The notes below the pieces were generated by a model. The model saw only the letters and a list, made by a program, of their open reading frames with translations. It was not told where the DNA came from and did no database searches. Below are positions 1 to 64,000 of a stretch of DNA of 64,000 nt, piece after piece. Each line of letters opens with the position of its first letter. Within the stretch, counting starts at the first letter, position 1. This stretch comes from an uncultured Candidatus Saccharibacteria bacterium (lineage in GTDB: Bacteria > Patescibacteriota > Minisyncoccia > Phycocordibacterales > UBA9973). Location of the stretch: positions 35,184 to 99,183 of the forward strand of contig CAYTSO010000003.1 of assembly GCA_964440545.1 (NCBI GenBank), written 5' to 3'. Made by a program: the position numbers and the translations under genes.

Positions 1-1
1 T

Positions 2-1000
2 GTTGAAGCAGAAAAAAATCTTATCGGTAAACAAAATTTATATGCAGATTTTTTGGAAGGTTTTCTTTTGAAGTACAGAAGAGAGCCGGGGATAGTGGGT
101 TCTTTTGCTCTTCCTTTCGCAAAAGTAAATAATAAATTTATGGCTGATTGTTTGAACCTTACAAACAAGGATATCAATGAATTGGTTCAAAAATTTAATA
201 CTGGCTTTAAAGAGTATCTCCAGGAAAAAACAGGCGCAGGCTCTGATTTTACTGAAGAGAAGCACCTTGGGGCGGAAGGAATTATCAGCGTAGTTAGATA
301 CATTGAGTCCAAAAGAGAATTCTACAAAGATTCTCCCGAGAGTGTCCATTATTTTTTTGAAAACAATCTCGATGCCAGATACGCAGTTGATTTGCTCGAG
401 GTTGTGACGGGTGTCAACGAAAAAGGGGAGAAATTTACCAAAACCATAAATTTAGTTCAGGTTAAATCAAAAGAGCTGTTACCAAATGAACGGGAAGATA
501 TTCGGGAAAACCATCGCGAGTACTATAAGATGGTCAATAGTTTTGAATTACGCGAGAGAAATATTTTTCTAGATAATTTGACAAAAGAAATTCTTCTAAA
601 AAATGCTGGAGAAGTTAAAGAACTCATTTATGATATTTGTACTGATCCGAAGGGTTTTGATCCAGATATATTTATCTCAAATCTCAACATTAAGGATTTG
701 AACGATAGACACAAAGTATCTCTGTTGCTTCGATATTTAGCGGTCGTTGAAAGGTATGTTCCTGTTATAAGGAAAGATAAAAAAAAATATGAATTAACAG
801 ACAAGGACATTGATACGGCCCTAGAAGCTCTAAAAAAACTAGAGGACAAGGTTATGCAACTAAAACAAAAGATTAATACAAATGGCCCTCAAATAAATTC
901 CGTGATTGCCTATTGGGCTGAACGTGGGTTAGAAACAGAAAAGGAAGAGCTAGTGGAAGAGCCAAAGGGGAAAATACTTAATTTTAAACAAAAAAAATAA
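2..1000 (+). CDS. hypothetical protein (reading frame open to window edge; annotated start at 53 is TTG, gene may be 5'-partial)
   Basis: Long ORF with no stop codon upstream to position 2. No recognisable motifs in the 315-aa product. Confidence 0.45.
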   Translation, partial: VEAEKNLIGKQNLYADFLEGFLLKYRREPGIVGSFALPFAKVNNKFMADCLNLTNKDINELVQKFNTGFKEYLQEKTGAGSDFTEEKHLGAEGIISVVRYIESKREFYKDSPESVHYFFENNLDARYAVDLLEVVTGVNEKGEKFTKTINLVQVKSKELLPNEREDIRENHREYYKMVNSFELRERNIFLDNLTKEILLKNAGEVKELIYDICTDPKGFDPDIFISNLNIKDLNDRHKVSLLLRYLAVVERYVPVIRKDKKKYELTDKDIDTALEALKKLEDKVMQLKQKINTNGPQINSVIAYWAERGLETEKEELVEEPKGKILNFKQKK

Positions 1001-1001
1001 C

Positions 1002-1235
1002 ATGACTGAGAAAATCAAGATAGAAAACAAAAATACCAAGCCGAAGGAAGAAGGATTAATCACCCCACCTGGCAGCATCCCCCTAGAGGTTGTTGTTGAC
1101 AATACGACTCTCTTGAGTGAACACTTTTCAAGACAAGAAGCAGATCGAAAAGAAAAAGAAGCGCTGCTCGAACAGCAAGAGATAACAATAGAAGAATTGA
1201 TTCAAAAGATCAAAGAGGGGAAAGGGCAGGCATAA
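1002..1235 (+). CDS. hypothetical small acidic protein
   Basis: 77-aa ORF directly abutting the upstream ORF. Lys/Glu-rich with no recognisable motif. Confidence 0.35.
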   Translation: MTEKIKIENKNTKPKEEGLITPPGSIPLEVVVDNTTLLSEHFSRQEADRKEKEALLEQQEITIEELIQKIKEGKGQA

Positions 1236-1329
1236 TTTTTTACTGAGTTAATATTGTTAATTTAATAAAACTATGTTATTATGCAACAAAGCTCAGATGG
1301 TTGCCCGGGCTTTTTTGTTTGGTTGAATT

Positions 1330-3135
1330 ATGGAAATAAGAAACATTGCAATAATTGCACACGTAGATCACGGCAAAACAACTTTGACCGACGCCTTGAT
1401 GCGCCAATTTGGGACTTTGCCGGAGGAAAATTTTACCATGGACGTGAACGACCTAGAAAAAGAACGTGGTATAACTATTTATTCAAAAAATACGTCTATT
1501 GATTACAAAGGGACGAAGATAAATATAGTAGACACACCCGGTCATGCTGATTTTGGCTCAGAAGTGGAACGTGTTTTACGGGCAATCGACTCAGTTCTTT
1601 TGTTGGTGGACGCAGCTGAAGGACCAATGCCTCAAACCAGATTTGTTTTAAAAAAATCCCTTGAATTAGGACTCAAACCAATCGTAGTAATAAACAAAAT
1701 AGACAAACCAGCTGCTGATCCACATCAAACACATGAAAAAATTCTAGAATTATTTTTTGAACTAGGAGCAAACGAGGAACAGGCAAATTTCGAAACAGTT
1801 TACGCTAATGGCCGAGCAGGTATTGCTTATAAAAACCTAGGCGATAAATCTAATGATTTGTCCCCAATTGTGGATATGATTTTAGAAAAAGTTCCTCATG
1901 CTGCCGTTGACGAGAACGGCAAGATGTCAGCCCAAGTTTTTAATTTGGGTTATGATAATTTTTTGGGAAGAATGGCGATTGCTCGAATATATTCCGGAAA
2001 GATATTTTCCGGAAGTCAGGTCTTTGTGAAAGGGGAAAATAGCATCCGAAGAGGAAAAATTACGAAATTGTTTTCTTTTGAAGGAATAAATAGAAAGGAA
2101 GTTGAAAGTGCCTCCTCTGGTGATATCGTTCTTTTGGCTGGAATCCCAGATATTTATATTGGGGAGACAATTTGCGAAGATGAAAAAGTAGAAGCACTAC
2201 CTCACATCGCGATTGACGAACCAACCTTATCTCTCAATTTTTTAGTAAACGATTCTCCTTTTGCTGGACGAGAAGGAAAGTATGTTACCTCTAGGCAGAT
2301 AAAAGAAAGATTGGAAAAAGAATTAGAAATTAATGTTGGTCTAAAGATCGATTTTTCTCCGGAAGAAGGAAGAGACAAAATGGGTCCAAGTTTTTTTAAA
2401 GTATATGGACGAGGAGAATTACACGTTGCGGTTCTTCTTGAAAATATGCGTCGAGAAGGTTTCGAGATTCAGGTTTCTCAGCCGGAGGTTATTCTCAAGG
2501 AGAATGATGGCGAGCTTCTTGAACCTTACGAGGAATTGTTAATTGATGTACCGGTAGAATTTTCTGGCAGTGTAATTGAAAAAATTGGCAAAAGACGAGG
2601 TATTTTGAAAGATATGGTTGAAAAAGAAGGAATCGTAAGGATCGTTTTTAGCATACCGACCCGCGGACTCTTAGGCTACCGAGGAGAATTTATCATAGAC
2701 ACAAGGGGGGAAGGTATCATGTCTTCTCGGTTTACGGGTTTTAAAAAGCATGCGGGAGAAATTAGAAAAAGAGAATATGGATCTATGGTTTCTATTGCTG
2801 ACGGTAAGGCAGTTGCCTTTTCACTTGCCAATTTACAGGAACGTGGTATATTATATGTAGGCCATGGAGATTTGGTTTACGAGGGTATGGTTATTGGCAA
2901 TGTGCTAAAGGGAGAAGACATGTCCGTAAATCCCACCAAAGGAAAGCAACTTACCAACATGCGGGCTTCTGGGACTGACGAAGCCATTGTTTTAAATCCA
3001 GTCTTTGTTTTAAACATCGAAAGGGGCCTTGAAGTTATGAACGAAGATGATTATTTGGAAATTACCCCTAAATCTGTCAGGCTTCGCAAGAGACACTTAA
3101 CTGAATTAGATCGAGTTAGAGCAAAAAGAGAATAA
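1330..3135 (+). CDS. typA: translational GTPase TypA/BipA
   Basis: N-terminus [17 protein letters not shown] (G1), DTPGHADF (G3) and NKIDK (G4). The 601-aa length and EF-G-like domain order match BipA. Confidence 0.9.
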
Positions 3136-3167
3136 AAGAATGAAATTTTAATAATTAATGTTATAAT

Positions 3168-4205
3168 ATGGATATGCCAACAATATCTTTTAAACCAAAA
3201 AAAATTACCCAAAAAATAACTTCACATCTCCAAGATCGTTCTGCGGATGTTCTTATGAATCGTTTTGGTCTTACGGCCGACGGAAAGAGAAAAACTCTTG
3301 AGGAAATTGGTAAAAAATATAATATTACCAGAGAGCGAGTTCGTCAGATTGAGGATGTGGCTATAAATTTGATTAAAAAATCAAATGCTTTTAAAGCAGA
3401 ACAAGCGGTTTTTGAAGAGATAAAAAAAATAATTCATTCCTTGGGTTCAATTGTTGCTGAACATGAATTGTTGGCGCATATTTCAAAAGATAAAAGCGTT
3501 CAGAACCATATTCATTTTTATTTAACTCTTGGAGACTTTTTCAAAAGACACCGCGAAGACAATCATTTTCATACTCGTTGGAGCGTAGACGACGAAATGG
3601 CAGAAAAAGTCCATGATGCTCTTCATAAGCTGTATGCAAGCTTGGGTGATGAGGATTTAATACCAGAAACGGAGATGATAAAAAAGTTCTTTGGTCACTT
3701 GAAGGACGTTGCTGAACAATATAGAGATGAAGAAATAGCCAAGCGCTGGCTCTCTATGTCAAAAATAGTTTCCAAAAATCCCTTGGGAGAGTGGGGAAAA
3801 TCCTCTTCTCCAAATATTCGTACACGCGGAGTCAAAGATTATGCTTATCTTATAATGAGACGCCACGGTTCCCCGATGCATTTTAGAGAAGTAGCAGACG
3901 CCATTTCTAAAACTTTCGGGAAAAAAATACATTACGCTACCTGTCACAACGAACTCATTAGGGATTCTCGTTTTGTGTTGGTGGGAAGGGGAATGTATGC
4001 TCTTTCTGAGTGGGGGTACAAGACCGGTATTGCCCGAGAAGTCATTCAAGATATATTAAAGAAAGCAAAAGAGCCTCTAACTAAGGACGAAGTCGTAAAA
4101 AGAGTAATGAAAGAGAGGTATTTCAAGAAAAATACAATTTTAGTGAATCTAGCCAACTCAAAATATTTCAAGAAAAACAAAGAAGGACTTTACTCTCTAG
4201 CATAA
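3168..4205 (+). CDS. sigma-70 region-4-like HTH domain protein (no regions 2/3)
   Basis: N-terminal segment LEEIGKKYNITRERVRQIE is the sigma-70 region 4.2 helix-turn-helix signature. The remaining ~280 aa have no recognisable motif. Confidence 0.55.
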   Translation: MDMPTISFKPKKITQKITSHLQDRSADVLMNRFGLTADGKRKTLEEIGKKYNITRERVRQIEDVAINLIKKSNAFKAEQAVFEEIKKIIHSLGSIVAEHELLAHISKDKSVQNHIHFYLTLGDFFKRHREDNHFHTRWSVDDEMAEKVHDALHKLYASLGDEDLIPETEMIKKFFGHLKDVAEQYRDEEIAKRWLSMSKIVSKNPLGEWGKSSSPNIRTRGVKDYAYLIMRRHGSPMHFREVADAISKTFGKKIHYATCHNELIRDSRFVLVGRGMYALSEWGYKTGIAREVIQDILKKAKEPLTKDEVVKRVMKERYFKKNTILVNLANSKYFKKNKEGLYSLA

Positions 4206-4254
4206 TATTATTTGTTTGCTTTGTTTATTTTGCTTTATATATTAAAATATAGGC

Positions 4255-5673
4255 ATGGCTGATGCGAAAAAAAAGGAGGAAGAATCAGTGGAAGGCAGTA
4301 TTGCCAAGAGCATAGAAGATTTTATAAAAGAACATTGGATTTGGATTTTAGTTACAATCCTTATTTTTTTGATTTGGAAATATAACCTGATAATAGCGAC
4401 ACTAGCCGTCGCCGGGACTGCATTTTTGGGCTGGGTGGCCTGGAAGTTCTGGGTTCATTATGTTCAGCAAGATTTTATTTCGGGTATAGATTTTGCTTTG
4501 CTTGAAATTATTCCTCCGCGCGAAGTATTACGTTCCCCAAAAGCAATGGAGCTTTTTATTACTAACGCCCTTTATCACTGGAGCATGAAAGGGGGTAAAG
4601 AGCAGTACTGGCAAGGAGCAGTCTGGTTTTGGTTTTCTTTAGAACTTGTCTCGATTGATGGGCAAGTGCATTTTTATTTACGAACACCTACACGGGTTAG
4701 AAGTTTAATTGAAACTCAAATATATGCGCAATATCCTCAAGCACAAGTAAGGGTCGTGGAGGATTATACTTTGGCTGTTGATGAAATTACTCCCTGGAGC
4801 TCCTGGACTGGCTGGGGTTGTGAGTTTGCCCTAGCAAAACCTGAGGCTTATCCAATAAAAACTTATACTGATTTTGGATTAGACAAAGACCCAAAAGAGG
4901 AATATAAAATTGATCCCATCTCTCCGGTGATTGAATTTTTTGGTTCATTGCAAAAAGGAGAACAAATGTGGATGCAAATAGTTGTACGGCCTTCAAAAAA
5001 AGAATATCACACTGCCGGCACCTTGTTTGGGCATCATGATTGGGTAAAGGAAGCAGGACTGGAAATGGAAAAACTATTAGCTCCGTATACGCGTCACCAC
5101 CCACCCGACGAGGATCAAATAATTGGCGCAGCACAGACATTTGTCCCGGATAAATTAAAAAAGACGGTGGAGGGAATGACAGCAAAAACCAGTAAACTTG
5201 GTTTTGATACAGGTATAAGGGTTATGTATGTTGCCAAAAAAGAAGTTTTTTCAATGAACAACAGAAAGAGCCTTCGACTTATTTTTCGTCAATATGCAAA
5301 TCCAAATTCTAATGAATTAGTACGTCTAAACTCTACCCAGCCGGATGCCTATAATACTAGTTATTTTATGCTTTCGCAGAAGAAGGTTATGTTTCTGGCG
5401 AACAGGATGTTGCATGAATTTAGAGAAAGATCTTTTTTTCATCTTCCAATGCGCCACCGTCTATTTAATGCTCATGTGTTTGAAAAAGGAACGTGGCTGC
5501 TTTTGATGTTAGTAAAACAATTCTGGTTACCGTATTTTCATCCCAAAACTTTTGTCTTAAATGTTGAAGAGTTGGCCACCCTTTGGCACTTCCCAGGGCA
5601 GATTTTGAAGGTTCCAACACTTGAACGTATTGAATCCAAGGAAGCCTCTCCGCCTAGTAATTTACCCACCTAG
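4255..5673 (+). CDS. membrane-anchored hypothetical protein
   Basis: Two N-terminal hydrophobic helices (WIWILVTILIFLIW.. and LAVAGTAFLGWVAW) followed by a ~400-aa soluble region. No known motif. Confidence 0.5.
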   Translation: MADAKKKEEESVEGSIAKSIEDFIKEHWIWILVTILIFLIWKYNLIIATLAVAGTAFLGWVAWKFWVHYVQQDFISGIDFALLEIIPPREVLRSPKAMELFITNALYHWSMKGGKEQYWQGAVWFWFSLELVSIDGQVHFYLRTPTRVRSLIETQIYAQYPQAQVRVVEDYTLAVDEITPWSSWTGWGCEFALAKPEAYPIKTYTDFGLDKDPKEEYKIDPISPVIEFFGSLQKGEQMWMQIVVRPSKKEYHTAGTLFGHHDWVKEAGLEMEKLLAPYTRHHPPDEDQIIGAAQTFVPDKLKKTVEGMTAKTSKLGFDTGIRVMYVAKKEVFSMNNRKSLRLIFRQYANPNSNELVRLNSTQPDAYNTSYFMLSQKKVMFLANRMLHEFRERSFFHLPMRHRLFNAHVFEKGTWLLLMLVKQFWLPYFHPKTFVLNVEELATLWHFPGQILKVPTLERIESKEASPPSNLPT

Positions 5674-5679
5674 ACTATC

Positions 5680-6609
5680 ATGGAAAACATTTCTTTATCT
5701 AATGGTGAATTTGAGTACCCCAATCCCAGATTAAATAAAAGGGTTGTTTTTTATGTTTTAGGCGTAATAATATTTTTATTTTTTTTTAATTTTTTATTTT
5801 TAAGCGCTCCAATGGATTTTCCAGTTAAGTCGGTGTTGGAAATAGAGCCCGGAATGAGTTTGCGAAGTGTTTCTTTAAAATTAAAAAATGAAAATTATAT
5901 ACGCTCACGCCTTGCGCTTGAGGCTTTTGTCATAATTTTTGACAAAGAAAAACGCGTAATTTCTACAAACTATTATTTTGAAGGAAAACTGTCTGTTTAT
6001 GAAATTGCCAGACGGATAACTAAAGGTGAACACGAAATGGCGCCTATCTCCGTCACGATTCCAGAGGGCTTTAATGTAAATCAGATCGGAGATATTTTCG
6101 CAGAGAAATTAATAAATTTTGATAAAACAAAATTTTTACTGACAACTGAGAATTTAGAAGGATATCTTTTTCCAGACACCTACTTTTTCCTGGTAAATGA
6201 TAACGAAGAGAGTGTAGTAAAATCAATGAGCAAAAATTTTGAAAAAAAAATCGATCCTCTTCTTCTAGAAATTACTGCTTCCGGCAAGACCATAGAAGAC
6301 ATAATTATTATGGCCTCGATTATTGAAGGTGAGGCAAAAGGTGATGCTGACAGAGACATTATTTCTGGAATTTTATGGAAAAGAATTTCTATTAATATGC
6401 CACTACAGGTTGATGTTGCTATGGAAACATACAAAACAAAAGGTTTGCCTGATAGGCCGATCGGAAACCCGGGGCTTTTGGCTATTAAGGCAGCAATTTA
6501 CCCAAAAAGTTCTTCTTATCTTTATTATTTACATGACAAAGATGGAAATATTCATTATTCAAGGACTTATTCTGAACATCTAAAAAACATTTCAAAATAT
6601 TTGAAATAA
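5680..6609 (+). CDS. mltG: endolytic murein transglycosylase MltG (YceG family)
   Basis: N-terminal TM helix, a VTIPEGFNVNQIGD motif and LPDRPIGNPGLLAIKAAIYP, which are the characteristic YceG/MltG signatures. Confidence 0.8.
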   Translation: MENISLSNGEFEYPNPRLNKRVVFYVLGVIIFLFFFNFLFLSAPMDFPVKSVLEIEPGMSLRSVSLKLKNENYIRSRLALEAFVIIFDKEKRVISTNYYFEGKLSVYEIARRITKGEHEMAPISVTIPEGFNVNQIGDIFAEKLINFDKTKFLLTTENLEGYLFPDTYFFLVNDNEESVVKSMSKNFEKKIDPLLLEITASGKTIEDIIIMASIIEGEAKGDADRDIISGILWKRISINMPLQVDVAMETYKTKGLPDRPIGNPGLLAIKAAIYPKSSSYLYYLHDKDGNIHYSRTYSEHLKNISKYLK

Positions 6610-6614
6610 AAAAC

Positions 6615-7142
6615 ATGCGAAAACACAATTTGGCTTTTATAGATATTGAATTAACAGGGCTTGATTTAATTAAACATGAAATAATTGAAATTGGTTGTAT
6701 TATAACCAAGCCAAATTTTGAGGTAGTTGAGGAATTCGAAATAAAAATAAAACCTGAAAGAATTGAGGATGCCGATCCAACCTCTCTAAAAATAAATCAT
6801 TATGATGAAGAAAAATGGAAAGGCGCCTATTCTTTGAAGGAAGCGCTTGAATTTTTTTCTGAAAAAGTCTGTGATTGTATAATGATCGGACACAATGTCG
6901 CTTTTGATTCTGGTTTCCTGGAATATGCTTTTTCCAAGACCGGAATTAAAAATACCATGCATTACCATAAATTAGATACGATTTCTGTCGCCTGGGCTAA
7001 GTTGCACCAAAAGCCAGGCATTGAACATTTTTCCTTACGTGACCTATGTTTGCATTTTGATATAAAAAACGAAAATGCACACACCGCTCTTTCTGATGCT
7101 CGAGCAACTTTCGAGCTTTACAAAAAATTGATGGAATTGTAA
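6615..7142 (+). CDS. DEDDh 3'-5' exonuclease (DnaQ/epsilon-like)
   Basis: FIDIELTGLD (Exo I), HNVAFDSGFL (Exo II) and HTALSDARAT (Exo III) motifs. Confidence 0.75.
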   Translation: MRKHNLAFIDIELTGLDLIKHEIIEIGCIITKPNFEVVEEFEIKIKPERIEDADPTSLKINHYDEEKWKGAYSLKEALEFFSEKVCDCIMIGHNVAFDSGFLEYAFSKTGIKNTMHYHKLDTISVAWAKLHQKPGIEHFSLRDLCLHFDIKNENAHTALSDARATFELYKKLMEL

Positions 7143-7151
7143 GTTTAACCT

Positions 7152-8300
7152 ATGAGAAAAAAAATTGTTAACGGCGAGCGCAGTCGAACTGTTTTTGTGG
7201 GACTTTCTGGGGGCGTTGATTCCGCAGTTTCAGCGGCATTGTTGAAAAAACAAGGATACGAAGTGGTAGGGGTCTTTATCAAAACCTGGCATCCGGATTT
7301 TTTGGTTTGCAATGAAGAAGAAGAACGCCTTGATGCTATGCGCGTCGCGGCTCATTTAGATATTCCTTTTTTAACTTTTAATCTTAGAGATGTTTACAAA
7401 AAAGAAGTAGCGGACTACATGATTCGCGAATACAAAGCAGGCAGAACCCCCAATCCAGACGTAATGTGCAACAAAGAAGTTAAATTTGGCGCATTTCTAA
7501 AAAAGGCAATTTTCATGGGTGCAGATTTTGTAGCCACGGGGCATTATGCGATTGACAGCTCCGCAAAAACTGCTTTTTTTCAGGTCCTCGGTTCTCCTCG
7601 CTTTGCTCGGCCAGACCATTCAAAAAAGCAATTTTTGCTTCGCGGAGCTGATGTCGGCAAAGATCAAAGTTATTTTTTATGGACCTTAACACAAAAACAA
7701 CTAAATAAAATTTTATTTCCAATAGGCAATCTCAAAAAAACAGAAGTGCGGAAACTGGCAAAAAAATTTAAATTACCCGTCGCAGAGAAAAAAGACAGTC
7801 AGGGTATTTGTTTTTTGGGTGAAGTAGACTTAAAAGAATTTTTAAAGCATTACATAAAAACAAAGAGGGGAAAGGTGCTTACAGAAACTGGAAAAGAAGT
7901 TGGTTTTCACAATGGTGTTGCCTTTCATACCTTGGGAGAAAGACATGGTTTTACAATTACCAAAAAAAATCCCACAGACGGACCGCATTACATAATTGGC
8001 AAGGATTTTAAAAAAAACATCTTGATTGTGTCACAAAATAAAAACTATTTCAAAGCCTCTTTTGCAGATAGTTTTTGTTTAAGTTTAGAAAAAGTAAATT
8101 GGATTTGTGATGTTCCCAAAGAAAATGAGAACTATGTTGCCCAAATTCGTTATCATGGTGAGTTTTTGTCATGCAAGATAAAGATAAATTCTAAAACAAA
8201 GGCGCAAGTGTTTTTTAAAAAACCAATTTTGGTTGCCTCTGGGCAGTCTGTAGTTTTGTACGATAAAAATGTTTGTTTGGGTGGCGGAATAGTAGTATAA
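7152..8300 (+). CDS. mnmA: tRNA-specific 2-thiouridylase MnmA
   Basis: LSGGVDSAV PP-loop and the GRTPNPDVMCNKEVKF catalytic Cys region. 382-aa length fits MnmA. Confidence 0.9.
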   Translation: MRKKIVNGERSRTVFVGLSGGVDSAVSAALLKKQGYEVVGVFIKTWHPDFLVCNEEEERLDAMRVAAHLDIPFLTFNLRDVYKKEVADYMIREYKAGRTPNPDVMCNKEVKFGAFLKKAIFMGADFVATGHYAIDSSAKTAFFQVLGSPRFARPDHSKKQFLLRGADVGKDQSYFLWTLTQKQLNKILFPIGNLKKTEVRKLAKKFKLPVAEKKDSQGICFLGEVDLKEFLKHYIKTKRGKVLTETGKEVGFHNGVAFHTLGERHGFTITKKNPTDGPHYIIGKDFKKNILIVSQNKNYFKASFADSFCLSLEKVNWICDVPKENENYVAQIRYHGEFLSCKIKINSKTKAQVFFKKPILVASGQSVVLYDKNVCLGGGIVV

Positions 8301-8307
8301 TACCCAA

Positions 8308-8793
8308 ATGACCAAATTATTTTTAGCAAATCAAGACATTATTATAAAACTAGTTCTTTCAATGAGCTTGGGTATGGTTATCGGCATAGAGAGGTATATT
8401 GCTCATAAATCAGCCGGGATGCGCACTTATGCCCTCCTTTCCATGGGAGCGGCTCTTTTTGTGGTGCTTGGAAATGCTGTCATCAATTCATATATGAATC
8501 TTTCTTCAATTGGGATGAGTCCTCTTCAGATAATAGCGGCTGTTATTACCGGTATTGGGTTTCTTGGGGCTGGGGCAATGTTTAAAAACGAATCAACCTT
8601 GATTGGTCTTACCACCGCTACTGGACTTTGGGTTTCTGCTGGGATAGGAATGGCTGTTGGTTTTGGGTTTTATGCTCTTGCAATAATTACTACCATATTA
8701 ATTCTTTTCATCTTTGTTATTCTCTGGATTTTAGAGAAACGAATATTAGATAAAATTTCCGATAAGCGTCCGCCACAAAAAGAAAATTTATAA
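8308..8793 (+). CDS. MgtC/SapB family membrane protein
   Basis: GMVIGIERYIAHKSAGMRTYALLSMGAALF is the MgtC N-terminal signature. Four to five TM helices. Confidence 0.75.
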   Translation: MTKLFLANQDIIIKLVLSMSLGMVIGIERYIAHKSAGMRTYALLSMGAALFVVLGNAVINSYMNLSSIGMSPLQIIAAVITGIGFLGAGAMFKNESTLIGLTTATGLWVSAGIGMAVGFGFYALAIITTILILFIFVILWILEKRILDKISDKRPPQKENL

Positions 8794-8796
8794 GAT

Positions 8797-10440
8797 ATGG
8801 AATCTAGAGAAATAAGGAAAAAGTTTTTAGAATTTTTTAAAAAAAGGGGACACAAAATAATTCCTTCGTCTTCTTTAATGCCGAGCGACCCTTCGGTGCT
8901 TTTTACTACAGCAGGCATGCAACAGTTTAAAACATATTACCTTAACCCTCAAAAAGCCGAAAAAGATTTTGGTAATAAAAACATCGTTACGGTGCAAAAA
9001 TGCATACGCACTAGTGATATTGATGAAGTAGGAGATTCCACTCATTTGACGTTTTTTGAAATGCTTGGAAATTTTTCTTTTGGAGGTTATGGAAGAAAGG
9101 AGGCGATTGAATATGCCCATGATTTCATCACCAAGGAAATGAATTTGAATATCTCTTATGTTACTGTTTATGAAGGAAGCGAAAATGTTTCTCGAGACAC
9201 GGATTCGGCAAAATACTGGAAGGATTTAGGTATCAAAAATATTAAGGAAGAAGGAGCTGATGTTTTTTGGGGGCCAACAGGAGATTCGGGTCCTTGTGGT
9301 CCAACTACAGAAATTTATTGCAAAAATGCCGACGGTGATGATGTTGAAATTTGGAATATAGTTTTTAATGAATATTTTTGTGACGGATCACGCGAGGAAT
9401 TAGATAAAGGTAATGCTAATTTAAAAAAATTAAATGTTTTAGGAATTGATACAGGGATGGGCCTTGAGCGACTGCTGGCAATATCGCAAAAGAAAAAAAA
9501 TGTATATGAGACGGATCTGTTTGGTGATGAAAAAACAAAAAAAGAACGAATTGTCGCTGACCATGTAAAAGCTGCCCTCTTTGTGATTTCCGACGGCGTA
9601 ATTCCTTCGAACACTGGAGCTGGTTATGTTCTCCGAAGATTAATTAGAAGAGCAGTCAGGTTTTCTGATCGTCCATTAGCTCAGGAAATTGAAAAAATAA
9701 AAAAAATTTATAAAGACGTATACAAGCTTGAAGATGGGGGAGAAATAGAAAAAGAAGAGGGCAAATTCAGACAGACCCTGCAAAACGGATTAAAAGAATT
9801 TGAGAAGGGAGTGGATCCATTTATTTTAGCAACTACTTATGGTTTTCCCGTTGAGCTTACTGTCGAGCTAGCCAAGGAAAAAGGACGAGTAGTTGATTTG
9901 GAAGATTTTAATAAAAAAATGACAGAACACCAAAAGCTTTCTCATACTGCTTCAGCCGGGATGTTTAAAGGAGGACTTGCTAATTACGAAGAAAAAACAA
10001 TTAAATTGCATACCGCGCATCACTTGCTTCTTGCTGGGCTGAAAGAAATTGTTGATAAAAATATTAAACAAAGGGGAAGCAATATTACCGAAGAACGATT
10101 GCGGATAGATTTTCTTTGTGATCACAAATTATCTGATGAAGAGAAAAAGAAAGTAGAGAACTGGGTGAATGAGAAAATAAATGAAGGGCTTAGTGTTGTA
10201 CGCCGGGAAATGTCTTTGACGGAAGCAGAAAAAATTGGAGCTGAAATGGAATTTGGGGCAAAATACCCAGACAAAGTATCCGTTTATTTTATAGAAGGCA
10301 AGGAAGGGAACGTTATTTCCAAAGAATTTTGTGGCGGGCCCCACGTGTCCAACACTAAAGAAATAGGACAGATTAGAATCCAAAAGGAAGAAGCGGTTGC
10401 TCGAGGAATTAGGCGCATCAAAGCAGTGCTTGTGTTATAA
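8797..10440 (+). CDS. alaS: alanine--tRNA ligase, compact form lacking C-Ala domain
   Basis: FTTAGMQQFK, DTGMGLERL, ADHVKAALFVISDG..GYVLRRLIRRA and the editing-domain motifs HTAHHLL and CGGPHV. At 547 aa it is about 300 aa shorter than canonical AlaRS. Confidence 0.85.
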   Translation: MESREIRKKFLEFFKKRGHKIIPSSSLMPSDPSVLFTTAGMQQFKTYYLNPQKAEKDFGNKNIVTVQKCIRTSDIDEVGDSTHLTFFEMLGNFSFGGYGRKEAIEYAHDFITKEMNLNISYVTVYEGSENVSRDTDSAKYWKDLGIKNIKEEGADVFWGPTGDSGPCGPTTEIYCKNADGDDVEIWNIVFNEYFCDGSREELDKGNANLKKLNVLGIDTGMGLERLLAISQKKKNVYETDLFGDEKTKKERIVADHVKAALFVISDGVIPSNTGAGYVLRRLIRRAVRFSDRPLAQEIEKIKKIYKDVYKLEDGGEIEKEEGKFRQTLQNGLKEFEKGVDPFILATTYGFPVELTVELAKEKGRVVDLEDFNKKMTEHQKLSHTASAGMFKGGLANYEEKTIKLHTAHHLLLAGLKEIVDKNIKQRGSNITEERLRIDFLCDHKLSDEEKKKVENWVNEKINEGLSVVRREMSLTEAEKIGAEMEFGAKYPDKVSVYFIEGKEGNVISKEFCGGPHVSNTKEIGQIRIQKEEAVARGIRRIKAVLVL

Positions 10441-10447
10441 TTAAGTT

Positions 10448-11677
10448 ATGGGAATTTTTTCTAAATCAAAAAGAAAAGATGAGCTAGTTTTGGTTTTTAA
10501 TATTGGATCATCCTCGGTAGAAGGAGCTCTTTTTTGGGCTCAGAAATCCGGAATTCCTAAAATAATTTTTTCTGTTTGCGAACCAATACAAATTGAAAAA
10601 ACAGTTAATGTCAATCGGCTGGTACATCTAACAATTAAAGCACTAGAAAAAGCAGTCAAAAAAGTTTATGAGACTCAGCTTGGTGTGCCCAAAAGAATTT
10701 TTTGCGTTCTTGCTTCGCATTGGTGTATTTCTAATACGCGAGTGATAAGTCTTAAAAAAAATACCCCTTTCTTGTTTACAGAAAAAATGGCTGGTGATTT
10801 GATAAAAAAAGAGGTCAAGCTTTTTGAGGAAGAAAATTTAACTAAATATGCTGGTACTGATAACGCTGTTCGGATAATCGAACTTAAGAATATAAAAATA
10901 ACGTTAAATGGTTATGAGACACATAAACCACTAGACCAAGAAGCTCAAGAATTAGAAATGAGTATTTTTATTTCCATGAGCGGGGAAAAAATTCTAAAGA
11001 AAATTGAAGAAACAATATCAAAACATTTTCATGCCGGGCAAATAAAATTTTCATCTTTTACCCTTTCTTCTTTTGCGACGGCACGTGACATGAACACCAA
11101 ACAGGAAGATTTCCTTATAATTGATATTGGGGGAGAAGTAACGGATGTTTTAATGGTAAAAAAAAACATATTACGAGAATCAATTTCCTTTCCGTTAGGT
11201 CGTAATTTTTTAATACGCGGAGTTGCTCAGGGTCTAAATTGTAATTTGGAAGAGGCCCAATCTCTTATTTCTCTTTTTAAAGATGGACACGCAGAGGTTT
11301 CCATGGCAAAAAAACTTTCAGTGATTATAGACGAATTGCGGAGTGAGTGGCTAAAAAAATTTCAAGAATCTTTAGTAAATATTTCTAACGACATCTCTAT
11401 CCCTTCGGTTATTTATATGGTTATTTGCGAAGATCTGGCAAACTTTTTTTCAGAGACAATAAAGAGCGAACAATTTAGCCAATATACCTTGACTGAATCA
11501 AAGTTTGAATTATTTCTTTTGAGCACTAAGTTGCTTAATAGTCTTGTGGTCTTTGAAAAAAATATTATTTGTGATCCGATTATCACCATAGATTCTATTT
11601 ACATTAATCGCTTTCTAATTAACCCATTACTTCCCGCAATGAAGGGACAGGAAGTAGAAAAAAATAATTATGTCTAA
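10448..11677 (+). CDS. actin-like ATPase, FtsA/PilM family (probable cell-division protein FtsA)
   Basis: LVFNIGSSSVEGALF (phosphate 1) and IIDIGGEVTDV (phosphate 2), followed by a GR.F.IRGVAQGL segment resembling the FtsA DIA motif. Confidence 0.55.
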   Translation: MGIFSKSKRKDELVLVFNIGSSSVEGALFWAQKSGIPKIIFSVCEPIQIEKTVNVNRLVHLTIKALEKAVKKVYETQLGVPKRIFCVLASHWCISNTRVISLKKNTPFLFTEKMAGDLIKKEVKLFEEENLTKYAGTDNAVRIIELKNIKITLNGYETHKPLDQEAQELEMSIFISMSGEKILKKIEETISKHFHAGQIKFSSFTLSSFATARDMNTKQEDFLIIDIGGEVTDVLMVKKNILRESISFPLGRNFLIRGVAQGLNCNLEEAQSLISLFKDGHAEVSMAKKLSVIIDELRSEWLKKFQESLVNISNDISIPSVIYMVICEDLANFFSETIKSEQFSQYTLTESKFELFLLSTKLLNSLVVFEKNIICDPIITIDSIYINRFLINPLLPAMKGQEVEKNNYV

Positions 11678-12962
11678 ACGCATAGAGGATATGGTGCCTG
11701 CCAGGCATAAAAAGAAATTATTTGTTAAAAATAATATTGAAAAACAAAAAACTCAAAAAAAATTGGGAATAAAAAAGACGGAAGCTATTTATGGAGAAAA
11801 TCAGTCTAGACGCCTGCTTTGGTCTCTGGCTTTTGTTTCTGTGGTCTTTTGTTTTTTTGCAATTTCTTTTTTGTTTTCCCGAGCAGAGATTACCGTTTTT
11901 CCCAAAACAACAGAGATTGAATTAAGGCAAAATTTGTTTGCCAGCAAGGAGGCAAACAATGGCAATCTGGACTTTCGTCTAATGGTTGTTTCGGATGAGG
12001 AAGTAAAGACAATACAAGCAACAGAAGAAAAAGACGTTGAAATAAGGGCCACCGGGGCTGTTATAATTTTTAACTCTTTTAGTTCTTCACCTCAAACCCT
12101 GAGTATAGATACAAGGCTGGAAGGATCTAATAGAAAAATCTATAAAACGCAAGAAAAAATCATTGTGCCCGGAATGGGCGCAGACGGTACACCAGGGAAA
12201 GCGAAAGTAGTTATTTATGCAGCAGAAGCAGGAGAAGAATATAACAGTGGTCCGCTCGATTTTACCATTTTGGGTTTTAAGGATACTCCAAAATATTCAA
12301 AAATTATAGGAAGATCTGAAACCGGAACCGAAATAACAGGAGGGTTTAAGGGAAGGGCTCCTGCGGTCTCTGAAGAGGAAAAAGCAAAAGCAACCGAAGC
12401 ACTAAAAAAGGGTCTCCGGGAAAAATTATTAATGAAATCGGCTGATTACCCCGATAATTTTATTTTGTTTAAAGATGCAATCTTTATAAACATGGATGAT
12501 TCAAACATAACGACATATTACAATGAAGACAAAAGCATGACAATGAAAATTAAAGGAACACTCTATGGATTTCTTTTTAATGAACAAAAATTGATAGAAA
12601 AAATTGCAAAAAACAATGTTGAAAAATACGATGGAAGCGATATTTATATATCAAATATAAAAGATCTAATATTTTCTTTGTCTCCACAGACCGGATCTAC
12701 AAATAATGATATTTCTTTTGGAGATATTCAGGATATCAATTTTAATTTATCAGGGACGGCAAAAATAGTTTGGAAACTTGACGAGGATAAATTTATGGCT
12801 GATTTGCTGGGTAGGTCAAAAAAAGATTTTGATCAAATTTTATCAGAATATAAAAATATTGATTCTGCTCATTTAAAATTAAGGCCAATGTGGAGAATGT
12901 CTATTCCAGACAAGATTAATGATATAAACATCACAGTAAATTATCCAGAGAACTATAAATAA
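11670..12962 (+). CDS. single-pass membrane protein, unknown function
   Basis: N-terminal TM helix (LLWSLAFVSVVFCFFAISFLF) and a ~350-aa extracytoplasmic region. 8-nt overlap with the upstream FtsA-like gene suggests an operon. Confidence 0.5.
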   Translation: MSKRIEDMVPARHKKKLFVKNNIEKQKTQKKLGIKKTEAIYGENQSRRLLWSLAFVSVVFCFFAISFLFSRAEITVFPKTTEIELRQNLFASKEANNGNLDFRLMVVSDEEVKTIQATEEKDVEIRATGAVIIFNSFSSSPQTLSIDTRLEGSNRKIYKTQEKIIVPGMGADGTPGKAKVVIYAAEAGEEYNSGPLDFTILGFKDTPKYSKIIGRSETGTEITGGFKGRAPAVSEEEKAKATEALKKGLREKLLMKSADYPDNFILFKDAIFINMDDSNITTYYNEDKSMTMKIKGTLYGFLFNEQKLIEKIAKNNVEKYDGSDIYISNIKDLIFSLSPQTGSTNNDISFGDIQDINFNLSGTAKIVWKLDEDKFMADLLGRSKKDFDQILSEYKNIDSAHLKLRPMWRMSIPDKINDINITVNYPENYK

Positions 12963-13009
12963 TTTATATTGACACAACTTATTAATTTTAATAGAATAAT
13001 GTTCTATAC

Positions 13010-13276
13010 ATGAATGATAAAAAAAACGAGAAGGTTGTGACCGTAAAAGGGGATGTTACAGAATCTCTTCCCAACACCTTGTTTAGGGTTAAAATACCTG
13101 CACAATCTCGAGATGTTTCTGGGACAACACCCGATGAACAAAAAGCAGAAGAAGAAATTTTGGCATATCTTGGAGGAAAAATGAGAATGCACAGAATAAA
13201 GGTTCTGATTGGAGACAAGGTAGAAGTAGTGCTTGATCCCTATGGAGGAAAAGGGAGAATAATAAAAAGACTTTAA
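13010..13276 (+). CDS. infA: translation initiation factor IF-1 (with ~15-aa loop insertion)
   Basis: LPNTLFRV, GKMR..I.VL.GDKV and LDPY..KGRI motifs of IF-1. 88 aa versus the usual 72. Confidence 0.85.
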   Translation: MNDKKNEKVVTVKGDVTESLPNTLFRVKIPAQSRDVSGTTPDEQKAEEEILAYLGGKMRMHRIKVLIGDKVEVVLDPYGGKGRIIKRL

Positions 13277-13401
13277 AAGAGTTGTAATTTTTTAAGGAAT
13301 AGTGTATTATTATATCTGTAGGTTTTAAAAAGTAAAAAGTATTGAAAAATAAGGGTTATTTCCTTGTTTTTCTTTTGTGTAAGATTAAATAAAAGTTTTT
13401 T

Positions 13402-13512
13402 ATGAAAAAAAAGTCGGCAGTAAAAAAAATTTGCGATAATTGCAAGATGGTAAAACGAGCCAGGCATTTAAGAATAATTTGCTCTAACCCAAAGCATAAA
13501 CAAAAGCAATAA
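13402..13512 (+). CDS. rpmJ: 50S ribosomal protein L36
   Basis: Hand-translated 36 codons: [36 protein letters not shown], the L36 Cys-x2-Cys...Cys...His zinc-ribbon pattern. Too short for the ORF track. Confidence 0.9.
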
Positions 13513-13515
13513 TCT

Positions 13516-13896
13516 ATGAGAATTCTTGGAATTACAGTACCAGATGAAAAAAGGCTTGAAATTGGACTTACTTGTCTATACGGTATTGGTATTTCTTCTG
13601 CTCGAAAAATTTTAGATCAGGTCGGCATCGATTACGGGAAAAAGGCTAAGGATCTTACTGACGAAGAAGAAAACAAGATTCGCCTCATTGTAGAAAAAAT
13701 TCCAATTGAAGGAAACCTAAAAAGAGACATTGCCGCAAATATCAAAAGGCTAAAAGATATAAAGAGCTACCGTGGTGTTAGGCACATGAAAAGACTTCCG
13801 GTACGAGGACAGCGCACTAAAACTAATTCAAGAACAACTAGAGGAAATGTAAGAAAAACAATGGCGTCAGGAAAAAGAAAGGAAAGTAAAACATAA
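13516..13896 (+). CDS. rpsM: 30S ribosomal protein S13
   Basis: MRILGITVPDEKRLEIGLTCLYGIG N-terminus and basic C-terminus. Conserved position after rpmJ. Confidence 0.95.
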   Translation: MRILGITVPDEKRLEIGLTCLYGIGISSARKILDQVGIDYGKKAKDLTDEEENKIRLIVEKIPIEGNLKRDIAANIKRLKDIKSYRGVRHMKRLPVRGQRTKTNSRTTRGNVRKTMASGKRKESKT

Positions 13897-13930
13897 AATA
13901 ATTTAAATTATTCGCACATCGCGCAACCAA

Positions 13931-14386
13931 ATGGGAAAGACAAAAATTACAACAAAAGAAGAAAAAACAAAGGATGCTGAAAAAGTCGGGGTGGAAGAGG
14001 TGGAAGAAAAAAAGGCTTTATCAAAAACAGCAAAGAAAAGAACAACCTCAGGTGTTTTACACATTGAAGCAACCTTTAACAACACCAAAGTTCTTTTTTC
14101 AGATAAATTAGGGAATACTTTGTTTTGGTCGAGTGCAGGAAGTTTGGGCTTCAGGGGGGCAAAAAAGGGAACTCCTTTTGCTGCCTCAAAAGTTGGAGAT
14201 TTAATTGGAGAAAAAGCTTCTGCTCTTGGGGTAAAAGACTCCGGCGTAGTTGTTTTAGGCGTTGGGTCCGGACGCGAGCCAGCCATCAGAGCATTTATGG
14301 CACATGGCATTGAAATTACTTCGATCATGGATGCTACGCCAGTACCGCACAATGGTCCGAAAGCCAAGAAGCCAAGGAGAGTTTAA
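13931..14386 (+). CDS. rpsK: 30S ribosomal protein S11
   Basis: GVLHIEATFNNTKV...SAGSLGFRGAKKGTPFAA...HNGPKAKKPRRV. Confidence 0.95.
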   Translation: MGKTKITTKEEKTKDAEKVGVEEVEEKKALSKTAKKRTTSGVLHIEATFNNTKVLFSDKLGNTLFWSSAGSLGFRGAKKGTPFAASKVGDLIGEKASALGVKDSGVVVLGVGSGREPAIRAFMAHGIEITSIMDATPVPHNGPKAKKPRRV

Positions 14387-14411
14387 AAAATTATTTATAT
14401 TGCAAAAAGTC

Positions 14412-15014
14412 ATGATATCCAAACCAAAATTTAAAGTTTGTCGAAGACTAGGACCAGGAGTCTATGACAAATGTCAGACCTCTAGGTTTGCCTCTTCTTC
14501 TACAAAAACATTTTCAGGAGGCAAGCGCCCAAAGGCTCCAACTGAATACGGAACTCAGCTTATGGAGAAACAAAAAACCCGTTTTTCTTATGGGATATCT
14601 GAACGTCAACTTTCCAATTATGTTAAAAAAGTTTCTAGTACTAAGGGGGCTGGCACTGCCATAAAACTCTTTGAAAATCTAGAATCTCGTTTAGATAATG
14701 TGATATATCGAATGGGTCTTGGCTCAAGCCGTCGTGCAACTCGACAAATGGTTTCCCATGGACACTTTGTGGTTAATAATCATAGAGTCACCATTCCATC
14801 CTATGAAGTTAAAATAGGAGATATCGTAAAGATTCGAGAGGGAAGCAAGAGTAAGAAAATTTTCCAAAATTTAGTGGAAAAAATGAAAGATTACAATTCT
14901 CCGTCCTGGCTTTCCTTCGATCCGAATATAATGGAAGGAAAAATTTTAGATAAACCAAAAAACACCGAAACCTTTCTTGATCTAAATGCCGTTCTTGAAT
15001 TTTACAGCCGTTAA
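14412..15014 (+). CDS. rpsD: 30S ribosomal protein S4 (start at internal ATG of track ORF 14262..15014)
   Basis: MISKPKFKVCRRLG... then LESRLDNVIYRMGLGSSRRATRQMVSHGHFVVNNHRV (S4 domain). 200 aa. The upstream part of the track ORF overlaps rpsK and is an artefactual extension. Confidence 0.9.
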   Translation: MISKPKFKVCRRLGPGVYDKCQTSRFASSSTKTFSGGKRPKAPTEYGTQLMEKQKTRFSYGISERQLSNYVKKVSSTKGAGTAIKLFENLESRLDNVIYRMGLGSSRRATRQMVSHGHFVVNNHRVTIPSYEVKIGDIVKIREGSKSKKIFQNLVEKMKDYNSPSWLSFDPNIMEGKILDKPKNTETFLDLNAVLEFYSR

Positions 15015-15066
15015 ATTTTTTTTGTTTACATTATTAAATTTTAAAAGTTAATTTTTATAAAAAACT

Positions 15067-16044
15067 ATGCCTGAATATAAAATAATTATGCCTTCAAAAC
15101 CTCGCGTTGTTTCAGAGGAAGGAGATAAGGGGGTATTTGAAATAGATGGTTTGTACCCTGGTTATGGCCACACCCTAGGAAACAGCTTGAGGAGAATTAT
15201 TCTTTCCTCCTTGCCAGGTGCGAGTGTTACTTCTATCAAAATAGACGGAGTATCGCATGAGTTTCAGACAATGGATGGAATAAAAGAAGATGTAATTGTA
15301 ATGATTTTAAATTTAAAGAAAGTTCGTTTCAAAATGCTTTCAGACGAACCCCAAACAGTTACGCTTTCTATAAAAGGGCCCAAGGAAGTGCTTGCTAATG
15401 ACATAAAAACCGGTGGTCAGGTTGAAATTTTAAATCCCGAACTTCATATTGTTGAAGTTACTGGAAAGATAAATTTAAATATAGAAATGAAAATAGAAAA
15501 AGGCTTGGGCTTTATTCCAAAGGAGCTTTTTCAAAAAGACAAAGTTGATGTCGGAACCATTGCAGTGGATGCAATTTTTACTCCAATTCGCAGGGTTTCC
15601 TATGAAGTTGAGAATATGCGTGTCGGAGACAAGACAAATCATAATCGTTTAAGAATTTCAATTGAGACAGATGGAACCTTGACTGCCCGAGAAGCTCTTT
15701 CCCGTTCCATTGAAATTATGATAAATCAACTAAAGGCCATTATTGATTTTAAAGAGCCGGAGGAAGAAGAAATTAAAATAGATAAAAAATCAAAGGAGGA
15801 AGAGTCAGACAAAGAGACAGAGGAGAAAAAAGCTGATGTTGCAGATGTTTTAAAAACTCGCACGGACAGCCTAGATCTTTCTACTAGGACACTTAATGCA
15901 CTGAATTCTGCAAATATTCGAACACTCGGAGGTTTGGCGAGAAAGAAAAAAGAAGATTTGCTTGAAGTAGAAGGTATTGGAGAGAAAGGAATATCTGAAA
16001 TTAAAAAGGTTTTGAATAAATTTGGTCTTAATTTGAAGGAATAA
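15067..16044 (+). CDS. rpoA: DNA-directed RNA polymerase subunit alpha
   Basis: Conserved N-terminal domain (GHTLGNSLRRIILSSLPGASVTSIKIDGV.HEF) and C-terminal alpha-CTD (LSTRTLNALNSANIRTLGGL). Confidence 0.95.
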   Translation: MPEYKIIMPSKPRVVSEEGDKGVFEIDGLYPGYGHTLGNSLRRIILSSLPGASVTSIKIDGVSHEFQTMDGIKEDVIVMILNLKKVRFKMLSDEPQTVTLSIKGPKEVLANDIKTGGQVEILNPELHIVEVTGKINLNIEMKIEKGLGFIPKELFQKDKVDVGTIAVDAIFTPIRRVSYEVENMRVGDKTNHNRLRISIETDGTLTAREALSRSIEIMINQLKAIIDFKEPEEEEIKIDKKSKEEESDKETEEKKADVADVLKTRTDSLDLSTRTLNALNSANIRTLGGLARKKKEDLLEVEGIGEKGISEIKKVLNKFGLNLKE

Positions 16045-16098
16045 TTATACTTGTCAACGGGCAAAAAATAAAGATTATTAATTAAAATTTTTAATGGG

Positions 16099-16452
16099 AT
16101 GCGTCATCACAATAATGTAAGAAAATTCGGTAGAAGTAAAAACCAAAAAAGAGCCCTTATAAATTCTTTGGCACTTAATTTGATTGTTCGTGGAAAGATA
16201 AAAACAACGGAACCGAAAGCAAAAGAATTACGGCCATTTATTGAGAAACTTGTAACTCGAGCGAAAAAGGACAACTTGACTAATCGCAAGCTGATAGTAG
16301 CCAAACTCTCCAATCGCAGAAATGAAGTAAAAAAACTTTTTGAAGTTATTGCACCTAAATATGTTGACAAGAAAGGGGGATATACAAGAGTATTAAAACT
16401 AGGAATAAGAAAATCAGACGGGTCCAAAATGGCCATTATTGAATTTATCTAA
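16099..16452 (+). CDS. rplQ: 50S ribosomal protein L17
   Basis: MRHHNNVRKFGRSKNQKRALINSLALNLIVRGKIKTT... canonical L17. Confidence 0.95.
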   Translation: MRHHNNVRKFGRSKNQKRALINSLALNLIVRGKIKTTEPKAKELRPFIEKLVTRAKKDNLTNRKLIVAKLSNRRNEVKKLFEVIAPKYVDKKGGYTRVLKLGIRKSDGSKMAIIEFI

Positions 16453-16482
16453 TCCTTGTGTTATTTCAGTAAATAATTTAGT

Positions 16483-16863
16483 ATGAAAAGGCAAATGAAA
16501 AAGACAGCAGAAAAAAAAGAAGAAAAAACAATAGATGCAAGTGGCCGGACCTTGGGAAGAGTGGCGAGCGAGGCAGCTGCCTTTTTAATGGGTAAGAACA
16601 AGGCAACCTTCGAGCGGAACAAATACTCTGGTTTTCCGGTAAAAGTTATTAACGCCTCAAAGCTTCGTATTACCACTAAAAAACTTGATGAAATTTTTCA
16701 CACGAGATATTCTGGTTATCCTGGAGGTTTTCGAATAATAAAAGGAACTGAAACAATGGAAAAACGAGGTTTAAAAGAATTAATTAAATTGGCTATTTAT
16801 CACATGCTTCCAGGAAACAAATTACGCAGAACTATGATGAAAAATTTAAAAGTAGAAGATTAG
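16483..16863 (+). CDS. rplM: 50S ribosomal protein L13
   Basis: TIDASGRTLGRVASEAAAFLMGKNK...MLPGNKL. Confidence 0.9.
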   Translation: MKRQMKKTAEKKEEKTIDASGRTLGRVASEAAAFLMGKNKATFERNKYSGFPVKVINASKLRITTKKLDEIFHTRYSGYPGGFRIIKGTETMEKRGLKELIKLAIYHMLPGNKLRRTMMKNLKVED

Positions 16864-16867
16864 ATAT

Positions 16868-17284
16868 ATGGATAAAGAAACAATAAAAGGAAAATATATT
16901 GAAGCGGTAGGAAGACGCAAGACATCAACTGCTCGAGTACGTATTTCAGAGTCTGCTAAAGCTCATTTTGTCGTAAACAACAAGGATGCAAAGGAATATT
17001 TTAAAACAGAGTCTCAGCGTAGATTGATTCTGGATCCGATGATAAAAGGAGTTCCGGTCGGTTCAAAAAAATGGAGCGTAGAAGCACGAGTATTGGGAGG
17101 GGGAATTCACTCTCAGGCTGAAGCAATTCGCCATGGACTTTCAAGAGCTCTCGCTTTGTCCGATGATAGTCTTCGTAAAGGAATAAAGGATTTAGGTTTT
17201 TTGAAACGCGATCCAAGGGCTAAGGAACGCAGAAAATTTGGTTTGAAGAAAGCGCGAAAAGCTCCTCAATGGAGTAAACGATAA
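16868..17284 (+). CDS. rpsI: 30S ribosomal protein S9
   Basis: GRRKTSTARVRI...GGGIHSQAEAIRHGLSRAL...KRDPRAKERRKFGLKKARKAPQWSKR. Confidence 0.95.
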   Translation: MDKETIKGKYIEAVGRRKTSTARVRISESAKAHFVVNNKDAKEYFKTESQRRLILDPMIKGVPVGSKKWSVEARVLGGGIHSQAEAIRHGLSRALALSDDSLRKGIKDLGFLKRDPRAKERRKFGLKKARKAPQWSKR

Positions 17285-17336
17285 ATTTTTAAAATACTCC
17301 TTGAAAAAAGGAGTATTTTTGTTATAATGTATTTCT

Positions 17337-17915
17337 ATGACAGACAAAGAAGAAACAAAAGAAGAAAATTCCGAATCTGAAATTTTAGAATTTGAATTCA
17401 ACGAAGACGGAGAAGAAGATTTAAAGAAAACTTTGAAAAAATTCAGAGCTGATTTGAAGGCGTGCAAAAAAGAGAAGGAAGAATATCTAACTGGCTGGCA
17501 AAAAGAACGAGCAGAATTTGCTAATTACAAAAAACAAGAGGAAGACCGCAAGTCCGTTTTTTTTGAGGCGGTAAGGGAACGTATACTTATGCGTTTTTTA
17601 TCTGTTTTGGATAATTTTGACATGGCCTTTGCTAATCGCGAAGCCTGGGAGAAGGTAGATGAAAATTGGAGAAAAGGAGTAGAGTATATTTACTCTCAGA
17701 TGAGTGCAATATTTGAAGAGTATAACATAAAGCCAGTTGGGGAAAACGGGGAGAATTTTGATCCAAATATTCACCAATCTATGGAAATGGTAGAAACAAA
17801 CAAAAAAGAGCTAGAACACAAAATCGCAAGCGTGATCCAAAAAGGATACAAACTTGGAGATAGGGTCATTCGTCCTGCCAGGGTGAATGTGTATGAATAT
17901 AAGGAAAGTAAATAA
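17337..17915 (+). CDS. grpE: nucleotide exchange factor GrpE
   Basis: Acidic N-terminus, a coiled-coil region and a C-terminal beta domain (KGYKLGDRVIRPARVNV). Confidence 0.85.
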   Translation: MTDKEETKEENSESEILEFEFNEDGEEDLKKTLKKFRADLKACKKEKEEYLTGWQKERAEFANYKKQEEDRKSVFFEAVRERILMRFLSVLDNFDMAFANREAWEKVDENWRKGVEYIYSQMSAIFEEYNIKPVGENGENFDPNIHQSMEMVETNKKELEHKIASVIQKGYKLGDRVIRPARVNVYEYKESK

Positions 17916-17973
17916 TATTTACTCTCCATTCTAAAAATTTTGTTCAATACTCGGTGTTTAACAGAAACTCATG

Positions 17974-17991
17974 TACGTAATTAATTACGTA
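17974..17991. promoter_or_regulatory. perfect 18-bp palindrome TACGTAATTAATTACGTA over the -35 position of a TGnTATAAT extended -10 element (17997..18004) upstream of cutA
   Basis: Read directly from the sequence. The palindrome is perfect. An extended -10 (TGGTATAAT) lies 6 nt downstream. Confidence 0.3.
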
Positions 17992-18084
17992 ATTGTGGTA
18001 TAATTAAACAAAGGCCCTCCTTCGTTAAAACTACGGACGGGCAGGTCGACTATTATAATTTTAATAGTTAACATTCTCCATTTT

Positions 18085-18390
18085 ATGATATTTATTCATA
18101 CAAGTTGTGCAAAAATCGAGGAGGCAGAAAAATTAGGGAAAATGATTATTGAAAAAAAATTAGGTGTTTGCGTACATTATTGGCCGATTAAGTCAATGTT
18201 TAACTGGAAAGACAAATTTGAGAATGTAGAAGAAGTAATGATGGCAATCACTACCTTCGAGGGAAGGCTAGAGCAGGTAAATGATTTAATTTCCGAGCAC
18301 CATAGTTATTCTACCCCCATGATTGCCGGCATAGATGTGCGTAGGATCAATCGAGCCTACAAAGAATGGATGATGCAAGAGGTTTCCTAG
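18085..18390 (+). CDS. cutA: divalent-cation tolerance protein CutA
   Basis: 101-aa protein with a ..S...P.I.G..V......Y.EW pattern (HSYSTPMIAGIDV...YKEWM) typical of CutA1. Confidence 0.7.
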   Translation: MIFIHTSCAKIEEAEKLGKMIIEKKLGVCVHYWPIKSMFNWKDKFENVEEVMMAITTFEGRLEQVNDLISEHHSYSTPMIAGIDVRRINRAYKEWMMQEVS

Positions 18391-18441
18391 TAATTTATGG
18401 TTCAGTTTTATTCACCATAACCCTGAGTTTTATCGAATGGG

Positions 18442-18987
18442 TCATTTTCCAAAAGTTTCAAATAAAAACTTTTTAGTTTCTTCGTCTACGAATTGAGAGA
18501 CGATTATCATCATCTCAGCGCCCAATCCCAAATCTTTTTTTATATTTACAAACAAATGCTCATAGGGGAATGGAGAAATCCAAGCAGAATTTTTTAAACA
18601 GACAAAGCCGGCTTTTTTTAATAAATAACGTAATGACTCGCGTTCGTTTTTTCTGCTCTCTGGAACATCCAATAAAATAATTCGCCAATAACCATCCCAG
18701 GAAATATTTGCTAAAGTTGTCTCATTTTCTAGCTTGAGAGTATTGATTTTTTTTCTTCCTTCCTTGGTAAGCCTGGCATATTCATTTTGAGGGGAAGAAA
18801 TGTTTTCAATTAGCCCAGCCTCTCTAAGTCCTTTTAAAGAGCGCGTGATGGCGTATTTGTCGTTTTTAGAACACTCCTGGGAGTTTATCTTATTTGTGAG
18901 TTCTGGTAGGGAAATTGCTGGTTTTTCGCTTAATATTTTCAATATTTTTTTAGAATATTGATTATTTTTTAGTAATTTTCTTGACAT
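18442..18987 (-). CDS. PaaX-like winged-helix transcriptional regulator (Cas2/VapD-fold C-terminal domain)
   Basis: N-terminal wHTH (ILKILSEKPAISLPEL), then WDGYWRIILLDVPESRKNERESLRYLLKKAGFVCLKNSAWISP, matching the PaaX_C W-x-G-x-W...SVW consensus. Divergent to dnaK. Confidence 0.5.
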   Translation of the reverse strand: MSRKLLKNNQYSKKILKILSEKPAISLPELTNKINSQECSKNDKYAITRSLKGLREAGLIENISSPQNEYARLTKEGRKKINTLKLENETTLANISWDGYWRIILLDVPESRKNERESLRYLLKKAGFVCLKNSAWISPFPYEHLFVNIKKDLGLGAEMMIIVSQFVDEETKKFLFETFGK

Positions 18988-19008
18988 ACAGATATAGTAT
19001 CATATATA
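18981..19008 (+). promoter_or_regulatory. candidate sigma-70 promoter for dnaK (TTGACA-16/17-TATATA)
   Basis: TTGACA at 18981..18986 and TATATA at about 19003..19008. An AT palindrome TTAATTATTAATT (19047..19061) lies between the promoter and the dnaK ATG. Confidence 0.3.
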
Positions 19009-19076
19009 CTGGTATTATACAAGTTTTTAGTGGTCGCAAAATATATGTTAATTATTAATTTAATCTTATAAAATAT

Positions 19077-20987
19077 ATGTCAAAAATTATTGGTATCGAT
19101 TTGGGTACAACGAATTCTGCTTTTGCTGTAATTGAGGGTGGAGAACCAAAAATTTTAGAAAATTCAGAGGGAACTCGCACAACTCCGTCGGTTATCGCGC
19201 TAGCCAAGAACGGAGATCGTCTGGTGGGTACCTTGGCAAAACGTCAATCTGTTACTAATCCTAAAAATACAGTTTTCCAGATAAAAAGATTTATTGGTCA
19301 TAATTTTGATGAACCGGGAGTTCAGAAGGACATCAAGGCAGTACCTTTTGAAGTTAGAAAATCAGAGAATGGTGGAATTGACGTGAAGATGGGAGAAAAA
19401 TGGTATCGACCAGAAGAAATTTCCGCCATGCTTTTGCAAAAAATGAAAGCAGATGCCGAGTCTCGACTAGGAGAAAAAATTACCGAGGCAGTTATCACTG
19501 TTCCAGCTTACTTTAATGATGCGCAAAGAAAAGCTACTAAGGATGCAGGACAGATTGCAGGGCTAGAAGTAAAGCGAATTATTAACGAGCCAACTGCAGC
19601 TGCATTGGCATACGGTTTTAATAAAAAGAAGAATGAAAAAATAGTAGTTTATGATTTTGGTGGAGGAACATTTGATATTTCTGTGCTAGAGGTAGGAGAA
19701 GATGTAATTGAAGTAAAATCGACTGACGGAGATTCGCACTTGGGAGGTAAAGACATCGATCAAAAAATAATGAACTGGTTGGCGGACGGATTTCAGAAGG
19801 AGCACGGGGTTGATTTACGAAAGGATCCTTTGGCCAAACAACGCTTAGATGATGCGGCCGAGAAAGCAAAAATAGAGCTGTCTACAGCAGTAGAATCAGA
19901 AGTAAATATTCCATTTATTACTTCTTCGGATGCTGGACCTCTTCACTTGGTACGTACAATGAAGCGTGCTGATCTAGAAGAACTTTGCAAAGAGTTTATT
20001 GACCGAGCAATGGAAATTAGCAAAAGAGCCATGGAAGCCTCTCCTTTCAAGATGGGCGACATTAATGAAATAATTTTAGTTGGTGGACAAACTCGAATGC
20101 CAATGATCCAAAAAAGAGTAGAAGAATTTTTTGGCAAAAAACCGCACATGGGAGTAAATCCGGACGAAGTTGTTGCACTGGGTGCTGCTGTGCAGGCAGG
20201 GGTTCTACAAGGGGATGTGAAAGATGTTCTCTTGCTTGATGTTATTCCATTGTCTCTTGGTATTGAAACTCTCGGAGGCGTGGCCACTAAATTGATTGAT
20301 CGAAATACCACTATTCCTAGTTCTAAATCGCAGGTATTTTCTACAGCAGCGGACAATCAAACTTCCGTTGAAATTCATATTGTGCAGGGAGAGCGTCCGA
20401 TGGCTTCTGATAATAAATCGCTGGGAAGATTTATTCTGGACGGAGTTCCGCCTGCACCTCGTGGCATGCCACAGATTGAGGTCTCCTTTGATGTGGACGT
20501 AAATGGAATTTTAAGTGTTACAGCAAAAGATAAAGCTTCTGGCAAAACTCAGTCAATTAGAATTGAGGCAAGTTCTGGACTAAAAGAAGAAGAAATTAAG
20601 AAAATGCAAGCCGATGCTGAAATCCACGCAGAAGAAGACAAAAAGAAAAAAGAAAATGTAGAGATAAAAAATACTGCAGAAATGCTCGTTTATACAGCGG
20701 AAAAAGCGCTAAAAGACAATGAAGCAAAAATTCCAGCTGATGTTAAAGAGGGTGTAAACGCGAAAATAACCGCCTTGCGCAGTGTAAAGGATGGCTCTGA
20801 CGGAGAAGCAATTAAAAAAGCCACCGAAGAGCTTTCTGCTGAAATGTCTAAAATTGGTGAAGCAATGGCAAAAGCTGGAGCAACACCGGGTGCAAATCCT
20901 ACCCCAGAGGAACAACCCTCAGAAGTCCATGATGCTGAATTTAAGGAAAAAAAGGAAGGAGAAGAAGGTGAATCACCAAAAGCATAG
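19077..20987 (+). CDS. dnaK: molecular chaperone DnaK (Hsp70)
   Basis: [30 protein letters not shown] signatures. 636 aa. Confidence 0.97.
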
Positions 20988-21002
20988 TTTATAAGACCCC
21001 AA

Positions 21003-21025
21003 AAGCCCCGCAAGGGGCTTTTTAG
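21003..21025 (+). terminator. intrinsic terminator after dnaK
   Basis: AGCCCC-GCAA-GGGGCT hairpin followed by TTTTT. Confidence 0.5.
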
Positions 21026-21056
21026 TTTAAGGAATGTTTGATATAATCTGTCTATC

Positions 21057-23135
21057 ATGGATCTTCCAGAAATACCTAGAAATAAAGATATAACTTATCT
21101 TGGGCTTACAACTTTTCGCGACAAAAATCAGCTTTTTGGTATTAAGCGCAAGGATCGACGTCAACACGTTTACGTGCTTGGAAAATCCGGAACCGGTAAA
21201 TCCGTACTCCTTTTCAATATGATTACCCAAAACATTCAAAACGGGGAAGGGGTTTGCGTGGTTGATCCTCATGGCGAACTTGTAGAAAGTGTCCTTTCTT
21301 CAGTGCCGGAAAATAGAGTAAAAGATGTTATTTATTTTAATCCAGCCGACACCGATTATCATGTTGGTTTTAATGTTTTAGAACTCATTGATCCTCAATA
21401 CAAACATCTAGTGGCTTCAGGTTTGATGGCAATTTTTACTAAAATTTGGGCGAATGCCTGGAGCGCTCGTATGGAATATATTTTAAATAATTGTATCTTG
21501 GCTTTACTGGATACCCCTGGAACCACCTTGCTTGGTATTCCGCGTATGTTGGTGGACAAAGATTATCGCCAGAAAATTATTACCAACTTGAAAGATCCTG
21601 TTATTAAAGCATTCTGGGTGCATGAATATGAGGCCTGGCAAGAAAAATTCCGTAATGAAGCCATTGCACCAATTCAAAACAAAGTTGGACAATTTCTCTC
21701 TACCTCAATCATTCGAAATGTCGTTGGTCAAACCAAGAGCACAATCAATATTTTTGACATAATGAATGAGGGAAAGATATTTTTGGTAAATGTCTCCAAG
21801 GGGCGCATTGGCGAAGACAATTCCGCGCTTTTGGGTGGAATGATTATTACTAAGATTCAATTGGCAGCAATGGAGCGCGTGCGTATTCCAGAAGAAGAAC
21901 GAAAAGATTTTTATTTATATGTAGACGAATTTCAAAATTTCGTAACAGATGCTTTTGCTGGCATTTTGTCTGAAGCTCGAAAATATCGACTAAATCTTAC
22001 TGTCGCGCATCAATATACCGCCCAGCTTGTTTCTGATAAAAGCTCAGCTGTGCGAGATGCGGTTTTCGGGAACGTTGGAACAATGATCGTTTTTCGGGTT
22101 GGCTCTGATGATGCCGCTTTTCTGGAACAAGAATTTGATCCTGAATTTACTCCGTCGGATATAGTGAATTTGCCGAACTATAAGATTTACCTGAAGCTAA
22201 TGATAGACGGGGTGACCTCCAGGCCATTTTCAGCGAAAACCTTGCCCCCGATGACTAAGGCAGATAATAAAAAAGTAGCTGAAGAAGTTATTAGATCCTC
22301 TAGGGATCTTTATTGCAGGCCTAAAGATGTAATTGAAAGGGAAATCAATGAATGGAGCGGTATGTCCTTAGGAGATGACAATATTTCTTCTTTTGGCGGG
22401 ATGGAAAAATTCAAAATTATTTGTTCGCTCTGCGGGCTGGAAAAGACAGTTCCGTTCAAGCCAGAGCCAGGCAGATCAGTTTATTGTAGGGAATGCATTG
22501 CAAAAATAAAATCAGGTGAAGTTAAGATAAAGAAGGGAGGGGATGATCAGTTTAAATACGATGAGTCTACTTTTTTCAAGCCCTTGGCTGATTTGGGTAT
22601 TGAGTTTGACCAGAAGAGAGTTGAAAAAAATAGAGAAATAAATAAAGGGAAAAAAATAATACAAGACACTAAACCGATTGCTCCAACGAGCAGGCCTGGC
22701 GTGTTTGGAGCCATTAAAAAAGCATTTATTAAAAAAGAGAAGCCAAAAGTAGTTTCTGGGGACGGAAAAAATTTAGCATTAAAGGAAGCTCTGAATAAGG
22801 TGATTCCAAAAGAAACAATCTCAGAGCCATCACCGAAACATGCTTCGCTAGATATTCTTAAAAAACAGACAGAAGGGGTAGACAAAAATATTTCAACAAA
22901 TAAGCCTATACATACTGGTGGGGATCGTGCCGCTAGTTTAGAGGAAATGAATAAATTGAAAGATTTGATTTCTACTGCTGTCGCGGGGCAAGCAGAAAAA
23001 ACCCCCAACCAGAGCAAGTTCGGTACGGGGCAGGCAGAGAAGAAAGAAATTCCGCCTTCTGCGCCGACTCAAAAAGAGACAGGTAAACCCAAGGAAGTGC
23101 CAGAGGATGTTCTAAAAAAGATTTTAGAAGGGTGA
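21057..23135 (+). CDS. soluble TraG/VirD4/TraD-like (type IV coupling-protein family) P-loop ATPase with C-terminal zinc ribbon and K/E-rich tail (paralog 1)
   Basis: Walker A VLGKSGTGKS, VVDPHGEL, Walker [10 protein letters not shown], and a TraG-D_C-like SEARKYRLNLTVAHQYTAQL...FGNVGTMIVFRVGSDDA segment. No N-terminal TM helices. C-terminal CSLCG...CRECI zinc ribbon. Confidence 0.65.
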   Translation: MDLPEIPRNKDITYLGLTTFRDKNQLFGIKRKDRRQHVYVLGKSGTGKSVLLFNMITQNIQNGEGVCVVDPHGELVESVLSSVPENRVKDVIYFNPADTDYHVGFNVLELIDPQYKHLVASGLMAIFTKIWANAWSARMEYILNNCILALLDTPGTTLLGIPRMLVDKDYRQKIITNLKDPVIKAFWVHEYEAWQEKFRNEAIAPIQNKVGQFLSTSIIRNVVGQTKSTINIFDIMNEGKIFLVNVSKGRIGEDNSALLGGMIITKIQLAAMERVRIPEEERKDFYLYVDEFQNFVTDAFAGILSEARKYRLNLTVAHQYTAQLVSDKSSAVRDAVFGNVGTMIVFRVGSDDAAFLEQEFDPEFTPSDIVNLPNYKIYLKLMIDGVTSRPFSAKTLPPMTKADNKKVAEEVIRSSRDLYCRPKDVIEREINEWSGMSLGDDNISSFGGMEKFKIICSLCGLEKTVPFKPEPGRSVYCRECIAKIKSGEVKIKKGGDDQFKYDESTFFKPLADLGIEFDQKRVEKNREINKGKKIIQDTKPIAPTSRPGVFGAIKKAFIKKEKPKVVSGDGKNLALKEALNKVIPKETISEPSPKHASLDILKKQTEGVDKNISTNKPIHTGGDRAASLEEMNKLKDLISTAVAGQAEKTPNQSKFGTGQAEKKEIPPSAPTQKETGKPKEVPEDVLKKILEG

Positions 23136-23178
23136 ATCCGGAAATAGATTTTGAGATAGATCAGGAAATTGTAAAAAT

Positions 23179-24921
23179 ATGGAAACCAGAACATGTCAAA
23201 ATTGCAAAAGTGAATTTGTGATAGAGCCGGAGGATTTTAATTTTTATGAAAAGATTAAAGTTCCACCGCCAACTTTTTGTCCGGAATGCCGAACGATACG
23301 CAGATTGTGTTTTCGGAATGAGATGTCTTTGTTTAAAAGACCTTGTAATTTTCATGGTCATAAGGAAATTTTAATCTCCGCTTTTCATCCAGATGAAAAA
23401 TTAGTGGTTTATGATTTAAAAAGTTGGTGGGGGGATGGATGGAACCCATTAGATTTTGGCCGTGAATATGATTTTTCAAAATCCTTTTTTGCTCAATGGA
23501 GGGACTTTAGGGATAGTTTTCCTTTACAGGCTCTTTCAAATTCTAATGCGGTAAATAGTGATTATTGTAACGTAGCGGATGATAGCAAAAATTGTTACTT
23601 GATTTCTGGGTCAGAATCCTGCGAACAGACAATGTATTCTAATAGAATAATTAAGGTAAAAGACTCATTAGACTTGTATATAGTTAATCGCTCGGAGCTT
23701 TGCTATGATGATGTTTATTGCTTTGATTGCTACCGTGTTCTTTATTCTATAAATTGTAAAAATTGCGTTGATTCTTATTTTTTATATGATTGCGTGAATT
23801 GCGTAAATTGTTTTGGTTGTAGTAATTTAAGAAACAAATCATATTGTCTCTGGAATCAGCAGTTGACCCAAAAAGAATATAAAGAAAAGATCAAGGGATT
23901 AAACCTAAACAGCAGACAGGCAATTTTAAATTTTAAAAAGGAGTTTAATAAATTATACATTAATTCTATTCATCGTTTTGCTAATCAGGTTAAAACAATT
24001 AATTCAACCGGGAACAATTTAATTGGTGCAAAGGATTGCAAATACTGTTTTGACCTAGATGGTCAAATTGAAAACTCAAAAAATGTTCATTGGGGAGGGT
24101 TAAGCATAAAAGATGTTTATGATGGTGGTCCGGGGATTGGAAATACCGAGCTTGCGTATGAAATGTTTGACACCGGACTCGGTAGTCATCGTAGTCTGTG
24201 CACAAGCGTGGTATATGGTTCGAGTGATGTAGAGTATTCGTTCAATTGTTATAATTCTTCGAATCTTTTTGCTTGTTTTGGGTTGAGAAGTAAAAAATAT
24301 TGTATTTTTAATAAACAATATTCTAAAGAGGAATATGAAAGGATGGTTAATAAAATTAAGGACCAAATGAATGAAATTCCTTATATAGACAAAAACAATC
24401 GAACATATAGATATGGCGAATTTTTTCCAATTGAGTTATCTCCGTTTGCCTATAATGAGACAGTGGCGCAGGATTACTTTCCAATAACGAAAGAAATTGC
24501 TGAAAAAATGGGTTATAAATGGAGAGATAAAATAAAAAATGAATACAACGTCACTTTGAATTCAAAGAACATACCAGATAACCTTAACGAAACAAATGCT
24601 TCAATCTTAAAAGAAGTGATTGAGTGTGCGAATAATGGAAAAGACAACGGTAGGTGTTTGGGGGTATTTAGGATTTTAGAGAACGAGTTAAATTTATACA
24701 AAAGAATTGGTGTCCCTGTACCAAATTTATGTTTTGCTTGTCGCCATGCCGAACGGTTAAGTAAGCGAACCTCTCTTAAGCTCTGGCGTCGTCAGTGTAT
24801 GTGTGAAAAAGAGGGGCATGGTCACAAGGGAAGGTGTCAAGTAGAATTTGAAACCAGCTACGCCCCAGATCTTCCAGAAATAGTTTATTGTGAAAAGTGT
24901 TATCAGAAGGAAGTATATTAG
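23179..24921 (+). CDS. cysteine-rich multi-zinc-ribbon protein, unrecognised family (paralog 1)
   Basis: 580 aa. N-terminal C-x2-C..(20)..C-x2-C ribbon (CQNCKSEF..FCPECR). Central arrays of C-x2-C/NC-x2-C repeats with two copies of a C.GLR.K.YC..N.Q...EEY unit. C-terminal CFACRH...RQCMCEKEGHGHKGRC...YCEKCY. Not assignable to a family from the sequence. Confidence 0.65.
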   Translation: METRTCQNCKSEFVIEPEDFNFYEKIKVPPPTFCPECRTIRRLCFRNEMSLFKRPCNFHGHKEILISAFHPDEKLVVYDLKSWWGDGWNPLDFGREYDFSKSFFAQWRDFRDSFPLQALSNSNAVNSDYCNVADDSKNCYLISGSESCEQTMYSNRIIKVKDSLDLYIVNRSELCYDDVYCFDCYRVLYSINCKNCVDSYFLYDCVNCVNCFGCSNLRNKSYCLWNQQLTQKEYKEKIKGLNLNSRQAILNFKKEFNKLYINSIHRFANQVKTINSTGNNLIGAKDCKYCFDLDGQIENSKNVHWGGLSIKDVYDGGPGIGNTELAYEMFDTGLGSHRSLCTSVVYGSSDVEYSFNCYNSSNLFACFGLRSKKYCIFNKQYSKEEYERMVNKIKDQMNEIPYIDKNNRTYRYGEFFPIELSPFAYNETVAQDYFPITKEIAEKMGYKWRDKIKNEYNVTLNSKNIPDNLNETNASILKEVIECANNGKDNGRCLGVFRILENELNLYKRIGVPVPNLCFACRHAERLSKRTSLKLWRRQCMCEKEGHGHKGRCQVEFETSYAPDLPEIVYCEKCYQKEVY

Positions 24922-25613
24922 ATATTATTTACAGCTCGGTAGGTAGCGACGATGGCGGCAGTTTCGCCACGGAGAGTTAGATTTCCCAGGGAGGCGACGG
25001 TATAACTGGAATTTTTAGCGAACTCAATTTCTTTTTCCGTGAAGCCACCCTCGGGGCCAACAAAAATATTAGCTTTTTTTGCTTTCTTGTCTGGTGAGTA
25101 TTTTTTTCCATTTAAATCAAAGATGATTTTTTCATCTTCCATACTTCCATTAGCTAATGCATCTTTGAAATTTAAAATCGGGGATAATTCTGGAACAGTA
25201 TTTCTCCCGCATTGTTCGCTTGCCTCTAAAATTATTTTTTTCAAACGTTTTTCATTCAACCCAGTTTTTACAGTTCTCTCGGTGATAATCGGTGTTATCG
25301 ATGAGACCCCAACCTCTACTGCTTTTTGTACAGCTAGTTCAAAATTTTCTTTTTTTAGAATTGCCAAATATAAATTTACTGCTTTTTGCGCGTCTTGTTT
25401 TTGGCTGATTTTTTCAATTTTGCAGATGATTTCATTTTTTGAGGCAGAAAATATGCTTGCTTCCGCCTCGACACCCCTGCCATTTGAAAGGATAATTTTT
25501 TCGCCAATTTTAAGCCTTAAAACAGCTTTTATTTGCCTGATCGTTTCAGGATTTAAAATTTTTACTTCCTCTTTCAATAAATCATATTCGCCGATAAATC
25601 TATGTAATTTCAT
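24918..25613 (-). CDS. rsmE: 16S rRNA (uracil1498-N3)-methyltransferase RsmE
   Basis: PUA-like N-terminus (RLKIGEKIILSNGRG) and SPOUT C-terminus with IFVGPEGGFTEKEIE. Commonly linked to dnaJ. Confidence 0.8.
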   Translation of the reverse strand: MKLHRFIGEYDLLKEEVKILNPETIRQIKAVLRLKIGEKIILSNGRGVEAEASIFSASKNEIICKIEKISQKQDAQKAVNLYLAILKKENFELAVQKAVEVGVSSITPIITERTVKTGLNEKRLKKIILEASEQCGRNTVPELSPILNFKDALANGSMEDEKIIFDLNGKKYSPDKKAKKANIFVGPEGGFTEKEIEFAKNSSYTVASLGNLTLRGETAAIVATYRAVNNI

Positions 25614-25654
25614 GCTTAATATGATATACTAGAAAGGCAAATCATCAAAATTTT

Positions 25655-27160
25655 ATGTCTAAGCCGAATCGAGTGCAAATAATAAAATATGCTCCACCTC
25701 CGCCAGAATTGCCTGTGTATGGAAAAGTAAAGCCGGAAGAGGTATCCTTTTTCGGACGTACAAATTACGTGGCTTCCTTGGAAGAAAAAAAATTTATTTT
25801 CGGAATCAAGCGAGTTGATCGTCGTAGGCATCTTTATATAATCGGAAAATCAGGGGTTGGAAAAACTAAACTACTAGAACTGCTCTTGCGTCAAGATATC
25901 ACTTATAATCACGGCTTATGCTTGATAGACCCACACGGAGACGTGATAGATGCAATGCTTGATTATATCCCCAAGGAAAGAGCAGAAGACGTTTGCATAA
26001 TTGATCCTTCAGACGTAAATTTTCCAGCTTCCTTTAATCCATTGGCAAACGTGGATCCAATGTTTAAGTTTCAATTAACCCAAGGATTGATTGAGGTATT
26101 CCAAAAGCAATTCGGGGCGAACTGGACACCTCGTCTTGAGCACGTTTTTCGTTTTACTTGTTTAGCTCTTTTGGATTATCCACATGCCACGATGCGGGGA
26201 ATGATTTCAATGTTAACGGATAGAAATTATAGACAAAAAGTTGTGGAATATATTACAGACGACATGGTTAAAAGATTCTTCGCTATTGAATTCGCGGATT
26301 GGTCAGAAAAATTTGATACCGATGCCATCATTCCATTGGTAAATAAACTGGGTCAATTCCTTTCGGATCCATTACTTCGAAATATTTTTGGACAAAAAGA
26401 AAATAAAATTGATATGAGCAAGCTGATGAATGAAGGAAAAATCATCCTTATTAATCTTTCTAAGGGTCGTCTGGGTGAAGAGAACTCTTCCTTTCTCGGT
26501 TCCATGTTTTTAACAAAAATAAAACAAGCTGGAATGGAGCGAGCCGCTATCCCAGAAAAAGATCGAGTAGATTTTTACCTTTACGTGGATGAGTTTCAAA
26601 ACGTAGTGACTCAAACTTTTGAAAATATTTTGTCAGAAGCTAGAAAGTATGGATTGAATTTAACTATTGCTCATCAATATGTCGGCCAAATAATTACCAA
26701 GGTTCATCAGGCAGTGTTGGGTAATTGCGGAAGTATTATCACCTTCAGGGTAGGTGGGGAGGATGCAGTAAAAATGAAACCAGAATTTGCTCCTATCTTC
26801 GACGTGAAGGATATGATAAATCTTGCAGTTGGAGAAATTTATGTAAAAATGACAATAGATGGAGAATCTTATGATCCATTTTCTGCGGAAACGCTCAGGG
26901 TGCTTCCCCCTACACATTCTTCTTGTAGAGAAGAAATTATCGAAGCTTCACGCAGGAAATACTCAATATCCAAAGATTCGGCGGCAAAACTTATCGCCGA
27001 GGAAGAAGCCTCAATTATTCGAAGTGCCGAGGAAAAAGCTATTATTGAAGGAAAAAAGAAAGGAAAGGCTAAATCCAGTGAAACTGGAACGCCCGGCGCT
27101 TCTGAGGAAACGCTTAGGGAAGAAGAAAAAACTTCACAAGAAGCTGAACCTATGATATAA
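25655..27160 (+). CDS. soluble TraG/VirD4/TraD-like P-loop ATPase (paralog 2, no zinc ribbon, acidic tail)
   Basis: Same architecture as 21057..23135: [47 protein letters not shown]...[16 protein letters not shown]. Roughly 45-50% identical to paralog 1 by eye. Confidence 0.65.
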
Positions 27161-27168
27161 CCCCATAT

Positions 27169-28275
27169 ATGAAAAAGGATTACTATGAAATTTTAGGAGT
27201 AAAAAAAGACGCGTCTAAAGAGGAAATCAAAAAAGCCTTTTATAAAATGGCGCACAAATATCATCCCGACAAAGGGGGCGGAAACGAGGCAAAATTCAAA
27301 GAAGTAAATGAAGCTTATCAAGTATTGTCTAGCGACGAAAAGCGTTCAAAATATGATCAATTTGGATCTGGCTTCGAAAACATGGGAGCTCAAGGGGGAT
27401 ATGGCAGGGGAGGCTTTGATGGCTTTGATTTTTCTGGCTTTTCCACCAGAGGCGGACAAGCGAATGGAGGAATGGAATTTGACTTTGGTAATCTAAATGA
27501 TATTTTTAGCGATTTTTTTGGAGGCGGAATGGGTGGAGGAAGACAACAGGCAAGACGAGGCAGGGATATTTCTACTGAAATCCAAGTTTCTTTTGCCGAT
27601 GCAGTTTTTGGCACAACTAGAAAAATTTTAATCACTAAGACTTCTAGGTGTTTAACCTGTGATGGTTCTGGGGCGAAGGCTGGTACAGGTATGGAAACTT
27701 GTAAAAAGTGTAATGGGCAAGGAAAAATTCGCGAACAAAAAAGAACTATTTTTGGAATTATTGCGAATACAAAAACCTGCGAGACCTGTCTGGGTACAGG
27801 AGAGGTGCCAAAAGAAATCTGCGATAAGTGCAAGGGTAAGGGTATTTTGCGTCGAGAAGAAGAGGTGCCTATTGTTATTCCAGCTGGAATTCGCGATGGT
27901 GAAATGGTTCGAATGGCCGGTTACGGAGAAGCAGTTTCCAAAGGAACGACAGGGGATTTATATATAAAAATAAATGTGACACAGCATCCTGTATTTAAGC
28001 GTGCTGGCAATGATTTGGTAATGAATTTAGACCTGAAGCTCACCGAAGCTCTTTTGGGGGCAAAATACACGATTCAAACCCTAGACGGAGAAATTGAAGT
28101 AAAAATTCCAGAAGGTGTCTCTATAAATGAAATTCTTCGCGTGCGGGGTAAGGGTGTTCCAGTGTCAAAAAGCAAGCGCGGTGATCTTCTCATAAAACTA
28201 AACATAAAACTTCCATCAAAACTTTCCCGCAAATCTCGTGAAATTATAGAGGAATTAAAGAAAGAGGGAATTTAG
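27169..28275 (+). CDS. dnaJ: chaperone DnaJ
   Basis: J domain (DYYEILGV...HPDK), G/F-rich region, four CxxCxGxG zinc-finger repeats and a C-terminal domain. Confidence 0.95.
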
Positions 28276-30029
28276 TGATGAAAGCACAAACTAAAAATTG
28301 TCAAAATTGCAAAAAAGACTTCGTCATTGAGACGGAGGATTTTAATTTCTATGAAAAAATCAAAGTTCCTCCACCGACTTGGTGTCCAGAATGCAGAATG
28401 ACAAGGCGATTTGCCTGGAGAAATGAAATTAATTTGTATAAAAGAAAATCTAGTCTATCCGGAGAAGAAATTATTAGCCAATATTCGAAAGATGTTGTTT
28501 TTCCAGTTTTTTCTGTAAAAGAGTACTATTCTAGAGAATGGGATATTCCTTTTGTGGATTATTCATTTGATAAAGGTTTTTTTGAGCAATTTTTTGCACT
28601 TCAACAAATAACGCCACATTGCGCGCTTTTAACTGACTTGCAATCAATGGAAAATGGTAGTATTTATCAGAATTCAGCAAGCCGAAACAAGAATTGCTAT
28701 ATGGTTAGCGCTTCAGGAGACAACGAAGATTCTCTGTATGGAAACAATCTAGACTATTCAAAAAACTCAATTGATTGCTTTTGGTGTAGGAGAACGAATT
28801 ATTCCTATGAGTCAACCGATTCGGTGGATTGCAATATGATCTTTTTTTCCGAGGAGTGTAAGCAGTGTGTTGATTGTTGGTTTTGTTTCGAATGCCGAAA
28901 TTGCGTAAACTGTTTTGGCTGTGCGGAGCTTAGAAACAAATCCTACTGTTTTTTCAATGAACAGCTTTCCCAGGAAGATTATAGTAAAAAAATTCAGGAT
29001 TTTTTTGAGAATCTGACAAGAGAAAAAATCGGTGAGATAAAAGATAAATTTAAGAAATTTAGTAATACTTTTCCTAGAAAATATGCCCATGTTGATTCAA
29101 ATAGTAATTATACTTCCTCTGGGGATTATATAATTAATTCAAAAAACGTTGTTAGAGGTTTTTTTATTCATGATAGTGAAAATGTTCGTTATTGCTCAAA
29201 AATAATTAAAGGCAGTGATTGCTGGGACACTAGTGATTGGGGAGATCCGATTGAGCTTTGCTACGAGAGTATAACAATAGGCAAGGGTGCTAATAAAATA
29301 TTTTTTTCTAATAACTGCTGGCCAGAATGTAGAGAAATACAGTATTGTGATTCTTGTTCAAGCTCTCACCACTTATTTGGTTGTATTGGTCTAAAAAATA
29401 AATCCTACTGCATCCTTAATAAGCAGTACGCTAAAGAAGAATACGAAGAACTAGTGCCAAAAATCATTCAGCATATGAACGATATGCCTCATATAGATAG
29501 TAAGGGTAGGGTATATAAATATGGAGAATTTTTCCCCGTAGAGCTTTCACCCTTTTTTTATAATGAAACAATCGCACAAGATTATTTTTCACTTTCTAAA
29601 AACCAGGCCCTTTTTTGTGGTTTTGGCTGGAAGGAAGAGGAAGAAAAAAACTACACGATAGACATTAAAAAGGGGCAAATACCTACAATTATTGATCAGG
29701 TCAATGAAGATATAATAAATAAGGTTTTAGAATGTGAACACGAAGGAAATTGCAACGAAAAGTGTACGAAGGCTTTTAGAATAGTAGAAGCAGAATTTCG
29801 ATTTTATAAAAAAATGAATTTACCTTTACCACATTTGTGCCCTAACTGTAGACACTACCAAAGACTGAAACAACGTAATCCATTAAAGCTTTGGCACCGA
29901 CAATGTATGTGTGAAAAAGAAGAGCACGGACATAGGGGTCGTTGCCCAATAGAATTTGAGACTTCTTATGCGCCCGAACGACCGGAGATTGTTTATTGTG
30001 AAAAGTGCTATCAGAAGGAAGTATATTAA
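28275..30029 (+). CDS. cysteine-rich multi-zinc-ribbon protein, unrecognised family (paralog 2)
   Basis: 584 aa. N- and C-termini nearly identical to paralog 1 (CQNCKKDF..WCPECR and ...RQCMCEKEEHGHRGRC...YCEKCYQKEVY). GTG/ATG start overlaps the dnaJ stop (TAGTGATG). Confidence 0.65.
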   Translation: MMKAQTKNCQNCKKDFVIETEDFNFYEKIKVPPPTWCPECRMTRRFAWRNEINLYKRKSSLSGEEIISQYSKDVVFPVFSVKEYYSREWDIPFVDYSFDKGFFEQFFALQQITPHCALLTDLQSMENGSIYQNSASRNKNCYMVSASGDNEDSLYGNNLDYSKNSIDCFWCRRTNYSYESTDSVDCNMIFFSEECKQCVDCWFCFECRNCVNCFGCAELRNKSYCFFNEQLSQEDYSKKIQDFFENLTREKIGEIKDKFKKFSNTFPRKYAHVDSNSNYTSSGDYIINSKNVVRGFFIHDSENVRYCSKIIKGSDCWDTSDWGDPIELCYESITIGKGANKIFFSNNCWPECREIQYCDSCSSSHHLFGCIGLKNKSYCILNKQYAKEEYEELVPKIIQHMNDMPHIDSKGRVYKYGEFFPVELSPFFYNETIAQDYFSLSKNQALFCGFGWKEEEEKNYTIDIKKGQIPTIIDQVNEDIINKVLECEHEGNCNEKCTKAFRIVEAEFRFYKKMNLPLPHLCPNCRHYQRLKQRNPLKLWHRQCMCEKEEHGHRGRCPIEFETSYAPERPEIVYCEKCYQKEVY

Positions 30030-30032
30030 TCT

Positions 30033-30623
30033 ATGTTTCCAGAACAAATTATTATTGTTGGAGTTTTGATAAATCTGCTCTGTTCTCTTTGGTATATCAA
30101 AAATATTTTAAGAGGGGATACTAGGCCGAATCCGGTTTCTTGGTTTATTTGGTCCTTGGCTCCATTTATTGGAGTATTTTTGCAATTAAAGGCTGGGGCC
30201 ACTTGGTCAGTGATGGGAGTATTCATGGCCGGTTTTGCCCCACTTCTAGTAGTAATTTTTTCCTTATTTAAAAAAAATGCCTTTTGGAAAATACAATCTT
30301 TTGATATTTTCTGTGGGCTTTTTTCTGTACTTGCTTTAGTTATTTATATAATAACAAGTAACCTATGGATTTCCATTCTTTTTGCTATTACCAGTGATTT
30401 TCTTGCTTACATTCCAACCTTTGTAAAATCATGGAAGAACCCAGAAAGTGAAACAAGTTCTGTATACTTGGGAGGAATAATTAACAACATCATCGCGATG
30501 CTGATTATTAAAAATTGGGCATTTGCCGTTTACTCTTTTCCGTTATATCTAGTGTTAGTGAATTTAGCCGAGGTGGCTGTGATTTACCGTAAAAAGTTTT
30601 TGAGAATAAAAATTATTTCTTAA
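30033..30623 (+). CDS. polytopic membrane protein, unknown function
   Basis: 196 aa with about six hydrophobic helices. No motif recognised. Confidence 0.45.
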   Translation: MFPEQIIIVGVLINLLCSLWYIKNILRGDTRPNPVSWFIWSLAPFIGVFLQLKAGATWSVMGVFMAGFAPLLVVIFSLFKKNAFWKIQSFDIFCGLFSVLALVIYIITSNLWISILFAITSDFLAYIPTFVKSWKNPESETSSVYLGGIINNIIAMLIIKNWAFAVYSFPLYLVLVNLAEVAVIYRKKFLRIKIIS

Positions 30624-31500
30624 ATTTTTTCTGAAACTTATTGGCAATAATTGTATAGCATAATTGGGCAGCGTTATATTCAGTAAGAACAGAGTCCTTT
30701 AATGGAGAGACCTCTACAATATCCGCACCGATTAAATTGAATTTTTTAGCTGCTTTTTCAATTAAATCAGTTCCATAATACCAGGAAAGTCCTCCTGATA
30801 CTGGGGTGCCTGTGCCAGGCATATAAGCAGGATCAAAACCATCAACATCAATAGTGACATAGACATATTTTGTTTTGATTGATTTTAATATTTTTTCTAC
30901 TGGAATTATTGTTTTACCCCACTCAAATACTTTTATATTGTTTTTAGGGTCACTAAAATATTCATATTCATCTTTCGAATAAGTGCGTATGCCAACCTGT
31001 ATGATTTTATAACCCAATTTGCTTGCATGCCGCATGACGGTTGAATGTGCTAAATTTGATGGTTTCTTGCTATAATCACTATCGTCTTTTCGTAGATCAC
31101 AATGAGCGTCTATTTGCAAAATGGTAACGTCCGCCGGATTATATTTTTTAGCGATTGCCTGGAAAGCTCCCACAGACACAGAATGTTCTCCGCCCAAAAG
31201 AAGAATAAATTTATTATTCTTTATGAGTTCTTGGTAAGTATTTTTTATTTTTTGTAAAACCTGAGGAGGGGAGAGTCTTTGTAGGTTCTGTAGATTTTGA
31301 TGAGCAATTTTTACAAAATTATTTACTTCAATCTTGAATTTTCTGTCAAAAAATTCTATTTGGGTATCCAAGCACTCGATAATTTTTTTGGGACCATTAG
31401 CGGTTCCCTTATGAAAAGAAGCAGTTTTTTCGTATCCAGCTGACACTAGTACCACGTCCGCCTTGTCTATTTTTTTCTCATTAATAATTGTTTTAATCAT
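30613..31500 (-). CDS. ureohydrolase (agmatinase/arginase family)
   Basis: GGEHS, DAHCD, DVDGFDP and PGTGTPVSGGL metal-binding motifs of the arginase fold. Confidence 0.8.
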   Translation of the reverse strand: MIKTIINEKKIDKADVVLVSAGYEKTASFHKGTANGPKKIIECLDTQIEFFDRKFKIEVNNFVKIAHQNLQNLQRLSPPQVLQKIKNTYQELIKNNKFILLLGGEHSVSVGAFQAIAKKYNPADVTILQIDAHCDLRKDDSDYSKKPSNLAHSTVMRHASKLGYKIIQVGIRTYSKDEYEYFSDPKNNIKVFEWGKTIIPVEKILKSIKTKYVYVTIDVDGFDPAYMPGTGTPVSGGLSWYYGTDLIEKAAKKFNLIGADIVEVSPLKDSVLTEYNAAQLCYTIIANKFQKKFKK

Positions 31501-31502
31501 TG

Positions 31503-32861
31503 TTAGATTTTATTTATTTTATATTCGTTGCCAAGATCTTTAATTTCATATCCTAAGCTATTTATTTCTTTTCGCAACTCATCCGACTTTTTGAAATCCT
31601 TATTTTTACGTGCCCCTTCGCGTTCCTTAGCGAGTTTTAATATTTCTTCCGGAATTGCCTCTTCTTTTAGGTTTTCAAAACCGAGTCCGAGAACTTTGTC
31701 AAAATCTAAAATAGTTGCCTTTTTATCACCATTGGACATGTTTTCGTCCTTCGCCACATCCCAAAGTAGAGCCAATGCTCTTGGTGTGTCCAAGTCGTCC
31801 TCAAGGTATTCCTTAAACTTATTTTGGTATTCCTTATGTACTTGTCCCATATCGTCTCCAAGGCCTAAATAAAGCGAATGTAGGCGTTTTAAGGCCGTTT
31901 CTGCGCCCTCCAGAGCTTCCCAGACAAAGTTTACCCGGGTTCGATAATTGGCCATCAGGAGCCAAAATCTATAGACCAAGGGATCCAGTTCTCTTGTTTG
32001 TAAATCTCTTAGAGTGTAGAAATTATTAAATGATTTAGCCATTTTTTTATTATCTACCAATACCCATTCGTTATGCATCCAATACTTTACAAAGGGCGTT
32101 TTTCCGGTGGCGCCTTCAGATTGGGCGATTTCATTTTCATGGTGGGGAAAGATGTTGTCTACACCTCCGGTATGAATATCGATTTGTTCCCCGAGATTTT
32201 TTATAGACATGGCCGAACACTCAATATGCCAGCCAGGACGTCCCTTGCCCAAGGTCGTTTCCCAGAAAATATCCCCATCTTTTTCATCCCAAGCTTTCCA
32301 TAGTGCAAAGTCTTGAGCGTTTTCTTTATCGTATTCGTCTGAAGTAATTCTACCCCCAGCATTTTCCTTTTGATTTTCCAGGACCAAGTGTGAAAGTTTG
32401 CCATAATTTTTAAATTTTTTTATTTCAAAATAAACAGAACCGTCCCTGCTTTTATAAGCGAGTTTTTTGTCTAGAAGTTTTTCAATAATCTCAACCATTT
32501 CTGGAATGTAGTCTGTGGCTTTGGTGAACTTCGTTGGTTCAAGAATATTAAGAGATTTTATGTCTTTAAAAAATTCTTCGGAATAAAATTCCGTGAATTC
32601 TCTTAGGGTTTTATTTTCTTTCTGTGATTCACGAATAGTCTTATCATCAATATCAGTTAAATTCATTATGTGGCGTACTTTATAACCTTCATAAAGCAGC
32701 ACTCTTTTTAAAACATCAGCAAAGACATAAGCCCGATAATTTCCAATATGAGGGTAATTGTAAACCGTTGGTCCGCAACTGTACATCCGGACATCTTTTT
32801 TGTCGTACGGAACAAAAATTTCTTTTTCTCGACTCAGGGTGTTGTAAAATTTTAAAGCCAC
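31503..32861 (-). CDS. cysS: cysteine--tRNA ligase
   Basis: CGPTVYNYPHIGNYR (HIGH region), NLTDIDDKTI, and KMAKSFNN in place of KMSKS. Confidence 0.9.
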   Translation of the reverse strand: MALKFYNTLSREKEIFVPYDKKDVRMYSCGPTVYNYPHIGNYRAYVFADVLKRVLLYEGYKVRHIMNLTDIDDKTIRESQKENKTLREFTEFYSEEFFKDIKSLNILEPTKFTKATDYIPEMVEIIEKLLDKKLAYKSRDGSVYFEIKKFKNYGKLSHLVLENQKENAGGRITSDEYDKENAQDFALWKAWDEKDGDIFWETTLGKGRPGWHIECSAMSIKNLGEQIDIHTGGVDNIFPHHENEIAQSEGATGKTPFVKYWMHNEWVLVDNKKMAKSFNNFYTLRDLQTRELDPLVYRFWLLMANYRTRVNFVWEALEGAETALKRLHSLYLGLGDDMGQVHKEYQNKFKEYLEDDLDTPRALALLWDVAKDENMSNGDKKATILDFDKVLGLGFENLKEEAIPEEILKLAKEREGARKNKDFKKSDELRKEINSLGYEIKDLGNEYKINKI

Positions 32862-32862
32862 T

Positions 32863-33906
32863 TTATTTAAATTCGCCTTGATAAATTTCAGTTAAAGTAT
32901 AGAGCAAGCTAACAGTGAGCGGGCCGATTAAAATGCCGACAGGGCCCAGCAAGGAAATACCACCCAACACAGAAAAAAGTATCAGGAATGGCGGAATTCT
33001 AATTTTGTTTCCAATGACATAAGGGGCCAGGAAGTTATCAACCATCCCAACGATAACAACAGACCAGATCAAAAGACCCAAGGCGGAGCCAAGATGCCCA
33101 GTCAAAAAAAGAAAAATTATTGCTGGAACAGAAACGAGGGCGGTACCGATGGTAGGGATAAGCGAAGTTATGGCTGCAACCACTCCCCAAATAGCAAAAT
33201 TCTGTATGCCAAAGATACTTAAACCTGCCCCCATCAAAAGACCCTGGACTAGGGCGATGAAAACAGTTCCTCTCAATACGCCGTTTATTGTTTGAGAAAG
33301 TCTATTTACTATTTTATTGTCGTCAGTATCCGAAAGAGGGCTTAATCTTACAAGAACCCTTCTCCATCTTTCTCCGTCCTTCAAAAAATAAAAGATAGCT
33401 AAAAATAGCAACAAGAGCGAAAATAAAAATGTAGCGGTTGTGCTGAATATTTTTGCTAGATTGCTAGTTAGGAAGGAGATAAAGTCAGAAATTCTTTCGT
33501 TGATGTCAAAAGACACACCGCTTGGTAATATTTCGTTAATTTTGCTTCCAATTAAATTTATAGACGGCAGGGTGTTACCGTTGTTTATGACAGAATAATA
33601 CAAATCCTGAGATTGGTTAAAAACTATGGAGCCAATACCAAAAAGTGGGACACAAAGCACCAGAATAAACAGAAGCAAGGTTATTAATGCGGAAAGCCAG
33701 CCAGGAAAACGCTTTTCGTGTAGCCAGGCGTATATCGGGTGAAGCATTACCGAAAAAGAAGCTCCTAGCACTAACACAATCCAGAAAGGACGAAAAACCA
33801 AAAAAGTAAAAACAAGGGTAGCTAATAATAACCCAAAGAAAAAATATCTTTCTATAATTTTTTGTTGCATATTGTGAATTATAGCAGAAACCATGCCCCG
33901 CACCAA
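32863..33906 (-). CDS. AI-2E family transporter (UPF0118/PerM-like)
   Basis: Eight-TM profile with the conserved C-terminal LIPTIGTALVSVPAIIFLF segment. Confidence 0.65.
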   Translation of the reverse strand: MVRGMVSAIIHNMQQKIIERYFFFGLLLATLVFTFLVFRPFWIVLVLGASFSVMLHPIYAWLHEKRFPGWLSALITLLLFILVLCVPLFGIGSIVFNQSQDLYYSVINNGNTLPSINLIGSKINEILPSGVSFDINERISDFISFLTSNLAKIFSTTATFLFSLLLLFLAIFYFLKDGERWRRVLVRLSPLSDTDDNKIVNRLSQTINGVLRGTVFIALVQGLLMGAGLSIFGIQNFAIWGVVAAITSLIPTIGTALVSVPAIIFLFLTGHLGSALGLLIWSVVIVGMVDNFLAPYVIGNKIRIPPFLILFSVLGGISLLGPVGILIGPLTVSLLYTLTEIYQGEFK

Positions 33907-33961
33907 GCCTGCTTTGGTGCGGGGTTGCCTTTTTGTGAAATATCATATAATATAAGGCCAT

Positions 33962-34288
33962 ATGAAGAAAGAGGAATTTGCAGTAATACATACAGGCGGA
34001 AAACAATATAAAGTCTCTGAAGGAGGCGTTGTTTCTATTGAGAAAATAAAAGGCGAATTCAAAAAAGGAGATAAATTGTCTTTCGATAAAGTCATGCTAG
34101 TGGATGATGGCAAGGATACAACTATCGGTACCCCTTATATTAAAGGAGCAAAAGTAGAAGGGGAGTTAATAGAAATCGGACGATCTAAAAAAGTACTGGT
34201 GGTAAAATACAAACAAAAATCTCGTTATCTAAAACGCAACGGCCACCGTCAACCGTTTTTCAAAGTAAAAATTAGCTCGATAAAATAA
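33962..34288 (+). CDS. rplU: 50S ribosomal protein L21
   Basis: FAVIHTGGKQYKVSEGGVVSIEKI...KVLVVKYKQKSRYLKRNGHRQPFFKVKI. Confidence 0.9.
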   Translation: MKKEEFAVIHTGGKQYKVSEGGVVSIEKIKGEFKKGDKLSFDKVMLVDDGKDTTIGTPYIKGAKVEGELIEIGRSKKVLVVKYKQKSRYLKRNGHRQPFFKVKISSIK

Positions 34289-34290
34289 AA

Positions 34291-34316
34291 AATCCCGTTT
34301 GACGGGATTTTTTATT
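34291..34316 (+). terminator. intrinsic terminator after rplU
   Basis: AATCCCG-TTTG-ACGGGATT hairpin followed by a T-run. Confidence 0.6.
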
Positions 34317-34410
34317 TGTGTTTGCATTTTGCATGTTTTTGTATAGTATAAAATTTGGTGGACAAAAATTGCCCTTTGACATATGTGCAAACCCCAGAAA
34401 GGAGTTGACC

Positions 34411-35832
34411 ATGCCAAATCTAATGCTTCCGGGGAACCCCCGGTACCAACCGAAGGAACTTCAAGCGTTCTTCGGCTACGACAGATTGTTTGAGGCTGTC
34501 GCTAGTGTCGAGATCGCGACCATGCAAACCTTGGCCGAGATCGGTATCATCCCTGCGGCGGACATCACCGTGCTTACTTCGGTGATCAAAGAAGAACTTT
34601 TTGCTATCTCGACGAGCGAAGTTGACGAGCTTGAGCGGAGAGTAACCAAGCACGACATCCGCGCTTGGGTGCGAATTGCCCAGGGCAAAATGGAGCCCGG
34701 GCTTCGTCGGTGGGTCCACGTGCCGCTGACGAGCTACGACGCACTCGACACTGCTCGTGCGGTGCAGTTCGTGCAAGCTCACAACAATGTGGTGAAGAGA
34801 TTCACAAACAAAGTGATCAGTCACTTTGTGGATCAGGTCTACCGTTTTGCTGACCAACCGCAGATTGGCCGAACACACGGCCAGCACGCCCTTCCTATCA
34901 CGGTCGGATTCTGGTTCGCAACAATTTTGAACCGGATTCTCTCCAACATCCAAGCGGCCAACGCTGCTGCGGAAAAACTGGTCGGGAAGATCTCAGGAGC
35001 CGTGGGCGTGTATAACGCTCAGGTTGGTCTTGGTATTTTGGCTCGTTGCGGAAGCAAAACCTTCGAGGAGCGTGTGCTCGAGAAGCTCGGCCTTAAGCCC
35101 GCGCCGATCAGCACGCAGATTCTCCCTCCGGAGCCACTCGCGGACTACTTGTTTGCTTGTGTTAAGCTCTCTGCTACGTTCGGTCAGTTCGGACTCGATG
35201 GACGGCATCTTATGCGTACCGAGATTGCCGAACTCGGGGAACCTTTCGAGTCGGGTCAGGTTGGTTCTTCGACCATGGCCCACAAACGAAACCCTATCAA
35301 CTTTGAAAACTTGGAGGGAACCTGGAAGAAGAACAAGGCTGAGTTCTACAAGGTGCTCGAGTGCATGACGAGCGAGCACCAGCGGGACTTGGTTGGTAGT
35401 TCAATCACTCGCGATTTCCCGACGATCGTCGTGAACGTCGTCAACCAGCTGAATACTCTGCTTCGAGAAGCGGGAGGCAAACCGTTTATCTCTCGCATCT
35501 CGGTCGACAAGGCTGCTTGTGAGCGGAACCTCAAAGCTCAGGGCGATGCTATTCTTGCAGAGCCGATTTACATTGCTCTTCAAATGGCTGGTTATGAAGG
35601 CGATGCTCATGAGCTCGTGAACCATGTGGCTTTGCCGTACGCGAAGAAACACAACATGTTGTTGCTTGCGGCGACGCGCCAAGTGCTTTCGGATTGCAAC
35701 AGCATCGTTTGGAAAAACATTCCGAGTGACACTGTTCAGATGCTTGAGGATTCCGAGCGCTACACCGGCAACGCGGCAGAAAAGGCGTACGAAATCGCCA
35801 AAGCCGCCGAAGCGTATCTCAAGACGAAGTAG
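34411..35832 (+). CDS. purB: adenylosuccinate lyase (class II fumarate-lyase family), high-GC
   Basis: GSSTMAHKRNPINFEN lyase signature with PurB-type NP(I/V)(D/N)FEN. AAAGGAG RBS 7 nt before the ATG at 34411. GC content is far above the flanks. The track ORF start at 34318 is an artefactual extension. Confidence 0.85.
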   Translation: MPNLMLPGNPRYQPKELQAFFGYDRLFEAVASVEIATMQTLAEIGIIPAADITVLTSVIKEELFAISTSEVDELERRVTKHDIRAWVRIAQGKMEPGLRRWVHVPLTSYDALDTARAVQFVQAHNNVVKRFTNKVISHFVDQVYRFADQPQIGRTHGQHALPITVGFWFATILNRILSNIQAANAAAEKLVGKISGAVGVYNAQVGLGILARCGSKTFEERVLEKLGLKPAPISTQILPPEPLADYLFACVKLSATFGQFGLDGRHLMRTEIAELGEPFESGQVGSSTMAHKRNPINFENLEGTWKKNKAEFYKVLECMTSEHQRDLVGSSITRDFPTIVVNVVNQLNTLLREAGGKPFISRISVDKAACERNLKAQGDAILAEPIYIALQMAGYEGDAHELVNHVALPYAKKHNMLLLAATRQVLSDCNSIVWKNIPSDTVQMLEDSERYTGNAAEKAYEIAKAAEAYLKTK

Positions 35833-35850
35833 TAGAAACATCACAAACTC

Positions 35851-35880
35851 AAAAGGAGGGGCTTCGGCCTCTCCTTTTTA
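35851..35880. terminator. bidirectional intrinsic terminator between purB and recR
   Basis: AAAA-GGAGGGGC-TTCG-GCCTCTCC-TTTTT, with an A-run and T-run on either side. Confidence 0.6.
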
Positions 35881-36489
35881 CTGTCTATTTTTTAGGGCGT
35901 TTTTGAGAGTGTCATTGTCGGAATATTCTAATTCAGTGCCGGTAGAGAGACCTTTACCGAGGGAAGAAATTTTTATGTCCGACTTTTCGCAAAGGCTTTT
36001 TAATTGTTCTCGTACGTATGCATCAGTATGGTCGCCCTGTGGACTGATAGAAAAAGCTAAAATTATTTCCTTCAATTCTTTTTCACGCTCAATTTTCTTT
36101 TTTAATTCTTCAATTCGTACTCGACTTCTGGTGTTTTTTTCAACAATCGGGACCAGTCCACCCAGAACAAAATATTTTCCATGATAGGCGTGACTCTTTT
36201 TTACGCTTTCTAAATCAGAATCTTTTTCTACTACCATCAACACAGAGGAATCAGTGTGTTGATTCGCGCAAATCTCACAGACTTTTTCTTTTTTGGAATT
36301 TAAAATAAAGAATCGATAACATTCCTTGCATTGCGCTGTTTCTTTTTTTAGTTCAGAAATCAAGGAAGATAAATTTTCACCATAGGCGGGAGTTTTGGCC
36401 ATTAAAAAATAGACAAAACGTCGCGCTTGTCGTTCTCCGATACCCGGGAATTCCTTAAAAATTTCTGTTAGTTTATCTATGATGTCCAT
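35878..36489 (-). CDS. recR: recombination protein RecR
   Basis: FPGIGERQARRFVYFL (HhH), a C4 zinc finger (CKEC...CEIC) and a Toprim domain. Confidence 0.9.
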   Translation of the reverse strand: MDIIDKLTEIFKEFPGIGERQARRFVYFLMAKTPAYGENLSSLISELKKETAQCKECYRFFILNSKKEKVCEICANQHTDSSVLMVVEKDSDLESVKKSHAYHGKYFVLGGLVPIVEKNTRSRVRIEELKKKIEREKELKEIILAFSISPQGDHTDAYVREQLKSLCEKSDIKISSLGKGLSTGTELEYSDNDTLKNALKNRQ

Positions 36490-36491
36490 AT

Positions 36492-37898
36492 TTAAAATTC
36501 ATCCAATTCTCCACCGATTTTTGACGGAGCAAATTCGCTCAAGCTACTTTTTTCAAGGTTAAGGAAGGTGGTAGTTTTTTCGTCGAAGTAGAGTTCAATT
36601 TTTCCAGTCGGACCGTTGCGGTGTTTTTCGATTAAAATTTCGGCAATGTTGGTCCTCTCAGATTCATCCTTACCCTTGTCTTCGCGGTGAATAAACATTA
36701 CTACGTCAGCGTCTTGTTCTATAGAACCTGAATCTCGAAGATCAGAAAGGCGAGGTTTGCCACCGCGGGATTCCACAGCACGAGAAAGCTGGGAGAGAGC
36801 GAGAACAGGCACATCGAGCTCCTTTGCGAGACTTTTTAGTGACCTCGAGATTTCTGTCACCTGATTTACCATTGAGTCGTAATTTTTTGAGGTAGTCATA
36901 AGTTGTAAATAGTCCACGACGACAAGGTCAAGTCCTTTTTCTGCTTTTATTCTACGAGCGAGAGCCTTCATGCGAACGATGGAATTGCCAGGTTGGTCAT
37001 CGATATAAATTTTTGCTTTAGCGAGTTTATCTAGGGAATCTCGAAGTAAAGAAAAATCACGGTCAGAAGAAAGACGGCCAGTACGCAAGTTCCAAGCATT
37101 AACACGTGATTCTGCGGAGAGCATGCGGTCAACGAGTTGTTGTGAAGACATTTCTAAAGAAAATACCAAAATAGATTTTTCATGAATTACTCCGGCCATG
37201 CGAGCGATGTCGAGGGCAAGTGTGGTTTTACCCATTGATGGTCTTGCAGCAAGAATAATCAAATCAGAATTCTGTAAACCGGAGAGCATTGTGTCTAATT
37301 CTTTGAAACCAGTCGGTAGTCCACGAAGCATCCCTTTGTTCTCATGCAATTTTTCTAAACGCTCATAAGCCTCTGGCAAGGCGTCCTTAAGGTTTACAAA
37401 TTTTTGATTTTTCGGAGAAGAAACAACGCTAAAGACTTTTTTCTCTGCTAAATCTAAAATATCATCCATGTGATCATCTCCTTCCTCAAAGGCGAGCTCG
37501 GAAACATAGTCTGCTGCTTCGATTAGACTACGAAGTACATATTTTTTTTGCACAATATCGGCATAATGTTTGACGTTCGTGGAGGAGGGAACTACATTTA
37601 CAATCTCCGCGAGATATTGATTGCCCCCTACGCTTTCGAGTAATTTTTTTTCCTTGAGTTTTGTCGACAAGGAAAGCATATCTATTGGTTCGTTTTTTAC
37701 AGAGAGGTCAAGCATTGCTTGAAAAATTTTCTTATGCTTTTCGGCATAGAAAGAATCAGGGCTGACCATGTCTTCCACTTCGTGCATAGCATCTTTTCGG
37801 AGCATAATGGATCCGAGCACGGCTTGCTCAGAAGGGATACTTTGAGGAGGAATGCGCAAATCGCTTTTTTTATAACCGCTCTTGTTTGTCTTTACCAT
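36492..37898 (-). CDS. dnaB: replicative DNA helicase DnaB
   Basis: N-terminal domain (PPQSIPSEQAVLGSIM), Walker A ARPSMGKTTLAL, Walker B VVVDYLQLM and SQLSR. Confidence 0.95.
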   Translation of the reverse strand: MVKTNKSGYKKSDLRIPPQSIPSEQAVLGSIMLRKDAMHEVEDMVSPDSFYAEKHKKIFQAMLDLSVKNEPIDMLSLSTKLKEKKLLESVGGNQYLAEIVNVVPSSTNVKHYADIVQKKYVLRSLIEAADYVSELAFEEGDDHMDDILDLAEKKVFSVVSSPKNQKFVNLKDALPEAYERLEKLHENKGMLRGLPTGFKELDTMLSGLQNSDLIILAARPSMGKTTLALDIARMAGVIHEKSILVFSLEMSSQQLVDRMLSAESRVNAWNLRTGRLSSDRDFSLLRDSLDKLAKAKIYIDDQPGNSIVRMKALARRIKAEKGLDLVVVDYLQLMTTSKNYDSMVNQVTEISRSLKSLAKELDVPVLALSQLSRAVESRGGKPRLSDLRDSGSIEQDADVVMFIHREDKGKDESERTNIAEILIEKHRNGPTGKIELYFDEKTTTFLNLEKSSLSEFAPSKIGGELDEF

Positions 37899-37991
37899 GG
37901 TGCCATTCTAGCACGAGAGAGGAATACTCCAAGTCCCCAAAATGCGCAAAATGTTATTAATATGTGGACAAATATATGCTATTATAAAGGC

Positions 37992-38942
37992 ATGTCTAAA
38001 AAGGTATTTTTATCAGGTGTTCAGCCCTCAGGCAAGCCGCATATTGGCAACTATTTCGGAGCCATGAAGCAGTTTGTTGACCTGCAGAATGAGCATGACG
38101 GCTACGTTTTTATTGCCGACTATCACGCGATGCATTCTTTGCGAAATCCGAAGGAAATGAATGAAAATATAAAGGGTGTTTTGCTTGATTATTTAGCGAT
38201 AGGCCTTGATCCCAAGAAAGTAACTTTTTTTAAACAAAGCGACATTTCTGAACACACCGAGCTTGCCTGGATTTTCGATACCATTACCACTATGCCTTTT
38301 TTGATGCGCGCGCATGCTTTTAAGGACGCGCAGGCAAAAAATAAGGAAATAGACGTTGGTACTTTTAATTATCCAGTTTTAATGGCAGCGGATATTTTGC
38401 TCTATGGCCCGGACATGGTGCCGGTTGGTGCGGACCAAAAACAACACGTAGAAATTGCTCGCGACATCGCTATTAAATTTAATAACCAATATGGAGAGAC
38501 TTTCAAATTGCCAGAGCCAATGATTCTAAAAGATGTAGCAGTTGTTCCGGGGACTGACGGCAGAAAGATGAGCAAGAGTTATGGGAATATTATCCCGCTT
38601 TTTGCTGAATACGAGGAAATAAAAAAATGCGTGATGAGCATAGTCACGGATTCGAGTGGGGGAATTCCGCAAAATGTTTACGCTATTCATAAGCTTTTCC
38701 GCACAGAAGAAGAACTTAAAAAAATCTATGAAGAGAAGGCAGGGAAGTACAAGGAGCTTAAAGAATTGTTGATAGAAGACATCGAGAAATTTATTGCGCC
38801 ACTTCGTGAGAAGAGAAAAGAATTTGAAAAAGATATTCCGAAAGCGCTTGCGATACTCAAAGAAGGAGGCGAAAAAGCAAAAAAAGTAGCTACGAGGAAA
38901 ATGGAAGAAATTAGAGAGAAGGTTGGAGTGAAGGTATATTAA
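37992..38942 (+). CDS. trpS: tryptophan--tRNA ligase (start at internal ATG of track ORF 37719..38942)
   Basis: VFLSGVQPSGKPHIGNYFGA (HIGH), GADQKQH and KMSKS. The upstream part of the track ORF overlaps dnaB on the opposite strand and is an artefactual extension. Confidence 0.9.
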   Translation: MSKKVFLSGVQPSGKPHIGNYFGAMKQFVDLQNEHDGYVFIADYHAMHSLRNPKEMNENIKGVLLDYLAIGLDPKKVTFFKQSDISEHTELAWIFDTITTMPFLMRAHAFKDAQAKNKEIDVGTFNYPVLMAADILLYGPDMVPVGADQKQHVEIARDIAIKFNNQYGETFKLPEPMILKDVAVVPGTDGRKMSKSYGNIIPLFAEYEEIKKCVMSIVTDSSGGIPQNVYAIHKLFRTEEELKKIYEEKAGKYKELKELLIEDIEKFIAPLREKRKEFEKDIPKALAILKEGGEKAKKVATRKMEEIREKVGVKVY

Positions 38943-38962
38943 AACTAAAACCGATATCAAAA

Positions 38963-40312
38963 ATGCAAAATAGAACATTTATTAAAAATTTAAAAGAAAA
39001 CATTGGTAAGGAAACGACTATCGCTGGTTGGGTGGATGTAAGGCGTGATCAAGGGAAAATGATATTTTTTGATATTCGAGATATGACTGGCAGAGTGCAG
39101 TGTGTTGTTCTGCCGAATCACGCAGAAGCGATAGAAAAAGCCAAAGAAATTCGCTCTGAATGGGTTTTGAAAATTACAGGTCTCGTGAATAAACGTCCAG
39201 AAAAGAATATCAAAGCTGGGATTTTGAATGGGGATATTGAAATAGAAATACTTTCGGTTGAAATTTTATCAGAAGCTGCTCCCTTGCCATTTGATATGTC
39301 TTTGGAGGGATATAATCTTGAACTTACCACCGAACTAGACAATCGTTCGCTGGTTTTAAGACAGCCGAAGATCCAAGCAGTTTTCAAGGTGCAAGAAACG
39401 ATTATTGACTCATTTAGAGAATTTATGAAGGAAAATATGTTTTTTGAATTTCAGGCACCAGCTATCACCCCAGCGACAGCAGAGGGCGGAGCAGAAGTTT
39501 TTAAAATTGATTACTTTGATAAAAAGGCGTACCTCACTCAATCACCACAACTTTATAAACAAATAGTAATGTCTGCCTTCGAGAGATGTTTTTCAATAAA
39601 TAAAGTTTTTCGCGCGGAACCGTCTTCTACCACAAGGCACCTTACAGAAATTGTCTCACTTGATGCGGAAATGGGATTTATTGATTCTTGGAGGGACGTG
39701 CGAGATATGGCGGAAGAAACCATTAGATATATTTTAAAACAAATAGAAATAAAAAATGTTGAACATCTTAAGTTATTGAATGTTGAACTTCCCAAAATGA
39801 TAGAAAAAACGCCAACTCTCTCTCTGAGAGAAGTTCAACAGAAGATTTTTGAAAATTCAGGACGGGATGTTCGTGGTGAAAAAGATACAAATCCAGAAGA
39901 CGAGAGAGAAATCTGTGAAATTATCAAAAAAGAAACTGATTCTGATTTTGTCTTTGTTTATGGTTATCCGACTCGTAAAAAACCATTCTATGTTTATCCG
40001 AACCCAGAAGAACCGGAATACAACGAAGGAGTAGATCTTTTGTGCCGCGGAGTAGAGTGGATGTCTGGTGGACGAAGAGTGAATGATTACAGGCAGCTCA
40101 TGGAGCATGTGAAAATCTGGAAGATGGATCCAAATAAGATAAAAATGTTTTTAGAGGCTTTCAAGTATGGAGTCCCCCCCGAAGGAGGTTTTGCGTTTGG
40201 GGCAGAACGTTTAACTATGCAAATATTGGAATTGAAAAATGTTCGCGAGGCCTCAATGTTTCCACGAGACATGAATAGAATCGACGAGAGACTGAGTGAG
40301 GAGGGATATTAA
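38963..40312 (+). CDS. aspS: aspartate--tRNA ligase, archaeal/eukaryotic-type class IIb (probably non-discriminating)
   Basis: N-terminal OB fold, LTQSPQLYKQ (AspRS-type QSPQ), FRAEPSSTTRHL (motif 2) and GGFAFGAERL (motif 3). 449 aa. Confidence 0.7.
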   Translation: MQNRTFIKNLKENIGKETTIAGWVDVRRDQGKMIFFDIRDMTGRVQCVVLPNHAEAIEKAKEIRSEWVLKITGLVNKRPEKNIKAGILNGDIEIEILSVEILSEAAPLPFDMSLEGYNLELTTELDNRSLVLRQPKIQAVFKVQETIIDSFREFMKENMFFEFQAPAITPATAEGGAEVFKIDYFDKKAYLTQSPQLYKQIVMSAFERCFSINKVFRAEPSSTTRHLTEIVSLDAEMGFIDSWRDVRDMAEETIRYILKQIEIKNVEHLKLLNVELPKMIEKTPTLSLREVQQKIFENSGRDVRGEKDTNPEDEREICEIIKKETDSDFVFVYGYPTRKKPFYVYPNPEEPEYNEGVDLLCRGVEWMSGGRRVNDYRQLMEHVKIWKMDPNKIKMFLEAFKYGVPPEGGFAFGAERLTMQILELKNVREASMFPRDMNRIDERLSEEGY

Positions 40313-40317
40313 TTCTT

Positions 40318-41700
40318 ATGAAAATAAGCTTCAAAAAACCAAATACTGAAAATGATATTTTGTTTGTAAATATCGGCTCAAAAAACAAGGACGAGATTGT
40401 AAAGGAGGCTGAGAAGAAAACTCTTTATTTGAAATGCGACGAGAAAGACAAAATGAATTTAAGAAAATTGTTTTTGCTTGTTCGTAAAATGATTGCTCTT
40501 GCCAAAAGTATTAGAATAAAAAAAATTATTTTTGACCTTAACGATTTTAATTTTAAAAATCTAAAATTAGAAGACGAAGAACTGGGGGAAATCATTGGCA
40601 CACAGCTTGATTTTGCCAATTACGAATTTAACGTTTATAAAACTCCATCAGAAGATGGTTTTACTCTACTCGACGAGATTGTTATTACGGGCGCAAATAA
40701 AATTGCGGAGAGAGCAATTCTTAAAGGACATATTATTGCGGACGAGGTAAATAAAACTAGAACTCTTTCCAATACTCCCGGGGGTGACATGACTCCAAAA
40801 ATTCTAGCAGAAAAAGCGAAAGAAACGGTAAGGGGTTTGCAAGTAAAAGTTTCTGTTTTAGGAGAAAAAGAAATGGAAAAACAAAATATGCAGGCAATTC
40901 TTTCTGTGGGACGGGGATCAGAAGAAGAATCAAAATTTATTATTATGGAATATCCCGGAGGCAAAAAAAGTGAAAAGCCAATCGTACTTGTGGGCAAAGG
41001 AGTAACTTTTGATTCTGGTGGAATAAACTTGAAACCCTCTTCTTCGCTTACTGGAATGAATCTAGATATGTCGGGTGGCGCGGCGGTTATTCACACCATT
41101 GCGCTCGCGGCAAAAATGAAACTAAAGAAAAATATTGTCGCGCTTGTTCCGGCAGTTGAAAATATGCCCTCTGGAAAAAGCTATCGGCCTGGAGATGTTG
41201 TGCGTTCGATGTCAGGAAAAACAATTGAAATATTAAATACTGATGCGGAAGGAAGAGTAATTTTAGCTGATGCCTTAACCTATGCGCAAAAGTATAAGCC
41301 AGAGCTTGTGGTAGATGTTGCAACGTTAACTGGCGCTGCACTTGTGGCTCTCGGCGAGAGAATGTCTGCACTTCTAACCGATGACGATAAATTAGCAAAA
41401 GATTTAGAAAAAGCAGGAGAGATCACTGGGGATTATGTTTGGCGATTACCGCTTTGGGAAGAATATGAAAATGAAATAAAAGGCTCACTTGGAGATATTT
41501 CCAATGTGCACAACAAAGATTCTCGTTACGGGGGAGTAATTTATGGAGCGATTTTCCTTCAGCAATTTATAAAAGGTTATAAATGGGCACATATTGATAT
41601 GGCACCCCGTATGACGGCTATGGCAGGGGAATATTTAACTACTGGAGCCGTCGGAGCACCAGTACGACTTTTGTATAAGTTTATTGAAAAATATGAATAA
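40318..41700 (+). CDS. pepA: leucyl aminopeptidase (M17)
   Basis: NTDAEGRVILADALTYA signature, VGKGVTFDSGG. Confidence 0.9.
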   Translation: MKISFKKPNTENDILFVNIGSKNKDEIVKEAEKKTLYLKCDEKDKMNLRKLFLLVRKMIALAKSIRIKKIIFDLNDFNFKNLKLEDEELGEIIGTQLDFANYEFNVYKTPSEDGFTLLDEIVITGANKIAERAILKGHIIADEVNKTRTLSNTPGGDMTPKILAEKAKETVRGLQVKVSVLGEKEMEKQNMQAILSVGRGSEEESKFIIMEYPGGKKSEKPIVLVGKGVTFDSGGINLKPSSSLTGMNLDMSGGAAVIHTIALAAKMKLKKNIVALVPAVENMPSGKSYRPGDVVRSMSGKTIEILNTDAEGRVILADALTYAQKYKPELVVDVATLTGAALVALGERMSALLTDDDKLAKDLEKAGEITGDYVWRLPLWEEYENEIKGSLGDISNVHNKDSRYGGVIYGAIFLQQFIKGYKWAHIDMAPRMTAMAGEYLTTGAVGAPVRLLYKFIEKYE

Positions 41701-41965
41701 AGAGGAAATTGACATTTTAAAGAAGCTCGAAGATTTAACCGCAAGGTTGAACCAACTGTTCGGTGAAAAGGGTAGAAATGTTTTCGGCAGATATCCATTA
41801 CTTTTCGCGCTTCTAATTGTTTTCGGCGTGACCATGGTAACGCAGGGAATAAAAGATTTCTTGGAACAAATTTCTTTTTTTCACAATAATCCATTTGTAA
41901 TGATCCTACTTGGCTTGATTATTTTAATAATAACCGGAACTTTGTATAAAAAGTTAGCCAAATAA
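41693..41965 (+). CDS. small membrane protein
   Basis: ATG at 41693 overlapping the pepA stop. About 90 aa with two hydrophobic helices. Confidence 0.35.
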   Translation: MNKEEIDILKKLEDLTARLNQLFGEKGRNVFGRYPLLFALLIVFGVTMVTQGIKDFLEQISFFHNNPFVMILLGLIILIITGTLYKKLAK

Positions 41966-41966
41966 A

Positions 41967-42710
41967 ATGGAAACAAAAGATTTTCAAATAAAGACAATAA
42001 ATTTTGAAGGGCCGTTCAAGCTACTTCTAGATTTGATAGAAAAAAGAAAACTTCACATAAATGATGTTTCGTTGGCGCAAGTTACTGAAGATTACCTAGC
42101 GTACATGAATAAACTAGGCGGACTTCCTCCAGTAGAAGTCTCGAGCTTTATTCTTGTCGCTTCTACCTTGCTTTTAATCAAATCGAAATCGCTTTTACCT
42201 AATCTTGACCTTACTTCCGAGGAAGAGGGAGATATTCGTAACTTAGAAGAAAGATTGCGCTTGTACGAAATCTTTACCAAACTTTCCGGCAATATAAAAA
42301 AAGATTTTGGAAAAAGGATAATTTTTGCTCCACTCGAAAGGAAGAATGATTTTCTGGTGTTTCTGCCGGATGAACAAATTACGAGGGAATCGATGATGAC
42401 CTTCGCAAGAAATGTTCTGGGTGCAATGCCGAAAAAGGTATTTCTGCCAGAGGTGGAAGTACGAACAGTGATAAGCATCGAAGAGATGATAGATAAATTG
42501 ACCGACAGAATACAAAATTCTCTTAAAATGAACTTTAAAGAGTTTGCTGGAAAAGCTGAAACGAAAGAAGAAAGAGTGGTTGTAATTGTTGGATTTCTTG
42601 CTATGCTTGAACTTGTGAGACAGGGTATCATGAGTGCAACACAAAATGAGAATTTTCAAGATATTATTATAGAAAAAACAGAAGTAACGGTGGAGACATA
42701 TGGAGAATAA
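41967..42710 (+). CDS. scpA: segregation and condensation protein A
   Basis: FEGPFKLLLDLIEKRKLHINDVSLAQV...LLIKSKSLLP. Confidence 0.85.
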   Translation: METKDFQIKTINFEGPFKLLLDLIEKRKLHINDVSLAQVTEDYLAYMNKLGGLPPVEVSSFILVASTLLLIKSKSLLPNLDLTSEEEGDIRNLEERLRLYEIFTKLSGNIKKDFGKRIIFAPLERKNDFLVFLPDEQITRESMMTFARNVLGAMPKKVFLPEVEVRTVISIEEMIDKLTDRIQNSLKMNFKEFAGKAETKEERVVVIVGFLAMLELVRQGIMSATQNENFQDIIIEKTEVTVETYGE

Positions 42711-43260
42711 TTTAGAATCAAAAATAGAAGCAATACTTTTTTTCAAAGGTGAACCAGTTTCTCGTAAAAAACTTGCAGATATTTTGAAAGTGGGCCAAAC
42801 AGAAATTAATGAAGGCATAAAAAAGCTGAAAGAAAATTTACAGAATAGGGGAGTTGTTCTTCTCGAAAATGATAATGAAATTACTCTTGGCACGGCCCCA
42901 GAGCTTTCTAAACTTATTGAGCATTTACAAAAAGAGGAATTAAGCAGAGAGCTTTCGAAGGCTAGTTTGGAAACCTTGTCTATCGTTCTTTATAAAAACG
43001 GGGTTTCCAGGGTGGAGATAGACTATATTAGGGGAGTAAACTCAAGCTTTACCCTGCGCGCTTTGTCTGTCCGTGGTTTAGTTGAGAAAACGATCGACAA
43101 AAAAGACAGCCGAAGATATATTTATAGACCAAGTTTTGAATTACTTTCTTACATGGGAGTGAAATCGGTGGAAGAGTTGCCTGATTGGAGTGAATTGAAC
43201 AATTCCATGCAGGAAGCTGCAAAAAATCTGGGGGATGAACTTAAAGACACTCAGGATTGA
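42700..43260 (+). CDS. scpB: segregation and condensation protein B
   Basis: IEAILFFKGEPVSRKKLADIL...TLSIVLYKNGVSRVEIDYIRGVNSSFTLRAL. Confidence 0.8.
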   Translation: MENNLESKIEAILFFKGEPVSRKKLADILKVGQTEINEGIKKLKENLQNRGVVLLENDNEITLGTAPELSKLIEHLQKEELSRELSKASLETLSIVLYKNGVSRVEIDYIRGVNSSFTLRALSVRGLVEKTIDKKDSRRYIYRPSFELLSYMGVKSVEELPDWSELNNSMQEAAKNLGDELKDTQD

Positions 43261-44083
43261 TACCGAAGACGTAGTCGTTGATTAGATTTAATTCAGGCAC
43301 ATACTGATCTCCCATAAAACCATTTATATCTCCTTCTTTAACTAATTTTTTATATTCCTCCGTGAAAGTTTTCGCGAGAGGTAAATATGACCAGTGCCAT
43401 TTTTCTTCGTAATATCCCGTGGGGCGAGATTGTCCCTTCAGTGTGTACGGTTGACAGAAGCCAAAGAGGGGAGCGTTGACAACCAACCAAGCATATTCTT
43501 TTTGTCCTATTTCTGTTTTGAAATATTGAGGATTTGAATTGTTGATATCAATATCAGTACCCCAGTGATGGCGAGAGGTACCTGGGACAGCGCTATATTC
43601 CAATATTTTTTTGAATCTTTCTAATTCATCTGGCTGGCTTTTTGTTAAGTCTTTGCCTCCAACAAGAATGTAGCCAGTCCACTTCTTCTCCCAAATAATT
43701 TTTTGATTTTCAAAATTTCTGGTAGCTGAAGCAATTTTTAACTCAACCCCATCCATTTTTGCTGTTTCTGCCATTTGCAGAAAAGCCTCAAGAGTTTCTT
43801 TTCTTAAATAAGTTTGATATCCGCTTACATTGTGTTCGTTAGGTATCAAGACAAAATCTTTTTTTAGGGCTGGGTCAAATTTGCCCATTAAATAAATTTT
43901 TTTCTCAGCATTTTCTATGGCCTTCTGTTCGGCTAAAATTTTTTGACGAATTAGCTCACCCTCTTTTTTTATTTCTAAATCTAGAAGGGAAGAGGTGACA
44001 ACGGGAATTAAAAAAAGAATAAGTACCACTATCGGTAATATGCGTTTTGAGTCAAATTTATCCATTAAAAGAAACAATAACAC
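43241..44083 (-). CDS. M15-family D-Ala-D-Ala carboxypeptidase-like peptidase (VanY-like), membrane-anchored
   Basis: N-terminal TM helix. SRHHWGTDIDI matches the M15 S-x-H-x-x-G-x-D zinc-binding motif. A His-Trp later may be the third ligand. Confidence 0.6.
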   Translation of the reverse strand: MLLFLLMDKFDSKRILPIVVLILFLIPVVTSSLLDLEIKKEGELIRQKILAEQKAIENAEKKIYLMGKFDPALKKDFVLIPNEHNVSGYQTYLRKETLEAFLQMAETAKMDGVELKIASATRNFENQKIIWEKKWTGYILVGGKDLTKSQPDELERFKKILEYSAVPGTSRHHWGTDIDINNSNPQYFKTEIGQKEYAWLVVNAPLFGFCQPYTLKGQSRPTGYYEEKWHWSYLPLAKTFTEEYKKLVKEGDINGFMGDQYVPELNLINDYVFGINPECL

Positions 44084-44113
44084 GAGAAGTCCTTTTTAAC
44101 AAAAAACAAACAC

Positions 44114-45205
44114 TTGTTTATGATCCCTGCTTGTTGTTATAATGATTTTATGCTTATAAATTTAATTAAGATTTCAATACCCACAACTTTTGCCTTTTTT
44201 TTGGCTTTATTTCTTACACCAATTGCTACTCACTTTTTTTACAAATATAAAATGTGGAAGAAATATTCTAGAAATAATGCTACTAGCGCGACGGATTTTC
44301 ACAAGATTCATAACGAACAGGAAGAATTAAAAACTCCTCGAGTAGGTGGAATTATAATTTGGGTTTCTGCCTTGCTTGCCACTCTTGTTTTTTATCTTGT
44401 GTCTGTTATTTTCCCGACGGAAGATACAATTAAAATGAATTTTTTAAGCAGAAATCAAACCCTGATTCCATTGGCCACTCTTATTCTCGGATCACTAATT
44501 GGACTTTGGGACGATCTGCTCCAAATTTTTGGGCAAGGAAAATGCGCTCAAGACGACAGCTCCTGGCGTAAGTGGAAGGCTCTTTTGATAACAACAATTT
44601 CCTTGTCTATTGGTCTTTGGTTTTATTATAAATTAGGAATGGTCGCCATTCATGTTCCTTTCGGAGGGGAAATTTATTTAGGTATTCTTATTATTCCATT
44701 TTTCGTAATAATAGCTCTGGCCACTTTTTCTGGCGGAGTAATTGACGGGATAGATGGATTAGCCGGCGGAGTGATGGCCTGCATTTTCGCTGCCTATTCG
44801 GTAATTGCTTTTGCTAATAATCAAATTGACCTTGCCGCCTTTTCAGGTGTGGTTGCCGGAGTAACCCTTGCTTTTCTTTGGTTTAATATTCCACCAGCTA
44901 GGTTTTACATGGGGGAAACAGGAATTATGGGACTTACTGTCACTCTTGCCACTATCGCTTTTTTGACTGATTCTGTTTTAATTCTTCCGGTCATTGCTTT
45001 GCCCCTAGTTGTCACCTCTGGTTCAGTTATTTTACAACTTCTTTCAAAAAAGTTTAGAGACGGAAAAAGGATATTTAAATTAGCGCCCTTGCATCATCAT
45101 TTTGAAGCAATTGGCTGGCCTCCCTATAAGGTAACAATGCGTTTCTGGGTTCTTTCAATTATCTTTGCTGTCATTGGCATAATTTTAGTAGTTATTAGTA
45201 GGTAG
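44114..45205 (+). CDS. mraY: phospho-N-acetylmuramoyl-pentapeptide transferase MraY
   Basis: KTPRVGG, DGIDGLAGG and C-terminal LHHHFEAIGW motifs. Ten-TM profile. Confidence 0.85.
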   Translation: MFMIPACCYNDFMLINLIKISIPTTFAFFLALFLTPIATHFFYKYKMWKKYSRNNATSATDFHKIHNEQEELKTPRVGGIIIWVSALLATLVFYLVSVIFPTEDTIKMNFLSRNQTLIPLATLILGSLIGLWDDLLQIFGQGKCAQDDSSWRKWKALLITTISLSIGLWFYYKLGMVAIHVPFGGEIYLGILIIPFFVIIALATFSGGVIDGIDGLAGGVMACIFAAYSVIAFANNQIDLAAFSGVVAGVTLAFLWFNIPPARFYMGETGIMGLTVTLATIAFLTDSVLILPVIALPLVVTSGSVILQLLSKKFRDGKRIFKLAPLHHHFEAIGWPPYKVTMRFWVLSIIFAVIGIILVVISR

Positions 45206-45217
45206 AATTAAAACAGA

Positions 45218-46315
45218 ATGAAGAAGGGAAAAGTAGATAAATTTTTTTTAGTGATTGCATCTCTTCTGATTGTTTTGGGAACTGCGATGTTTATTTCTGC
45301 CTCCTTGGGAGTTTTGGCAAGAAGCGAAAAAACATTTTATGCTATCCTTTTTAGTCAGCTTGCCCAGGGTCTCGGTTTGGGATTTTTGGGGATGTTTGTT
45401 TGCTTAAAAATAAATTATAAATTTTGGCGTAATTATTCTTTTTTAATTTTTATTGGCTCGATCCTTTTGACGGCGGCAGTATTTATTCCATCCCTTGGTT
45501 GGAGTCACGGAGGAGCCAGAAGGTGGCTGGAAATAGGCCCTATTTCTTTTCAGCCCGTAGAGTTTTTAAAATTTGGTTTTATAATTTATCTTGCAGCCTG
45601 GTTGTCCTGGGTAAAACACAAAGTTCAGGATTTTAGGTTCGGTATTTTACCGCTTAGTATAATGCTCGCAGTTATTGCCGTCATTTTATTTAAACAGCCC
45701 GATACAAAAAGTTTCATTTTAATCGCGATTACCGGAACATCGATGCTTTTTGTTTCTAACGCTACTGTTAAGTATATATTGGGCGTAGTTTTGGGATTAA
45801 CTTTTTTACTCGGAACACTCGTTTATTTTACACCTTATTTACAAGAACGAGTTAAAACTTTCATTAATCCAGCACAAGATTCGCTTGGGTCTTCTTATCA
45901 AATTCAGCAATCACTTATCGCTCTCGGTTCGGGAGGTGTTTTTGGAAGAGGTTATGGCCAAAGTGTCCAAAAGTTCAGCTATCTTCCAGAACCGCAAGGA
46001 GATTCTATTTTTGCCGTTCTTGGAGAGGAGTTGGGTTTCGTGGGTACTTTTGTGACAATTCTTCTCTACCTGCTTTTCATGATGCGTGGTTTTCGTATTG
46101 CTAATCGGTCCCCGGATCTTTTCAGTGGACTTTTGGTCTATGGAATTGTTATACTCATTACAGTGCAGTCATTTATGCACATTGCTTCAGTGATTGGGGT
46201 TTTTCCCTTAACAGGAGTCCCACTAGTTTTCATGAGTCAAGGAGGTACCTCGCTTATGATGTACCTTATAGCGGTAGGTATTGTACTTAATATTTCAAGA
46301 TTTCAAAGGAATTAA
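45218..46315 (+). CDS. ftsW: SEDS-family peptidoglycan glycosyltransferase FtsW/RodA
   Basis: Polytopic protein with SFQPVEFLK and SQGGTSL motifs. Confidence 0.85.
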   Translation: MKKGKVDKFFLVIASLLIVLGTAMFISASLGVLARSEKTFYAILFSQLAQGLGLGFLGMFVCLKINYKFWRNYSFLIFIGSILLTAAVFIPSLGWSHGGARRWLEIGPISFQPVEFLKFGFIIYLAAWLSWVKHKVQDFRFGILPLSIMLAVIAVILFKQPDTKSFILIAITGTSMLFVSNATVKYILGVVLGLTFLLGTLVYFTPYLQERVKTFINPAQDSLGSSYQIQQSLIALGSGGVFGRGYGQSVQKFSYLPEPQGDSIFAVLGEELGFVGTFVTILLYLLFMMRGFRIANRSPDLFSGLLVYGIVILITVQSFMHIASVIGVFPLTGVPLVFMSQGGTSLMMYLIAVGIVLNISRFQRN

Positions 46316-46323
46316 ATTAATTT

Positions 46324-47457
46324 ATGAAAATAGTTTTTACAGGAGGAGGAACAGGCGGACATTTTTACCCGATAGTCGCTGTTGTTCAAAAAGTAAATCG
46401 AATAATTGACGAAGAACACGTAATAGGAGCTAAACTATATTATATTTCCGATAGTCCTTACGACAAGGAGGTGCTCGTTGAAAATGGACTTATTTTTGAG
46501 GAAATTAAAGCTGGGAAAATGCGTACCTATTTTTCCTTAAAAAATTTTTCTGATATTTTTAAAACTATTTATGGAATTGTAAATGCCATCTACAAACTTT
46601 TCACAATCTACCCAGACGTTGTGTTTGGAAAAGGAGGGTATGCGTCATTTCCGACCATTTTTGCCGCTAGGATATTACGCATTCCTGTAATGATTCACGA
46701 ATCAGATTCTGCCCCAGGACGAGTAAATAAATGGGCAGGGAAGTTTGCCAAGAGAGTTGCTGTCTCTTTTGTAGAATGCTTAGATTATTTTCCTAAAAAA
46801 AACACAGCCTGGACAGGCCAGCCAGTGAGAATGGAGATAGAACATAGTGCTTCCCGCAGAGAGGCCCTAGAGTATTTTAAATTGGAAGAAAAACTTCCAA
46901 CCATTGTTGTTTTGGGTGGATCTCAAGGAGCAGAATTGATTAATGATGTAATTTTAGATGCCCTGCCGAGATTATTAAAAAATTATCAGGTCATTCATCA
47001 GACAGGATTAAAGAATTTTAATATAGTTTCCAGGCAGGCCGAAGTGGTTCTGGGTAATGATAAAAATAAAAATCGATATTTGCCTACCGGTTATTTAAAT
47101 CCTTTGCAGCTGAAAATGGCAGCTGGTGCCGCCTCCTTGATTATTTCACGGGCGGGGGCCGGAGGATTATTTGAAATTGCCACCTGGGGTATTCCTTCAA
47201 TTTTAATACCGATAACAAAAACAAATTTGGATCATCAAAGAAAAAATGCTTTTAATTATGCACGGGCGGGAGGTTGCAGTGTGGTGGAAGAAGCAAACTT
47301 AACGGCCAATATTCTCTGTTCAGAGATAGAAAGAATTTTTAATGACAAGGCTGGTTATGAACAAATGGCACAAAATGCCAAGGTCTTTAGTAAGCCTGGA
47401 GCAGCCGAAAAAATCGCTCGCGAATTGGTAAGCATCGCCCTCAAACACGAAAAATAA
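46324..47457 (+). CDS. murG: undecaprenyl-PP-MurNAc-pentapeptide-UDPGlcNAc GlcNAc transferase MurG
   Basis: FTGGGTGGHFYP N-terminus and GT-B C-terminal domain (GGSQGA). Confidence 0.9.
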   Translation: MKIVFTGGGTGGHFYPIVAVVQKVNRIIDEEHVIGAKLYYISDSPYDKEVLVENGLIFEEIKAGKMRTYFSLKNFSDIFKTIYGIVNAIYKLFTIYPDVVFGKGGYASFPTIFAARILRIPVMIHESDSAPGRVNKWAGKFAKRVAVSFVECLDYFPKKNTAWTGQPVRMEIEHSASRREALEYFKLEEKLPTIVVLGGSQGAELINDVILDALPRLLKNYQVIHQTGLKNFNIVSRQAEVVLGNDKNKNRYLPTGYLNPLQLKMAAGAASLIISRAGAGGLFEIATWGIPSILIPITKTNLDHQRKNAFNYARAGGCSVVEEANLTANILCSEIERIFNDKAGYEQMAQNAKVFSKPGAAEKIARELVSIALKHEK

Positions 47458-47475
47458 ACAGAGGGGGGATTTGTA

Positions 47476-47510
47476 GGCCAGCGATGATGCTGGCTTTTTC
47501 TTTTTTTTCT
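47476..47510 (+). terminator. intrinsic terminator after murG
   Basis: GCCAGC-GATGAT-GCTGGC hairpin followed by a T-run of more than 12. Confidence 0.55.
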
Positions 47511-47532
47511 AAATAAATGTTAGAATAGAAAT

Positions 47533-48843
47533 ATGTCAATAAATAAGGTTATAACCAGATTTGCGCCGAGCCCGACAGGTTTTTTGCATTTAGGAAATTA
47601 CCGGACTGCTATTTTTGCGTATCTTTATGCCAAAAAGCACAAGGGCGATTTTGTGCTCCGTATTGAGGACACAGACAAGGAGCGTTCAAAAAAAGAATAC
47701 GAAGATAACATAATGGAAAGTTTATACTGGCTGGGTCTTGCTCACAATAAATTTTATAGACAATCAGAAAATATTGAAAGACATAAATTTTATTTGGAAA
47801 AAATGATTAAAGAGGGGAGTGCCTATGTTTCAAAAGAGGAAGCCAAGGACGACAGTGGAATCATTAAGGAAATTATTAGATTCAAAAACCCCAACATTGA
47901 TGTAAGCTTTAAGGACGAAATAAAAGGAGAGGTCACTATGAACACCAAGGATCTGGGTGACTTCGTTATTGCCCGAAACATAAATGAACCACTTTTCCAT
48001 TTAGCCGTCGTGGTGGATGATTTTGAGGAAGGAATTACGCATGTGATAAGGGGAGAAGATCATGTTTCAAACACGCCCCGTCAGATATTAATTCAACGTG
48101 CCATCGGCGCTTCGACCCCTATCTATGCCCATCTTCCACTTGTCCTGGGCCCCGATAAGTTAAAACTTTCCAAGCGCAGAGGAGCGCTTTCTCTGACTGA
48201 ATATAAAAATCGGGGATATTTACCCGAGGCAATTTTAAACGGAGTGGCTTTTATTGGGTGGAACCCCGGAACCGATCAAGAAATTTTTACCCGAGATGAA
48301 TTAATAAAAGCCTTCGATTTGCCGCGTGTACAAAAAAGCCCTGCTATTTTTAACGAGGAAAAATTGGAATGGTTCAACAAGGAACACATGAAATTGCTTC
48401 CCAAAAAAGAAATTGAAAAAAATATTTTTGCTTGGCTACCGACAGAATTACAAAAACCAAAACTAATTCCAATTATTTTTGAAAGAATAAATAAATGGAG
48501 TGATATAAAGACCATGGTGCAAGCAGGGGAGTTGGATTTCTTTTACAAGCAACCAAGGTATTCCAAAGAAAAATTAATTTTTAAGAGTGTGCCACCAGAA
48601 AAGATATCAGAAAATTTAAGGCGAGCAATAAATGCCTTAGAAAAAATGGAAGGAAGTGATTTCGACGAACAAAACGTTAAAAATACTCTTATGTCAATAG
48701 CAGAAAAATTAGAAAGCAGGGGAGAGCTACTTCACCCAATACGTTATGCTCTTTCTGGATTAGACAAATCACCCGATCCTTTTATTATCGCCTCAATTTT
48801 AGGTAAAAATGAAACAATTTCAAGATTACAAAAAGCTATATAA
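47533..48843 (+). CDS. gltX: glutamate--tRNA ligase
   Basis: RFAPSPTGFLHLGNYRTA (HIGH), LRIEDTDKERS, KLSKR. Confidence 0.9.
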   Translation: MSINKVITRFAPSPTGFLHLGNYRTAIFAYLYAKKHKGDFVLRIEDTDKERSKKEYEDNIMESLYWLGLAHNKFYRQSENIERHKFYLEKMIKEGSAYVSKEEAKDDSGIIKEIIRFKNPNIDVSFKDEIKGEVTMNTKDLGDFVIARNINEPLFHLAVVVDDFEEGITHVIRGEDHVSNTPRQILIQRAIGASTPIYAHLPLVLGPDKLKLSKRRGALSLTEYKNRGYLPEAILNGVAFIGWNPGTDQEIFTRDELIKAFDLPRVQKSPAIFNEEKLEWFNKEHMKLLPKKEIEKNIFAWLPTELQKPKLIPIIFERINKWSDIKTMVQAGELDFFYKQPRYSKEKLIFKSVPPEKISENLRRAINALEKMEGSDFDEQNVKNTLMSIAEKLESRGELLHPIRYALSGLDKSPDPFIIASILGKNETISRLQKAI

Positions 48844-48844
48844 T

Positions 48845-50086
48845 ATGGCCCTTCTGGCAGTTGTTTTATTGCTTCCTGTTGCTTTTCCTTTGGCGCAAAA
48901 TGCTTCGGAAATTAGAAATAAAATGGCAGAAAAGGATGCTGAAATAAGAGAATTAGAACAGGAGATAGCTAGTTATCAGTCGGAGCTTTATAGTTTGGGT
49001 GAACAAAAGGACTCTCTAGACAAATCACTAAAAGAGCTTGATTTAACCAAAAAAAAGCTGAACGCGGATATCTCTATTACTGAAAATAAAATTGATAAAA
49101 CAAATTTGAAAATTCAAAACCTTAGTCAGGACATAGGGACAAAAGAAGACTCTATTTTAAACAACACTGATGCCATTTCCTTGGGAATAAAAGAAATAAA
49201 CGAGTTCGAAAATGAAAGTATTTTAGAAAACATTCTTTCCAATGAAGATTTTTCGACGACCTGGAATGATATTGACAATGCGATGACTGTTCGAGAAAAA
49301 ATTAGAAATAGGACTATTGAGTTAAAACAAATAAAAGGAGAGCTGGAAGATACCAGAGAAGAAACTATTGAGGCAAAAAATGAATTAATTAGCCTAAAGA
49401 CTAAGCTAGCCGATCAAAAAAAGATAGTTGAGCAAAACGCCGATGAGAAGAAGAAACTTTTAGAACAAACAAAAAACAATGAAGCCAATTATCAAAAAAT
49501 GCTACAGGATCGAATAGCTCAAAAGGATGCTCTAGAAAAGGAGCTCCGTGATTATGAGGAACAACTTAAATACATTTTAGATCCCTCAACCTTGCCTGGT
49601 GCTGGGGTATTTTCTTGGCCACTTGATTCAATTTTAGTAACATCGCCCTTTGGGCCACGCTGGGGGAGTTTTCATCGCGGGGTGGACTTTCGAGCCTCAG
49701 TCGGTACTCCAGTAAAAGCTATGGCTGGTGGAGTTGTAACTGGCACAGGAAATACTGATTCCCAATGCCCAGGTGCCTCCTTGGGCGGATTTGTGCTTAT
49801 AAAGTACGACAATGGTTTATCTGGCACCTATGGGCACCTTTCATTAATAAAGGTAAAGAAGGGGCAGAGGGTTTCAAGGGGTCAAATTGTTGCTTATAGC
49901 GGAAATACTGGCTATTCTACGGGTCCGCACTTGCATGTTTCTGTTTATGCCCCAAATGCCGTAAAAATAGAGAGTATTCCAAGTAAAACCTGCCCAGGCA
50001 AGGTATTGACTTTGCCGGTAGCGGCAACGAATGCTTATCTTGATCCAATGTATTATCTGCCATCTTCTTATGAGGTAAAAAGGTAG
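48845..50086 (+). CDS. M23-family peptidoglycan endopeptidase with N-terminal coiled coil (EnvC-like)
   Basis: Signal/TM segment, then a ~250-aa coiled coil, then HRGVDF...GYSTGPHLHVSV (M23 HxxxD / HxH). ATG at 48845 follows the gltX stop. The track start at 48809 overlaps gltX. Confidence 0.8.
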   Translation: MALLAVVLLLPVAFPLAQNASEIRNKMAEKDAEIRELEQEIASYQSELYSLGEQKDSLDKSLKELDLTKKKLNADISITENKIDKTNLKIQNLSQDIGTKEDSILNNTDAISLGIKEINEFENESILENILSNEDFSTTWNDIDNAMTVREKIRNRTIELKQIKGELEDTREETIEAKNELISLKTKLADQKKIVEQNADEKKKLLEQTKNNEANYQKMLQDRIAQKDALEKELRDYEEQLKYILDPSTLPGAGVFSWPLDSILVTSPFGPRWGSFHRGVDFRASVGTPVKAMAGGVVTGTGNTDSQCPGASLGGFVLIKYDNGLSGTYGHLSLIKVKKGQRVSRGQIVAYSGNTGYSTGPHLHVSVYAPNAVKIESIPSKTCPGKVLTLPVAATNAYLDPMYYLPSSYEVKR

Positions 50087-50132
50087 TTAAATTATTGTAT
50101 TAATAAATATCCCGTGATAAAATATTCATAAT

Positions 50133-50300
50133 ATGAAAAATCAAATAAAAAACCAAAAGAGTGGCTTTATTCAAATAATAATTTTAATAATTGTTGTTCT
50201 TATCCTGATGAAGTATTTTGGAATAAGCATCCCTGATATTATTGACTGGATAGCCGGACTTTTTCAGTGGGTAGCGGACTTCCTAAGAAACCTATTTTAA
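50133..50300 (+). CDS. possible 55-aa single-TM small protein
   Basis: Hand-translated MKNQIKNQKSGFIQIIILIIVVLILMKYFGISIPDIIDWIAGLFQWVADFLRNLF. Too short for the track. No RBS checked. Confidence 0.25.
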   Translation: MKNQIKNQKSGFIQIIILIIVVLILMKYFGISIPDIIDWIAGLFQWVADFLRNLF

Positions 50301-50365
50301 ATTATAACCTCAAGATTGTCCTACCAGAACGTACCGCAACATATATTGTGCGACACACTGATATT

Positions 50366-50743
50366 TTATTTACATCCGCTAGAAAGCGTATATCCAGCCC
50401 TTTCTGCCTCTTCCCCTGTCGCAAAATAGATCCGATTCTCTTGTTTGATAGTTTTGCCCGCAGAACAGCTTATCGTGTAGTATTTTGTGCCACGACTTGA
50501 AGCAAAAAAGGTTTTTGTCATTGGATTAGAATTTTGAACCGTATTAACAAATTCCGAGGCCGAAATAACACTTGCCACCTGATTGTTGTTTTTGTCAGTA
50601 TATTCAATTTTTAACCCTGAGGGTTCACTTTTCTTTGATAGTCTACCTAGCTCAAAGGACCCTATTCCAACTAAAATTACTATAAAAATAGTTAATAAAT
50701 CCTTTCCTTTTTCATTTTCGATAAATCGCTTGATTTTTTGCAT
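50366..50743 (-). CDS. membrane-anchored hypothetical protein with C-terminal Cys-pair domain
   Basis: N-terminal TM helix. C-terminal YYTISCSAG...YFATGEEAERAGYTLSSGCK. Confidence 0.4.
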   Translation of the reverse strand: MQKIKRFIENEKGKDLLTIFIVILVGIGSFELGRLSKKSEPSGLKIEYTDKNNNQVASVISASEFVNTVQNSNPMTKTFFASSRGTKYYTISCSAGKTIKQENRIYFATGEEAERAGYTLSSGCK

Positions 50744-50790
50744 ATAATTGTTTATACTCTAATTGCACTAAATTATATCATTAAAAAAAT

Positions 50791-51063
50791 ATGGCACATA
50801 GAAAAGCTGGCGGTACTGCTAAAAACTTAAGAGACTCGCAACCCAAATACCTTGGAATAAAGCTTGCCGATGGTCAGAAGGCCCAAGCTGGCTCTGTAAT
50901 CGTAAGACAACGAGGCACTGCTATTCTGGCTGGTACAAACGTATCTACGGGTAAGGATCATACCCTGTTTGCCCTAAAAGACGGAACAGTAAAATTTGGT
51001 TCAAAACGAAAAATTTCCTTTAATGGGAAGACTACTACCAAAAAAATAGTTAATGTGAACTAA
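50791..51063 (+). CDS. rpmA: 50S ribosomal protein L27
   Basis: [24 protein letters not shown]...VRQRGT...[15 protein letters not shown]. Confidence 0.95.
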
Positions 51064-51092
51064 AAAATCCCCAGACGGGGATTTTTTAGTTT
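51064..51092. terminator. bidirectional intrinsic terminator between rpmA and rplI
   Basis: AAAAAATCCCC-AGA-CGGGGATTTTTT. Confidence 0.6.
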
Positions 51093-51550
51093 TTTTCTAT
51101 AATAAGTTTAAAGGAAGATTTTTTACTTGTTCCACCCCTTGTTGCTGTTTTTACCATAACGGGTATCTCATACTCCCCTACTTCTTTGATGGGTTTTTCT
51201 AGAACGATAGAATCCTCGCTGATGTCAACGTGATTTTGTTTTTTCATTTCCTCGACTATCTCGTTTTTGTTGATTCCGGAAAATAGATGACCTTTTTCGT
51301 CTGTTTTAGTTTTTATGTTTAACATCATGCCTTTTATTTCTTCAAGGTTTTTTAACAGAAGTTCTTCTTGTATTTCTTTTTCAATTTCTATGCTTTTTTT
51401 TCTTTTTTCAAGCTCTGCGATAGCTTTTGGGGTTGCTAATTCACCCAACATTCTTGGAATTAAAAAGTTCATGGCATAGCCGTCATTTACTTCCTTAACA
51501 TCATATCTTTTCCCTACCCTTGGCACATCATGTAAAAATATTACGCGCAT
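51086..51550 (-). CDS. rplI: 50S ribosomal protein L9
   Basis: MRVIFLHDVPRVGKRYDVKEVNDGYAMNFLIP. Confidence 0.9.
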   Translation of the reverse strand: MRVIFLHDVPRVGKRYDVKEVNDGYAMNFLIPRMLGELATPKAIAELEKRKKSIEIEKEIQEELLLKNLEEIKGMMLNIKTKTDEKGHLFSGINKNEIVEEMKKQNHVDISEDSIVLEKPIKEVGEYEIPVMVKTATRGGTSKKSSFKLIIEKN

Positions 51551-51560
51551 TTTTGTATTG

Positions 51561-52772
51561 TTATTCTAATAATAATTCTATGGCCTTGTTCATTTGTGAA
51601 TCTGTTTTATTTTCCATGTCTTTTTCAGTATTTTCTACCAGGTAATCTGGAGTTAATCCTTTTTCGGAAATGGAGGTCCCGTTAGGTGTTAACCATTTTG
51701 CGACGGTAATTTTTAAGACAGTGTCTGAAGTGATGTTTACAACTTCCTGAATAGACCCTTTTCCAAAGCTCTGGGTGCCGACGAGTTTCGCTATTCCATT
51801 GTCTTGTAGTGCCCCGGCCAGAATTTCCGAGGCAGAAGCAGAGCCCCCATCAATTAAGATGATCATACTTAGTTTATTGTCAAAAAGATCGTATCCCTTA
51901 CTTCTGAATATTTCCGACTCTCTGTTGTCTCCATAATCTTCGGTTACCACAACTTTCCCTCCTTTTAAAAACCAACTTGCCATATCTACAGCTGCCTCTA
52001 AATATCCTCCTGGATTCCCTCTTAGGTCAAGTAAAAGTTTGTTTTTTCCGCTGTTGTAAAATTCCTTAATGGCATTTCGGAAAAGACCCGCTGAGTTTGC
52101 TGAAAAACTATATAATTTAATTACAAAAATTCCATCCTTTCTAACTTCCGTATCAAGGGTGGGAAAATTAATGGTATCTCTTATGATTTCAATTTCCTTC
52201 GGTTGTTCTATGCCTTCTCGATATATTGTAAGAATTACCGGTGTTCCTTTAGAGCCACGCATTAATTTAATTGCGCTATCAATCGTTAGTCCGGTGGTCA
52301 CAGTGTCGTCAATTTTGAGAATTCTATCTCCCGACCGAATATCCGCCCTGAAAGCCGGAGTATCCTTAAGTGGTGCTACTACCGTAAGTATTTTATCCTT
52401 CATTCCTACTTCTATGCCAATCCCGTCAAAATTACCAGCAATTTCTTCCTCAAAAAGTTTAGTTTCTTCGGGGTTAAAAAATATAGTGTAGGGGTCATCC
52501 AATGAGCTTACCAGACCCGAGATCGCCCCATAAACCCTGTCCTGGTTTGATGTTTTGCTTGCTTCGGGGTGTTTCTCGTCCATAATGTTCCAGGTTTTCC
52601 AAAATGGCGAAAAATCAGTTTGGCTTGTTACTTGAGAATCCATGTCTAAAACCCCAATAACCTTTTCTGTTTCTGAGCGATTGTGGTTTCCAACATAGAT
52701 GCCTAAGACAAAAAAAGCACACACAAATAAAATAGTTATAGAAAAATATCTTGTTTTGGAAAAATTTTCCAT
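51561..52772 (-). CDS. carboxyl-terminal processing protease (S41, with PDZ)
   Basis: N-terminal TM helix, PDZ domain (GIGIEVG...GDRILKIDD), LDLRGNPGGYL and GGSASASEILAGAL catalytic region. Confidence 0.85.
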   Translation of the reverse strand: MENFSKTRYFSITILFVCAFFVLGIYVGNHNRSETEKVIGVLDMDSQVTSQTDFSPFWKTWNIMDEKHPEASKTSNQDRVYGAISGLVSSLDDPYTIFFNPEETKLFEEEIAGNFDGIGIEVGMKDKILTVVAPLKDTPAFRADIRSGDRILKIDDTVTTGLTIDSAIKLMRGSKGTPVILTIYREGIEQPKEIEIIRDTINFPTLDTEVRKDGIFVIKLYSFSANSAGLFRNAIKEFYNSGKNKLLLDLRGNPGGYLEAAVDMASWFLKGGKVVVTEDYGDNRESEIFRSKGYDLFDNKLSMIILIDGGSASASEILAGALQDNGIAKLVGTQSFGKGSIQEVVNITSDTVLKITVAKWLTPNGTSISEKGLTPDYLVENTEKDMENKTDSQMNKAIELLLE

Positions 52773-52785
52773 CAGTTTTTGTTTT

Positions 52786-53055
52786 TTAATTTATATTTTC
52801 CAGTGATCCTTCGGAGATATTTTTATCCTCTTTTTCGTGAAAATCATGATTTTCGCTGAAATTGTCAAAAGTTTTTCTTTGGCTTATCTTCTTTTTAGAA
52901 TTCTCGTGGTACATAGCGTAACCAAAATAAATTAGGATTAATCCAGAAAGAGTAAATAAAATATTTCTCCAAAAGGAAGGAAAGCCCAAATACGGCAATA
53001 CCGCTATCCATACCCCAAAGATAAAAAGTGTTCTTGCTTTATTCATGAAGCTCAT
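52786..53055 (-). CDS. small two-TM membrane protein
   Basis: 89 aa with two hydrophobic helices and a polar tail. Confidence 0.35.
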   Translation of the reverse strand: MSFMNKARTLFIFGVWIAVLPYLGFPSFWRNILFTLSGLILIYFGYAMYHENSKKKISQRKTFDNFSENHDFHEKEDKNISEGSLENIN

Positions 53056-53111
53056 TATATCAATAATAATAAATTAATGCAAAAAACTATAACATTGGTT
53101 AGGCAATATAT

Positions 53112-54815
53112 TTAAGACACTTGTTCAAAGTATTCTGGCGTATTTATAAACATCCAATCAAGGAGTTGACGCATTACAGAGGTAGCACCGACTGTGTTCG
53201 TATTAGGTCCTGCTTCCATTATTACAGCGAAGGCATATTTAGGTTTTTCGTAAGGGAAAAAACCAATAACCCAGGAATTTACTTTATTCTTAGCAACGCC
53301 AATTTGAGCAGTTCCCGTTTTCGCAGCTACTTTAACATAAGGTACATCTAAAGAACTTGCTGTGCCAGAAGTAACTGCCATTTTCATCCCTTCGTGAACT
53401 AGATCGAAATATTTACTATCAAAATCCATTACAAAAAACGCTTTTTCTTTTTCAAAATCGCTCAATATAAAATGTGGAGTTAGTAATTTTCCATAATTCG
53501 CAATTGCTGCTACCGCGCGAACCATTTCCATTGGGGTTACTTGAAAACCGTATTGTCCGATAGCGGTATGGTATGTATCTCCCACCCGCCATGGATCACC
53601 ATTAAAATTTTCCTCTTTCCATTTTGGGTTTGGTATGGTGCCACTTGTTTCGTCTGGTAAATCAACGCCAGTTTTTTCTCCAAGCTTAAAAAAATTGGCA
53701 TATTTTTCAAGATTTGTTATTCCTAGCCCCTTTTGGTCCTCATAACCACCACCAATTTCATAAAAATAGATGTCTGAAGAAACAGCAATTGCTTCCATCA
53801 TGTTCGTCCAACCATTTACTTGCCAGTCCTTGAAAATAGTTTTTTGGTCTGGAAAATATGGATTTGGAATTGATATAGAGCCAGTAGAAAGAATTTCTTT
53901 ATATGGGTCGATAATATTTTCCGCCAAAGCAGCTAAAGCGAAAATTGGTTTAACAATAGATCCAGGAGTATATAGACCAGAAATATTTCTATCTAAAAAA
54001 ACTTTTCTTTTGTCCGACAGATAACCGCTGATTTCCGATACATCTTTCCCAATTGAAAGAATTTCTGAATTATATTCGGGGAAACTTGTTGAGACGAGAA
54101 TTTCTCCATTTTCTGTATCCATAATTATACCTGCTCCCCCGGTAAAACCCCTGCTTTCTGAAAGCTCCTGAATAAGAATGAATAGTTCTTTTTGAATCCT
54201 TGAATCAATGGTCGTCACTAGATCTGTACCGGGCCTGGGCGTATTAATCATATTTTCTGAATAAACTTCACCCAAAGCGTCCATTTCAATTATTTTAGCC
54301 CCGTTTTCACCTTTCAGTACATCATTATATTGCTTTTCTAGGCCATCCTTGCCAATAAATTCCCCTTGCCAATAATTACCGGAACTGTCCTTTGTTGGAT
54401 AGCTTACATATCCAAGCAGGTGCGAAAATCCAGGTGATAAATATGATCGAATTGGAATGGGACTCTCCTCGTCCTTTTTATTCCAAATTAGCTCTGCCTT
54501 ATTGCGATCATAAACCATTCCCCTGTCTGTAAATATAATTGCTTTTTCTAATACATTGTTTTGACTTCTTTCAAAATAAGCTTCACCTTTTTGAATTTGT
54601 AGATAACCCAAACGACTACTAAAAATTCCCATAAAAAATAAAAACAAAAAACCAAGCAACCAGATAGTTTTTTTTGGAATAGGTTTTTCTATGCGTCCCT
54701 CAAATTGCTGACGATCAAAATTCTGTAAATTTTTTGAATCAAGAAAAATTTCGTCTGGTTCTACGAGGGAATTTTTATTTCTTAATTTATTTTTCCTTAT
54801 GAATCTTGTAATCAT
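53112..54815 (-). CDS. penicillin-binding protein 2 / FtsI-type transpeptidase
   Basis: N-terminal TM helix, then GSIVKP (SxxK), SSD (SxN) and KTGTAQ (KTG). Confidence 0.85.
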   Translation of the reverse strand: MITRFIRKNKLRNKNSLVEPDEIFLDSKNLQNFDRQQFEGRIEKPIPKKTIWLLGFLFLFFMGIFSSRLGYLQIQKGEAYFERSQNNVLEKAIIFTDRGMVYDRNKAELIWNKKDEESPIPIRSYLSPGFSHLLGYVSYPTKDSSGNYWQGEFIGKDGLEKQYNDVLKGENGAKIIEMDALGEVYSENMINTPRPGTDLVTTIDSRIQKELFILIQELSESRGFTGGAGIIMDTENGEILVSTSFPEYNSEILSIGKDVSEISGYLSDKRKVFLDRNISGLYTPGSIVKPIFALAALAENIIDPYKEILSTGSISIPNPYFPDQKTIFKDWQVNGWTNMMEAIAVSSDIYFYEIGGGYEDQKGLGITNLEKYANFFKLGEKTGVDLPDETSGTIPNPKWKEENFNGDPWRVGDTYHTAIGQYGFQVTPMEMVRAVAAIANYGKLLTPHFILSDFEKEKAFFVMDFDSKYFDLVHEGMKMAVTSGTASSLDVPYVKVAAKTGTAQIGVAKNKVNSWVIGFFPYEKPKYAFAVIMEAGPNTNTVGATSVMRQLLDWMFINTPEYFEQVS

Positions 54816-55078
54816 GATCTATAAAATTTTAATTTCTTTTTTAATGCTTCAATTGCCAGAAGCACTATCGTTGCAATAATAGAGGAAACAAAAACAACCC
54901 CTTGAAATCTTATCTCCCCTACCCCGTAAAGAAAATCTGACAAAAGGAGTAAAACAACCGCTTCCCAAAAAATAGAAAAATAAAACATTCCAGCAAGAAC
55001 TAGCAAAATTGTTAGCCAGAAAGGCATAAAAAGTACAGAAAACAAAACTAAAATTACGGCCGAAATTCTGATTAACAT
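54812..55078 (-). CDS. small membrane protein immediately upstream of PBP2 (possibly MreD-like)
   Basis: 88 aa with three hydrophobic helices and a 4-nt overlap with the PBP2 start. The position matches MreD in mreBCD-mrdA operons, but the sequence is not diagnostic. Confidence 0.3.
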   Translation of the reverse strand: MLIRISAVILVLFSVLFMPFWLTILLVLAGMFYFSIFWEAVVLLLLSDFLYGVGEIRFQGVVFVSSIIATIVLLAIEALKKKLKFYRS

Positions 55079-55133
55079 ATTTCTATCTTACCTGTTTTCT
55101 CCCAAAAATTCCACTTTTTGATATAATAATCTC

Positions 55134-56111
55134 ATGAAGAAGATTGTGACTATTGGCGGAGGAACCGGGAGTTTTACAACTCTCTCTGGATTAAAAAATC
55201 TTTCAGATGTCTCTCTGACAGCCCTTGTTTCCATGGCAGATGATGGTGGATCTACTGGTGTATTGCGAGATGAACTTGGTGTATTGCCTCCTGGGGACGT
55301 TAGGCAATGTTTAGTAGCCCTTTCTGAACATACTGATATTGTGCGAAAATTAATAAGTTATCGATTCGGTGAAGGAACATTGAAGGGGCATAGTTTTGGA
55401 AATATTTTTTTAGCGGCCTTAGAAAAAGTTACCGGCGATTTTGTAAAAGGTGTAGAAGTTGCGTCAGAAATTCTAAAAATTAAGGGAAAGGTAATACCTG
55501 TCACTAGCAACAAAGCCACTCTTTCAATCTTGCTCTCAGATGGAGCCCTTATAGAGGGTGAAGATAAAATTAACCATTCGGACCTAGAAAAAATTGGTAT
55601 CAAAAGAATTTTTTACCGAGACAATGTTGAGATAAACGAAAATGCTCAAAAGGCAATTCTAGAAGCAGATTATATTATTTTAGGTCCAGGAAATTACTAT
55701 TGTTCCATAATTCCTAATCTTATTGTTCAGGGTTTTCAAGAATCAATTATAAAAAGCAAGGCCAAAATTATATTACCTATAAATCTTACAAATAAATTAG
55801 GTCACACCATGCACTGGAAAGCCAGTAATTATGTAAATGATATAGAAAAATATCTTGGAAGATTAGTAGATATTATTTTGGTTAATAATGAAATGCCGTC
55901 CGAGGAACAACTAGAAAACTATAAATTAAAGGAGGGCGAAGGCGTGTTGGTTGAAGACGACTTTAAGGATAGTCGAGTTATTAGAGAGCCCTTATTGTCC
56001 CACGCGCTTATTGTTTATGACAAATCAGATGTTGTTCAAGACATACGGAGTTTTGTTCGTCACGATTCAGAAAAATTCGCAAACTGCATAAATGGCATTA
56101 TTAACAAATAG
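55134..56111 (+). CDS. YvcK/CofD-like (UPF0052) gluconeogenesis-factor family protein
   Basis: IGGGTGSFTTLSGL...MADDGGSTGVLRDE..PPGDVRQCLVAL. Confidence 0.85.
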   Translation: MKKIVTIGGGTGSFTTLSGLKNLSDVSLTALVSMADDGGSTGVLRDELGVLPPGDVRQCLVALSEHTDIVRKLISYRFGEGTLKGHSFGNIFLAALEKVTGDFVKGVEVASEILKIKGKVIPVTSNKATLSILLSDGALIEGEDKINHSDLEKIGIKRIFYRDNVEINENAQKAILEADYIILGPGNYYCSIIPNLIVQGFQESIIKSKAKIILPINLTNKLGHTMHWKASNYVNDIEKYLGRLVDIILVNNEMPSEEQLENYKLKEGEGVLVEDDFKDSRVIREPLLSHALIVYDKSDVVQDIRSFVRHDSEKFANCINGIINK

Positions 56112-56116
56112 AAAGT

Positions 56117-57205
56117 CTATCTTATCATTGTTGCCAGTTCTGGCTCTTTGTTTACTAGCAGGACATTAAACCTCAAATGACCAATTGTTTTCCCTTCTAT
56201 TGTTTTTATATTTATTCGCCACTTCCCTGTTCCTAAATTTGAACGCATAGAATAGGTTCGGAAGCCACCATCCCGTCCACCAATAACCGGCAAATTAATT
56301 ACTTTATCAGTTATCCATTCTTCTTGATTTTCATTGTAATGTTGCCATTCGTGAACAATTGTTGTATCTAGGTTACTAGGAGAGAAAATTGCGCTAAAGG
56401 CATATGTGGGTGTTCCTGGGGCTTTATTAAAATCCGGATAAAGCCTGAAATAGTGCCACCAGCTCTTTTTCTCATAACTAGCAAGATAATTTCCGGTATT
56501 CGTTTTTTGTATAGAATAATAGACACCGGCATCTTTGAGAGAAAGCGGAATAGGTGGAAGGAGATTAGCAAAATATAATAAATTAACCAAAACAAAAATA
56601 CCTACAACTAAGGAGATAACTAATTTTTTACTTTCAGCAAAATTATCTTTTGTAAAGCGGAAGAGAATTATTATAAAAAGACTAATGAATATTAAACTAA
56701 TTAAGCCAGAAAGTAAAAATATTTTTGTGCCAATTTGGTGTAAAATTACCGGTATCAAAAAAATTGCAAAGGCGTAAATTGAAAGAAAGAATAAACTTAT
56801 TTGAAAACTTAATCGAACATAATGCCGTTTCATTGATTCATTGGCGATGAAGGCGAGCAAGAGGATAAAAACAAAAGGCCAGGTTACAAGGATGTCGGCA
56901 CTGCGGAAATAAAAAACCAGATAAGTAGAAAGAATTCCTCCAAAGAAGAACTGCAAAATATTTACATACCAAAAATGAGCTTTTTGCGGATTCTTTTCAT
57001 TTCCTGGTTCAGTGTCGTGCAGGTGGATGAGTAGAATAAAAATACCCACAACTAGTAAGTGTCCAAGAATCCAAATATTTTCCCAGAGGGTGTCCACCCT
57101 CTTTAGGGTGATGGCGTCAAAGACGAAACCAAATATTAGGGAAAATGATGAAATTGGCCGCTCAAAGCGACCATAAAAATTTCGAATTGGTTGTATTAAA
57201 AACAT
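56117..57205 (-). CDS. polytopic membrane protein with ~120-aa C-terminal extracytoplasmic domain, unknown function
   Basis: ATG at 57205 lies 7 nt downstream of a TATAAT hexamer. About eight TM helices. The track ORF extension to 57562 runs through a GC-rich element containing a terminator hairpin and is probably non-coding. Confidence 0.5.
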   Translation of the reverse strand: MFLIQPIRNFYGRFERPISSFSLIFGFVFDAITLKRVDTLWENIWILGHLLVVGIFILLIHLHDTEPGNEKNPQKAHFWYVNILQFFFGGILSTYLVFYFRSADILVTWPFVFILLLAFIANESMKRHYVRLSFQISLFFLSIYAFAIFLIPVILHQIGTKIFLLSGLISLIFISLFIIILFRFTKDNFAESKKLVISLVVGIFVLVNLLYFANLLPPIPLSLKDAGVYYSIQKTNTGNYLASYEKKSWWHYFRLYPDFNKAPGTPTYAFSAIFSPSNLDTTIVHEWQHYNENQEEWITDKVINLPVIGGRDGGFRTYSMRSNLGTGKWRINIKTIEGKTIGHLRFNVLLVNKEPELATMIR

Positions 57206-57249
57206 GGATTGATTATACACTACAAATTTAATAAATTTTTGTAAAATGA

Positions 57250-57600
57250 AAGGGGGCCCGAAGGCCCCCGTGGTGATGGTTTTGCGTGGCTGAGATTCCG
57301 GTGGCCACGCGGTTGATGAGACAGTTGCCCAGCTTACGACGGCCCCAGCGTCGTGCCGGGCGGGTTTGTGGCCCCTACTCGGAGGGGCACGACGGTTGCC
57401 GCTCTTGGCGAGCTTTTGGCCGGCCGTAGCGGCCTTGACGGCGTGGACCCCGGCAGCGGCCAAGGCGGCGAACTTTCCTCCCACCCGAGCTGTGTCCTCG
57501 GTGTAGGGGCAGAACGCGACCTCACAAGCGATTGCCGGAAGGTCCGGGACAAACATGAACAATTCTACCCTCCTTTCCTTTGAATTAAAAAATGTACGTT
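57250..57600 (-). other. unclassified GC-rich (about 60-65%) structured element, probably a minus-strand transcript from a promoter at 57610..57638 to a terminator at 57254..57271
   Basis: Sharp GC jump in a roughly 35% GC genome. Multiple hairpins (CCGGACCTTCCGG, ACGACG-N7-CGTCGT, CGTGGC-N13-GCCACG). Promoter and terminator flank it. Confidence 0.4.
57254..57271 (-). terminator. intrinsic terminator (minus strand)
   Basis: GGGGGCC-UUCG-GGCCCCC followed by UUUCAUUUU on the minus strand. Confidence 0.5.
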
Positions 57601-57609
57601 ACAGTTAAT

Positions 57610-57638
57610 AGTATATACTATATACAAAAACTTGTCAA
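57610..57638 (-). promoter_or_regulatory. near-consensus sigma-70 promoter on minus strand (TTGACA-17-TATACT)
   Basis: The minus strand reads TTGACAagtttttgtatatagtaTATACT. The -35 box is a perfect consensus. Confidence 0.45.
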
Positions 57639-57644
57639 GTGAGC

Positions 57645-57683
57645 AAAAAAATGCCGCCCCTGTTAAAATTGGGCGGCTTGATG
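57645..57683 (-). terminator. intrinsic terminator (minus strand) closing a second short GC-rich hairpin cluster (57684..57790)
   Basis: GCCGCCC-AATTTTAACAGG-GGCGGC followed by ATTTTTTTG on the minus strand. Confidence 0.4.
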
Positions 57684-58054
57684 ACTAACTGCGTCCTGGT
57701 AGACTAGTTTTGAAAAGCAGGACGACCGATGTCGTAGCAGAGGAATGAAGAAAGGGGGTTACGACGCCCACGCATGTGGGTTAAAACAGATGAGCAAACC
57801 AAATAAAATATACCACTTATTAATTTTTTTTGCAATATCCTGCTGCGATGCTTAGGCTAGTACCACTAGAGGTGAGCTGTCGTAAGGGTATTCTAGCATT
57901 TTTTCGTCTAGTGAAATGACGGCTTTGGGTCAATATATGAAATGTTGTTTTTCCTTGTTTTACTGTGAAATTTACTGTGATGACTTTGGTCTGGTACCGG
58001 ACAAAAAATTATCGCGCGCTATACTAAAAACATCACGATAGATGTGGTGATACT

Positions 58055-58462
58055 ATGTCTAATTTAAATACATTAAAACCTTTTCAATCAGGATTTGATT
58101 CGAGAAGAAATACAAAAGGAAGACCTAAAGGTGTTCGTAATATGAAAACAATTTTGTCTCAAAAATTGATGCAATATGTTGGTGAAGGTAAAAACAAAAC
58201 TCAACTTCAAGATGTTTTGATAAATAGGATTATTGATAAAGCTCTCAAAGGAGATAGGAAAATGATTCAGCTTATTTGGGAATATATGGATGGTAAGCCA
58301 CCAAAATGGAAAGGTGATCCTGTCCTTCAATCAAAAAGATATACGGAAAAGAAGACGGAAATTTCACCAGAAGATGAAGCTAAAATACAAGAATTATTTG
58401 GATCAAGACCAATCAACCCTACCCAAGAATCTCGACCCGATTCCAAGGTGTCTGTAACTTAA
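58055..58462 (+). CDS. hypothetical basic protein (mobile-element associated)
   Basis: 135 aa with N-terminal RRNTKGRPKGVRN. No further motif. Confidence 0.4.
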   Translation: MSNLNTLKPFQSGFDSRRNTKGRPKGVRNMKTILSQKLMQYVGEGKNKTQLQDVLINRIIDKALKGDRKMIQLIWEYMDGKPPKWKGDPVLQSKRYTEKKTEISPEDEAKIQELFGSRPINPTQESRPDSKVSVT

Positions 58463-58644
58463 CTTCCTTTTGAGAAAATGTGTAGAGGGAGTTATCCACT
58501 TAACACAAAGACCCTTTTAATAGGGTCTTTGTTGAGTAGGTGTGTATTTTGATCGCTATCGGGCGTGCAATTCTGGAAAACTGAATTCTGCTGATCGTAT
58601 CAAGTCCTCAAGCTCTATCGACTTTATCACTTTTCTCATTCAAC

Positions 58645-58830
58645 CTAATTTGTTTCATCTACAACAGTTGCGTCCTTAGCATTTAACTTTGTCCACTCGA
58701 TTGAATATTTTGCATCTGTTTTGTTGATGTAACTTTCACTACTCTTTGCAATAATCTTTCCGTTTTTATCAGATTTTAAAATCCAATAAAATTGACCAGA
58801 TATTGTCTTCTGAAGTTTAAATTTTGCCAT
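58645..58830 (-). CDS. YegP-like (DUF1508/UPF0339) small protein
   Basis: MAKFKLQKTISGQFYWILKSDKNGKIIAKSSESYINKTDAKYSIEW matches the YegP repeat pattern (G.F.F.LKA.NGE.IA.SE.Y). Confidence 0.55.
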   Translation of the reverse strand: MAKFKLQKTISGQFYWILKSDKNGKIIAKSSESYINKTDAKYSIEWTKLNAKDATVVDETN

Positions 58831-59026
58831 ACAAAAATAAAATTTAATTTACTAATAATATCGACCTGATAAAGAACGACCTTTCCTTATCATAACTCTT
58901 ATATAAATCGAGGTCAGGTAAATTTTTTCTAAAATTTGTTAATCAAATGTGGATAAGTTTGCCTAGACTTTCGGTTTTTATTCGGTTATAATACAAATGT
59001 AGCAAATTTAAGCATCTATAGCAAAT

Positions 59027-60604
59027 ATGACTAATATCACAAAAAAACAAAAACAAGTTTTTGACTTCATAAACAGCTATAGAGCTGAGAATGGCATTTC
59101 CCCTACCATAGAAGAAATACGAAAAAAACTTAAACTCAAAGCAGTATCTACTATCCACGAACATATTAAATCACTTCAAGACAAAGGGTATCTATCGAAG
59201 AGTGATAATTCTCCAAGAAGTATTGAGCCGACAAAGACAATTCGATCTGTTATTGATATTCCTGTTTTGGGAACTATTGCAGCTGGTCAACCAATCGAAG
59301 CAATAGAAAATTCTCAAGACACAATATCAATAATTAATCCTACGATTAAATCTTCTCAAGGTTATTACGCTTTAAGAGTTGCCGGAGATAGTATGATAGA
59401 AGAAGGTATATTTGATGGAGATATTGTTATCATTAAAAAACAATCAGTCGCGGAAAACGGACAAACTGTAGTTGCCATCATAGACGACAACGAAGCTACC
59501 CTTAAAAAGCTTTATCGCGAAAAATCTCGTTTTAGATTAGAACCAAGAAATCAAAACATGCTACCTTTTTTCAGAAAAGAAGTTGAGGTAAGAGGTGTTG
59601 TTGTTCAAGTAATTAGAAATATCAATAATCAAGAAATAGCAACTGTTTCAAAAAAAACTAAACATGGATTTAAAACCATTGACCTATTTGCAGGTGTAGG
59701 AGGTATCAGACTAGGCTTTGAAAAAGCTGGTTTTGAGACCGTCTTTGCAAATGATTTTGAAAAGCAATGTAAAGAAACATATGATTTAAACTTTCCAACT
59801 TCCAAACTAGTCATTGAAGATATAAGGCAAGTAGGAATTGAAGATTTACCTCAATTTGATTTTCTACTTGGGGGTTTTCCCTGCCAAGCATTTTCTATCG
59901 CAGGATACAGACAAGGTTTCAAAGATGAAAAAGGGCGTGGAAACTTATTTTTTGATATTGCCAGGATTATCGACGCAAGAAAGCCGGCTGGATTTCTATT
60001 AGAAAACGTAAAAAATCTAAAGAGCCACGATGGCGGTAAGACCTTCAAAATAATTGAACAAACATTAACAGATCTTGGATATCACATTAAAACCAAAGTA
60101 TTAAACAGTATGGAATATGGAAATATTCCCCAAAACAGAGAGCGTATCTACATAGTGGGCTTTAGAGATAAAAACTATACGGATAAATTTGAATTTCCTG
60201 ACCCAATAAAATTGAATGTTAAAATTACTGATTTACTCGAAAAGAATGTTCCAGAGAAATATTATTACAATGGTAAACCTCTTTTTGAAAAATTAAAAGA
60301 TTTTGTAAAAGAAGAAGGAAAAGTTTATCAGTGGCGAAGACAATATGTGAGAGAAAACAAGAAAGGTGTATGTCCTACCCTTACTGCAAACATGGGCATG
60401 GGCGGACACAACGTTCCTATCATAAAAGACAAAAAAGGTATAAGAAAGTTAACTCCTTTAGAGTGTTTTAGAATTCAGGGATTTCCTAAAAATTATACGT
60501 TACCTAAAATAGCCGACTCTGCTTTATATAAACAAGCTGGAAACTCTGTTAGTGTACCTGTTATTGAGGCGGTAGCAAAAAGGATGATGGTCGCTATGGA
60601 ATAA
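59027..60604 (+). CDS. fusion protein: full-length LexA-type repressor (HTH + S24 autopeptidase) fused to DNA (cytosine-5)-methyltransferase
   Basis: Residues 1 to about 205: LTKKQKQVFDFI..EEIRKKLKL.STIHEHIKSLQDKGYL (LexA wHTH), Ala-Gly cleavage site in IAAGQPIEA, VAGDSMIEEGI (catalytic Ser), TVVAIIDDNEATLKKL (catalytic Lys). Residues about 215-525: DLFAGVGG (motif I), GGFPCQAFS (IV), LLENVKNL (VI), QNRERIYIVG (VIII), QAGNSVSVPV (X). Single uninterrupted ORF. Confidence 0.8.
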   Translation: MTNITKKQKQVFDFINSYRAENGISPTIEEIRKKLKLKAVSTIHEHIKSLQDKGYLSKSDNSPRSIEPTKTIRSVIDIPVLGTIAAGQPIEAIENSQDTISIINPTIKSSQGYYALRVAGDSMIEEGIFDGDIVIIKKQSVAENGQTVVAIIDDNEATLKKLYREKSRFRLEPRNQNMLPFFRKEVEVRGVVVQVIRNINNQEIATVSKKTKHGFKTIDLFAGVGGIRLGFEKAGFETVFANDFEKQCKETYDLNFPTSKLVIEDIRQVGIEDLPQFDFLLGGFPCQAFSIAGYRQGFKDEKGRGNLFFDIARIIDARKPAGFLLENVKNLKSHDGGKTFKIIEQTLTDLGYHIKTKVLNSMEYGNIPQNRERIYIVGFRDKNYTDKFEFPDPIKLNVKITDLLEKNVPEKYYYNGKPLFEKLKDFVKEEGKVYQWRRQYVRENKKGVCPTLTANMGMGGHNVPIIKDKKGIRKLTPLECFRIQGFPKNYTLPKIADSALYKQAGNSVSVPVIEAVAKRMMVAME

Positions 60605-60605
60605 G

Positions 60606-61649
60606 TTATTTGTTGTAAACTTTATCAAAAGCCTTAATCATTTTGTCTGTAGAATCTTTTGCAAATACTTCAAAAGAATTTTTCACCGCCAAGTTCTCAT
60701 CCCAGTTTGAACTTCTATCAAATTGAGCTAACTCAATTTTAATAAAACCTGGCAACATTTTCTGATTATTAATTGATAGTGTTTTATCTGTCTTCAAGAA
60801 TACTGACCCTTTATTTTCTTTTACAATAAAGGTGCTTTTTGTATCGCCCTCTATAGAAATTGGTAAATAAATATCACTGCCATTTTCATATATAAATTTA
60901 CTATTTAAAAATTTTATCTTTTTTGGATCTTGTGGCTTAGTAACTTTATCTACATTAGAAACACTCTTCACATATCTTGGGCTAACTTTCGGTTTACAAG
61001 AAACTGTATTCTCTAAAATTTGATCTTTTGTATAAGTACCAATTAATCTGAAGCTACCCACAATCTCAGCCTTCTCAGGTTTAACTGGAGAAATAATACT
61101 AGAATTTTTATCTGATTTTATAAATATAGGATCCGCTTTAAGTAACTCAGCATTTTTTTCATTAAAAACTTCATCTTCAAATATCATAGTTAAATAATCA
61201 GGAGAAAGGTCCGATTCTACAAAAACATAATAATCATCAATCATTTGAGGTTGTCTAATGCCTAAAAGATATTGATCTTTACGTAAAGCTTTTACTTCAA
61301 CTCTTGGACTATTACCGACCGTTTCCCATCGTCCATCATTATACTGAACAAAAGGAATAGTCTTTTTGTTATCTTTGATACCTATAATATCTGGTGCATT
61401 CTTTTCAGACTCATTGTTATATAGAAAATAGTCTGGCACCGCTTTATATGGTTTGTCTTGTAAAAGACTATCAAAAACCGCTGTCTCAGCTAATTTATTT
61501 AACCATCTTTCAATAAAACCACCGACAAGATCTCTCTTTGAAGATGTTCCTTGCATGTGTAAAGAATCAGAACTATATTTCATTAATATAAAATATATAG
61601 TTCTTATTAACTCCTCTTTTGTTATTTCGATTTTTGGATATTTACTCAC
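60606..61649 (-). CDS. candidate type II restriction endonuclease (PD-(D/E)xK) partner of the methyltransferase
   Basis: Convergent, 1-nt gap to the MTase gene. Possible ..APDIIGIK..(27)..RVEVKALRK PD...E.K motif. No other homology recognised. Confidence 0.35.
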   Translation of the reverse strand: MSKYPKIEITKEELIRTIYFILMKYSSDSLHMQGTSSKRDLVGGFIERWLNKLAETAVFDSLLQDKPYKAVPDYFLYNNESEKNAPDIIGIKDNKKTIPFVQYNDGRWETVGNSPRVEVKALRKDQYLLGIRQPQMIDDYYVFVESDLSPDYLTMIFEDEVFNEKNAELLKADPIFIKSDKNSSIISPVKPEKAEIVGSFRLIGTYTKDQILENTVSCKPKVSPRYVKSVSNVDKVTKPQDPKKIKFLNSKFIYENGSDIYLPISIEGDTKSTFIVKENKGSVFLKTDKTLSINNQKMLPGFIKIELAQFDRSSNWDENLAVKNSFEVFAKDSTDKMIKAFDKVYNK

Positions 61650-61749
61650 AATATCTCAAGAATATCTGAAAATTGACTAAAAATCAATTTTACTGCATGG
61701 AATATAGACTCATCTGGACTTCGTCCCTCCATCCGGTATGTTCGTGTAT

Positions 61750-63066
61750 ATGGAGAATATAGCCATACAGAATCAATATTTTCACACCAACATCACGGAA
61801 CAGGAACCTCTCAGATATTGTTTATATGCTCGAAAATCAAGTGAGGCAGAAGAAAAACAAGCTCTTTCTATAGATTCACAAATCAAAGAAATGCTCTTGA
61901 TTGCTCAAAGAGAAAATCTGAATATTGTTGATATGTATCGAGAATCACATTCAGCAAAAGATTGTGGGCAAAGACCTGTATTCAATCAATTGTTGACTGA
62001 TATTCGCGAAGGTAAATTTAATGGAATATTAGTGTGGCATCCTGACAGACTTTCAAGAAATGCTGGGGACTTGGGAGCCGTTGTAGATTTACTCGATCAA
62101 AAGAAACTTATAGAGATCCGAACATACAGTCAAAAATTTACTAACAATCCGAATGAAAAGTTTCTTCTGATGATTCTTGGTTCGCAAGCAAAACTTGAAA
62201 ATGATAACAAGAGTATTAATGTGAAGCGTGGGCTAAAAACAAAATGCGAGATGGGGCTATGGCCAAGTGTTGCACCAACCGGATATTTAAATTCAAAAAA
62301 TAAAGATCAAAAAGGAACTGTATTCATTGACCCTGTACGAGCACCAATTATTAAACAAATGTTTGAGAAGGTATCTAATGAGGGTTGGAGTGGTAGAAAA
62401 TTATTTAGATGGTTAAAAGATATACGATTTGTAACAAGAACAGGAAAATATCTAACACTGAGTAATGTATATGTAATATTGAATAATCATTTTTATTATG
62501 GATCTTTTGAATATCCAAAGAATAGTGGTCGATGGTTTCAAGGTAAACACGTGCCAATAATTTCAAAAGATTTATTTGATGCAGTACAAAAGCATTTAAA
62601 ACTACAGATCAAAGTCCATTCCAAAAATAAGGAATTTGCTTTCACTAAACTTCTCTCTTGTGGAGTATGTGGCTCTGGTGTTACCGCTCAAGAAAAATAC
62701 AAAAACCTCAAAGATGGATCAATAAACAAATATATTTATTACGGTTGTACAAGAGCAAAAGATATTAATTGCAAAGAAGGATATATTGAAGAAAAAGTTT
62801 TGATTGCACAATTACTTGTAATTATTGATCGAATTGACTTAGACAGGTCAGGTATAAAGAAAAAACTAGAAGCAGAAATTGAGCGTCACAAAAAATTCCA
62901 CTCGGGTATTATGGGAAAATCTGAGGAGGAATATCATGCAAAAGATGCAGATATCAGGAACTACGCAAAATACTTATTGAATGAAGGATCGATGTTTGAG
63001 AAGAGAGATTTGTTGACGTGCTTGAAAAGTAAGATAAGTTTGAAGGATAAAAAAATTATTTTGTAA
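61750..63066 (+). CDS. large serine recombinase (resolvase/invertase catalytic domain + recombinase domain + zinc ribbon)
   Basis: YARKSSEAEEKQALSIDSQ (catalytic Ser in Y-x-R-x-S-S), a large recombinase domain, and CGVCGS...YYGCTRAK zinc ribbon. The track ORF starts 61738. ATG at 61750 is equally plausible. Confidence 0.8.
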   Translation: MENIAIQNQYFHTNITEQEPLRYCLYARKSSEAEEKQALSIDSQIKEMLLIAQRENLNIVDMYRESHSAKDCGQRPVFNQLLTDIREGKFNGILVWHPDRLSRNAGDLGAVVDLLDQKKLIEIRTYSQKFTNNPNEKFLLMILGSQAKLENDNKSINVKRGLKTKCEMGLWPSVAPTGYLNSKNKDQKGTVFIDPVRAPIIKQMFEKVSNEGWSGRKLFRWLKDIRFVTRTGKYLTLSNVYVILNNHFYYGSFEYPKNSGRWFQGKHVPIISKDLFDAVQKHLKLQIKVHSKNKEFAFTKLLSCGVCGSGVTAQEKYKNLKDGSINKYIYYGCTRAKDINCKEGYIEEKVLIAQLLVIIDRIDLDRSGIKKKLEAEIERHKKFHSGIMGKSEEEYHAKDADIRNYAKYLLNEGSMFEKRDLLTCLKSKISLKDKKIIL

Positions 63067-63967
63067 CCGCAACCTGTTGAATAACAGCTGATCCTTTATG
63101 GTTTTCAACTATTTTTGAAGCAAATGTACTACCGAGAGTATGCATCATTGCGTGATGAACAGATAAAACATTTTCTTGAAGAACTTGGTCTTCTTCCAAT
63201 TTTTCAACGATTAATCCTATTTCAACACATTTTGAATAAGATAGGTGTCTTCCATGAGAAAGACTTACAGAATGGTCCCCGAGTTCTTTAATAATTTTAT
63301 CAATCGTTGCTTTCTTTTCATGAGCATTTGTAACATTAGAAAACATTCTTATTCCGAGCTTTTCTCTAGCAATATCTTCTGCCCACTTTAATGCTTGCTG
63401 ACACTCTCCAACAAGTGTAGGTGTATATTTTGCAATTATAGGTTGCCAAACAAAAACCTTACTCTGATCAGCCTTGATTTCTTCATGAGCTTTTTTAAAT
63501 TCTTCTAAAACTCCATGGGCTGCAACCATACCATAAGGCGTATTAAACTGTGGATCAATAGGACCAAGGCTAGAATGTTTCCCCATTAAAATTTTATTTG
63601 ATGAACAAGCAATCATTGTTCCACCAGACATTGCTAATTGAGGAACAATTACGCGAATATCTTCAAACATAGTCATTAAATAATCAATTATTGATTCTGT
63701 TGCAGCAATATCACCACCAGGAGTATGAAGAATGAGATCAAGTCCCTTGGTTCGATCTAAACCTTTAATGGTTGCCATGAAAGCATTCTTATCTAAGTCG
63801 TTTATACCCAAATTGGGAGCACCATTCTTTTGCAACCAACCACTATAGTAAGCAATCACATTTCTTTTGGTATAATTTTGAAGACGTTTCAAATACCTCC
63901 TTCGAATACCATCGAAGTCACCTCTGCTTTTTTGTAATTCATTTAATATGCCTGTCCAGTCTGCCAT
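63056..63967 (-). CDS. ClpP/crotonase-fold serine protease, S49/SDH-like family
   Basis: LILHTPGGDIAATESIIDYL and PQLAMSGGTMIACSSNKILMGKHSSLGPIDPQ resemble the serine dehydrogenase proteinase / SppA-like active-site region. Confidence 0.55.
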   Translation of the reverse strand: MADWTGILNELQKSRGDFDGIRRRYLKRLQNYTKRNVIAYYSGWLQKNGAPNLGINDLDKNAFMATIKGLDRTKGLDLILHTPGGDIAATESIIDYLMTMFEDIRVIVPQLAMSGGTMIACSSNKILMGKHSSLGPIDPQFNTPYGMVAAHGVLEEFKKAHEEIKADQSKVFVWQPIIAKYTPTLVGECQQALKWAEDIAREKLGIRMFSNVTNAHEKKATIDKIIKELGDHSVSLSHGRHLSYSKCVEIGLIVEKLEEDQVLQENVLSVHHAMMHTLGSTFASKIVENHKGSAVIQQVAVTK

Positions 63968-64000
63968 GTTGATACTTGAATAAGTTTATTATTTTCTTTA

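Follow-up and report, generated by a model that had tools for sequence, protein, structure and literature searches.

The question raised by this locus is what a short, GC-rich and structured stretch of DNA is doing directly upstream of a membrane-protein gene in an AT-rich genome. The window (the whole stretch of DNA that was analysed, 64,000 nucleotides) belongs to a Nomurabacteria-like CPR bacterium with 37% GC, and the island lies on its minus strand at about 57,21x-57,60x. The highest 150-nt GC peak of the 64 kb (72.7%, at 57210-57607; the window mean is 37.0%) and the maximum of the 200-nt GC profile (69.5%) both fall on it. A sequence-only reading of the locus left several answers side by side: a riboswitch or attenuator, an independent small RNA, an N-terminal extension of the membrane protein, or an insertion remnant.

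Results

The unit opens with a sigma-70-type promoter, TTGACA-17-TATACT (57610..57638, minus strand); that it is near-consensus had been stated before and is borne out at 11 of 12 positions. It is the top of 11 promoter-like sites within 56-59 kb. Since shuffled sequences contain 8.7 +/- 3.2 such sites, so that there is no excess, the consensus match alone proves nothing; additional evidence comes from L003 and L100, two related Nomurabacteria-like genomes, whose homologous units have promoters that can be aligned with CTTGACAA and the -10 region. Transcription would start at about 57603. The ribosome-binding region follows (57554..57574, minus strand), with the Shine-Dalgarno sequence AGGAGGG at 57574..57568, TTG at 57562..57560 and ATG at 57556..57554; GAAAGGAG of this region is aligned among the window, L003 and L100. 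The SD had been recognised earlier, and only the spacing of 7 nt to an ATG does not hold (it is 5 nt to TTG 57562 and 11 nt to ATG 57556). The TTG/ATG start region is in frame with a 33-nt hairpin further downstream.

The transcript predicted from the sequence (57243..57603, minus strand) is a structured RNA of about 360 nt, 61% GC overall and 72.7% at its peak, in which the open frame meets no stop codon ahead of the terminator. The latter, found by sequence and fold (57243..57269, minus strand), has 7 G-C pairs and a UUCG loop, followed by UUUCAUUUU; the stem GGGGGCC-TTCG-GGCCCCC occupies 57269..57252 and the tail TTTCATTTT 57251..57243. It is the textbook UUCG terminator that had been described, at coordinates that were 2 nt off. 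Directly 5' of it lies a pre-terminator block, CAAAACCATCACC (57272..57284, minus strand), known from nucleotide alignment with L003 and L100; its counterparts are AAAAGCATCACA in L100 and TAAACGCATCACC in L003, where the reading frame differs. A promoter and an intrinsic terminator of its own thus enclose a short unit, and their positions are kept in L003 and L100 (as consensus matches only). The description of the region as full of hairpins agrees with a strand-specific fold energy relative to shuffles (minus strand z = -2.18, plus strand z = -0.13); the value for the whole unit is modest, and the 3' 125 nt by themselves give z = -3.26. Of the answers offered before, these features favour an independent unit, probably a small structured transcription unit of the minus strand.

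The unit has a partner, a conserved element resembling a small RNA that we call 'up', immediately upstream (57641..57835, minus strand), with a promoter at 57835..57807 and a terminator at 57677..57645. Its body consists of a CU-rich 5' part, a conserved hairpin and a single-stranded CAGUYAGUCAUCWAGCC stretch. 'Up' matches L003, L006 and L100 (nhmmer 1.4e-4 and 2.4e-14), and its covariance model R2 scores 82 bits in the window and 82-98 bits with the relatives included. In the window, L003 and L100, 'up' and the GC-rich unit occupy a syntenic chromosomal site, in the relatives without an adjacent mobile element, which contradicts the insertion remnant. The three units have in common the promoter, the SD, the hairpin, the pre-terminator block and the terminator. 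The complete unit is known from these three loci and is almost unalignable outside the hairpin; nhmmer gave no link between the window unit and that of L003, and nhmmer and covariance-model searches of about 100 loci found copies of the unit or of 'up' only in the window, L003/L017, L006 and L100. The collections that were searched contained no genome with more than 90% ANI to that of the window. In a type I toxin-antitoxin pair, made up of a small hydrophobic peptide and a neighbouring sRNA with antisense action, 'up' would be complementary to the region where translation of the unit begins. The 'up' RNA has anti-SD-like CCUCC runs; RNAduplex of 'up' with the 5' end of the unit gives z from -1.6 to +2.0 for cognate and non-cognate pairs alike. 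Three other GC spikes were rejected as homologues: L060 and L075 are, by manual translation, ordinary GC-rich genes of small secreted or membrane proteins, and in L052 an ordinary protein-coding gene ends and two tRNA-like sequences come after it.

The units of L003 and L100 encode a fast-evolving protein of 126-156 aa with a conserved signal peptide. Their ORFs keep a single frame throughout, every indel being a multiple of 3, and the codons that differ between them include 16 synonymous and 52 non-synonymous cases. The L100 ORF crosses its terminator and reaches a stop codon only past the U-tract; the L003 ORF stops before the terminator.

In the window these protein features are lost. A signal peptide of the L003/L100 type (MKK, hydrophobic core, ALA-MPPP) was not found in the window ORF: its start, MFMFVPDLPAIACEVAF, has D, E and P within the would-be hydrophobic core, and the alignment shows a deletion of the MKK codons. 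About 70 nt (57431-57361) are out of frame relative to L003, in a part where the alignment is uncertain, and no stop codon occurs until the end of the downstream DUF2914 gene. GC by codon position in the window ORF (0.65/0.62/0.71) has no periodicity, and an open frame of 100 codons in DNA of about 68% GC is not rare (chance about 0.1 by a base-composition estimate).

Pfam and PHROGs contain no family matching the window ORF; a search of 5.8 billion proteins with the six frames concatenated returned nothing but the window's own record; translated scans of the element against genome, viral and metagenome contigs found no relatives; and when the element was searched by tblastn with the proteins of L003 and L100, the best E was 0.02 in a 461-nt database. 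The L003 ORF itself had zero matches in the protein search, because gene callers used another frame. An exhaustive HMMER search of 1.84 billion representatives gave a single match, P0128 (E = 1.1e-5), which we reject as a homologue because its score sums four near-identical repeats of about 30 bits each, not significant at the scale of the library; it has no match to the proteins of L003 and L100.

What the window unit does retain is the hairpin, CCCGGCACGACG-CUGGGGC-CGUCGU-AA-GCUGGG (33 nt, 57328..57360, minus strand), established by pattern scan, covariance model, covariation and folding. It has a stem of 6+6 bp, an AA bulge and a 7-nt loop N-U-G-G-G-G-N, and scores 57.7 bits with covariance model R1. 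The hairpin occurs in 8 distinct sequences, some of them in predicted orphan structured transcripts of Falkowbacteria (0.6-1.6 kb). A metagenome scan with one exact 22-base pattern yielded 4 further contigs from JGI metagenomes, in all of which the free positions are complementary; the covariance-model matches in L100, L103 and L106 each lie at the expected syntenic position. The Falkowbacteria transcripts, among them those of L096, L098, L103 and L106, would run antisense between gatC and gatA and are very strongly structured (fold z = -7.6 for L103). Rfam does not contain the hairpin family, and the hairpin-bearing contigs L095, L096, L098 and L099 yield only tRNA there.

Across the 8 sequences 93.8% of cells are paired and double-sided changes are found at 5 of the 12 pairs, counts that are biased toward structure insofar as the search model that found L100, L103 and L106 takes structure into account; the observed pairing values were reached by 0 of 500 shuffles, a statistic inflated by the relatedness of the sequences. 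All 8 have a predicted folding energy of -15 to -18 kcal/mol, and the loop U-GGG-G and the bulged adenines are invariant. One pair is G-U in 4 of the 8, which fixes the transcribed strand. The window hairpin has a compensatory change of its own (U-A to C-G), so pairing was still under selection in the window lineage. Covariation with homologous loci, which had been named as a check, is accordingly supported for the 33-nt hairpin only; outside it the transcript is too divergent among relatives for such a test.

An SD-led start stands in the same frame as the hairpin in 8/8 sequences. The nine shared codons show a single synonymous difference (His CAC to CAU in L103, where the pairing partner has changed too). 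The amino-acid changes across the hairpin are non-conservative (D/V, E/L, G/A, G/T) and follow the base pairing; hence the constraint is on nucleotides.

The neighbouring gene (56117..57205, minus strand) encodes a DUF2914 polytopic membrane protein of 362 aa. Its TATAAT box (57212..57217, minus strand) lies outside the GC-rich unit and had been seen earlier, with a spacing of 7 nt to the ATG at 57205; the measured spacing is 6 nt. Among 62 loci (the window and 61 orthologous loci) a -10-like box stands 4-9 nt ahead of the start in 50 and an SD in none. Given this -10 box and the lack of an SD, the DUF2914 mRNA is, judging by these signals, leaderless and made from its own promoter, and the GC-rich unit is, on the same kind of evidence, its neighbour and not its regulator. 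If DUF2914 is expressed without a leader throughout this lineage, 5'-leader regulation is ruled out for the whole orthologue group. The upstream regions of orthologues, which were also to be compared according to the sequence-only reading, place the element directly upstream of DUF2914 in none of the approximately 60-85 loci examined; 3-4 genes intervene between the homologous unit and DUF2914 in L003 and L100, together with a convergent unit in the case of L003. The frame does run open into the membrane protein as had been observed (ORF 56117..57562, 481 aa), and a fused protein of 479 aa stands in the public record P0001; the proposed N-terminal extension is not supported by the DUF2914 homologues, which are 361-367 aa long in 119 of 120 cases.

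The identities suggested for a small RNA fared no better. Rfam 15 gave no match at gathering thresholds in the whole window and none even at E<=10 in 57000-58100, so that a divergent RNase P, tmRNA or 6S RNA finds no support there, nor do SRP RNA or known aptamer classes on the element; ARAGORN found no tRNA or tmRNA in the window. RNase P has in its favour a likeness of GGGAGGAAAGUUCG to CR-I, but inspection by eye found no P4 partner strand, and there is no covariance-model match. A tmRNA PK1 is rejected because the hairpin covaries as an extended stem and not as a pseudoknot, and the window 3' strand is unable to pair with the loop. A DGR target is rejected as well: no part of the element has a second copy in the 64 kb, hence no template repeat, and no reverse transcriptase came up in domain searches that covered ORFs close to the element and a few others in the window. 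Further rejected candidates are SECIS/PYLIS (no UGA or UAG ahead of the hairpin), a K-turn (no tandem G-A pairs) and a REP-like repeat (the hairpin is single-copy at each locus). Blastn against phages and plasmids returned chance fragments only.

Discussion

We give about even chances to the explanation that the island gives rise to an autonomous structured RNA, translated and of the dual-function kind, with the 33-nt hairpin as its functional core. This explanation builds on the anatomy, homology, covariation, frame conservation and loss of protein features described in the Results; transcription and translation of the unit are predicted from its signals. The near-consensus promoter would start an RNA of about 360 nt near 57603, the strong SD with the TTG/ATG start would load ribosomes onto the GC-rich structured body, and the strong intrinsic terminator would close the RNA near 57245. 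In this explanation the unit is the orthologue of the GC-rich units behind 'up' in the two related genomes; the secreted-type protein encoded there was lost in the window genome (signal peptide gone, about 70 nt out of frame, no stop codon), and selection kept the transcription unit and the hairpin. The hairpin would most likely be a recognition site for a trans-acting factor, and ribosomes crossing it would control its availability to this predicted factor.

It is possible, though we think it rather doubtful, that the unit is what remains of the small secreted-protein gene of L003/L100, a pseudogene in decay that is perhaps transcribed but functionless, with the hairpin kept through shortness of time. 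The lost signal peptide, the stretch out of frame and the missing stop codon would be expected of it, as would the failure of all six frames to find a relative in 5.8 billion proteins and the fact that 1.84 billion representatives contain just one match, to a protein of four repeats, not significant at about 30 bits per repeat; high GC together with a broken ORF could also indicate a fairly recent pseudogene. Shortness of time is difficult to reconcile with the rest of the unit, which no longer has detectable similarity to L003 and L100, and therefore a long time has passed. Despite this divergence the promoter (11/12), the SD, the terminator and the 12-bp hairpin have remained intact, a compensatory double change specific to the lineage is present in the hairpin, GC still stands at 61-73% in a genome of 37%, and the frame that is still open from the SD-led start through the hairpin is the conserved one.

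We consider it unlikely that the window unit still codes for a protein, whether a small cytoplasmic one made from a non-stop mRNA (control by trans-translation in the style of ArfA/BrfA) or a 119-aa extension of DUF2914 made by read-through. The absence of codon-position periodicity, of a Pfam or PHROGs family and of any credible homologue argues against both variants, and an open frame in DNA of about 68% GC is not rare. In their favour, a strong SD is followed 5 nt on by a start and 119 open codons that pass through the terminator into DUF2914 in frame. For the non-stop variant one can cite the L100 ORF, which likewise crosses its terminator, and BrfA, which is controlled by a terminator inside its ORF (PMC6881298); the C-terminus in the window is not basic, unlike those of ArfA and BrfA. 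The extension is annotated as a fusion in P0001, but it disagrees with the length of the DUF2914 homologues and with the promoter that the gene has at its ATG.

A horizontal origin, in which the unit would be carried as cargo by the integrated mobile element next to it (58055 to beyond 64000) or be left over from the end of that element, seems very improbable to us. What speaks for it is a foreign GC content, a promoter and terminator of the unit's own, as in a moron, and a neighbourhood of phage- or MGE-type genes (DUF5681, DUF1508, a LexA-Dcm fusion, a large serine recombinase, a protease of an uncharacterised phage family); yet 'up' and the GC-rich unit are syntenic in L003 and L100, where the MGE genes are absent, and the unit has no copy in viral contigs and no similarity to phage or plasmid records. 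A cis-acting riboswitch or attenuator leader controlling DUF2914 via the terminator can practically be dismissed, since apart from the layout (promoter, long structured RNA, terminator, gene) it has no Rfam class, its supposed target appears leaderless with its own -10 box in 50/62 loci including the window, and the adjacency, seen in no orthologue examined and replaced by 3-4 intervening genes in L003 and L100 (plus the convergent unit in L003), looks like lineage-specific gene content, the relatives' two-component system and DUF5666 genes being absent here.

A broader claim can be put forward, which we hold only tentatively and would not yet expect to be true: the hairpin may mark a new RNA class, widespread in CPR/Patescibacteria, that acts as a ribosome-gated binding site. 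The 360-nt unit of the window would then be a minimal member and the Falkowbacteria transcripts of 0.6-1.6 kb the full-size form. The hairpin could, to name one example only, be a predicted anticodon-arm mimic that titrates a tRNA-binding enzyme.

We know of almost no characterised regulatory RNAs in CPR bacteria. A hairpin that is absent from Rfam, covaries well and is common to two distant lineages of Patescibacteria (Nomurabacteria-like and Falkowbacteria) is of interest in this respect: it is embedded in predicted orphan transcripts that otherwise evolve freely, and it always stands in one frame behind an SD-led start. Ribosome gating of the hairpin, if true, would add a new principle of regulation for organisms in which RNA biology has hardly been explored, and the conserved, predicted translation-coupled module is a concrete experimental handle in CPR bacteria. 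At the level of annotation, the public 479-aa "DUF2914" protein is corrected to a protein of 362 aa and an unrelated upstream unit.

Comparison with known systems

Genes of the ArfA/BrfA kind share with the window unit and L100 an intrinsic terminator within the ORF, so that terminated transcripts would lack a stop codon. They differ in having no sequence similarity to the unit, whose C-terminus in the window (...ESQPRKTITTGAFGPPF) is not basic; moreover, the L003 stop codon precedes the terminator, and the relatives' proteins have signal peptides.

GC-rich intergenic structured RNAs of AT-rich genomes are the signal used in the discovery pipelines of the Breaker laboratory (for example PMC11109978 and PMC8632094). 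The unit is similar to such RNAs in its GC spike in an AT-rich genome, its fold energy below that of shuffles and its hairpin covariation. It differs from the described classes in that it has no Rfam match, that the 33-nt module alone is conserved and that its counterparts in relatives code for a protein.

Translational operator hairpins recognised by proteins include the thrS operator, which mimics an anticodon arm, and the coat-protein operators of MS2 and PP7. The likeness lies in a stable hairpin with an invariant loop and invariant bulged adenines, in or near a translated region, and the format of the loop is that of the tRNA-Pro(GGG) anticodon loop; a tRNA-Pro for comparison of the anticodon arm is absent from every locus fetched. 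Unlike these operators, the hairpin has no linked cognate protein gene, and it does not overlap the start codon.

Bacterial small RNAs with both a coding and a regulatory function are represented by SgrS/SgrT, RNAIII/hld and SR1/SR1P. The unit has no sequence or structural relation to RNAs of the SgrS/SgrT type (Rfam is negative), and its conserved structure, unlike theirs, is inside the translated frame. Like SgrS/SgrT, RNAIII/hld and SR1/SR1P, it is predicted to be a short autonomous transcript with its own promoter, an intrinsic terminator and an SD-led ORF, and it resembles the SgrS/SgrT type in having a conserved RNA structure with the constraint on nucleotides rather than on the peptide.

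Structure of the GC-rich unit

Within the window, GC content peaks at the element (57210-57607, minus strand), which reaches 72.7% over 150 nt, the mean being 37.0%. Folding of the minus strand is stronger than that of shuffled sequence (z = -2.18), but that of the plus strand is not (z = -0.13); the GC-rich structured stretch of the sequence-only reading is thus borne out. The same is true of the near-consensus promoter TTGACA-17-TATACT (57638..57610, minus; 11/12 consensus matches), which is the best among the promoter-like sites of 56-59 kb; these are no more frequent than in shuffles. The terminator GGGGGCC-UUCG-GGCCCCC, followed by UUUCAUUUU, can also be read from the sequence of this strand; however, its stem lies at 57269..57252 instead of 57271..57254. 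Similarly, the TATAAT box (57217..57212, minus) is found 6 nt, not 7, ahead of the ATG at 57205, and the SD AGGAGGG (57574..57568, minus) is present 5 nt upstream of a TTG and 11 nt upstream of an ATG, while a distance of 7 nt to the ATG had been proposed. The frame from the TTG is indeed open into the downstream gene, which encodes a DUF2914 membrane protein (ORF 56117..57562, 481 aa). GC contents at the three codon positions of the element are nearly equal (0.65/0.62/0.71), unlike typical high-GC coding sequence.

An identity as RNase P, tmRNA or 6S RNA is not supported: Rfam 15 gave no match in the whole 64 kb at the gathering score or on the element at E<=10, and ARAGORN reported neither tRNA nor tmRNA in the window. 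Translated scans, blastn and six-frame protein searches with the element returned only the window's own record. Exhaustive HMMER against 1.84 billion representatives yielded one match (E = 1.1e-5), which we discounted because its score is summed over four near-identical repeats and the ~30 bits of one repeat are insignificant at this scale.

The conserved hairpin

Synteny, not similarity search with the element, led to its relatives. In two related Nomurabacteria-like genomes (L003 and L100) a second small-RNA-like unit, "up", is followed by a GC-rich unit (72-73% peak) with a CTTGACAA promoter, an GAAAGGAG SD and a UUCG terminator, in the same order as in the window. The window's own "up" (57641-57835, minus, about 200 nt) has a TG-extended promoter (57835..57807, minus) and a terminator (57677..57645, minus); it contains a CU-rich 5' part, a covarying hairpin and the conserved single-stranded CAGUYAGUCAUCWAGCC. 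It is homologous to stretches of L003, L006 and L100 (nhmmer 1.4e-4 and 2.4e-14; 82-98 bits with its covariance model R2), has no Rfam match and, among the loci searched, is present only in the window, L003/L017 (one contig, JBAYHY010000010), L006 and L100.

The sole internal piece common to the GC-rich units of the window and L003 is a 33-nt hairpin, CCCGGCACGACG-CUGGGGC-CGUCGU-AA-GCUGGG (57360..57328, minus). Its pattern of 22 fixed bases occurs in four more copies in JGI metagenome contigs (L095, L096, L098, L099), and a covariance model (R1) built from five sequences was used to find more divergent ones: at the syntenic place in L100, between gatC and gatA (L103/L104, L106) and upstream of gatA on a short contig (L105). 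The GatA matches of the gatA-bearing contigs are named Candidatus Falkowbacteria or Patescibacteria group.

In eight distinct hairpin sequences, which are related to one another and include three found with the structure-aware model, paired cells amount to 93.8% and 5/12 pairs have changed on both sides; this covariation was reached by 0/500 shuffles, and slid registers give none. The fold is the same in all eight (-15 to -18 kcal/mol), and the U-G-G-G-G loop and the AA bulge are invariant. One stem pair alternates between G-U (four sequences) and G-C (four), which fits only the strand bearing the promoters and terminators, i.e., the transcribed strand. The proposed check by covariation with homologous loci supports the 33-nt hairpin, which, judging by these comparisons, is a selected RNA structure and a new motif common to two distant Patescibacteria lineages.

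An SD-led start shares the hairpin's frame in 8/8 loci, so that the hairpin is always read W/R-H-x-x-G-x-x-x-S; the start is 8-10 codons upstream in the Falkowbacteria-type loci versus 66-118 codons in the Nomurabacteria-like ones. The nine hairpin codons contain one synonymous difference (His CAC to CAU in L103), with the pairing partner co-changed; the variable residues track base pairing and are non-conservative (D/V, E/L, G/A, G/T). The upstream peptide is not conserved, and a UAG within the 3' stem strand ends the ORF in three sequences. In the window, a compensatory change of its own (U-A to C-G) comes with the replacement of W by R; therefore, pairing and not the peptide is preserved in this lineage. 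These patterns argue that the constraint on the hairpin acts on nucleotides, and translation seems to matter for the unit that bears it.

Preferred reading and alternatives

We presume, with about even confidence, that the element is an autonomous translated structured RNA. The protein-coding role present in the relatives would have been lost in the window, the hairpin would be the conserved functional core, most likely a recognition site, and ribosomes would control its accessibility.

Chief among the rivals is a decaying pseudogene without function. It is a serious but rather unlikely explanation, since promoter, SD, terminator and hairpin have all stayed intact though the remainder has diverged past detection, the hairpin bears a lineage-specific compensatory change, and the GC content is still high.

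It is improbable that the window unit is still coding or a true fusion. In L003 and L100 the ORF of the homologous unit (126 or 156 aa) encodes a protein with a conserved signal peptide, MKK-LxFFVTLxALVxAxMALA-MPPP; between the two the frame is single end to end, all indels are multiples of 3, and 52/68 differing codons are non-synonymous. These transcripts are strongly structured too (z = -4.64 and -3.56), and the protein has no homologue among 5.8 billion proteins and no match in Pfam or PHROGs. In the window the signal peptide is lost (the MKK codons are missing; D, E and P lie inside the would-be hydrophobic core), the ORF is off-frame relative to L003 over 57431-57361, and similarity to the L003/L100 proteins is undetectable. 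As to a fusion, 119/120 best DUF2914 homologues have 361-367 aa; the sole exception is the window's own public record (479 aa), so the N-terminal extension, earlier thought possibly horizontally acquired, is an annotation artefact.

An origin as cargo of a mobile element is very improbable. The other flank is phage-/MGE-like (DUF5681, DUF1508, a LexA-Dcm fusion, a large serine recombinase, a protease of an uncharacterised phage family), but L003 and L100 have "up" and the unit without such neighbours; hence the unit is chromosomal. It abuts DUF2914 because the intervening genes are missing: both relatives have a two-component system and a DUF5666-like gene there, with an additional convergent small unit (L003) or M15 peptidase gene (L100) before DUF2914.

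We give almost no credence to a cis-leader (riboswitch or attenuator) controlling DUF2914, which we reject: a TAnnnT -10 box, often extended TGTTATAAT, lies 4-9 nt (mostly exactly 6) ahead of the ATG in 50/62 loci (the window, 57203-57217, and 61 orthologous loci) and an SD in 0/62, so these mRNAs are leaderless, and with the promoter abutting the start there is no space for a 5' leader. The upstream regions of orthologues, suggested for comparison, agree: none of ~90 loci with DUF2914 orthologues has the GC island directly upstream. The promoter positions indicate that leaderless mRNA is the rule for this lineage's DUF2914 orthologue group; the genome, going by the names of matches, is a Nomurabacteria/Paceibacterota-like CPR bacterium.

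Other observations

The phage-/integrative-element-like block (58055-64000) encodes the DUF5681 and DUF1508 proteins, an unknown 347-aa protein, the serine recombinase (61738-63066) and the SDH/ClpP-like protease (phrog_11747). Its 525-aa ORF (59027-60604, plus) contains a LexA DNA-binding domain, an S24 peptidase and a complete C-5 cytosine DNA methyltransferase, by its domains an unusual architecture of a self-cleaving repressor joined to a methylase. The interval from "up" to the DUF5681 gene contains TTTACTGTGA twice, 12 nt apart (57959-57980), as a perfect 10-nt direct repeat that could be an operator or att-related site. The only other large GC anomaly of the window is a Lyase_1/adenylosuccinate-lyase-like gene (34318-35832, plus; 55-63% GC in a 37% GC window), possibly horizontally acquired. 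tRNA-Gln(ttg) is near DUF2914 in many relatives' loci (35 ARAGORN calls in the fetched loci) and absent from the window.

The same variable region of relatives has more small GC-rich units with their own promoter and UUCG terminator: L003 1430-1790 (minus), L001 3470-3690 and L002 5700-5940. One, convergent with the L003 GC-rich unit, contains a 42-aa ORF (MEKRNEVKARGAPAVITKLNIAAKWSSIAKKSMPLSAKEVTF); that common to L001 and L002 is apparently non-coding.

The Falkowbacteria-type hairpins lie in orphan transcription units of 0.6-1.6 kb, antisense between gatC and gatA, with a strong promoter and terminator: L096 1795-2515, L103 2285-2850 (minus), L098 8845-10105 (minus), L106 ~1390-2850 (minus), and also L095. 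The fold is extreme (z = -7.57 in L103), and several SD-led mini-ORFs are conserved (MNRYPVGFR* in L096 and L103, MRNSFPTGFV* in L106, MRTAFPVGEV* in L098). Rfam, run on L095, L096, L098 and L099, gave no match. We regard the gatC-gatA unit as a candidate for a large structured RNA of a new kind.

Comparison with known systems

The CU-rich 5' part of "up" is similar to the 16S anti-SD (e.g., CACCUCCUUU twice in L100). The hairpin loop has the format of a tRNA-Pro(GGG) anticodon loop, a possible mimicry; tRNA-Pro is absent from every fetched locus. In the window no stop codon precedes the terminator; the ORF reads through it there and in L100, and therefore terminated transcripts would be non-stop mRNAs. 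This arrangement, a terminator within the ORF, is known from brfA and arfA (PMC6881298), and it is the one feature of the window and L100 that fits those factors. Overall, the GC-rich unit, though within no described family, resembles the genes of bacterial small or dual-function RNAs and would work in like manner.

Follow-up and report, generated by a model that had tools for sequence, protein, structure and literature searches.

A LexA repressor fused to a C5-cytosine methyltransferase in Patescibacteria: a candidate autoregulated, possibly damage-responsive methylase of a Type II restriction-modification cassette

Type II restriction systems endanger their own hosts, and to our knowledge Type I systems, with their ClpXP-mediated alleviation, are the only ones for which it is understood how the chromosome escapes restriction while it is being repaired. 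Patescibacteria have tiny genomes and rely heavily on restriction systems. In the 64-kb stretch of DNA analysed here (the window, in its whole length), a single ORF of 525 aa appears to join a LexA repressor to a DNA methyltransferase. This raises the questions of whether the fusion is genuine, which system it belongs to, and whether it could link a Type II methylase to the DNA damage response.

The LexA-C5 methyltransferase fusion gene (59027–60604, plus strand) runs uninterrupted from ATG to stop, with no frameshifts or internal stop codons. As the original prediction had it, this one ORF encodes a full LexA, with winged-helix-turn-helix (wHTH) and S24 domains, and a full C5 methyltransferase. 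All the motifs named in that prediction were found, namely IAAGQPIEA (residues 84–92), GDSM (120–123) and EATLKKL (156–162) in the LexA half, and motifs I (DLFAGVGG), IV (GFPCQAFS), VI (ENVKNL), VIII (QNRERIY) and X (GNSVSVPV) in the methyltransferase half. The motifs of the two halves align residue for residue with solved LexA structures and with M.HhaI. The inter-domain linker (59624–59668, plus strand; residues 200–214), correctly estimated beforehand at about 15 aa, is the least conserved part of the protein, with a mean top-residue frequency of 0.49 and no invariant positions; among 81 loci its sequence varied and never contained a stop. The set of related loci comprised 83, of which 81 were full-length and two were cut by contig ends. 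The fusion was unbroken in all 81 full-length loci. It recurs, likewise unbroken, in no fewer than 120 protein clusters and no fewer than 538 species-level genomes, the latter carrying the same C5 fusion at 71–84% identity. An error of assembly or gene calling that joins neighbouring lexA and dcm genes is a general possibility in metagenome assemblies, and this is all that speaks for it here, whereas the same unbroken ORF has been recovered hundreds of times in assemblies that are independent of each other and come from many studies. Because the recurrence extends across loci, clusters and species genomes, an assembly join can be ruled out and we consider the chance of an artefact negligible. 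The AlphaFold model of the entire fusion reached a pLDDT of 64, because the input alignment was shallow and too similar, and the domain arrangement is unreadable from this model.

The LexA half was matched by the NCBIfam equivalog TIGR00498 lexA over residues 1–199 with 181.7 bits (cut-off 111), and aligned over its full length with the LexA structures 3k2z, 1jhh and 3jso. The wHTH DNA-binding domain (59027–59218, plus strand; residues 1–64; Pfam PF01726 LexA_DNA_bind, 7e-16) contains the recognition helix AVSTIHEHIKSL, which carries Glu45. The S24 autopeptidase and dimerisation domain follows (59261–59605, plus strand; residues 79–193; PF00717 Peptidase_S24, 7.7e-29) and has the cleavage-site and catalytic residues of LexA: the predicted self-cleavage bond Ala86-Gly87 (codons 59282–59287, plus strand), the nucleophile Ser122 (59390–59392) and the general base Lys160 (59504–59506, both on the plus strand). 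These residues had been expected to be intact, and on alignment all of them were kept. They were invariant in 81 of 81 C5 fusions and equally so in 52 of 52 fusions to other methyltransferases, with variation at neighbouring positions. The predicted DNA-binding cleavage fragment ends in -IAA in 62 of the 81 sequences, an ending presumably akin to the -VAA of E. coli LexA, which is a latent ClpX degron.

The C5-cytosine DNA methyltransferase domain (59669–60586, plus strand; residues 215–520) matched PF00145 DNA_methylase (2.3e-93) over profile positions 1–322 of 324, with the canonical motif order I, IV, VI, VIII, X, and NCBIfam TIGR00675 dcm with 341 bits. Its catalytic Cys286 (codon 59882–59884, plus strand) was invariant in 81 of 81 sequences. 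Adjoining the methylase gene and convergent with it lies a gene (60606–61649, minus strand) for a 347-aa protein with the fold and motif of a PD-(D/E)XK nuclease, a presumed restriction endonuclease. Because the convergent neighbour is such a nuclease, the membership in a restriction-modification (RM) system that had been suggested was borne out, and ORF 59027–60604 is predicted to encode the regulatory M subunit of a Type II cassette, as its M gene. In 75 of the 83 listed loci a convergent ORF was called no more than 400 nt away from the stop of the fusion, and most of the others lie at a contig edge. The stop codons of the methylase and nuclease genes overlap or are within about 10 nt of each other in nearly all loci. 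In the relatives, known restriction endonuclease families fill the same slot; the partner ORFs fall into at least eight unrelated families, including RE_Bsp6I, NgoFVII-like, PDDEXK_5 and another REase_II family, and the 347-aa partner in the window belongs to none of these named families.

The target of the methylase is probably GCNGC, with m5C as the product, as suggested by the partner nucleases of Bsp6I/NgoFVII type together with the depletion of GCNGC. Bsp6IM is an m5C methylase acting at GCNGC (PMC9465063). The recognition sequence of NgoFVII is GCSGC. When 696 kb of host flanks from 80 loci were pooled, all of them from cassette-bearing hosts, GCNGC was the most depleted of 96 palindromes (O/E 0.57); the depletion is weak in the window alone (O/E 0.73–0.74) and becomes convincing only after the pooling of 80 loci. 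Many of the related loci are like the Bsp6I/Fnu4HI-type (GCNGC) and NgoFVII-type (GCSGC) systems in that their partner nucleases come from these families, while the nuclease of the window stands outside them and the nearest solved relative of its methylase domain is M.HhaI (2.8e-61), which recognizes GCGC. The GCGC specificity suggested by this homolog found no support, as GCGC was undepleted (O/E 1.02).

The best promoter-like site of the upstream region is a sigma-70-type promoter (58964–58992, plus strand; -35 TAGACT, 17-nt spacer, -10 TATAAT) with 10 of 12 matches, and its position is kept in 70 distinct aligned promoters. Its -35/-10 spacer is filled by the candidate operator TTCGGTTTTTATTCGG (58970–58985, plus strand), which consists of two direct TTCGG units with a period of 11 bp. 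The original prediction had proposed mapping the binding of the N-terminal domain to 58831–59026; a conserved candidate operator does lie there, but it is confined to the repeat pair, with a DnaA-box-like 9-mer before it. This 9-mer, TGTGGATAA (58948–58956, plus strand), matches the DnaA-box consensus TTATCCACA when read as its reverse complement and has just two exact copies in 64 kb. The fusion promoters have a common layout, in which TGTGGATAA is followed by two 11-bp-phased direct repeats in the spacer. The exact 9-mer was found upstream in 45 of 80 C5-fusion promoters and 36 of 57 N6/N4-fusion promoters, mostly 11 or 21–23 nt 5' of the first repeat, and the similarity between loci starts abruptly at this element. 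Judged by its conservation, it is an upstream promoter element that lies outside the main model of autorepression and cleavage; it may add an input from replication status.

Within the aligned promoter block, no positions are more invariant than those of the TTCGG repeats. The sole exact match to the operator within the 64-kb window is that at the fusion's own promoter, and among the related loci 75 of the 81 fusion promoters contained the operator, compared with 11 other matches in 835 kb. Moreover, residue 45 of the recognition helix co-varies with the repeats: E or Q pairs with TTCGG, and F, H or Y with TTCTA or TTCGA, in 131 of 131 distinct pairs and across methyltransferase classes, a count that reflects limited independent lineages with roughly four helix/class combinations. 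On comparative evidence, the fusion thus has a candidate cognate site in its own promoter, as is typical of a regulatory methyltransferase, and the phased repeats and the helix/operator co-variation lend strong comparative support to autorepression. The 835-kb scan revealed no operator at the nuclease promoter. By eye, no palindromic LexA box of the GAAC-N4-GTTC type was seen in the promoter, where the conserved element is a direct repeat. LexA dimers normally bind inverted and not direct repeats, which counts against the direct-repeat operator model. The TTCG half-site presumably resembles the GTTCG half of the Gram-positive LexA box.

We favour, with moderate confidence, a model in which the RM methylase would repress itself through its LexA module until RecA-triggered cleavage allows a rise in methylase that opposes the nuclease. 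A dimer held together by the S24 domains would place its two wHTH domains on the two 11-bp-phased TTCGG repeats in the spacer of its own promoter. This binding would keep methylase synthesis low, an autorepression that is strongly supported comparatively. RecA filaments on ssDNA, formed for instance upon chromosome damage or self-restriction, would induce the S24 domain to cut the Ala86-Gly87 bond. From the conserved catalytic residues we infer this step and, with it, the RecA*/SOS wiring that the original prediction had put forward. The cut would split off the DNA-binding domain, the promoter would be derepressed and the methylase level would go up. More speculatively, strong transcription of the methylase gene could continue into the nuclease gene and counteract expression of the latter, since the nuclease gene is convergent, abuts the methylase stop and is separated from it by no terminator. 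The outcome, equally speculative, would be that the methylase precedes the nuclease in a new host and that restriction is alleviated upon damage. A methylase rise during SOS could also help an infecting phage to evade restriction, which makes the selective benefit uncertain.

Alternatively, the S24 domain could serve for dimerisation only, which would make the protein a constitutive, autorepressing methyltransferase like those of the SsoII type, unconnected with RecA and DNA damage. The Ala-Gly, Ser and Lys residues are usually lost in non-cleaving S24 repressors, and their invariance in all 81 C5 fusions and all 52 others, on five methyltransferase classes and amid variable neighbours, is at odds with a domain kept for dimerisation. 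We therefore regard this explanation as unlikely, even though autorepression by itself accounts for the spacer operator and protease-free HTH-methyltransferase fusions are a known precedent (PMC12707154). It is also conceivable that cleavage governs the activity of the enzyme and not mainly transcription, the DNA-binding domain tethering or inhibiting the methyltransferase until proteolysis frees the active enzyme. Such control would fit all the sequence data and is compatible with the favoured model; methylation by M.SsoII is inhibited by binding to the regulatory site (PMC6100179), and the flexible, poorly conserved linker would permit cross-talk between the domains. On the other hand, one operator per cassette would tether few molecules, and an operator placed within the promoter spacer suggests that transcription is what is controlled, so that we give control of activity a small chance.

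That the fusion is the master SOS repressor, i.e., the housekeeping LexA over recA, uvr and other genes that happens to bear a methyltransferase, was likewise considered, as it scores as a lexA equivalog in NCBIfam, as no other LexA or S24 ORFs were found within the 64-kb window and as the source databases label the fusion entries 'transcriptional repressor LexA'. However, the operator occurs once in the window and almost exclusively at fusion promoters in the 835 kb of flanks, the genomic context differs among genomes with similarity bounded by the promoter and the stop codon, and LexA modules of this one clade sit on five methyltransferase classes, in every case within an RM cassette. In addition, at one locus (L079) a separate canonical LexA of 214 aa is encoded 1.2 kb away. 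A search of the window and of about 1.3 Mb of flanks for recA, uvrA, uvrB, ssb and Y-family polymerase genes gave no hits; judged on this DNA, which is without SOS genes, the pattern is not that of a multi-gene SOS regulon with a palindromic box, as the operator is a direct repeat and almost confined to the self-promoter. Taken together, we find a role as master repressor very improbable.

Returning to the self-regulated RM methylase as the preferred reading, the known analogue named in the original prediction, methyltransferases with an N-terminal HTH, was the right one, and the fusion can be seen as a variant of the SsoII type. We take M.EcoRII, M.MspI and M.ScrFIA to be further regulatory C5 methyltransferases with an N-terminal HTH. 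In M.SsoII and M.Ecl18kI, the N-terminal domain binds the enzyme's own promoter region and represses it (PMC3978073, PMC6100179, PMC3695355; review PMC12707154). Systems of the SsoII type have divergent R and M genes that share the regulatory site, where binding of the methylase stimulates transcription of the nuclease. The likeness lies in a Type II C5 methyltransferase with an N-terminal DNA-binding domain attached via a flexible linker. Unlike the SsoII type, with its bare HTH of about 70 aa, the fusion has a complete LexA with an intact S24 domain, and its wHTH and S24 belong to a different fold family. Its candidate operator is a direct repeat in the promoter spacer instead of a palindrome between divergent promoters, the R and M genes are convergent, tail to tail, instead of divergent with a shared regulatory site, and the LexA module is found on five methyltransferase classes instead of C5 only.

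With LexA of E. coli, B. subtilis and T. maritima (1jhh, 3jso, 3k2z) the fusion shares full-length homology over residues 3–198, the wHTH, the Ala-Gly bond and the Ser/Lys dyad, and with SOS LexA it would share autoregulation of its own promoter. It differs from SOS LexA in the 311-aa enzyme at its C-terminus, in the direct-repeat operator, found in the available DNA only at its own promoter, and in its location in an RM cassette that varies and is probably mobile, at least one genome having a separate canonical LexA. Like the C-protein RM systems, it is proposed to use a DNA-binding regulator to set the timing of methylase versus nuclease; unlike in those systems, the regulator is built into the methylase itself and would be damage-responsive if cleavable. 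We know of no response of C proteins to DNA damage. As to a C gene in the window, no ORF lies between 61649 and 61738, and locus L079 is the only one with a C-protein-like XRE HTH ORF directly upstream of the nuclease gene. The proposed reduction of self-restriction during repair is reminiscent of Type I restriction alleviation, in which ClpXP degrades HsdR (PMC12707154), but in Type I systems the host proteolyses the restriction subunit, whereas here the sensor would sit in a Type II methylase and act via transcription.

Divergent from the nuclease gene lies a gene for a large serine recombinase (61738–63066, plus strand; Pfam Resolvase, Recombinase and Zn_ribbon_recom), possibly the mobility gene of an island, and similar recombinases adjoin the fusion at locus L001. 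The suggestion that the element sits in a mobile island is partly supported, by this adjacent recombinase and by the variable context. At L020, L027 and L049 the cassette lies between long inverted repeats, which are found beside tRNA-Ser genes in at least two of these loci. None were found in the window, and terminal inverted repeats were dropped as general cassette ends. The GC-rich stretch at 57.15–57.6 kb yielded no Rfam, tRNA or tmRNA identity. A phage origin was rejected, as all that the IMG/VR scan matched was the methylase half: the best identity was 63%, that in giant-virus MAGs about 49%, and none of the matches had the fused LexA.

The fusion is present in hundreds of Patescibacteria species, and fusions of its LexA clade extend to at least five classes of DNA methyltransferase. 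Among the 52 long sequences closest to the LexA half were N6_N4 (31), Eco57I (7), D12 (5), N6_Mtase (5) and C5 (3) fusions, and at least 519 LexA-N6/N4 loci show the same promoter layout together with convergent TaqI-like or HNH nucleases. As far as can be judged from sequence comparison, the LexA module is portable: in similar cassettes, it joins altered recognition helices and matching operators to methyltransferases of at least five classes. The architecture had been thought undescribed, and indeed no LexA-methyltransferase fusion was found in the literature searched, which included a 2025 RM review, with a 2017 study of SOS networks in Patescibacteria falling outside the search. The family is thus widespread but not one already characterised, and the LexA-fused methylase design is apparently undescribed.

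Tentatively, and with less confidence than we place in the model for this locus, we propose that Patescibacteria harbour a large family of Type II cassettes whose methylases might act as damage sensors, with a self-cleaving LexA and a residue-45 code in which E or Q reads G and F, H or Y reads A. If true, Type II RM would gain its first example of intrinsic SOS-responsive control, or restriction alleviation. A LexA-bearing methylase would give these systems a built-in link to the RecA damage signal. The LexA winged helix, too, would then have a recognition code found in nature, the co-variation of one residue with one base and the direct-repeat operator making the family a natural experiment on LexA recognition. 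In synthetic biology, such proteins could be used as compact, orthogonal, damage-inducible repressor/operator pairs. Finally, hundreds of database entries are mis-described as 'transcriptional repressor LexA' or 'cytosine methyltransferase', which could mislead the reconstruction of SOS regulons in candidate phyla.

The fusion is encoded on the forward strand by a single ATG-to-TAA frame of 525 amino acids (59027..60604), and the frame is continuous in every related locus that is not cut by a contig end. Pfam domains were assigned far over their curated cut-offs to residues 1-64 (LexA_DNA_bind), 79-193 (Peptidase_S24) and 215-520 (C5 DNA_methylase). In NCBIfam, residues 1-199 are a lexA equivalog (181.7 bits against a cut-off of 111) and the remainder is dcm (341 bits). 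Against solved structures, residues 3-198 match LexA of Thermotoga, E. coli and others end to end, and M.HhaI aligns with residues 209-518 (2.8e-61). The LexA and C5 methyltransferase motifs named in the original prediction are all in register in these structure alignments, and its linker of about 15 aa was recovered as a 15-residue inter-domain linker. On the strength of the ORF, the profiles and the structure alignments its description of the protein was correct, and a complete LexA and a complete methyltransferase evidently share one chain. In an alignment of 81 sequences, conservation was highest in the methyltransferase and lowest in the linker, and Ala86-Gly87, Ser122, Lys160 and the methyltransferase Cys286 were invariant; the Ser and Lys assigned to self-cleavage are therefore intact.

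The fusion is neither an artefact nor rare. In a collection of 5.8 billion proteins, the best 120 clusters have the identical three-domain layout at about 525 aa and 80-94% identity; they come from bins of Taylor-, Moran-, Yanofsky-, Parcu- and Paceibacteria, and their source names are 'transcriptional repressor LexA' or 'cytosine-specific methyltransferase'. When one genome per GTDB species was scanned, at least 538 of them had a relative; the best 80 are 71-84% identical over the full length and distributed over many Patescibacteria lineages. The architecture had been thought undescribed; it proved widespread, yet we found no published description. No account of a LexA-methyltransferase fusion was found in the full texts searched, which did not include a 2017 study of the SOS network in Patescibacteria. 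The fusion is already in the databases, mis-named and apparently uncharacterised.

With the LexA half alone as the query against 1.84 billion cluster representatives, the nearest relatives (45-65% identity) were mostly proteins of 280-890 aa with the LexA module at the N-terminus. Among 52 LexA-module proteins, the C-terminal part was N6_N4_Mtase in 31, Eco57I-type in 7, D12 (Dam-like) in 5, N6_Mtase in 5 and C5 DNA_methylase in 3, and all 52 retain the Ala-Gly, Ser and Lys residues. A metagenome scan gave at least 519 loci with LexA fused to beta-class amino-methyltransferases. Their promoters share the layout of the C5 fusions, including TGTGGATAAC, with different repeat units, and here too the genes downstream are convergent and encode nucleases from several families, TaqI-like and HNH/EndoVII-type ones among them. 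The family is more general than originally thought, being phylum-wide and spanning several methyltransferase classes.

Similarity between the loci begins abruptly about 80 nt upstream of the fusion ATG. The shared promoter block consists, in order, of TGTGGATAAC (58948-58956 in the window), about 6 nt, a -35-like TTGnCT (58964-58969), the repeat pair TTCGGTTTnTnTTCGGT (58970-58985), TATAAT (58987-58992) and a short leader. The repeat pair is the candidate operator: its two direct TTCGG units, 11 bp apart, fill the 17-nt spacer and are the most invariant positions of the block. Of 81 fusion promoters, 75 contain the pattern TTCG[GA]-N6-TTCG[GA], in most cases 56 nt upstream of the start codon, and it has only 11 occurrences elsewhere in 835 kb; the whole 64-kb window holds one, and no copy was found at the nuclease promoters in the 835 kb scanned. 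An operator had been predicted within 58831..59026, and conserved spacer repeats do lie there, but they are confined to a small part of that region.

That these repeats are read by the fused LexA domain, and the gene hence autoregulated, is most strongly supported by co-variation. Both fusion sets together gave 137 distinct promoter/protein pairs, 131 of them with a readable helix and repeat pair, although these 131 rest on a small number of independent evolutionary events. In 131 out of 131 pairs, the final base of the unit follows from residue 45 of the recognition helix, located between two histidines: proteins with E or Q have TTCGG (76 pairs pure, another 7 in which one unit varies), and those with F, H or Y have TTCTA or TTCGA (48/48). 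The rule crosses enzyme classes: a His in C5 fusions is paired with TTCGA, and a Glu or Gln in N6/N4 fusions with TTCGG. Position 45 aligns with a base-contacting Glu of E. coli LexA (3JSO structure). At the DNA-binding step the mechanism is better supported than in the original prediction, whose interpretation as a whole holds in part.

Just upstream of the fusion promoter, at 58948-58956, lies a perfect DnaA-box consensus (TTATCCACA, here read as TGTGGATAA). Over loci L004-L168 the element is kept at this position in 45 of 80 C5-fusion and 36 of 57 N6/N4-fusion promoters. Its distance to the first repeat is mostly 11 or 21-23 nt, and it stays beside the repeats at four loci where the block is inverted (L060, L129, L158 and L168). 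It remains constant while the recognition helix varies, and may therefore be bound by a host factor, for instance DnaA.

At nearly every locus a convergent ORF abuts the fusion, the stop codons overlapping or lying at most about 10 nt apart, and these partners sort into at least eight unrelated families. Identified ones are Bsp6I-type (26 loci), NgoFVII-type, PD-(D/E)XK_5 and another PADLOC REase_II family. Profile searches gave no match for the partner in the window (60606..61649, minus strand, 347 aa). Its family comprises 63 clusters with invariant P86-D87 and E118-x-K120, and its confidently predicted structure (pLDDT 91) best matched PD-(D/E)XK enzymes, namely the restriction endonuclease NhoI, D212, Hjc, I-Ssp6803I, DpnI and PvuII. 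Given the abutting convergent partners and their many nuclease families, the fusion gene supplies the methyltransferase (M) of a Type II RM cassette whose nuclease has been exchanged repeatedly, which bears out the proposed RM system. Across L004-L083, related loci in which the methylase stays 71-84% identical, all these families occupy one tail-to-tail slot 3' of the fusion, implying that isospecific restriction enzymes have been swapped repeatedly at this junction. Two close homologs of the window nuclease (P0132 and P0177, 46-76% identity) carry NCBI labels that place them in archaeal bins of Thermoproteota and Nanoarchaeota, which suggests cross-domain transfer or mis-binning. In L079, a Moraniibacteriota locus, a C-protein-like XRE HTH ORF (6636-6917, minus strand) lies immediately upstream of the PD-(D/E)XK nuclease, and a separate canonical LexA of 214 aa (7432-8076, minus strand) lies 1.2 kb from the fusion; this genome therefore has two control layers and two LexA paralogs.

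Bsp6IM is an m5C methylase of GCNGC (PMC9465063), and NgoFVII recognizes GCSGC (PMC4081073). Among 96 palindromic patterns counted in 696 kb of host flanks of 80 fusions, GCNGC showed the strongest depletion (O/E 0.57; GCSGC 0.61, GCWGC 0.54), and GCGC was not depleted (O/E 1.02). These partner types and the depletion make GCNGC the likely target, the depletion being weak inside the window alone (O/E 0.73). The 5.7-kb island region 57843-63518 has one GCNGC site, at 59279 inside the Ala-Ala-Gly cleavage-site codons of the fusion, a paucity that is statistically non-significant given the region's low GC.

The closest known systems are the SsoII/Ecl18kI regulatory methyltransferases (PMC3978073, PMC6100179, PMC3695355; reviewed in PMC12707154), C5 methylases with an N-terminal HTH region that binds in the promoter region of their own gene. 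The LexA fusion would act similarly, but its regulatory part is non-homologous and adds a predicted self-cleaving protease, its predicted operator consists of direct repeats, and its gene pair is convergent rather than divergent. The word LexA is absent from the 270,000-character 2025 review of RM biology, which covers damage-induced restriction alleviation for Type I systems only (PMC12707154).

The candidate operator in the promoter spacer tracks the recognition helix, and the convergent genes lie too close together to accommodate a terminator. Self-cleavage at Ala86-Gly87 under stimulation by RecA* is predicted from the catalytic residues, which are invariant in over 130 sequences that span five enzyme scaffolds. 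That same invariance speaks against the main alternative, an S24 module that is purely dimerising and non-cleaving, which we consider unlikely. A role of the fusion as a housekeeping SOS master regulator is less probable still, since its genomic context varies between genomes, the repeats are local to fusion promoters in both the 64-kb window and the 835 kb, L079 has its own LexA beside the cassette, and the module recurs on other methyltransferases. Tethering possibly controls enzyme activity as well, a reading compatible with the autorepression model.

Cleavage of the LexA module would derepress the promoter and give a burst of methylase. The predicted released DNA-binding fragment ends in -IAA in most of the 81 aligned sequences, presumably resembling the latent ClpX degron of E. 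coli LexA. More speculatively, read-through from the derepressed methylase promoter could reduce nuclease expression, which might place methylase before nuclease at establishment; it might also bring about damage-induced restriction alleviation in a Type II form. The natural trigger could conceivably be self-restriction, a source of double-strand breaks, in which case the circuit would be a homeostat of the methylase-to-nuclease balance.

Identity is 71-94% between distinct Patescibacteria classes while the flanks are unrelated, which indicates that the promoter-plus-M unit has spread horizontally. The cassette adjoins a large serine recombinase in the window and in the related locus L001, and housekeeping genes in L003. 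A scan of 23 loci showed a tRNA gene (Ser, Glu, Gln or Lys) in 10 of them, at about 0.2-2.2 kb past the nuclease gene. The predicted mobile island is partly supported, by the recombinase and the varying context, but no island ends could be defined in the window. Neighbours encoding DUF5681 (58055-58462), DUF1508 (58645-58830) and an SDH-type ClpP-like serine protease (63056-63967), gene types frequent in phage or mobile DNA, fit an island.

Long inverted repeats of 70-250 nt, 89-97% complementary, bracket the cassette and one extra gene in L020 (4511-4763/8443-8694) and L027 (3648-3779/8942-9073), both beside a tRNA-Ser gene, and in L049 (4447-4516/8945-9014). Recombination or inversion may take place at these repeats; the window showed no such pair. 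Among IMG/VR contigs, the 35-kb viral L084 carries a homolog of the methylase half (63% identity) and L085-L088, classed as giant-virus MAGs, carry homologs of the methylase half alone (about 49%), the LexA part being absent from all five.

The entire 64 kb yielded neither a tRNA or tmRNA nor any Rfam family at gathering threshold. Three successive intergenic hairpins (57640-57790), without a repeat array, separate the island genes from a GC-rich stretch, and one of them has a weak, non-significant CRISPR-repeat match (RF01344, E 0.64). The stretch itself (about 350 nt within 57150-57600, 54-62% GC against 37% for the window) matched no tRNA, tmRNA or Rfam model. Its minus strand has a good ribosome-binding site and ATG in frame with a 481-aa membrane-protein ORF (56117..57562), and its end is marked by a strong hairpin, GGGGGCC-TTCG-GGCCCCC (57253-57270). 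The fold z-score is -2.8. Possible readings of the stretch are a foreign insertion, an unknown RNA and a chimeric join.
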